A stretch of DNA of 63,697 nt, the filler included, from Collodictyon triciliatum (taxonomy: Eukaryota): assembly GCA_043381765.1 (NCBI GenBank). It is 7 parts of 7 records of this genome, joined end to end, with 100 filler letters (N's around TTAATTAATTAA, not from the genome) between each part and the next. Parts side by side here need not be neighbours in the genome. Positions count along the whole stretch, not along the records: positions 19,246 to 28,764 come from JBHJMP010002975.1; 6 more parts are not named here. One strand, 5' to 3'. The notes under the pieces were generated by a model, which saw nothing but the letters and a program-made list of their open reading frames with translations, ran no database searches and was not told the DNA's origin. The position numbers were made by a program, and so were the translations under genes. Below, one piece after another: positions 1 to 63,697 of this stretch. Within the stretch, counting starts at the first letter, position 1, and each line of letters begins with the position of its first letter.

Positions 1-25879: not shown

Positions 25880-27740
25880 TTAAAAGAACTTTCTTGAGTG
25901 TATTTTTAGCGCTGTTAAGTCCCTTGTCAAGAATACACTTTGTTTGCTTTCTGAACGATTGCATTCTTCACATATGAGACATCTAGACATCTATACAACT
26001 TTTTTGAATTTCCTTTCAGTTGCATACAACCAGTTCTTTTTCGCAGTTGCAGCACATCTTGGAGTTCTAAATTCATCTACACTAACTATTTCAAAACGTT
26101 TGGATAGTATTTTTCGTAATCCTCTTCCAATTGCTGGCTTAAAATGTTTCATTGGAGATTTTCTGCTTCAGTCTCCATACGCCAACAACATCCTTGCCAA
26201 ATGCCTTTTCGATTCGGTCCATAAACAATTCTTCACTTCTTTTTGTATTAACACACTGTCTCCATATCATCTTTCGAAAAGTTACCTGTTCATAAAATCT
26301 GGATAATTCTATCTGGTATCTTGATTTCATAGATACATATTTTCGAAATTATACATAATCGACCGTGTATGAATTATGTTTACTCAGTTCTTTCTCTAAA
26401 TCGATTATAGATACTTTTGACGTCTCAAGCCGCTAATTCTCTTCAAAAGTCATGAAACCAAAAGAAACAGCACTTTGTAAATCTGTTGTCATGTACACCC
26501 TGAAGTATTGAACTTTTTTTCTCGTGCAAGAGTTTATTTTGTGATTTTCAAGAGATTTGCTATCATGTCTTGTTTGGTGTGCCGTGTAACGTAATTTCTT
26601 GCCTGTCTCATCCGCCATGTAAACAAAATTAAACTTGCCTGCGTCCACTCAAACTAGTATTTTTTTTGTCGCTATTAAAGATAGCTGCTCTTCGGAAAGT
26701 TCATATATATACATATTCTTGGGGGTTTTTTTTTGATTATGTTGAAATTTTGAATTTGAAATACCTTTCTTTCCAAGCAATGATGACACCGCCAAGCCGT
26801 CTGTTTGTATCATCTATTTAAAAATGTAGTCTGTTTGATGAAAGACCCTCTTCTTCATTTCAAACAAATCATCCCATCGTTTCTCTTTGCATCCTGATAT
26901 ATTCTTCATTAATGATATGTTTCATATAATACTAATAGATCTATCAAACATGCAATATCTAGAGTAATATGGCATGGTATATTGTTCGTTCTCATAAGGA
27001 TTGGTTGAAACAGTTTGGCACCAATGTCCTCAAAAAATACGATTCATGTATATCAGACATGGAATGTACTTATTTGGATTGACTTTGACGTCATATTTGA
27101 TACTATTTACAATATCGCTGCGAATGATATGGCGCAAATGCGTTGTAGTCCACTCTTTATATTATTCCAGTATGTCGAAATTCTTGAAGATGGCTTTTTT
27201 TAACTTTAGTAACTCTGGCTTTTTAATAGCTTCTGTAATATTCTCATCTTAAGGAACTATTTGATTTATAAAGCTCAGTAATCTCTTTACAAAATGCTCC
27301 TTAATGTTATTAAGATAAGCTGTGAACATTTGCTTCGCTAAACACGGTAACACATGAGATAAACCAACCAACAGAAAGCGTTCTTATCAGGATAAAAGGA
27401 ACTGAAAATCATAGAGATAAAAAAGTCATCATGGCGATTTTCATATATCTGGTTTTTTTGTTTTAATCTTACGGGTCTATCTTGTGAAACTATTCTGACT
27501 GTCTTTAAGCGTACAAAAAAACATTTCATCGATTGTTGGGAGTTGTTGTGAATTCAGTATGTAACATCTTGCAAACAGATAAGTGTCGGTAACCAATTTA
27601 TGACACAATAAAACTGTATTGTTGACTTTGTCATAGTCATCCGAATTCTTTACAATCGACTTTAGATTTGTTTTTACATTTCGATAGTGTGGTTTTACAG
27701 AGTTTAGATTCCCAAACTCAAGGTGTTTTCTTTTCTTCAT
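25880..27740 (-). pseudogene. Degenerate Fanzor1 (eukaryotic TnpB-like RuvC endonuclease), intronless, with several frameshifts and stops
   Basis: Joined minus-strand frames give VKTNLKSIV...LVTDTYLFARCYIL, MFTAYLNNIKEHF, IQTDGLAVS, RuvC-I ILV*VDAGKFNFVYM, FYEQVTFRKMIWRQCVNTKRSEELFMDRIEKAFG, RuvC-II VSVDEFRT(S)KMCCNC, zinc finger LYRCLICEEC and RuvC-III FLTRDLNSAKN. Confidence 0.82.
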
Positions 27741-28633
27741 CTGAAAGTCTTTGTTTTACTTTTTCCTTGAGAAAACTACCAAGTTTTTAATTTTAATAAA
27801 ACTTTAGTCAATCGGTCAATTTAATATATATATATTGAACTGCACAAAATCAATTATGTAAAATTAAGCATCTGCCAAGACCCTCAAAATGTGCGCTATG
27901 TAGAAAAACACACAAAGTTTTTTTTTTTTTCAGAAGTGATTTGTGACAAAACGCTGAGAGCCGATTCAGCGAGTCCGAAAGGACAGCCGTATAGCCATTG
28001 CGACTGAACGTCAAGATATCGGCCCCAAACAACATGATTACCGCCGCAAGTGTGGATAGTATGCTTTTTTGAGATGCATGTTTGGTGGCAGGTTTATAGG
28101 GTGGGTTCTGTCTGGGTCAAGGCAACGGCTTGTTTGTATTTTTGAATTTTAATGCGATACAAGATTTACATAAGGGAACATAAAATACAGATTGATTATA
28201 GGAATAGTACGAGATTATTAAGTATTTTAAATCTTAATTAAATACTAATCGTGCTATTATATGATTCAGGTTGTTTCTTGGATTCGTCAAAGCTCCTGCT
28301 TTTGTCAACGCATATTTAATTCGATGGTTGTCTGTGCAATAAACTGCTATAAATTTATGGGTACATTATCATTGTATAAAAAGTGATGTGCCTTGAAGGG
28401 AATAAAACCAAATTTGTCACAACCTTTGTAATGAAGTTTATTCATTTACAGGCTGAGTGAGACCGAAGAGAAATGAAAAAGAAAAAGAAAGGAAAAGAAA
28501 AGAAAAAGAAAAAAAGGAGAAAAAGAAAAAGGGAAAAAAGAAATGAATTAGGGCAACTAATACTGAGCACGATATTCATACTTATCCTGCTGCCCGTGGG
28601 TCGATGGTTTGAGCTCGATATGTTTTTTATTCC

Positions 28634-28754
<121 letters not shown>

Positions 28755-28764
28755 ATTGTTAGGA

Positions 28765-28864
28765 NNNNNNNNNNNNNNNNNNNNNNNNNNNNNNNNNNNN
28801 NNNNNNNNTTAATTAATTAANNNNNNNNNNNNNNNNNNNNNNNNNNNNNNNNNNNNNNNNNNNN
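28765..28864. other. Artificial contig linker
   Basis: N-TTAATTAATTAA-N. Confidence 0.97.
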
Positions 28865-29024
28865 TCTTATGTCACTTGATGTTTCATCTTAATTAGAGTA
28901 GCGTAATTCTCTTTACTTCATTTTTGTTTGTGTCTTAGTACAAGCAGCATAACTACTTTTTCTACACCATCTTTTGAGCTATCGATTATTATTTTTTTAT
29001 GAAATACTTAATAAAAATGTAAAA

Positions 29025-29911
29025 ATGACACCCAAGACTCGTCGGCAACTCCCTTTTAATGCTCCACCATCCACATCCTGGTTATCACCAAATCTATTAT
29101 TGGAAGGTGGCCTGGATGAAAGTTCATTTTCTCTACCCTTGAATGCGTCCTCATCTTGTACGTGTCTGAACTCATGCGTTGATAGTGATACTAATTGAAT
29201 ATCATGGTGTTGTTCCTTCCTTTTTCGTAAATGATAGAATTCGCCTTTAAAGTATAACTTTTTTTTTATGAAATATTATATCATTATCCATGAATTAAAG
29301 GTAGTTCATTAAAAATCAAAGATCTGAGGAAAAAAGGAAATGAAATTTCTCTTTTAAGTGCTCGCTCGAACCACATACTTAAATCTCCAGGTTTGTTCCT
29401 GTAGATGAACTTGCTGAATAATATGGCCGTATAATTGGAATACATTAAAATCCCTTGCGTCAAGTAGCTTATTTATGGTATTTGCATCAAGACTGCCAGA
29501 GTGAAATTGTGTTTTTATCCATCTATGATGCATATCATAGATCACACATCAGACTCTCGTGCAACGGAATCACCAAACCAGTCAGGATATAACCTGCTCG
29601 TGGAACCTCCAAACGATGGGAATTTGTTCCGTGGATTTCCTGCCAGAAAGCCCACTCGGCCGCCCACTTCACCACCCAAGCAAGGAGAGAATGCAGCTTC
29701 GGTGAAAAATGTGCAATCAAAAGGGAGCTCCAAGTAGCGCCATCAATTCAAATGAGAACAATTATGCGAGTCAATGTGGCAAAAGGAGCATCCAAAATAA
29801 TAATTCAAATATATATTATAATTCTTTTGGAAATCATATTTGCATCATAGGAGGAACACTGACTCTGCATCTCAAAATCCAAAAGTCTCGAACGGTAGAC
29901 TTGTTCATTGC

Positions 29912-30008
<97 letters not shown>

Positions 30009-33000
30009 CGTAGTGACCAATAAATAGCGATAAAACATATATAACTCAGACGGATTTGATTCACAGACACGCCACGAAGGGATGGTTTCAAAGGCAAGGA
30101 CGCAGACTATGCGAAGTATCAAGAACGTGAATTCAAAAAGGCAGCATCACATGAAGTAGAAAATTATTTCATTTCACTTATTCTAAATTTAAGCTCACGA
30201 ATTACAATGAATTTAATCAAAATTTTGAGTTTATGTCGCTAAATAAATCTATGTTTATGTGACTTGCCAAAGGAGATTGAAAGTATTATAAATTAATTTA
30301 ACTGATTGATTCCAGACAGCTAGTCCCAAGATTTTTTTGGACGAGGTGATGAAAGAAGAAACAAACACATATGATGAGGAATTTGTTGATAATTTGGAAA
30401 CATTCAGCGCTCCTCTGAGAAAAGCTGTGATCTTGGAGCTTCTTCGGCAATTGAGACATCGAAACTCATTGCTTAGCACAATCAAATCTATCAACGCAGA
30501 GCTGAATCATGAGGTTGGATATTTGCTTTTCTTCCACTCATTCGTATTCTACCTTTTTATTCACCTGTACACATGGAGCAAAGGAAAGGAAAACGAGAAT
30601 AATTTCTATATATATATATGTATATCAATATGTTTTTTTCTGTATTGACATTGAACTCATAATTATCCCTATTAGACAGCCATGAGGCGTGTTGTGAACG
30701 AGGCGTGTGATTTTCTCAATGCAGACAGGGCGTGCCTATTTTGGATTGACGAAAAGCGACAACAAATAGTCAGCAAGGTTTGCTGTTTCTAAGCAATAAT
30801 ACATGTGCGTAATAGATCTACATTTCGATGAAAGTATTTATGTCTGAATATTACTCTTAAGGTGCTGTCCATAAGGAATTCGCAGGATGAGATTCGATTT
30901 GAGATAGGGAGGGGCATCGCAGGATATGTGGCGCAGACAGGACAGTTTTTGAATATACCAGATGCCCATGAGTAGGCCCCAATAAATTGTGAAACAGTTA
31001 AACTTATAACGAATAAATCCCCTCGATCAATTTACATATCCAACTCAAATGCACAATTGATATAGGATACGTAAATCATCATAATTCTCTTGAACATTCT
31101 CGACATTTTTTTTAATCTAACAAAAAAAAATTAATAGAAATTCCTTATTTAACCCTGCCTTCGACCAAAAAACGGGATATCGAACGCGGGGGATTCTTTG
31201 CATGTGTATTCGAGATATCCAAGGACGTAAATGTGCTGTAATGCAAGTTATCAACAAAATGTCAGGCGATGGCGCATTCAGCGAAGAGGACCAGAAAGAC
31301 ATGGAAATATTTGCCGTTCAGGCAGGAAATAGTTTGCGAAACGGATTGTTATACGATGCAGCAGTGAAGGTTCCTTGCTAGTTTTAAGTTATATACTAAT
31401 ATATAAGTGTTAAGTTTATAAAATTATTATACGCGACGTGCACCAGGACAATTAATTTACAATAATGGGGTGTTAGGCGCAACATAAGATATCTGTGCTT
31501 TTGGATGTATCGAAACAATTGGCATCAGAACTGAACTTGACAGAATTGTGTAAAATAATCATGTCGAAGGCAAAAGAACTTCTCGAGGCCGATCGCTGCA
31601 CCCTCTTCCTAGGTATTGATAAACAATGCGGAACGATTTAAAACCCTCAGATTTTTCTCGGAGTTTTTTGCATTAAATACACAACGATGTCATTCTGAAA
31701 AAATTAATGATACTGTCGCATACAGTGGACGAGAAAACCAGAGAACTGTGGTCCAAAGTCGCAGACGGCTCTTCTGTTATACGCTTCCCGATGACCGTAG
31801 GGATAGCCGGGCATGTTGCGTCGACTGGTGAATATTTTTATTTAATATATTTCGATAGAATAATAATATGTCGTGGTCGGCTAAATCTGGAGCCCATAAA
31901 TAATTTTAATAAAAACAATATAATGAATAAAAGGTGAAACATTAAATATTCCTGATGCATATTTGGACCCTCGATTCAACCCAGATGTGGACAGAAAATC
32001 TGGCTACAAGTATTTGCATAAAAAATGAAAAGAAAAGACTCTTGTTCAAACAAAACACTGTATCATTTATTTATTTATTATTTATTTATTTATTTATTTG
32101 CTCGGAACATTCATCAGGACAAATAGTATCTTATGTATGCCGATCAAGAATGCGCGAGGAACTATAATTGGGGTGACCCAAATGATTAACAAATTGGATA
32201 ATTCATTTTTTGACGAAGACGACGAGCGGCTGCTTTTCGCATTCAGTTCGCAGGTATTTTTTCTTTTTTAAAAAAGGGGGCTTGTTTATTCATAAGGAAT
32301 CGGATTACATTTCTTTTTTGTTTTTTCATTTAATGGATTTTTTTTAAGGCTTCTGTGAGTTTGGAAAATTCGAAGCTCTTTCAAAGCACAACGGATATGC
32401 GGAATTTTCTTGAAAGCATATTGAAAAGTATAACCAATCTTGTGCTTGTTCTCGACATGTCTGGGCTGATGCTTACTGCAAATAGACCCACGATATCGTT
32501 CCTCGGTGTTGATGAAGAGGTAAGAAGTTGTCTCTCTTTAGTTGGCATCCACCCTCTCATATCATAGTTATAATACATATCAGCGTCCTCATTGTAAAGC
32601 ATCAATGTCAAAAATTAGAAATTAATCAATTCTATCGTAGACTTTGAAGAAGCTGTCATACGAGTCATGGCTGGGAGCGAATAATCGAATTTTGTTGGAG
32701 GATATTAAGAATGCATTCAGCAGCACAGAGCCAAAATCGATGACAGACTATGAGTACCACGTTCCTTACGAATCTGACGGAGATGGCTCAATCAAAACTA
32801 TAAATTACACTGTAGTGGCGTTGATAGACTCTGAACTGAAGCAAACTGGCGTGGTCTTGGTCTTGGAGGATGTCTCTCCCCAAAAGAAGCTCCAGACCAC
32901 GCTCGGTAGATACATGTCTCCAGCCCTAGCAGATGAGGTAGATATTCTGGTTATCTTCATGCGTGTTTTATTTTGACTTGCCATCTCCCTTCTTACATCA

Positions 33001-34155
33001 TCCAAATTACTATTTATATCACATCCTTCCACTTTTACAACTCTAGGTGCTGAAGCATGATAGTAAGTTGCAACTCGGTGGAAAGCACATGAAAGTAGCC
33101 ACGCTCTTTTGCGACATCCGTAAGTTCACATCTATCAGCGAAAAGATGGACGCCGGGGAGGTGGTCGATTTACTTAATGATTATTTTTCCCATATGGTCA
33201 GTGCCGTTTTTGCTGAGAAGGTGAGTTTTACTGCCTTGTTTTAGTCCGCCTGTTTTCACTTCTCTTGGCATATTATGGAAGAAGTTATTACGAGAGACCT
33301 CTACATGTGCGCATTCCATTCATAATGTTTGGTTGTTCACAGGGAATACTGGACAAGTATATCGGTGATGCGCTGATGGCTGTATTTGGCGTTCCAATGA
33401 CTGCAGAAGATGACTCATATCGTGCATGTCGTGCTGCTTTGCAGATGATATCCAATCTCAGAGTTTTTAATGAAAAGCGGCGACAGCAAGGACTCGAGCA
33501 AATCGATGTGTGTAGTAAACATCTTTAAACCCATTCATCTGATCAAGCAAAAAACGCAAACCTGCAAAAAAAAAAATTTATTATTATTATTAAGTAAAAT
33601 AGTGAAATAATACAACAGTATAGTTGGCGTACTTACACGTTTGCTTCGTAATATGGATAGATTGGCATCGGAATCAACACCGGCCGCGTATTATCCGGCA
33701 ATATCGGAACCGAGCACCGACTCGAGTACACAGTCATTGGGGACGGAGTAAATCTCGCCTCGCGCGTGGAAGGAGCCACAAAGCAATACGGCGTCTCCAC
33801 AATGATAACAGAGTTTACGGAGCAGGAGGTTGCGGGCCGCTTTATTCTGCGGGAACTTGATTACATCCGGGTGGTGGGCAAGACACAGCCCATCCGAGTC
33901 TATGAGCTGATTCGAGAAGTAGGCAGCAAGCCTGCCAGTGACGGAGTAGACAACGCGATTTTGTTCTTTGCGCGGGGGTTGCAACTTTATCGGCAGCGCC
34001 TTTTCCAAGATGCGGCTCAGGTCTTTCAAGAGGCAAATCGGTGCCGTGTGGGCGGCGACCCACCGTCTCTGGTTTACATGGACAGATGCAAGCGACTTTC
34101 CCTCAATCCCCCTGAGCAGGACTGGGATGGTGTCTGGAGCATGGATTCCAAGTAG
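29025..34155 (+). CDS. Class III adenylate cyclase with GAF-GAF-PAS-AC-TPR architecture (CyaB1-like), multi-exon
   Basis: GAF1: [63 protein letters not shown]2: [41 protein letters not shown]-like [10 protein letters not shown]...[10 protein letters not shown]. Cyclase: [51 protein letters not shown]-like tail ending [15 protein letters not shown]. 5' exons before ~30320 are uncertain. Confidence 0.92.
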
Positions 34156-34531
34156 CTTCTTGTCTGCTGGTGTTGGCGCATCGAAACACAGCCCGCTTCG
34201 TTTCTTTGTTTCCACCGCTTTGCTTCCTTTTCTTGGCGTGTGCCGTTCGCCCCTCGCTTGTAAGGATATTATCCAATTTTGGTGTATTCAGGAAAGGGAA
34301 TAGATCATAAATTTAGTCATACCTTATTTGTGGGTTCTATTTTTACACCGTTTTCGCCTTGCCTGTCTGTCAGTGATCTATTACGGCAACGAGGATTTGT
34401 TTCGAGTGGGTTGAGTGGCGGAGTTTGTGGGAAGGGAAGGTTGGAAACGCACTTGGATGGCCGTGAGAAGTAATGCCCTCGATCACCCCAGGAGCGAAAG
34501 AAGAGCCTTTAGCAAATAGCATATTGTTCCA

Positions 34532-35715
<1,184 letters not shown>

Positions 35716-36015
35716 GGCGTCGCTCCTGGAAGGAGAGATACCTCATATGTGGCCACCCACAAGAAAAGTGACAGCTTAATAGCCTAAAATGGAAAATAAA
35801 ATAAACCAGTTTCAGAATCGTTTCATCGTCCGTTGCTCTCAACTCCTTTCTTTTCTCTTTTGCCACCATTTATCGCATATGTAAGTGGAATAAAAAGAGC
35901 CTGACTTTCTGTCACTCCACTAAACTGTGTGTCAGCTTTATTTAATCACAAAATGTAAACGCGAATAAGGCGACCATGAAGCGTTGCGCCTGTGCATTTA
36001 TTGTGTTTAACGAGA

Positions 36016-38111
36016 CTACGACGGCTTGAAACGCTGATTGCAGAGGATGATTGGAGGCTCAAAGCGAGCCACTTGAAACAGAGCCTCCTCAAAATCGAAG
36101 GAAGGCCCCACCCTCTCTGCATCTGTGAAGGGCCGGAGACAGAAGGGGCACGGCTGCTCCATGGCGCGGATGACTGCGACGCACTGCAGACACAGAGAGT
36201 GCCCACACGGATTCAGCCTTGCATCGCAGACGCGGACATTGCAGATGTTGCACGAGATCTTTTCTGCAACCAGGCTGGTCGATTGGACCCGCTGGATATG
36301 CTGGGTGGCAAGGACCGACTGGTGCTCGGGTGCGTACCAATCAAACCAAGGGTAGTTGTGTGCGCTGTATGTGGCGAAGGAGCAGACAGAACGCTCCAGC
36401 CTGACTCCAGTGATGCCCTCGCATTCGAGACGGCTGACCAAGTGGATGAACAGCTTCGTGGATGATTTCTTGCTCCAGCGTTGGATGTTCCTGTCTTTGT
36501 ATATCTCCTGCTGGATAAGCCCGCCTGCTCCAAGACCAAGCCGCTCGGGCTCGCTGGGTCCTCCTCCTCTGAGTCTCAAGACAAGATGCATGGACGAACC
36601 CTCTGTGATTTGGTAATCGTCCAAGGTGCAGTCATCGTCCAGCTGCTTTCCGGCAAATACAAAACGTTGCTGGTCTGGTGGGATGCCTTCTCTGTCCTGG
36701 ATGACGTCTTTAAGCTCACGGATGGTGCTGAACGGACTCATGGTGATGTCAAGGGTCTTTCCTGTCAGAGTGCGAACTTTGAAGGAAATCGACTTTTGAA
36801 TCACAATCACGGACCCGGCTGGGATGTGGTCCTGGGCTGTTTCTTGGAATCCATGTAGCCTTGCACTGGCCATGTAGACTATGCTTCCGGCGGGCAGACT
36901 GTTTTCTCGGGGAGATTTGTATACGCTCACACCCTGGGAATCTGCGAAGATGGCGAAGTCGTTGGGCTTCTCAGGGATAACTTCCACCTGAATTCCTCCA
37001 TAGGTTTCCTTACCAGTGAGTTGGCCTTCAACAGATAGATTGTACCCAAGTGGAACAGTAACAAATTGCTTCACTAGGTGTCTCATTTGCCTTGATGTCT
37101 AGATAGATAATATCACGAAGGGAAAGCGTATTAGAATTTTATACTTTGATTAACTCGCATGTTGTATTGTTATTATTTCATTCCCGCTTATAAAAAAAAG
37201 TCTTTTTTTTACAATACCATATCAGTTCCAAGTCCTGCGTTGATACCATCGATCCAAGGTTGGTCAGGGCGAACCACGTAATTTTGTTCCTGCTCATTTA
37301 GTGGAAGATTGAAGTCTTTCCCAGACACAACATCCACGTTTCCAATTCCAATCTATACAAATAAACAATATAAGTTGCATAGTGAGTATTGAAGTAAATC
37401 AAAGAAAGGGAGTTTCTGTATGTTAATCGTTTTTTTACATGATTTTAGGCAGTTTAAGTAGGAAAAGAATATTCCGATTTTTATTCTCAACTTTTCACAA
37501 TATATATGAAAAATACATCATCTATAAGATATTATCACCACCATTACCTTTACAGCTGCTGCCGCACTTCCCGAAAATCCCATCCATAAAGCCTCACTTT
37601 GTTCTACTGGCATGAAAAGCCCACCAGTCTCGCGGAATTGTGAAGGTACAGTCTTTGGGTACTCTCGAATGTTAAAGAGTGGAAACTGCCCTAGAGATGG
37701 TGGCAATGGATATGTCTTGCCATCTTCGGGAATCCTCAAAGTCTTGTGAAACTTAAGCTGGAAGCCTCCTTGCCCAAAGGTGATGGATGTTTTTGATGAG
37801 TCTAGTTTCATATCTAATTGAACGGGGCCTATGACATCTTCATATGAATCGATGAAAGGTAAGTCCTCAGGAAATGATGTTGCTGTCGGCTCTGAACCAG
37901 CGTTTGATATTGTGAGGGGCATTTTCTTCAATATTTTGTTAAGGGTTGAAAGTGCGATCTTCTCATCGGCCCTCTTCAAAGCGAAATGACCTGCTGGTGT
38001 ATTGTATGCTTTTGACCAGCGGTCGGTCAGTTGTGTGATTGTTTCGTCCTCATGTACCGTTTCGTGGATGATTCTGTCCTCAAAGTCGATGGTGACGTTG
38101 ATTGTCGGCAT
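36016..38111 (-). CDS. Protein with an [20 protein letters not shown] domain, an embedded ubiquitin domain and a C-terminal RING finger (3 exons)
   Basis: [78 protein letters not shown]. Ubiquitin VRTLTGKT...[20 protein letters not shown]...HLVLRLRGG at ~36562-36789. RING CNIC...[10 protein letters not shown]...CPFC. Confidence 0.85.
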
Positions 38112-38362
38112 TCTCTCGCGCTAGGTTTATATTCTTCGCGACCAGGCTCGTGTCTCTTTTGACTCCTCTTGATTCCTTTTGATAAGAATCTGGACATAAT
38201 TTTCCAGTCAGTAGATCGCAACTGTCTACCCTGTTATATTATTTGTTTTTGTTTTTGTTTTGTTTTTGTTTTTGTTGTTTTGTTTTTGTTGTTTTGTTTT
38301 TGTTGTTTTGTTTTTGTTGTTTTGTTTTTGTTGTTTTGTTTTTGTTGTTTTGTTTTTGTTGT

Positions 38363-38462
38363 NNNNNNNNNNNNNNNNNNNNNNNNNNNNNNNNNNNNNN
38401 NNNNNNTTAATTAATTAANNNNNNNNNNNNNNNNNNNNNNNNNNNNNNNNNNNNNNNNNNNN
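38363..38462. other. Artificial contig linker
   Basis: N-TTAATTAATTAA-N. Confidence 0.97.
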
Positions 38463-38631
38463 ATAAAAAATAAATAAAAAATAAATAAAAAATAAATAAA
38501 AAATAAATAAAAAATAAATAAAAAATAAATAAAAAATAAATAAAAAATAAATAAAAAATAAATAAATAAATAAATAAATAAATAGCTAAATAAATTGAAC
38601 ACGAGGATGTTAATATTTATATGATATTCAG

Positions 38632-41600
38632 AGAGGAAAAAGACAGGCATGGACTCAGACGCCAAATTGAAACCCAACCAAGTGCAAAATACTCCAGCAA
38701 GGATTATTACACAGATTTTCTTGTTGCACCAACATCCATAGTACCCCAGACTCAACACCTCTACCGACCAAAACTCAGAGGTATGTAATTATCTAAATAC
38801 AATAGAACGAAATATACTTTCTGTTATTACCATAAAATAATCTGAAATTCATTTCGGGAGAAATGTACAGTGATTATGAATGAATATTTCCAGCAATGAT
38901 ATTTTCTTAGACAAGACACCATATTCATTGACGGGAACTCATAACTCACAACAGATTTACTGTATGAATACAACTTACGACATGAATGTGCCACGCGGAT
39001 CCAAGCGTGGTGGAGGTCATACCAAACAAGAAAAAACCTTGTAGGATTTTGACTTGGAAATATGCATAAATGACTCTTTTTTTTCTTTAATTGTCATACA
39101 TTGAATATATGTAAATATATAAATTTTGATACTAGAAAATCATCTAATTAAACACACATATTTCTATCACAATTTTTATTGAGTAAAGTGACTGTTATAT
39201 GATAGGTAGATCATTATATGAGATGTCAAATGGAGAGTGACCGATTTGCTATCTACTTTGTTAACGACTTCGTTAATAGATATTTGATAAATGTAAGTTT
39301 GAATTTTTGAAAGCGTCCAGCAACAATCGCACATAAGCAGGAACCTTTTCCTACCTTAGATGCAGTCGCTTTTGTTCATTTTGATATTTATTTCTTGTGT
39401 TTGAAATTATTCGCCCTCTGTAAGATAACTCACTATTGTGTGATTTTTAATAATTGTATTTCATTGTATCTCTTCCATCATATATATATTATTCTTATTT
39501 TCAGTGGCATTTTTTTTTAATTTCAGGTTGAAGTCCCCAGCATCATAAGAGACGTTCTTGAATATCAACCGTCCCCAGAACAAAAAAATGTATCGACCCA
39601 TATATGCCCATTTCATTGCACTGTGTTTTCTTGACGATTCATTTCAAAATCGGGACACATCAGATGATCATCCTAATTGCTGATGACCTTCTCTTGGGTG
39701 TTATATCAAGTCTGGGGAAACAGATCGTGAATGAGGCTGTTGACGAGATAGTGGATGGGTAAGAATTTTACAAACAATTTCATGACAAGTTTTCGAATAG
39801 GTGAATTAATACTTATCAATCCGGCAACTCGTATGAACTTGTATATGAAAAAATTATCTTAAATGACATATAAATGTGTTCCGCTTGTACATCCCACCTT
39901 AAAACTGCTGCAGTATTGTATTCATATTTGGTTACTTTAGACATTTCCATTTCTTGACCAAGTCCATGCCATCACCTGAAGAGCAAATATCTGATATGCT
40001 TTTGTTTTCTTTTGTTGAAATTTGCTCGAAAAGTGTTATGCAGGTGCCAAAAATTCTTGATAAACAATTTAGATAAACAAAGTTTCGTTTGAGTAACAAT
40101 GATTGTAGGAAGCTATTGACGATATAGTGCGTGATCACTTAATATCGGCGCATGTACAAGATTATGTCGATGCTTTGGTCGCTGAAGAGTCTACTAGAGA
40201 AGCACAAAAATTAGTATTATTTTCATCATCTTATGATTTTTTTTTTGTCCGTCAAGATTATCTATTACTCTATTATTTCTTAAATATATACACATATATC
40301 ATGCAAGAGAATATATACATTATTAGAATATTATGAAGAATATGATAAGTCTAGTTACAATATCAAAACTTTCCAAAATCTCTGTATTACTTTTTTATAT
40401 AGAAAAAAGTATTACTTATTAGCACTGTATCTATTTAATAGTCTATTACTATGCCTCTCAGTGGTGCAGAAGAATATATATTTGATTCTGTTGAAGAGAC
40501 TGTCGTTGCAGCGTTTTGTCAACTAATAGCTGACGAAGCTTATGAAAGGGTTCCCTATAATTTTATATTATGTTAAAGGGAATATGATCAGTCTTGAAAA
40601 TGATGGCGTTTTTTCCCTACACCATCACATATACCCTTTCATTTTTCTGAAATAGAAAAAAAAAAAAGGCTTTAGATGCCATGTATGAATCTGAATTCAG
40701 CAAACTCGAGGGTGAATCAAGTAGTGCGATCGAGAGGTCAATCGATAATGCAATCCTTCGATATTTACTTTATGAATGGTCAACACAGGGAGAAGATTTT
40801 CTTGTTTGTGCTGATATTAAGAATGCTGATAATATATGATTTAGTTTTATATGCTCATGTCTAACATCATGGTATGTAAATAAGAAATAAACTGTGATGA
40901 TAAAATAAAGAAAATGAAATAATATGGAAAGATTCGTGACGAAGCAGAAAGACTTATTGACCAGGCTGCTTTTGATATCCTTGTATCGAATTCTATTAGC
41001 ATATTTAACAAGGAGGAAAAGGTTTGGGCGCACTCTAAACTAAAAACTTTTTGGATATTGAGATAAATAAGAAGTTGCTGAATTATTCAGTACATATTTT
41101 TTTTAAAAGATAATAAAACAATAAAATTTTTTTGTTAGTATCCTTACTTTTTTTCAAAAGAATTTTATTTATTGAACAGTTTGACCCAGGATCTATTGTT
41201 CAGTGTACTCATAATTGGTAATTCTATTTAACAAACTTACTATATCATACAAATTATGAGATTTTTAAAAATTACTGTAATATGCTACTACGAGAAATGA
41301 AAAGCCGTTTTATCCTCGCTTTGTCTCCAAATGAAATTTCCAATAATAAATGATAATTAACTACCAGGCTTGTTGAAAGGTGTTTTTTAGAAGCCGGAGT
41401 AGCTATATTACAGGAAGATATTGAACTGATGGAAGATGAATTGGATGAGGTTTAAAAATACGAGAAAAAACAAAAAAAAAATACACAAATTTTGTCAGCT
41501 CTTACCTATTCAAAAAATCGTGTTGTGGATACGACACATTATGGTTAACCATTTTATAATTTTAGGAGGAGAACCAACGAAGACTGAAAATGGAAGAAAA

Positions 41601-41673
41601 AAAGAAAAATGAGGACGAGATACACAGGCTTACAAAGGAAATAGAAGATGTCAAGAAGTGGCATGTGAAATAA
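38632..41673 (+). CDS. Hypothetical helical/coiled-coil protein, 5'-partial, multi-exon
   Basis: Series of AG/GT-bounded open segments: EEKDRHGLRRQIE, VEVPSIIRDVLE, IADDLLLGVISSLGKQIVNEAVDEIVD, AEEYIFDSVEETVV, ending EENQRRLKMEEKKKNEDEIHRLTKEIEDVKKWHVK*. No family recognised. Confidence 0.5.
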
Positions 41674-42722
41674 AATGATAATTTGTAAAATATCACAATT
41701 ATCTGATTTTCAAAGCTTTGTAACTTGTCGAAAACCTATGTGCATGAGCTCTTTTATCCACACTGAACAAGCTAGACAAGACACACGGATTATTGTACAC
41801 TTAGACGGAATGAAAAAAGAAAATCAAATGAAGTTAAACAAAACAAAACAAAACAAAACAAAACAAAACAAAACAAAACAAAACAAAACAAAACAAAACA
41901 AAACAAAACAAAACAAAACAAAACAAAACAAAACACGACAAACAAGAACAAGAACAAACAAGAACAAACAAGGACAAAAAACAACAGAACACAACAAAAA
42001 ACAACAAAACGACAGAATTCCCGTCTACTGAAGGTGTTCGATTTTATTTTATAAGTTGGACCCTTGTGACTAAAAATAATGAGCTATCCACCCTCAAGGG
42101 TCCTGTAATTTCAGAAAGTCGTACTATTCATGATACGAACTTTTATCATGCTTCCTTGCTTTGAGATGGATTATGCATTCATGTCATGGTATATAATGAG
42201 GGTTCAGTACCTCTAAACCTCCAGCCGAATATAAGAAGGAATGGGTAATAGGGGTTCTAGTATAATCGATTTATTAGAAAGCATTTTACTTTTGGTCTTA
42301 AGTTATCACATACATGACAGATAAAGATAAATGGCTGGTCAACTGGAGTAACTAATACATAATCTATGTTATCAGTTATGATTATCGCATCATAAACTCA
42401 CATTGCAAAAAGGTCCAAATATCATCTTGAAGTGCCGCTTCGGAATCTAACTTAACCATATTTCTTGAGGTTTTTGCTTCTGTATTCACTGGTGACTTTG
42501 TTTCGTTTTCTGTCGTGAGGTAGAGATTATGAATGATTGTCACGCTATCCTCAGGAGCATCCTCGCCTAGTTTATCTGCTTCAATTCTTGAACTCTGTGC
42601 AATTCCCAAATACTTTCCAGCGTGGATGGCTCTGGCCTCTGAATTAAATTTACTCTATTTAATAAACAAAAATACCAATTATAATAATAATAAAAAAAAA
42701 GGGATAAAAATATACTCGAATT

Positions 42723-44916
42723 TTAATGGCACCAAAACAATATATTTTTTTTTTGAAACAGGCTCAAAAGAGAAAAATCCCAACTTCTTCTAGCCAAGAC
42801 TTTGTTGTGTGAGTAAGCGTAGATGGGGTCTGTAAACTTTTCTGCTAAAGTACAGTCTGGGTTGGAATCTTTTATCAAAGTAAGCCTAATCGTAAACTCT
42901 CTTTCATAATGGCGTGTTGATGCCTCTGATATAGTCAAACCAGAAAACATGGCAGTGTAGTTCTTTTCTAATTTCACGGTGGATGGACCACCAAATATTC
43001 TTTCTGATCCTTCCAGTGGGTATGGTGTTGACCCCGCTAGCGGACCCGCTGCATAGTATAGTTGAGCGCGTAAACTATAGTATCTATAATCTATTCTAAC
43101 CGAGCCTGGATTTACTGATGCAATCAAGCTAAAATTTCTATTTGTTGTTTAATTTAATTTTTTTTTAAAAAAAAATTCATGCATTTATCTGACAATTGAA
43201 AATGAAAAAAATATAGCAGATTGGTTAATACTTTCATACAGGCACGATTTCAAAGACAATATTAAGCTTACCGAATTTCCTTGGGTGTTCGTGTTCTCAC
43301 TTCATGAGGTGGTTGAGTTATAATCTCAATGAAAGCATCATAATTCATACTACTGCTCGAGATTTGCTCTGCTGGGTTTACAAATAAAATCGATTGCATC
43401 GGCTGGAATATATGATTCGGTTTGCTGTTTGACTCATTCTCGTATATCTCCTCTTTTTGAACTTTTGCACTATCTAAAAGTAGTGGTGAACTTGTGGTAC
43501 TGGTGGGTAGTCCTTTTTGAGAGCATGAATCTGGTCTAAATGGATTCTCTGCGTCGATGGATCTCTGTGGAGGGGGTGTATTTGGTTTGATGGTAGATTG
43601 GAAAGAAAAATGAGTGTGTGGCTGTCCTTCTCCTTCACTATGATTCAATGAATGAAAATCGCCATAACTCGATGCAGATTGGGAAGGATGAAAAGAATGA
43701 GAACAGTTTGGAGGGTTGAAAGGGTCGTAAAACAATGGTTCCATGAACACATCTGATTGTATTGATAAAGGTTGCTGTCCCATGTGTTGATGAGGGTCGC
43801 CTTGCCTTTCAGGCTCGGAAGTTGAGTGAGAAGTCACCTTATTGGTTTCGAAAGAGTCTCTATCTCTTTCATGGCGAATAAGACTTTGTACGAAAGGACC
43901 CAATAATCCATCTATTTTGAAGGTATCCAAATCTAAAATCTGATCTTTATGGCAAATGGGACAGTTCTGGCATTCTGGAGATGTCCTACAAAGACACTCC
44001 CAACAAAATGTGTGGCCGCAGGATAATATAACTGAGTTGATACCTGATGTCTTGCACATATCACAAGTATTCATAACTTCAGAACGACTTGGGATTTTTT
44101 GCTCCGAAAATATACAGCGTAAAATAGACTCGCACTTCATATATAAAAAAGGGTAGAGGGAAAAAAATAGATTCATTAATCACGCAATCAGTATTATGAC
44201 ATAGTAGAGGTTGTTTTTTGGTTTAGTTTTTTTTTTTTTTTTTTTAGGAATTATGTTTAGACGATTTTTTTTTTAATGAAGACACATGCATAAGGAAAAA
44301 TAATTTATTTTACATTAATTATTATAGCGGATAATAATAAGAATGAAAAGTTAAAACATATTAGTGAGACAAGGGATATGATTACCTCCAAGAGTAACGC
44401 CAAAAGGGCCCTTGATTTGTTGAATGGTTGATTAAGTACAATCTCAGACGGTCTTAATGCACGACAGTCCTTGATGATCTTGTTATGCTTTTTTATAATT
44501 TTAACTAGAGCCATATAATTAAGGATGACATATTTCCTCAAGTTGTCTAACACATCAACTAGCTGCACCAGATTTTCCATTAATTGTTTATCTTCATTCA
44601 TGAGCCATGAAAATGAGACGCGACTGTGATGACTTTCTATGGCATATTTGATTGACTCTATCTTTTTTTCACATCCTTTTTCAATGACAGAGTAAAATCG
44701 ATTCACTTTCTCGATCTCTGAGTCCAAAAGCGTCATGAAAAGTTTGTGGATGAGTGGTGATTTCATATGTGTATTTACCAGCAGAGGGTACGGCGAGGTG
44801 TCTTTTCTTGTTTTCGAAACTGCTCCATTCAGGGACTTCTTCAGTGATTTATAATTGACGTAGAACGCCTCCCATTCATACTTTCCCTCTCTCTTTAGAT
44901 GTTTTCCAAACTTCAT
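42723..44916 (-). CDS. SPX domain + RING finger + putative Ig-fold (CudA/STAT/Rel-like) DNA-binding domain
   Basis: SPX: MKFGKHLK..WEAFYVNYKSLKK, EIEKVNRFY, YVILNYMALVKIIKKHNK. RING: CDMC...CGHTFCWEC...CPIC. Low-complexity linker, then IEIITQPP...FSGLTISEASTRHYEREFTIRLTL...PIYAYSH. The 3' end is uncertain (42723, or spliced to a stop at ~42649). Confidence 0.82.
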
Positions 44917-46505
44917 TCTGACTAATTTTAATATCCTAATGATTTAAAAAATGGTATATAGTTTCATATTTTTCAAAACAAACGCATAGCATGATTGATG
45001 GCATTGATCAAAAACACTTTCTCATTTGTTATAAAATAAAGAGAAAGGAGAAAAAAACCAGAGAAAAAGAAAAAAAGGAAATAAGAGACAAAAAGAATAC
45101 TGATAAAATAAACCAAATGAAAAAAAAAGGAAATCGTTTAATATTCTAATGAAAAGGACTACTTGCTAGCTAGATTCCTTCAGATCAGGACCTTGTATGC
45201 GCTTTAGTGGTGATTCATATAAATGTGTGATGAAATAGAATCAGTAATTAAAAAATTTATCGAAAAGGTTGCTAGAGATAGATGAGTGAACCCAAAATTG
45301 CTGTGAAAGATTTGATGCGCATAGCATTCTTATGATTTGGTGGTAAACTTTTATATTTAAGATTCATTCTACGTTTTGATTTACAAAGCAAGGGATGAGG
45401 GACTTCAAGTATGATTCGTAGGAAAAGCCCATCCCCTCGCCTTGAGCATAGACGTGATTTGTGGTTTCTGGTAGAACTAGATTCCATCTGATTCATTTTA
45501 TATCGACGTCAATTGGCCATGATATTTAATTTTCGGGTGGTGCATGGCAAGGCATCACATTTTCTCGAGACAATCTTTAGTATCTATTTCTTTTATTCAA
45601 TTCAAGGAAAGGGGTACACAATCTCCAAATTAATATCAGTTGTTTTACATCAAGAAAACTTGAAGCATCCAGCATTCTTAATGAATCATGATTATGTTGT
45701 CAAAATTATTTTTAGGAAAAGAACTCAGAGGTCTTGTACTAATTAAAAAAAAAAAAAGCTAGTCTCTGATGTCATTTGATACAGAAATGAAAAAAGAAAA
45801 ATAGAGGAGTATTGATCAATTTCTATTCTTTATTATAATAATCTGTAGTTTTTTTTTTTTTTTAGGAAAAGTGAATATTGATGAGCTCAGCTGGATATCA
45901 TGACGGAATATTCAAGGAGAGGGATTATATGAAAAGAAAACCCAAAAAAATAAATGTTTGTCGATCGTCTTGCTGGATCCATCCTGACTGAGATCATCGA
46001 TGAAATAAAGAGTAAAGACGAAAGGAAAAGTATACACGATCAATCCGACACGGGAAGTGAGGAAGGAGAGAGAACACGTCTGTTACAATCTCATTCGACG
46101 ATAAATCCGAGCGTGGGGGGATGTCATCATTCGGGCTATTTCACGCTTGAATCAACTTGCATCAGCGAGTGAAGGGTTCAACACGTTTGCCCATCCGCTG
46201 CATTCGCGCTCGCTCGTTGTCCATAAGAGAATGACATATTATCGTAAAGAATAGAAAAAATTAATCCAGAATATGCAACAAAGGGTGTTCATAAGTGAGC
46301 GGTAATTTATGGGTTCACATAATGCTCACTGCAGAGTCCAAAAATGGATGTGAGACCTCAAGGAATTTTTTCACTGACTTTCCAAACAATTTTTTTCCAA
46401 TACTATTTTCCTCAGCAAAAGAATCTGTGTGTTTCGCTATGAGTATTCAAAAATTCAAATGCCGGAAAATTGCCCATCACAGCGCTTAACCAAACAATAA
46501 CACAA

Positions 46506-46610
46506 AACAACATAAAAACAACATAAAAACAACATAAAAACAACATAAAAACAACATAAAAACAACATAAAAACAACATAAAAACAACATAAAAACAACA
46601 TAAAAACAAC
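46506..46610 (+). repeat. (AACAACATAAA)n 11-bp minisatellite
   Basis: Direct tandem repeat. Confidence 0.93.
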
Positions 46611-47874
46611 TAGAGTAAAATTAGAGCCCAGAAAGCAAGCAAAAATTGCAGTGGGGGGGGGGGATGACAAGGTAAACATTAGACTCGGGCATGGATCGAC
46701 GAAGGCGAGTGGGCCTAGGGAAGATTCAGTGCCAGGAGTCTCAAGAAACCATCCTTGGATACCAGTTTTTGCAAATAGCTTGGGCCTCTGGAAACTCCCT
46801 TTTATCCTTTCACACGTTCCCACACACACGGTCGGTGGTGGCGTTCCCGAGCGTTAATGATTGTAATGATGGTGATAGAAAACCCCTCCACCAACCAAGC
46901 GGAAAGGAATTAGGCAGCGGAGCGCTTACACGGGGCTTGGGAATGTAGCGAGCCGTTCGTCGAATGGGCGTAGTGTTCCCACAAATAGTTTGGGTCACCT
47001 TTTTTTGTATACTGTTGCATATATTATTGACATATTTACACATAGTAGCGGCCATAATTATTTAAACAAGATATTTAAGATAAAACTAATAAATTCCGCA
47101 TTTAGAATTTTCGCGGCGCTCCCAGCCAATTAAACTGGTAGAGGGTCTCTTTCTTGCCCATCTCTGGAAAACAGACGTCCCCTGCTTTCTTCCCTCCTGC
47201 GCTCCCAACCTCTCAGTTCTGGACTTGTAGTTCATGGTATAGTTTGGAAGGAAAAGATTTATATGTACATATCTAACAGTAATCATCATCATCATCAGCA
47301 CCAGCACCAGCATCAGCATCACACCACCCATCATCACCACCATCACCATCACATTATATTCGAATCGAATAAAGGAAAAATGATCTGAATCAAGACAGTG
47401 GGTTCGATATGCGCTGCTCCATGTTCATGTCGATGAGACTTGTCCTTTTGGTTCTGGTTGGTTTGGTTGTGGCCCGTGAGTATATGTGTGTTTGAGGATA
47501 TTCGTTTATGCCACCAATTACTCTTGCGGGAGTTAGGTGCAGAAATGCTGCGGCTGCTTGGAATATGCTAGCTTTCATCTTTGGGGGCCAAGACTGGGCT
47601 GTGATGTCCTCACGAGAGATTCGAGCACAACCCTACTTACTCACCGCGCAAATCCACTCAAGCAAAGATACGGGCCTCTTCTTACACAATCACATAGTCA
47701 GCTGATTGGAGTTTAGGATGTATCCCACTGCCTTCTCCACTTCTCTTTCGGTGCCCTGCTTGCAGAGTGTCACATCAAAGGCATCACAGATAGTAATGGA
47801 AATAACAGTTTGATTCTATTTTGCTTCATATGATTCGTTTCCATGGGCCCATGTCTTACTATTAGTGACGAATG

Positions 47875-47973
47875 AAAAAGTAAAAAGTAAAAAGTAAAAA
47901 GTAAAAAGTAAAAAGTAAAAAGTAAAAAGTAAAAAGTAAAAAGTAAAAAGTAAAAAGTAAAAAGTAAAAAGTA
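47875..47973 (+). repeat. (AAAAAGT)n repeat at contig end
   Basis: Direct tandem repeat. Confidence 0.93.
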
Positions 47974-48073
47974 NNNNNNNNNNNNNNNNNNNNNNNNNNN
48001 NNNNNNNNNNNNNNNNNTTAATTAATTAANNNNNNNNNNNNNNNNNNNNNNNNNNNNNNNNNNNNNNNNNNNN
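47974..48073. other. Artificial contig linker
   Basis: N-TTAATTAATTAA-N. Confidence 0.97.
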
Positions 48074-48456
48074 GCGGGGGTTTTGCCTGGGTTGGTGTGT
48101 GCGCTGACTCTGGAATCGGCGCGAGCTGTGGTGTGGCTTTGCCTTTGTTGTGGGGCAAAGCGCTCGGCCGTCTTCCTGCGGGAGTACGCAAGGCCCAGGC
48201 CGCTCGACCGGTCGGATGCCAGCAGCACAACGCCCTCCGTGGCACACTCGCGGATGTGGTGGACTTCGCACAGCTGCTCCAACAAACGCAGGCGTGTGGC
48301 GTGCGTCAGTGTCTCAGTGTACTCGCCCACAAGGCGCATCACGCAGCCGGCCGGGTAGAGTCCCTTCTCCTGCAGCCCCGCTGCTCGCTCCACCGGTCGC
48401 GTTCTTAAGTGCTCGTAGACCACATTCTCGTCGTCAAAGTGAGGCTTGGTTGCCAT
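48074..48456 (-). CDS. 3'-partial GC-rich ORF, possibly a very divergent actin-fold protein
   Basis: Open frame MATKPHF... runs off the contig end. VGEYTETLTHATRLRLLEQLCEVHH...LLASDRSSGLGL loosely parallels actin [24 protein letters not shown]...LYASGRTTGIVL. Confidence 0.35.
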
Positions 48457-49463
48457 CCGTGTGTTTTTTTGTGCAAAACCAAATGGGTTTTGAAAGACCA
48501 ACCCTAAATAAACCCTAACCTAACCGGCTACATAATACGGCCCTCGATACTCATGCCACATCACGTGCCCCTAAATAACAAAACAAAGATAGTCGTTCGT
48601 TCAACCTGGCGCCTTTTTTATGAAGTCTCACTACAATCAGCAGAATTCAAGTATGATATAAGTTAGTTGACTTAATCTACATGAACTTTGTTTTCATGAT
48701 TATAAGTAAGCGACAGAGTCTGACTCCTTGTTATCTTGGCAAATTCTTACCTTTACCTTTCATGAGGCACATATGAAATTGGTTGGTGTGTGAATTGAAA
48801 GAAACCAAGTTGGAAAAATAAGTGCTTATGATTTAAACGACATCAAAGGATTTTTCATAGAAACGACAAATAATTATTGCTTTCAATCATGCAAAATTCC
48901 AATTATTAAGATAAATATGACGACTTCTCAGGGAGGGCTCTGAAAAAAAAAAGTTACATAACAGCATTTCACGAACTTCCAAGATACTCGTTTTTCGCTT
49001 TAAATCATCGCACAAGGAGACGTATGCCGCGGTCCTTATGGAGTGTGCGTGCGTTCTCTCGCTCTAATGATTCACCCGAACGAGAAACCAGTGTATCCTG
49101 GCCTTGAAAGCCTCGTGCAATACAGCTTGCTGAATCACGCACATTTTCTCCACTACTTTGATTGCAAGCGAAGAGATATGTGAGAATGTATCACGAGATA
49201 TCTCCCACAACATACTCAACCAGTGCTACCCACAAACCCAATGAACCAGTTGGGCCGCCCACCTAACCAACTCGCTATCGCTGATTTCTTTCTGTCCAGT
49301 GGCGGCCTTTCAAGAGTAGCGTCTCTTATCCACGCAGCGAGGTGCAACGGACCAGGGCATTCCAAGGAACAGAGCCCACAGACAGCTGAGGACATGGACA
49401 CGGATATGGATATGTATATGGAGAAGAAGGAGAAGGATGCTTTATGCAGAGCAAACGGGGCAG

Positions 49464-50255
49464 TTATTCGCGGCGGGGGCGGGGGCGGCGGAAGGCAGCT
49501 GGGGCGGGGGCGGCAGCCTCCTGGGCCTGCTCCTTGGGGTCGCGGATGGTGATGACATCGGCCTGGGGGGTCTTGACTCCGTTGCGGCCAGTGGGGTCCC
49601 ATGGAAGCATGATGGAGACGCGGACGCCGAGGACGCCCTGGCGCATCATGACGTGGCGGACAGCGGTGTCCACGTAGACCTCGATGGGGTTTCCGGACTT
49701 GATCATGTAGCCGTCGCGGAACTTCATGGCCTTTGCGCGCTGGGCACGCAGCTTGCCGCTGACAACAACCTCCACACCCTTGGCGCCGGCCTCCATGGCG
49801 AAGCGCATCACGCCGTAGCAGGCGCGGCGCACGGCAAGGCCGCCCAGCAGCTTGTAGCGCAGCGATTCGGCCTGGGCCACGGCACAGAGGCCGCGGCTGC
49901 TGACGTTCTCGGCAAAGAGCTCGATCGTCCCTTCCTTGAAGCGGAAGCGCTTCTGCACAAGCGACGTCAGCTCGCGGATGCGGCGCCCTTTGTCTCCAAG
50001 CACGTTCTGCGTGCGTGTGGCGCGGATGATCACTTCGGTGCGTGCAGGGGTCACGCGCACTTCAACGCCGGCGTAGCCGTCCTCGCCCAGCTCGCGTGTG
50101 AAGAACTCGTTGAGCTCGGCGAAGAAGACTCCGTCAGCTACAAACTGTGGGGAGCCAGGGGGAGGGGTCGTGCGATCAGTACGGAGTTGGGGGGGCGGGT
50201 TGCTCGGGTGCGATCAGCGGCTTACCTTCTTTTTCTTGCTGATTTCAAGGGACAT
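49464..50255 (-). CDS. RPS3: 40S ribosomal protein S3 (uS3), 2 exons
   Basis: Exon 1 [10 protein letters not shown] (50226-50255). Exon 2 from 50144: [33 protein letters not shown]...[14 protein letters not shown]...[28 protein letters not shown]...[10 protein letters not shown]. Confidence 0.98.
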
Positions 50256-51642
50256 TCTATGATCTGTGGGGTCAGGGATGGGTGTGGATCAGTTTTCTAT
50301 GCGTAATATGTTGGTCCTCTGTGTGGAAATATGTGGTATCGATAGCATTCCCTTCGTTGATATTCAGTAGAAATTTCTCTACTATTCCGATCTTCTGGAT
50401 CGATTATTTTATACCCTCATTCGTGTCAACGGTATCAGAGACAACTAGCCGCTCTCGACTGCATTTAAGCACTAAGTGCGGTGTCAGGAGTGGTAGGTGT
50501 GAAAATAAAGACGGTGGGCTCCAGACGATTTTGCAGCCCCGTGTGGGTAGCTTACGTTTATGTTTGACCGCCGGGGTGCGTTGGATAATCGGCTGTGTTG
50601 GTGCTGGGCGTGCGAGTGAGAAAGAGATCGTGGGTGTACTAAACCGCCCCTAACTGGTCAAAGGACACACAAATGTGTAGTCCGCATTAGGATTGAGACT
50701 GGTAAATTTACTGATAGTAAAGTTATCCATGTGGTCATTAATATTTACATTTATGTATAAATTTTCATTATTGACATGGGTATACAGATGGAAAATGTTG
50801 CACATATAGAATAATTGAAATATATTCCAGTAATAGGTTTAAAGTTTTTTTTTGGGTTTGTGCTGGAAATTAGTGGTGTTATTTGTTTGAAAAAATAACG
50901 ACCCCAACAAAACCCACACAACTTACAGCTGATATTTACATCGCAGTTTTTTTTTTTTGTTCTTTATCTAACACAATATCCTCTCCCTTCTGTTTTCTCC
51001 AAAGCGCAATGGCTTCTCACTATTTCCCCTCCAACGCAGCTGTAAGGTCAACGCTATCTTCAGCTGGCGCCATAAATAATGCACAAATGCTAGAGCACAT
51101 CATTTCGATGGGGTGTCCCCGTGCCTCCTTCAATAGCCAAAATAAAAACAATCAATAATTAAAAAAGAAGGGGTCTGTAGTCATTCATGCCTTTCTGTCG
51201 AATAGGGGTTCTCTGCCTCGTTACCATCAACGCTTTATCAGGAGATGCAGTGCGCCTCATCAAACTCGTCTGTCTGACCTTTGCAGTTACATGGAAACTC
51301 TGCTGCAGACGCTCGGGTTCTATTGAGAAAGGAGATGGAATAATGACAGCGCCCACTACAATCTCGCATATTCTCCACACACAAGAAAATACATAGTGGA
51401 GCACCAGGTCTTAAAGTTTGGCATGCATTTTGCATGGTACCGCAGATGTTGGTGAGCCAGCGAAACAGCACATTATCAAAGCATTATAGCGCCAGGACAT
51501 CAAACCTCTGCATTACGCGGTGGCCGACTGAGCAGCTGCGTTTGCATCATCCTGTTTCCCGGGCTTCATCCATGGCAAGCAGAATCCAACAGCCCTACAC
51601 AGATTGGAGTATATCGTCAACAATCGCACGGACGAAGGAACC

Positions 51643-53017
51643 TTATTTTCCCCCTTTCAGATAGGCGTTGTCAAAGCTGCTGGTTGGATCTGATATATAT
51701 ATGACGTAGGCAGATTCAGAATATGAGACGCAGATATATGCGTTAGAAAAGAATACAAGAGCATACACCAGAATGATGATAATAATTCGGAAGTGGCTGC
51801 CGTCATCATCGCCACCATCATCATCACCGCCATCATCACCGCCATCATCACCACCATCACCGCCATCATCGACAGTTCCACAGGCGGCCGATGTGACCAA
51901 TTCAGTGACTTTGTAAGCGGCAGAAGTGTATACTACCTGCACGCAAGCACCACAGGGTGCTATGAATTAGGCACTGACCAGAAATACTCTTGTGCTGAAA
52001 TCAAGAATCAAGAATCAAGAATCAAGAATCAACCAACAATCAAGAGACAAGAGACAAGAGACAAGAGACAGGAGACAAGAGACAAGAGACAAGAGACAAG
52101 AGACAAGAGACAAGAGACAAGAGACAAGAGACAAGAGACAAGAGACAAGAGACAAGAGACAAGAGACAAGAGACATGACAGTCACATACGGTAAATGGAG
52201 TGGACGGAAGCGCCTGGGTGCCGCACATCATTTCGAAATGAACGTTCTGTCCGTTGCCTCCAAACTTGACGACGATTCCGTTCGAGTCATCCACGCCTTT
52301 TGTAAACAAACAAACAAACAAACAAACAAACAAACAAGTTAAAAGCTATGATAGTGCACTGATTCATGGCTGACGCATATGGCAGAGCTTTGGCTCTTTA
52401 CAACAAGCCTAAAGCACATGTATTGGATTACACGCAGTACGGAGACTAAACACAAGCGAACCGAAACAATACCGTTCTTGAACTCAAATGTGGGCGAAGC
52501 AGTGGACGGAACCAAAGGCGCGCACGTACCTCCGTTTGCAGGCTTCTCGAAAGACATGCTCCCGCTGCTCTCCATGGCGGTATTGGTTGCTTAGTGCTCT
52601 TACCTCGTGCCTTTGAGCGGGCGGCTTTGTTGCAGCCACAGTTCCGTGCGAGTTGCACCATGGAGAACGAAAAGAAAAGAGACAAAAGCAAGAAAACACA
52701 AACCTGGCTGAGTTGCAGGTGGGGGTAATGGCGTCCGTGCAGAAGTTGAAGAAGTAGTCATAGAGGCTTCCTTCCTTCCCTTCGTAGAACGACCTTTCAA
52801 CACGAAATGGGGCGTATTACAGACGGCAGGCTCACAAGTCGCATGGTTAGGATTGAAGGCTGGGCAAGACAAACCCGGGTTTCTGGAGAGGTGTCAGGTC
52901 GTAGGTTTTGCCGTTGGGGGCACTCCAACTGCAACTCTGTTGTGCGCGAACGGTGCTCGCACAAACCACGGCAGTCAGCAAGAGACCAGCCGCAAAAAGC
53001 AGTGGAAGGCGGGCCAT
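51643..53017 (-). CDS. Secreted/type I membrane protein with an MRH (mannose-6-phosphate receptor/ATG27-like) domain, multi-exon
   Basis: Signal peptide MARLPLLFAAGLLLTAVVCAS, then CSWSAPNGKTYDLTPL, YFFNFC, GIVVKFGG...VHFEMMC, YKVTELVTSAAC, a GD-rich stalk and a hydrophobic IIIIILV segment. 3' end uncertain. Confidence 0.6.
52042..52174 (+). repeat. (AAGAGAC)n heptanucleotide repeat, intronic
   Basis: Direct tandem repeat. Confidence 0.93.
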
Positions 53018-53767
53018 TGTTTGCTGGGGTGGCTGGGTGGGAGAAAGAGATTGTAACTGTGTGGTTGTAATAGCGTTCGTGGCTATGACCGGGCGCAGTT
53101 TGAGAGACTGTTATTGATCGTGTGTTCTGTGTTTGATGTGTTTCGTTTGTTTGGGAATAAGGAAAAAAAAATGGTTCGTTTTTCTTGACAGGAGGTTGTG
53201 TTGATTGAGCTCATATGATTGGATGGAGGATCTGGATCAGGAGAATTGACAAGTGGACCCATAAGCAGGTAGAACCAGAAGAGCGAAGGTAGCGGAGAAG
53301 CTTGTCAGTTTGGAGGGCAGAAGGCGAAGGGTGGAAGCGCACAGCGACGGAAAGGGGGCGATGAAAGGGAGGTGAGTGTGTTGAGTATGTGGTTATTGCT
53401 GTGCGTGTGTGCGGCAGCAGCTGAAAAAGGGACTGCATCGAAGGTGAGCAGTATGATTGACAGCAATATTCGCCATCCAAATCACTCTGCGTTCCGATGC
53501 ATCTACACGTCATTCGAAGCAATCATACCTTATCAGAAAGCGATAGCCTGTTCCGTGTCCATTGCTTGTTTGACAGATTGATCCACGAAGGCCACTCTGG
53601 CGCATCAGAAGGGATCATAGTTGGATTCCCCCGAGTAAAAACACAATGGCCCAAGCCCGGAACACAGCACGAACGCTTGCCTTTGGTTCGCGCTTGCTCA
53701 TAACTCCACAATTAAAGCAGGGCCCAATCTTCTCCTTCGTAGCCATAGGGTGCCTCTGACCCGGAGC

Positions 53768-56487
<2,720 letters not shown>

Positions 56488-57033
56488 NNNNNNNNNNNNN
56501 NNNNNNNNNNNNNNNNNNNNNNNNNNNNNNNNNNNNNNNNNNNNNNNNNNNNNNNNNNNNNNNNNNNNNNNNNNNNNNNNNNNNNNNNNNNNNNNNNNNN
56601 NNNNNNNNNNNNNNNNNNNNNNNNNNNNNNNNNNNNNNNNNNNNNNNNNNNNNNNNNNNNNNNNNNNNNNNNNNNNNNNNNNNNNNNNNNNNNNNNNNNN
56701 NNNNNNNNNNNNNNNNNNNNNNNNNNNNNNNNNNNNNNNNNNNNNNNNNNNNNNNNNNNNNNNNNNNNNNNNNNNNNNNNNNNNNNNNNNNNNNNNNNNN
56801 NNNNNNNNNNNNNNNNNNNNNNNNNNNNNNNNNNNNNNNNNNNNNNNNNNNNNNNNNNNNNNNNNNNNNNNNNNNNNNNNNNNNNNNNNNNNNNNNNNNN
56901 NNNNNNNNNNNNNNNNNNNNNNNNNNNNNNNNNNNNNNNNNNNNNNNNNNNNNNNNNNNNNNNNNNNNNNNNNNNNNNNNNNNNNNNNNNNNNNNNNNNN
57001 NNNNNNNNNNNNNNNNNNNNNNNNNNNNNNNNN
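56488..57033. other. Assembly gap (Ns, no spacer)
   Basis: About 546 Ns without the TTAATTAATTAA linker. Confidence 0.95.
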
Positions 57034-57583
57034 TGTTATATTACGAATACTATATATAATTTTTATCTCTGGAGAACACTTAGCCCACGCTTGTCTTTCC
57101 CTGGTATAGTATGTATACTATTTTCCAGAATAAGATAATTTGCTGAGAAGAGGCAGGGCAGGCGAGCGCCTGATTTCTTTCTTCCTGACCTGACGATACC
57201 AGACCGTCTCTGTGGCTACGCTGTGCTTTGGGCGGCTTCCCGCGAGAGAAAAACTGTCCGCTAATGGTCGCAGAGATGACTCACACTCTAATGACCAACC
57301 CTGAATGGGATATGCTAGTCAGGAAGGGTTGATTACTAAGAATATCTAACGATGTGAAATCGCAAAAGAAAAAAAGAAAAAGAAAAAAAATATCACCTCC
57401 ACCTTCTCTCTTTCTCTCCTTCTCTTTCTTTTTTCTCTCTCTTTTCTCTTTCTTTTCTCTTTCTTTTCTCTCTCTCTCTTTTTTCTTTCTTTTCTCTTTC
57501 TTTTCTCTTTCTTTTCTCTTTCTTTTCTCTTTCTTTTCTCTTTCTTTTCTCTTTCTTTTCTCTTTCTTTTCTCTTTCTTTTTT

Positions 57584-57683
57584 NNNNNNNNNNNNNNNNN
57601 NNNNNNNNNNNNNNNNNNNNNNNNNNNTTAATTAATTAANNNNNNNNNNNNNNNNNNNNNNNNNNNNNNNNNNNNNNNNNNNN
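57584..57683. other. Artificial contig linker
   Basis: N-TTAATTAATTAA-N. Confidence 0.97.
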
Positions 57684-57816
57684 TTCTCCTCTTCTCCCCT
57701 TCTCCCCTTCTCCCCTTCTCCCCTTCTCCCCTTCTCCCCTTCTCCCCTTCTCCCCCCCCCCCCCCCCCCCTCCCTCCTCCCTTCACACACACACACACAC
57801 ACGCACACGCACACAG

Positions 57817-60800
57817 ATTTCTTCGATTAGCGAAGGGTTAAAGAACATGGGCAATCTCGAAGTTTTAGATTTAAGCTACAATCAAGTAAACACGATCTGC
57901 ATTGAAATTGTGTCATGAGTGATACACTGCATTTATTGGGGTTTTCGAATTTACCAACAAATTAGGGTCATAATAATTATACAAATTTGAGTGCACCTAT
58001 ATGACCTATTCTTAATATTTAGATAAACCGGATAGAAAATATCATTCTTTCCCTATTCTCTGTGAAAATCCTGAATTTATCTAATAATCAGGTAGTCTTT
58101 ATATTTCGTTGGCATATCGTGACAGCATATAATATAGACATTATTTTATGTAGATTTCATAAAAGGAGGTTATGTAGAAAATTGAATCCAAACGACTTTT
58201 TTTTTACTAGATATCTCAGATTCCAGGGGTAATAGCAAACTTAACTAGCTTATTAGAGCTCAACATTTCTGATAACGCGGTAATTTTTTAGCTGACTGTA
58301 TGATTGTTTGCTTCAACTTATCATCTTCATTTCAAATATGCTTTCAAAGTTAATGTGTGTTAATTAATATTAAATAAATCTTAGATTCGGCACTTACCAT
58401 TGCCACTAGGGACGATCAAAAGTCTCAGAGATGGACTCGTGGCGATAGATAATCCAATACAAAACGTTCCTGAGAACGTAATCAAGCAAGGGTCTCAAGC
58501 CATTTTCGATTATCTGGTGGAATCAAGTGCTGGTGTTGTAAAATGGACTCAAGGAAGACTTTTGCTATTAGGAGAAGGTGGAACTGGAAAAACAACACTA
58601 TCAAAATCAATTTCTCAAAAATCAGGACAATTTCGCAGCGTAACCAGTGAAAAACGTCAAATTACTGATGGAATAGAAGAAATGGATATTCTTATGCATG
58701 ACATGAGCGTGGGTAATTTGGGAGTGCCCATGTCTGTAAAAATTTGGGATTTTGGTGGCCAGGAAGAATTTCAAGTGACTCATCCATTCTTTTTATCATC
58801 CGGTGCAATGGTTTTGATTTTATACAGAGTTGACCAAAATAAGGAAAGGAACAATCTTGGTAGATGGATTAAGATGCTGGATGACTTTGCCCCCAATTCT
58901 AAAATCGTGATAGCTGGGACTCATGTGGATGCTGCAGTAACTTCATATGAGGAAGAAATGGAGGCTGAAATAGAGAAAATAAAACGAGACAACAACCTTC
59001 ACCTATTTTTAAACACTGATATTAAGGTGAGTAACAAGACGGGTAAAGGATTGAATGAGCTCAAGCTAATCATATTTCAAGGAATGATGCAATTAGACAA
59101 TATGAATAAAGACGTTCCTAAATCCTATATCAGCTTAAAAGAGTACCTTGAGTCCAAAGGGAAAGTGACAAAGTATGAACGTGTTGATTTGACTTACGAA
59201 TTTGGACGTGAGAAGCTTCAGATCGACCAAAATAAGTGTGAGAGTGCCCTGAGGTTCCTTCATGACCTTGGGTCTATTGTTTGGTATTCACGGTATGAGA
59301 ACGTCCGAGACGTAATTTTTCTCGATCCTCTCTTTCTTATCAACATATTCAAATGTGTATTCAGCTTCAAGGGTGTTGGAAAAAACTCCAATGGAATCAT
59401 TTTACAGAGTAAACTCAGAGAGAAAATTAATAGGGAATTTGGTACAGAATTGAACGAGACTGTCTTTGAGACTATTTTAAAAATATTTGACCACTTTGGT
59501 TTGGGAATCAAATTTAACCTTGAATGCATAGCATTTCCTTCCCTTATGGAAGATTGCCCAAACACAAAGATATTTTGGAATGACAAACCAGAATCAAACT
59601 GTATCGCCGAAATTTCAGTAGACCTGATCTATGTCAACGAAATTCAACTATCTGATTTAAGTAATATTATAATTCAAGCTCTTCGATTCGTTAGTATCTC
59701 AAATGGCAGAGCTCAATATGATGATATATTTTATAGAAACGCCTCGCTAATTCATGCTACAGTTACTGATACGAATTATCCTGAAGAAATCAATCTGATA
59801 CCTGGGGACGACTTTGTCAGCTTTTGTTACATACAAAAAGACAAGATATCGTTCACGTTGCGCAAATATGATAGAGGTATAACAAAAAGAAAATATGTAG
59901 ATATCTTTAAATTATTATCATTCACTGTCAAAAATATAACATCAATTCGTGCAAATTTGATTTTGGAATGTCGATTCGAATGCTACGAGTGTAGAGCAAG
60001 GGAGGTGGCTGGGTTTGTCCGAATTTCTGAAAAGTTTACTATTATAAACCCTCTAAAGTGCTCTGAGGGCCATGTTATCGAATTTGATACGCTGAGAAGA
60101 GGTCGAGTATATTTAGAAGAAGGTATATTCTAAATAAAAGTTATATTCGTTGATGTTCGTGCATTATCCAATTTATTTTCATGTTACATGAATACAAGAT
60201 CATTTATCGATCTTAAATCATAGATATTAAATTATAAATGTAATTTGACATAGGTGTTTCAAAAAGATTTGAATCTGTTATGAAAAACAAACAACACATA
60301 ATTCGAACTCCTGCCACAAATATGGATCTGAATTCAATTAATACGAGCCTAAAGGAAATTTGGATGAAAGAGCCTATTGAACTTGTCGAGTATATTGCAA
60401 AAGGTTCTTTTGGTCGAGTATACAAAACATTTTTGAGGGATAAAGAATGTATCGTCAAGATTCAAACAGTCCAACAAAATGGGGAACAAAGTGTTGGCGA
60501 AGTCATAAAGTCATTGATTTATGAAAGCAAATATATGCATGAATGCCGTGAATGTAAGCAAATTGTTCAAATATATGGCGTGTATCGAAATGATTGCAAT
60601 TTCTTCATGCTGATGGAATACGCAGGGGTCTCGTTGAAAAAAATCATGGAAAGGGAAGAGACACGACCTAATATAGACAGCATCATTAAATATACAAAAA
60701 GTATATGCAAAGGACTCATTTTTATGCATTCTCGTGACCTGTATCATGAGGACTTAAAAGCTGACAACATTATGATACTGAATGATAGCGTTAAGATTGC

Positions 60801-62034
60801 CGATTTTGGTATTGTTAGTCGTCGCGAAATTGAAAAGGTAGGCTCAAATCTACCTACGAAATATGGAGAAAACAAACAAGACGGAACATCAAATTGGCAA
60901 GCCCCTGAAATACATGTAGTTGTCTCAAAACCACTTTATGATGACGGTAAAATGTATGGAAAGGATGGAATAAATGTTGGTCACCGTGGAGAGCCTAGTA
61001 ATGTTTACGCACTCGGAATGGTTGTATGGTTCATGTTTTCTGGGATTGAACCTTTTAGAAATGAACTTGGACCGCAAAGTTTTACCATCAAAGGGAAGAG
61101 ACCGGAAATACCAGCAAACACACCAACAGAGCTGATTCATTTAATCAAAGTATGCTGGAAGCAAAATTATAAGCTGAGACCTTCCATGTTTACGATAAGC
61201 AAATACCTGGATGAAATAACTCATCACTCCAGGACTTCCAGATCAAAAGTCGAAGAAATACTTCCAATTAAATATTCTATGCTTCAGGATATGTATTTAG
61301 GAGAGCTTGTGGAGTATCTTCATGATAATGGTTTTGCTAATTTAGGTACAAAGATTTCTGAGATGGTGTGTGAAACATTTGAGGGTATAGAAATGATAAA
61401 AAATGAACAAAAGTTGATGGATGCGTATCATATAGACCAAGTTGAACTCGAGCAATTGATTCAACTATCCAACCAAAGAATAGACCCAATATATAGGTCA
61501 AACCACCAATACGTAAGAAATTTTACCCATTATCAACTCGCAAATTACTTGAAGAAAATCGACGGGTTGGATTACAAAAAAATTCTAAGCAAGGTAGTCG
61601 CCCTAAAATTAGATGGGCCAACGATATCCAGCCTTGATAAACAAGAGGTATACAAACGTGTTTCCGTCAGCGCAGTGGAGATCCAAAATGCAGTCAAATT
61701 GATAAACGATGTCATGAAAGAAGAGGGGAAAAGGAGACGACCTACGCCACTGAAACATAGAAAGATCAATCAGCAAAGAAGTGAGTTTCAAAGGAGGGAC
61801 TCTATAAGTGCCATAAACGATTCTTCAACAAGCTCCAACGTTTCGGGATATAATCCAAACTCAACACCCCCTCGTAATCTGATGCATTCAAGAGCACGTT
61901 TGCCATTATTAAATCAATCGGTGATTAGTTTAAACGCATCATTTACCAGCGATTCAGGCTCAATCATTACCACAGGAGGCTCTTTGCCCAGATTACCAAA
62001 AATCAAAAGGGCAGATTCGAATCAATTAAAGTAA
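57817..62034 (+). CDS. Roco family protein paralog, 5'-partial: LRR-Roc-COR-kinase-SAM-like x2-disordered tail
   Basis: 69-bp LRR exons at 57817-57885, 58023-58091 and 58211-58279. Roc: GEGGTGKTT, WDFGGQEEFQVTHPFFLSSGA, GTHVD. COR domain, intron ~60123-60253, then kinase YHEDLKADNI, DFG, GTSNWQAPE. Collinear with the gene at 919-8005. Confidence 0.92.
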
Positions 62035-63697
62035 AATTTTAATAAGTTTGTGTATATTTTGTGCTACACCCGATATTTCCTCCTCATTTGGTTCGAAGTA
62101 CTAACTAAAATTTTAATAAATTCATGGATAGATTCAAGAAATAATTTGCCGCGATGCACTTGATAAAGATAATTATTTTGAATCTGATAACTGTGATAAG
62201 GTTTCTCTGGATGTATATTCATTACATTTTTCAGTCATCTCTTTGAAATATATTCTCGTTTTATTTGATAAAAACAAAATGTAAGCATGAATGATTTTTT
62301 GTCATATCTTTGATATATTCGCCAGCTTTCGATTAAAATAGAAATGTTAATGTCCTGTTCCATGTTGAATTTATGGGGGTTTATGTAATGAATATTTCGA
62401 TGTTGCGTATTGAAATTGAAAAATGATTTTTCCACATTATATGAAACATAATACGAAAAGGAGTCTATTTTTTTCTTTAAATGTCTCATCGCATAAAATC
62501 AATGTCGAGGGGTAAGGAAATCATATGAAGTTCACAAGACCCAATTTATTCAGTATATGGCTGGCCTCACAAAAAATACCACAAATATTACTCACTTTAG
62601 ATATTAATAATCCTGGCTGGTCAGAGAGTCTAGAGAACTAGCCATTTGACAATAGCAAGAAGAATGTATTAAAGAAGCAAAACGTACCTTCTTTTATTAT
62701 GATATTGAATATGGGAATGAGTAACTTTCATCGCGACTGTTGGTGCGTTGGTTTTCTTTACACTTGTACTTATTTGTCAGTTTTATTTTGTTTATATACA
62801 TTTTATTTTTCAAATTTGTGTGTCATAGAAATGCATGTCTTAATATCCGGTGAATCTAGACAGAAGAGTATTCTAGCATAGCATCTTGCGTTCTGAAAAA
62901 ATAGCTGAACGGAGTATTCCAGCTTGTATGTATTTCCCATTTAACAACAGCATATTCAATAAAAAAAAATAACAACAGAGCATATAATGACTATGATCGA
63001 ACTTTTTAAAATGATGTAATATTCTTTCCTAGTCAACACGACTATGCTTCGACATTTTAAACTTAACTAAAACATACTCTATATTATCCGCAATAGCCGT
63101 GGTTCTCGAAAAAAGACACCAATCGTATCTGTCAAAAATATATTATATTTCAAATCGCCTTACGAATTCGGAATTATTTCATTTCCAGCGATAATATTTG
63201 CTTTATTTTATTATTTATTTTGTTTGTCGTGCCTTTTGTTTGTTTGATACTGCCAACAAAAAAAATGCACCCTAATTGAAGCAAGTATTTGCGAACTCTT
63301 GCTTTTTCCTTCTCTATTTCTTTCCATAAGATATATTTTCACCAGAATAAAAAAAAACCAGCAACAAGATACCCATCCAACTTTGAATCGAATAAAGGGG
63401 GAAAAAAAACAAGATACCCATCTATCAGGTTTCGGGTTTTAGACACTGGCACTACACTTCTCCGGTGACCAAGGTATTGCACGAAAAGTTTTTTTTTTTC
63501 CTTTATTCGATTCAAAGTGTAGCGAGGTTATGCCATACAAAGGGGCGGGATGGGAGCGCATGGGAGAGAGCAAACGCGAGTAGAAGACACTACCGTGGAG
63601 AGGCTAGCACCGGAAAGAAATCAGTGATAGCGAGCTGGTCAGGTGGGCGTCCCAACTGGTTGATTGGTTGCGTGGGTAGCAGGGGTTGGATGTGTTG

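What the first reader, a model, noticed from the sequence alone, without database searches (positions are those of the whole stretch)
25880..27740. Decayed Fanzor1 (TnpB-like RNA-guided endonuclease) hidden as fragmented small ORFs
Seen: an intronless ~1.9-kb stretch in an intron-dense genome. Joined across frameshifts it gives the RuvC triad in Fanzor order: V(G>stop)VDAGK (D ~26643), VDEFRT(S)K followed directly by CxxC (~26075), a second CxxC, then RDLNSAKN (~25920). Lesions include an apparent GGA>TGA change before the catalytic Asp, single-base deletions, and an 8-bp tandem duplication TAGATGTC at ~25979-25994. Established: a catalytic Glu shifted next to the zinc finger is typical of Fanzors, and this size fits Fanzor1. 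Inference: this lineage hosts or hosted a Fanzor element family. The frame is still reconstructable, so intact copies may exist elsewhere in the genome.
Basis: partly seen in the sequence, partly recalled or inferred. Interest (0 to 1): 0.88.

Follow-up and report, generated by a model that had tools for sequence, protein, structure and literature searches.

The report
Dead Fanzor1 nuclease gene relic
This stretch is the broken, inactive remains of a jumping-gene-borne RNA-guided DNA cutter (Fanzor1) whose closest intact relatives sit in mariner-type transposons of aquatic giant viruses; it is real, but it is a kind of relic already described.

Summary
On the minus strand, 27740-25806 aligns end to end with an intact 648-aa metagenomic protein (P0003). 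tblastn gives E 1e-150. A frameshift-aware alignment gives 369 of 633 codons identical.

The gene is broken by 10 stop codons and 11 frame changes.

It belongs to Fanzor1:
- A profile of 21 homologues matches solved Fanzor1 structures at E 1e-49 to 2e-72.
- An AlphaFold model of P0003 superposes on SpuFz1 with TM 0.69/0.73. Fanzor2 and TnpB score about 0.2-0.35.

The clade lies mostly on giant-virus contigs. At least 276 viral loci encode relatives. There the gene sits in TA-flanked Tc1/mariner-type elements with about 30-bp inverted ends. 24 of 81 loci also carry a DDE_3 transposase, and the 3' tail is a covarying RNA.

The window copy has no transposase. No terminal repeat or guide-RNA scaffold could be shown for it.

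Freshwater metagenomes hold many diverged copies of the roughly 2.4-kb unit, and several lack this copy's lesions.

Verdict: a new member of a known kind, of modest interest.

The parts
25806..27740 (-). Decayed Fanzor1 coding region. ATG at 27740. It aligns to residues 1-642 of the intact homologue P0003. It carries 10 stop codons and 11 frame changes.
   Evidence: tblastn E 1.2e-150; frameshift-aware alignment with 369 of 633 codons identical
26643..26651 (-). RuvC-I motif V*VDAGK. TGA (26651-26649) sits at a Gly position. The catalytic Asp codon is 26645-26643.
   Evidence: D364 is invariant in the 21-sequence alignment A1
26168..26176 (-). AYGD*S. Gly (26176-26174) occupies the canonical RuvC-II Glu position. 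TGA (26170-26168) sits at the invariant Trp.
   Evidence: Other copies in metagenomes read C instead of T at 26168 on the + strand, which makes the codon TGG.
26063..26074 (-). VDEFRT. The relocated catalytic Glu is codon 26074-26072. The Ser codon that follows is lost in a frame change at 26062.
   Evidence: E555 is invariant in A1
25961..26054 (-). C4 zinc finger. CxxC at 26054-26043 and CxxC at 25972-25961, interrupted by frame changes and by the 8-bp tandem duplication TAGATGTC at 25993-25978.
   Evidence: C562, C565, C587 and C590 are invariant in A1
25919..25924 (-). Arg-Asp of RuvC-III (RD|LNSAKN), followed by a frame change at 25918.
   Evidence: R603 and D604 are invariant in A1
27741..28143 (-). 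5' non-coding part of the repeated unit, about 400 bp. The left end is not resolved and lies somewhere around 28090-28200.
   Evidence: Metagenome contigs 85-99% alike cover up to about 28125-28143 and not beyond. Viral Fanzor-only elements have 412-459 bp between the left end and the ATG.
25739..25805 (-). 3' tail of the unit. The candidate right tip is CACCTTT on the + strand at 25739-25745. It is identical to the first 7 bases of the viral terminal repeat, but this is not statistically significant.
   Evidence: Homology among metagenome copies reaches at least about 25759. A covariance model of the viral tail RNA does not match here.

Best explanation
This is a dead, transposase-less copy of a Fanzor1 gene. 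Fanzor1 is the eukaryotic and viral TnpB-like RNA-guided DNA endonuclease.

The copy belongs to the lineage carried by Tc1/mariner (IS630-type) transposons of aquatic giant viruses. It lies between ordinary cellular genes of an unplaced eukaryote.

Shown here:
- The gene identity, the full set of catalytic and zinc-finger motifs, and the lesions.
- Family membership, by sequence profile and by fold.
- The anatomy of the viral relatives: TA | about 30-bp inverted repeat ... [DDE_3 transposase, divergently oriented, in some] ... Fanzor1 ... structured 3' RNA that ends at the right inverted repeat | TA.
- The existence of many diverged copies of the same roughly 2.4-kb unit in freshwater metagenomes.

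Inferred:
- In intact relatives the 3' tail is transcribed as the guide (omega) RNA. Its scaffold ends at the transposon boundary, so the flank supplies the guide.
- The nuclease cuts sites matching that flank. As proposed for TnpB, this helps the transposon persist after excision.
- The element reached the host genome by transposition, from a virus-borne or host-resident family. Once immobile, it decayed neutrally.

The window copy itself can do none of this.
For: Identity of the gene:
- Full-length alignment to the intact P0003.
- D, G/E, C4 and RD motifs at the invariant columns of 21 homologues.

Family membership:
- Best PDB matches are Fanzor1 only, both for the broken copy and for the family profile.
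- The AF2 model of P0003 has pLDDT 76.5. Its top 7 Foldseek hits are all Fanzor1, at E 1e-23 to 1e-26.

Viral lineage:
- All 48 database homologues carry PF26935, which the Atlas names DUF8286. The nearest Atlas clusters are 92-100% viral, Nucleocytoviricota.
- In the tree, WINDOW+P0003 (support 1.0) sit among viral-contig sequences.
- Locus L004 has a DDE_3 transposase 320 bp upstream and an mRNA-capping enzyme beside the element.
- A DDE_3 gene lies on the upstream side in 24 of 81 loci.
- A right-end motif lies within 160 nt of the stop in 75 of 80 loci.
- TA-flanked inverted ends are seen in the 14 loci printed.
- The left-end motif lies 412-459 bp upstream of the ATG in 24 of 71 loci.
- The 3' RNA helices are 90.5% paired, against 39-48% when slid. 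18 pairs have changes on both sides, and 0 of 500 shuffles reach this.

Multi-copy unit and context:
- 112 and 143 metagenome contigs lie only on about 25785-28143.
- Cellular genes flank the copy: cyclase, ubiquitin-RING, SPX, kinase and RPS3.
Against: For the window copy, neither terminal inverted repeats nor a TA duplication could be shown. The alignment scores fall within the shuffles.

The covariance model of the viral tail RNA finds nothing at the expected place. The best hit in the 6 kb searched has E 0.17 and lies elsewhere. The fold z-scores are weak, at -0.98 and -1.84.

No DNA of close relatives was available. The closest intact protein is only 58% identical, and the closest viral locus is 47% identical to that protein.

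The metagenome contigs could come from a virus or from another organism, not from paralogues in this host. The unique flank 25300-25687 is uncovered in all four runs.

The direction of any virus-host transfer is not resolved. The tree is rooted on one distant protein, and most sequences have no known host.
Confidence: 0.87

Rival explanations
1. The stretch is part of an endogenous giant-virus insertion, and not a solo transposon copy in host DNA.
For: The clade is overwhelmingly on giant-virus contigs. Fanzor1/mariner elements inside an integrated giant virus of Chlamydomonas, and a Fanzor fragment elsewhere in that host's genome, are described in 10.1101/2024.09.03.611062 (passages).
Against: No viral hallmark was seen in the 63.7-kb window. 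Five of the 10 ORFs scanned gave Pfam matches: four cellular domains (cyclase, ubiquitin/RING, SPX, kinase) and one disordered PT repeat. The other five gave none. RPS3 and Roc-COR-kinase genes are nearby. Metagenome copies stop at the edges of the 2.4-kb unit. I did not scan every ORF of the window.
Confidence: 0.08
2. The gene is functional. The apparent lesions would then be sequencing or assembly errors, a variant genetic code, or programmed frameshifts.
For: About four of 11 frame changes lie in or beside runs of 6-7 identical bases (with for run lengths). This is where long-read assemblies make errors.
Against: All three stop codons occur, opposite nine aligned positions and eight different residues in the homologue: TGA opposite R, G, W; TAA opposite Q, E, Y, K; TAG opposite Y, S. 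No single reassignment fits this. Neighbouring genes are open under the standard code. Three independent metagenome contigs reproduce stops and frame changes, two exactly and one with a single difference. An 8-bp duplication is not a homopolymer error.
Confidence: 0.03
3. It is a host-domesticated or otherwise non-transposon TnpB-like gene, or a different nuclease or transposase family such as DDE.
For: No transposase and no demonstrable transposon ends at this locus.
Against: The gene is heavily decayed, so it is not maintained by selection. There is no DDE-like similarity in the region. The only significant structure and profile matches are Fanzor1, then Cas12/TnpB.
Confidence: 0.02

Closest known systems
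PGv-1-type Mariner elements carrying Fanzor1 in algal giant viruses, and Fanzor1-only elements with Mariner ends (Bao and Jurka 2013, PMC3627910; passages read)
   Same: The nuclease is Fanzor1 with the D...[TS][TS]xx-C4...RD motif and the extra conserved G and E. The viral relatives found here have TA-flanked inverted ends and, in 24 of 81 loci, a Tc1/IS630-type DDE_3 transposase.
   Different: The window copy lies in a cellular genome and has no transposase. Its ends cannot be shown, and it is a pseudogene. I did not compare it directly with PGv-1, because no PGv-1 sequence was in hand.
Fanzor elements of the Chlamydomonas reinhardtii endogenous giant virus, and the Fanzor fragment on host chromosome 17 (10.1101/2024.09.03.611062; passages read)
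   Same: Fanzor1 occurs with an IS630-Tc1-Mariner transposase. Fanzor-only and degraded arrangements exist. A fragment of a virus-type Fanzor lies in host DNA outside the virus.
   Different: The host here is different and unidentified. The copy here is near full-length (642 of 648 residues alignable) and not a short fragment. No resident giant virus was seen in the window.
Solved Fanzor1 nucleases SpuFz1 (8gkh, 9ceu), PpFz1 (9cf0) and GtFz1 (9cer)
   Same: Whole-length profile match at E 1e-67, 1.6e-72 and 5e-49. The fold of the intact homologue P0003 gives TM 0.69/0.73 to SpuFz1. The size is similar: 648 aa against roughly 600-730 modelled residues.
   Different: Only 18-20% identical in the structural alignment. 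Those proteins come from fungal and cryptophyte genomes, not from the giant-virus clade. Their guide RNAs were shown by experiment; none is shown here.
Spodoptera frugiperda ascovirus Fanzor1-only non-autonomous element (Yoon et al. 2023, PMC10711439; passages read)
   Same: The unit carries only the Fanzor1 gene. In that system the guide RNA runs about 15 nt past the transposon end.
   Different: That element belongs to a different transposon family, described in that paper as an unknown family with TIRs and short TSDs. It was not compared by sequence here.

Membership tests
Fanzor1 (TnpB-like RNA-guided endonuclease) | Motif D-X(125,275)-[TS]-[TS]-X-X-[C4 zinc finger]-X(5,50)-RD (Bao and Jurka 2013) | tested here: met
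   The D codon is 26645-26643. T is present (26065-26063), but the next Ser codon is lost to a frame change. The two CxxC are at 26054-26043 and 25972-25961. RD is at 25924-25919. The motif is present but interrupted.
Fanzor1 (TnpB-like RNA-guided endonuclease) | Rearranged RuvC: the canonical RuvC-II Glu is replaced by Gly or Pro, and a conserved alternative Glu lies downstream (Jiang et al. 2023, passages) | tested here: met
   Gly at 26176-26174 (G521 of P0003) and Glu at 26074-26072 (E555). Both are invariant in 21 homologues. The alternative Glu lies 34 residues downstream, against 'approximately 45' in the paper.
Fanzor1 (TnpB-like RNA-guided endonuclease) | Whole-length sequence kinship with characterised Fanzor1, and not with Fanzor2 or TnpB | tested here: met
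   Window read-through: GtFz1 E 2.5e-4 and SpuFz1 E 0.031, with the next hits at E 1 or worse. Family profile: PpFz1 1.6e-72, SpuFz1 1e-67, GtFz1 5e-49. No Fanzor2 or TnpB chain among the 8 hits with E up to 1.
Fanzor1 (TnpB-like RNA-guided endonuclease) | Fanzor1 fold | tested here: met
   Tested on the intact homologue P0003, not on the broken copy. SpuFz1 gives E 1e-26 and TM 0.69/0.73. Fanzor2 (9b0l) ranks 28 with TM 0.21/0.27. TnpB (8h1j) ranks 29.
Fanzor1 (TnpB-like RNA-guided endonuclease) | A structured guide (omega) RNA encoded at the 3' end and abutting the transposon's right end | tested here: inconclusive
   The viral relatives have covarying helices that end at the right inverted repeat. 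In the window, the covariance model gives no hit at the tail and the fold z-scores are -0.98 and -1.84. No RNA data exist.
Fanzor1 (TnpB-like RNA-guided endonuclease) | Intact reading frame, giving a potentially active nuclease | tested here: not met
   10 stops and 11 frame changes. It is a pseudogene of the family, not a working member.
Tc1/mariner (IS630) transposon carrying Fanzor1 | Terminal inverted repeats flanked by a TA duplication | tested here: inconclusive
   Clear in the viral relatives. In the window, left-versus-right and viral-TIR alignments score no better than shuffles. Only a 7-base tip, CACCTTT at 25739-25745, matches.
Tc1/mariner (IS630) transposon carrying Fanzor1 | DDE_3-type transposase gene in the element | tested here: not met
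   tblastn of the L004 transposase against the whole window gives a best E of 1.6. The gene is absent, as in most of the viral units (57 of 81 loci show none within the stretch held).
Fanzor2 / IS607-type | Close to TnpB in sequence and fold; associated with an IS607 serine recombinase | tested here: not met
   Fold match to Fanzor2 is only TM 0.21/0.27. There is no Fanzor2 hit by profile. I did not search specifically for a serine recombinase.
Endogenous giant-virus element | Neighbouring giant-virus hallmark genes | tested here: not met
   Of 10 window ORFs scanned, 5 gave Pfam matches: four cellular domains and one disordered PT repeat. The other 5 gave none. RPS3 and Roc-COR-kinase genes are nearby. 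This is a partial test, because not every ORF was scanned.

The most novel reading that the evidence does not exclude
An unplaced, poorly sampled freshwater eukaryote carries an amplified, partly still intact family of the giant-virus-type mariner/Fanzor1 element. In this reading there are dozens of copies, with a guide-RNA scaffold that has diverged from the viral one. That would be a case of a virus-borne RNA-guided nuclease transposon colonising and proliferating in a cellular genome, and a source of new compact Fanzor1 enzymes of about 650 aa.
Probability: 0.3. Interest if true: 0.45.

Novelty: new member of a known kind. Interest (0 to 1): 0.27.

Why it matters
Fanzor1 enzymes are compact eukaryotic RNA-guided nucleases that interest genome-editing researchers. 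Exchange of these enzymes between giant viruses and their hosts is an active topic.

This copy is dead, so it has no direct use. It does add a data point: the giant-virus mariner/Fanzor1 lineage has left a near full-length relic in the chromosome of a eukaryote with no close relative in the databases searched. Related, less damaged copies circulate in freshwater communities.

The side result may be more useful than the relic. Across 49 viral loci, the 3' tail of these elements is a covarying RNA that ends exactly at the right inverted repeat. This may help define guide RNAs for this clade, although similar scaffolds have been noted before.

Tried and rejected
**Pfam searches on the window copy.** Pfam on eight short fragments and on two read-through translations gave no relevant family. 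The local Pfam copy lacks PF26935. It gives only sub-threshold PF07282 hits on three of the four intact homologues scanned.

**Searches for more copies or closer relatives.**
- The organism's genome is not held, so copies could not be counted in it.
- The metagenome-contig scan with P0003 found one distant locus, 21% identical.
- A viral-contig scan with the window's own read-through found nothing.
- blastn of the unit against 81 loci found only coding-region similarity.
- No second copy or fragment lies in the window.

**Tests for a guide RNA and terminal repeats in the window copy.**
- The covariance model R1 of the viral tail RNA found no hit at the expected tail.
- The terminal-repeat search was not significant.
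- A MAFFT alignment of the window tail to L002, L003 and L005 was unconvincing past the ORF.

**Viral promoter motif.** A giant-virus early-promoter-like octamer (the motif is recalled, not from a call) is absent from 0 of 74 viral upstream regions. I dropped this line.

**Host identification.**
- The Roc-COR ORF has no homologue above 39% identity, and that only over a fifth of the query. The top full-length hits are 23-28% identical.
- RPS3 is 85% identical to one unnamed transcriptome entry and otherwise 67-80% identical to plants, algae, fungi and vertebrates.
- The Atlas gave only broad eukaryotic clusters.
- The host stays unplaced.

**Other blanks.**
- Expression: no RNA holder listed.
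- Rfam: no family at gathering score in the window.
- A variant genetic code is rejected.
Full report
**What is in the sequence.**
On the minus strand an ATG at 27740 opens a frame reading MKKRKHLEFG.... Read straight through with the stops as X, it gives P0001. P0001 finds 48 database proteins at E <= 0.001 among 3206 candidates. The best is P0003, an intact 648-aa protein, at E 4e-144.

tblastn of P0003 against the whole window gives one hit, 27740-25806, at E 1.2e-150. Nothing else scores better than E 0.67. A protein-to-DNA alignment that allows frame changes covers residues 1-642 of P0003 with 369 of 633 codons identical. Along that path lie 9 aligned stop codons, 1 more in an inserted codon, and 11 frame changes.

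- Catalytic Asp of V*VDAGK at 26645-26643, with TGA opposite a conserved Gly.
- AYGD*S, with Gly at 26176-26174 and TGA opposite the invariant Trp.
- Glu of VDEFRT at 26074-26072.
- CxxC at 26054-26043 and at 25972-25961.
- RD at 25924-25919.
- The TAGATGTC tandem duplication at 25993-25978.

These residues fall on invariant columns of an alignment of 21 homologues: D364, G521, W523, E555, C562, C565, C587, C590, R603 and D604.

**Are the lesions real?**
A variant genetic code does not explain them. TGA lies opposite R, G and W. TAA lies opposite Q, E, Y and K. TAG lies opposite Y and S. Neighbouring genes are open in the standard code.

About four of the 11 frame changes lie in or beside runs of 6-7 identical bases, so assembly error cannot be excluded for those.

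Independent data reproduce some lesions:
- Two wastewater-metagenome contigs are identical to 26658-26808 and 26800-26950. They cover the TAG at 26816 and the frame change near 26914.
- A freshwater contig with one difference and no gap covers 27284-27434, which holds two stops and a frame change.

The source organism's own reads were not available.

**What family.**
Pfam does not recognise the short fragments or the read-throughs. The local Pfam copy also lacks PF26935, the family recorded for all 48 homologues. The Atlas names that family DUF8286.

Against solved structures, the broken copy's best matches are Guillardia theta Fanzor1 (E 2.5e-4, three collinear stretches) and Spizellomyces Fanzor1 (E 0.031).

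The 21-sequence profile matches three solved Fanzor1 proteins:
- Parasitella Fanzor1 at E 1.6e-72.
- Spizellomyces Fanzor1 at E 1e-67, over profile positions 5-604.
- Guillardia Fanzor1 at E 5e-49.
- The next hit is Cas12g at E 0.013.

An AlphaFold2 model of P0003 has mean pLDDT 76.5 and pTM 0.71. Its seven best Foldseek hits are all Fanzor1 structures, and SpuFz gives E 1e-26 with TM 0.69/0.73. Mimivirus Fanzor2 ranks 28 (TM 0.21/0.27) and TnpB ranks 29.

Gly at the canonical RuvC-II position, with a conserved Glu just before the zinc finger, is the 'rearranged catalytic site'. Jiang et al. 2023 report it for Fanzors (PMC10530073, passages). It also matches the conserved G and E that Bao and Jurka noted in Fanzor1 (PMC3627910, passages).

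So the gene is a Fanzor1, and in this copy it is a pseudogene.

**Which Fanzor1 lineage.**
- The nearest Atlas clusters to P0003 are 92-100% viral, mostly Nucleocytoviricota.
- A scan of viral contigs found at least 276 loci encoding relatives. The best 80 are 37-47% identical to P0003, and many come from giant-virus bins.
- I built a tree of 127 sequences: the window read-through with X at the breaks, 46 database proteins of 500 aa or more, and 80 viral ORFs. It is rooted on the distant P0050, and shorter proteins were left out. The window copy pairs with P0003 (support 1.0). The pair sits in a nine-member clade with viral loci L002-L005 (support 0.78), inside a 99-member, mostly viral clade (support 0.99).
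- The direction of any transfer is not resolved.

**Anatomy of the viral relatives.**
- Next to the Fanzor gene of L004 lie a divergently oriented DDE_3 (IS630/Tc1-type) transposase, an mRNA-capping enzyme and a helicase.
- A DDE_3 gene lies on the upstream side in 24 of 81 loci.
- Between loci from different contigs, similarity stops about 76-92 bp after the Fanzor stop codon. Upstream it stops about 405-460 bp before the ATG when no transposase is present.
- 75 of 80 loci have the end motif ...AAAGGTGTA within 160 nt of the stop, at 79-83 nt in 46 of them. Unrelated sequence follows.
- The ends are roughly 30-bp inverted repeats (TA|CACCTTTGCACATTTAAAACGCC...) flanked by TA.
- The left tip lies 412-459 bp upstream of the ATG in 24 of 71 non-redundant loci, and further away where a transposase intervenes.

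This is the Mariner/Fanzor1 arrangement described for PGv-1 and its relatives in 2013. It is also described for elements of an integrated Chlamydomonas giant virus. That work includes Fanzor-only and degraded forms and a fragment in host DNA (10.1101/2024.09.03.611062, passages).

The last roughly 140 nt of 49 viral elements form helices with strong covariation. They are 90.5% paired, against 39-48% when partners are slid. 18 pairs have changes on both sides, and 0 of 500 shuffles reach this. The last helix uses the right inverted repeat itself. By analogy with TnpB and Fanzor guide RNAs, I infer this is the guide-RNA scaffold. That is not shown here.

**Anatomy of the window copy.**
It has no transposase: the best tblastn hit has E 1.6. 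No second copy or fragment lies in the window.

Four metagenome runs hold 112, 143, 2 and 10 contigs at least 85% alike. They lie only between about 25785 and 28143, and a loose end extends the homology to about 25759. Nothing lies on 25300-25687. Up to 12 different contigs overlap one site in one run.

The unit is therefore about 2.4 kb: roughly 400 bp of leader, the gene, and a short tail. These are the proportions of the viral Fanzor-only elements. It exists in many diverged variants.

Several of those variants differ from the window exactly at its lesions:
- At 26168, 26435 and 26814 they read a sense codon.
- Near 25916, 26063, 26184 and 27032 they carry indels.

So these lesions are private to this copy or its near kin.

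Whether the variants are paralogues in this host, or copies in other organisms or viruses, cannot be told.

The ends of the window copy could not be shown. The inverted-repeat tests are within shuffles. Only the tip CACCTTT at 25739-25745 matches the viral repeat. The covariance model of the viral tail finds nothing at the tail, and its best hit in 6 kb has E 0.17 elsewhere. The fold z-scores are -0.98 and -1.84.

**Context and host.**
The flanking ORFs carry cellular domains: cyclase, ubiquitin plus RING, SPX and protein kinase. Roc-COR genes and RPS3 are also nearby. I saw no viral hallmark, though I did not scan every ORF.

The host is an unplaced eukaryote. RPS3 is 85% identical to one unnamed transcriptome entry and 67-80% identical to plants, algae, fungi and vertebrates. 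The top full-length Roc-COR homologues are only 23-28% identical.

**How it works.**
The window copy is inert.

For intact relatives I infer the established Fanzor/TnpB scheme. The element's 3' end is transcribed into a scaffold plus a flank-derived guide. The RuvC site (Asp, relocated Glu, Asp) cuts matching DNA. This favours retention or spread of the transposon. Only the sequence, fold and RNA-covariation parts of that scheme are shown here.

**Verdict.**
The thing is a new member of a known kind, already in print for giant viruses and for host-genome fragments. Earlier notes of this scan on other genomes say the same about the viral elements.

Interest is modest. The supplements of the cited papers, which may list this clade, could not be seen.

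Noticed in passing
L002-L081 (viral contigs), last ~140 nt of each Fanzor element; alignment A3: The 3' tails of giant-virus mariner/Fanzor1 elements form five covarying helices. The last helix is built from the right inverted repeat, so the scaffold ends exactly at the TA-flanked boundary. It is a candidate guide-RNA scaffold for this clade.
   Followed up: partly
window 28166-28300 (- strand): This is the best, but weak (E 0.17), hit of the viral tail-RNA model. It lies just outside the left edge of the unit and ends in ...TGTTCCCTTATGTAA, which is reminiscent of the viral right end. It could be chance in AT-rich DNA or the stump of an older neighbouring copy.
   Followed up: no
window 1391-5189 (-) and 58385-62034 (+): Two inverted, clearly paralogous pairs of long intron-free ORFs bracket the window: Roc-COR GTPase followed by a protein kinase. 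The top full-length database homologues of the Roc-COR part are only 23-28% identical, and most named ones are bacterial.
   Followed up: partly
window 9528-9627, 19146-19245, 28765-28864, 38363-38462, 47974-48073, 57584-57683: Pairs of 44-N runs separated by 12 bases recur about every 9.6 kb, and a 546-N run lies at 56488-57033. They look like masking or scaffolding artefacts, not biology.
   Followed up: no
window, many places (e.g. 1391-3508, 10328-11196, 28442-28820, 29805-30146): Very long trinucleotide and other microsatellite runs lie in and between genes. They appear as poly-Y, poly-I/N, poly-L and FVCL repeats in translation.
   Followed up: no
L004:4645-5676 (-) and 23 other viral loci: The DDE_3 transposase lies divergently upstream of Fanzor1, only about 320 bp from its ATG in the closest relatives L002/L004. 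The N termini of the Fanzor proteins, viral ones included, begin with a basic MKKRK-like cluster that resembles a nuclear localisation signal.
   Followed up: partly
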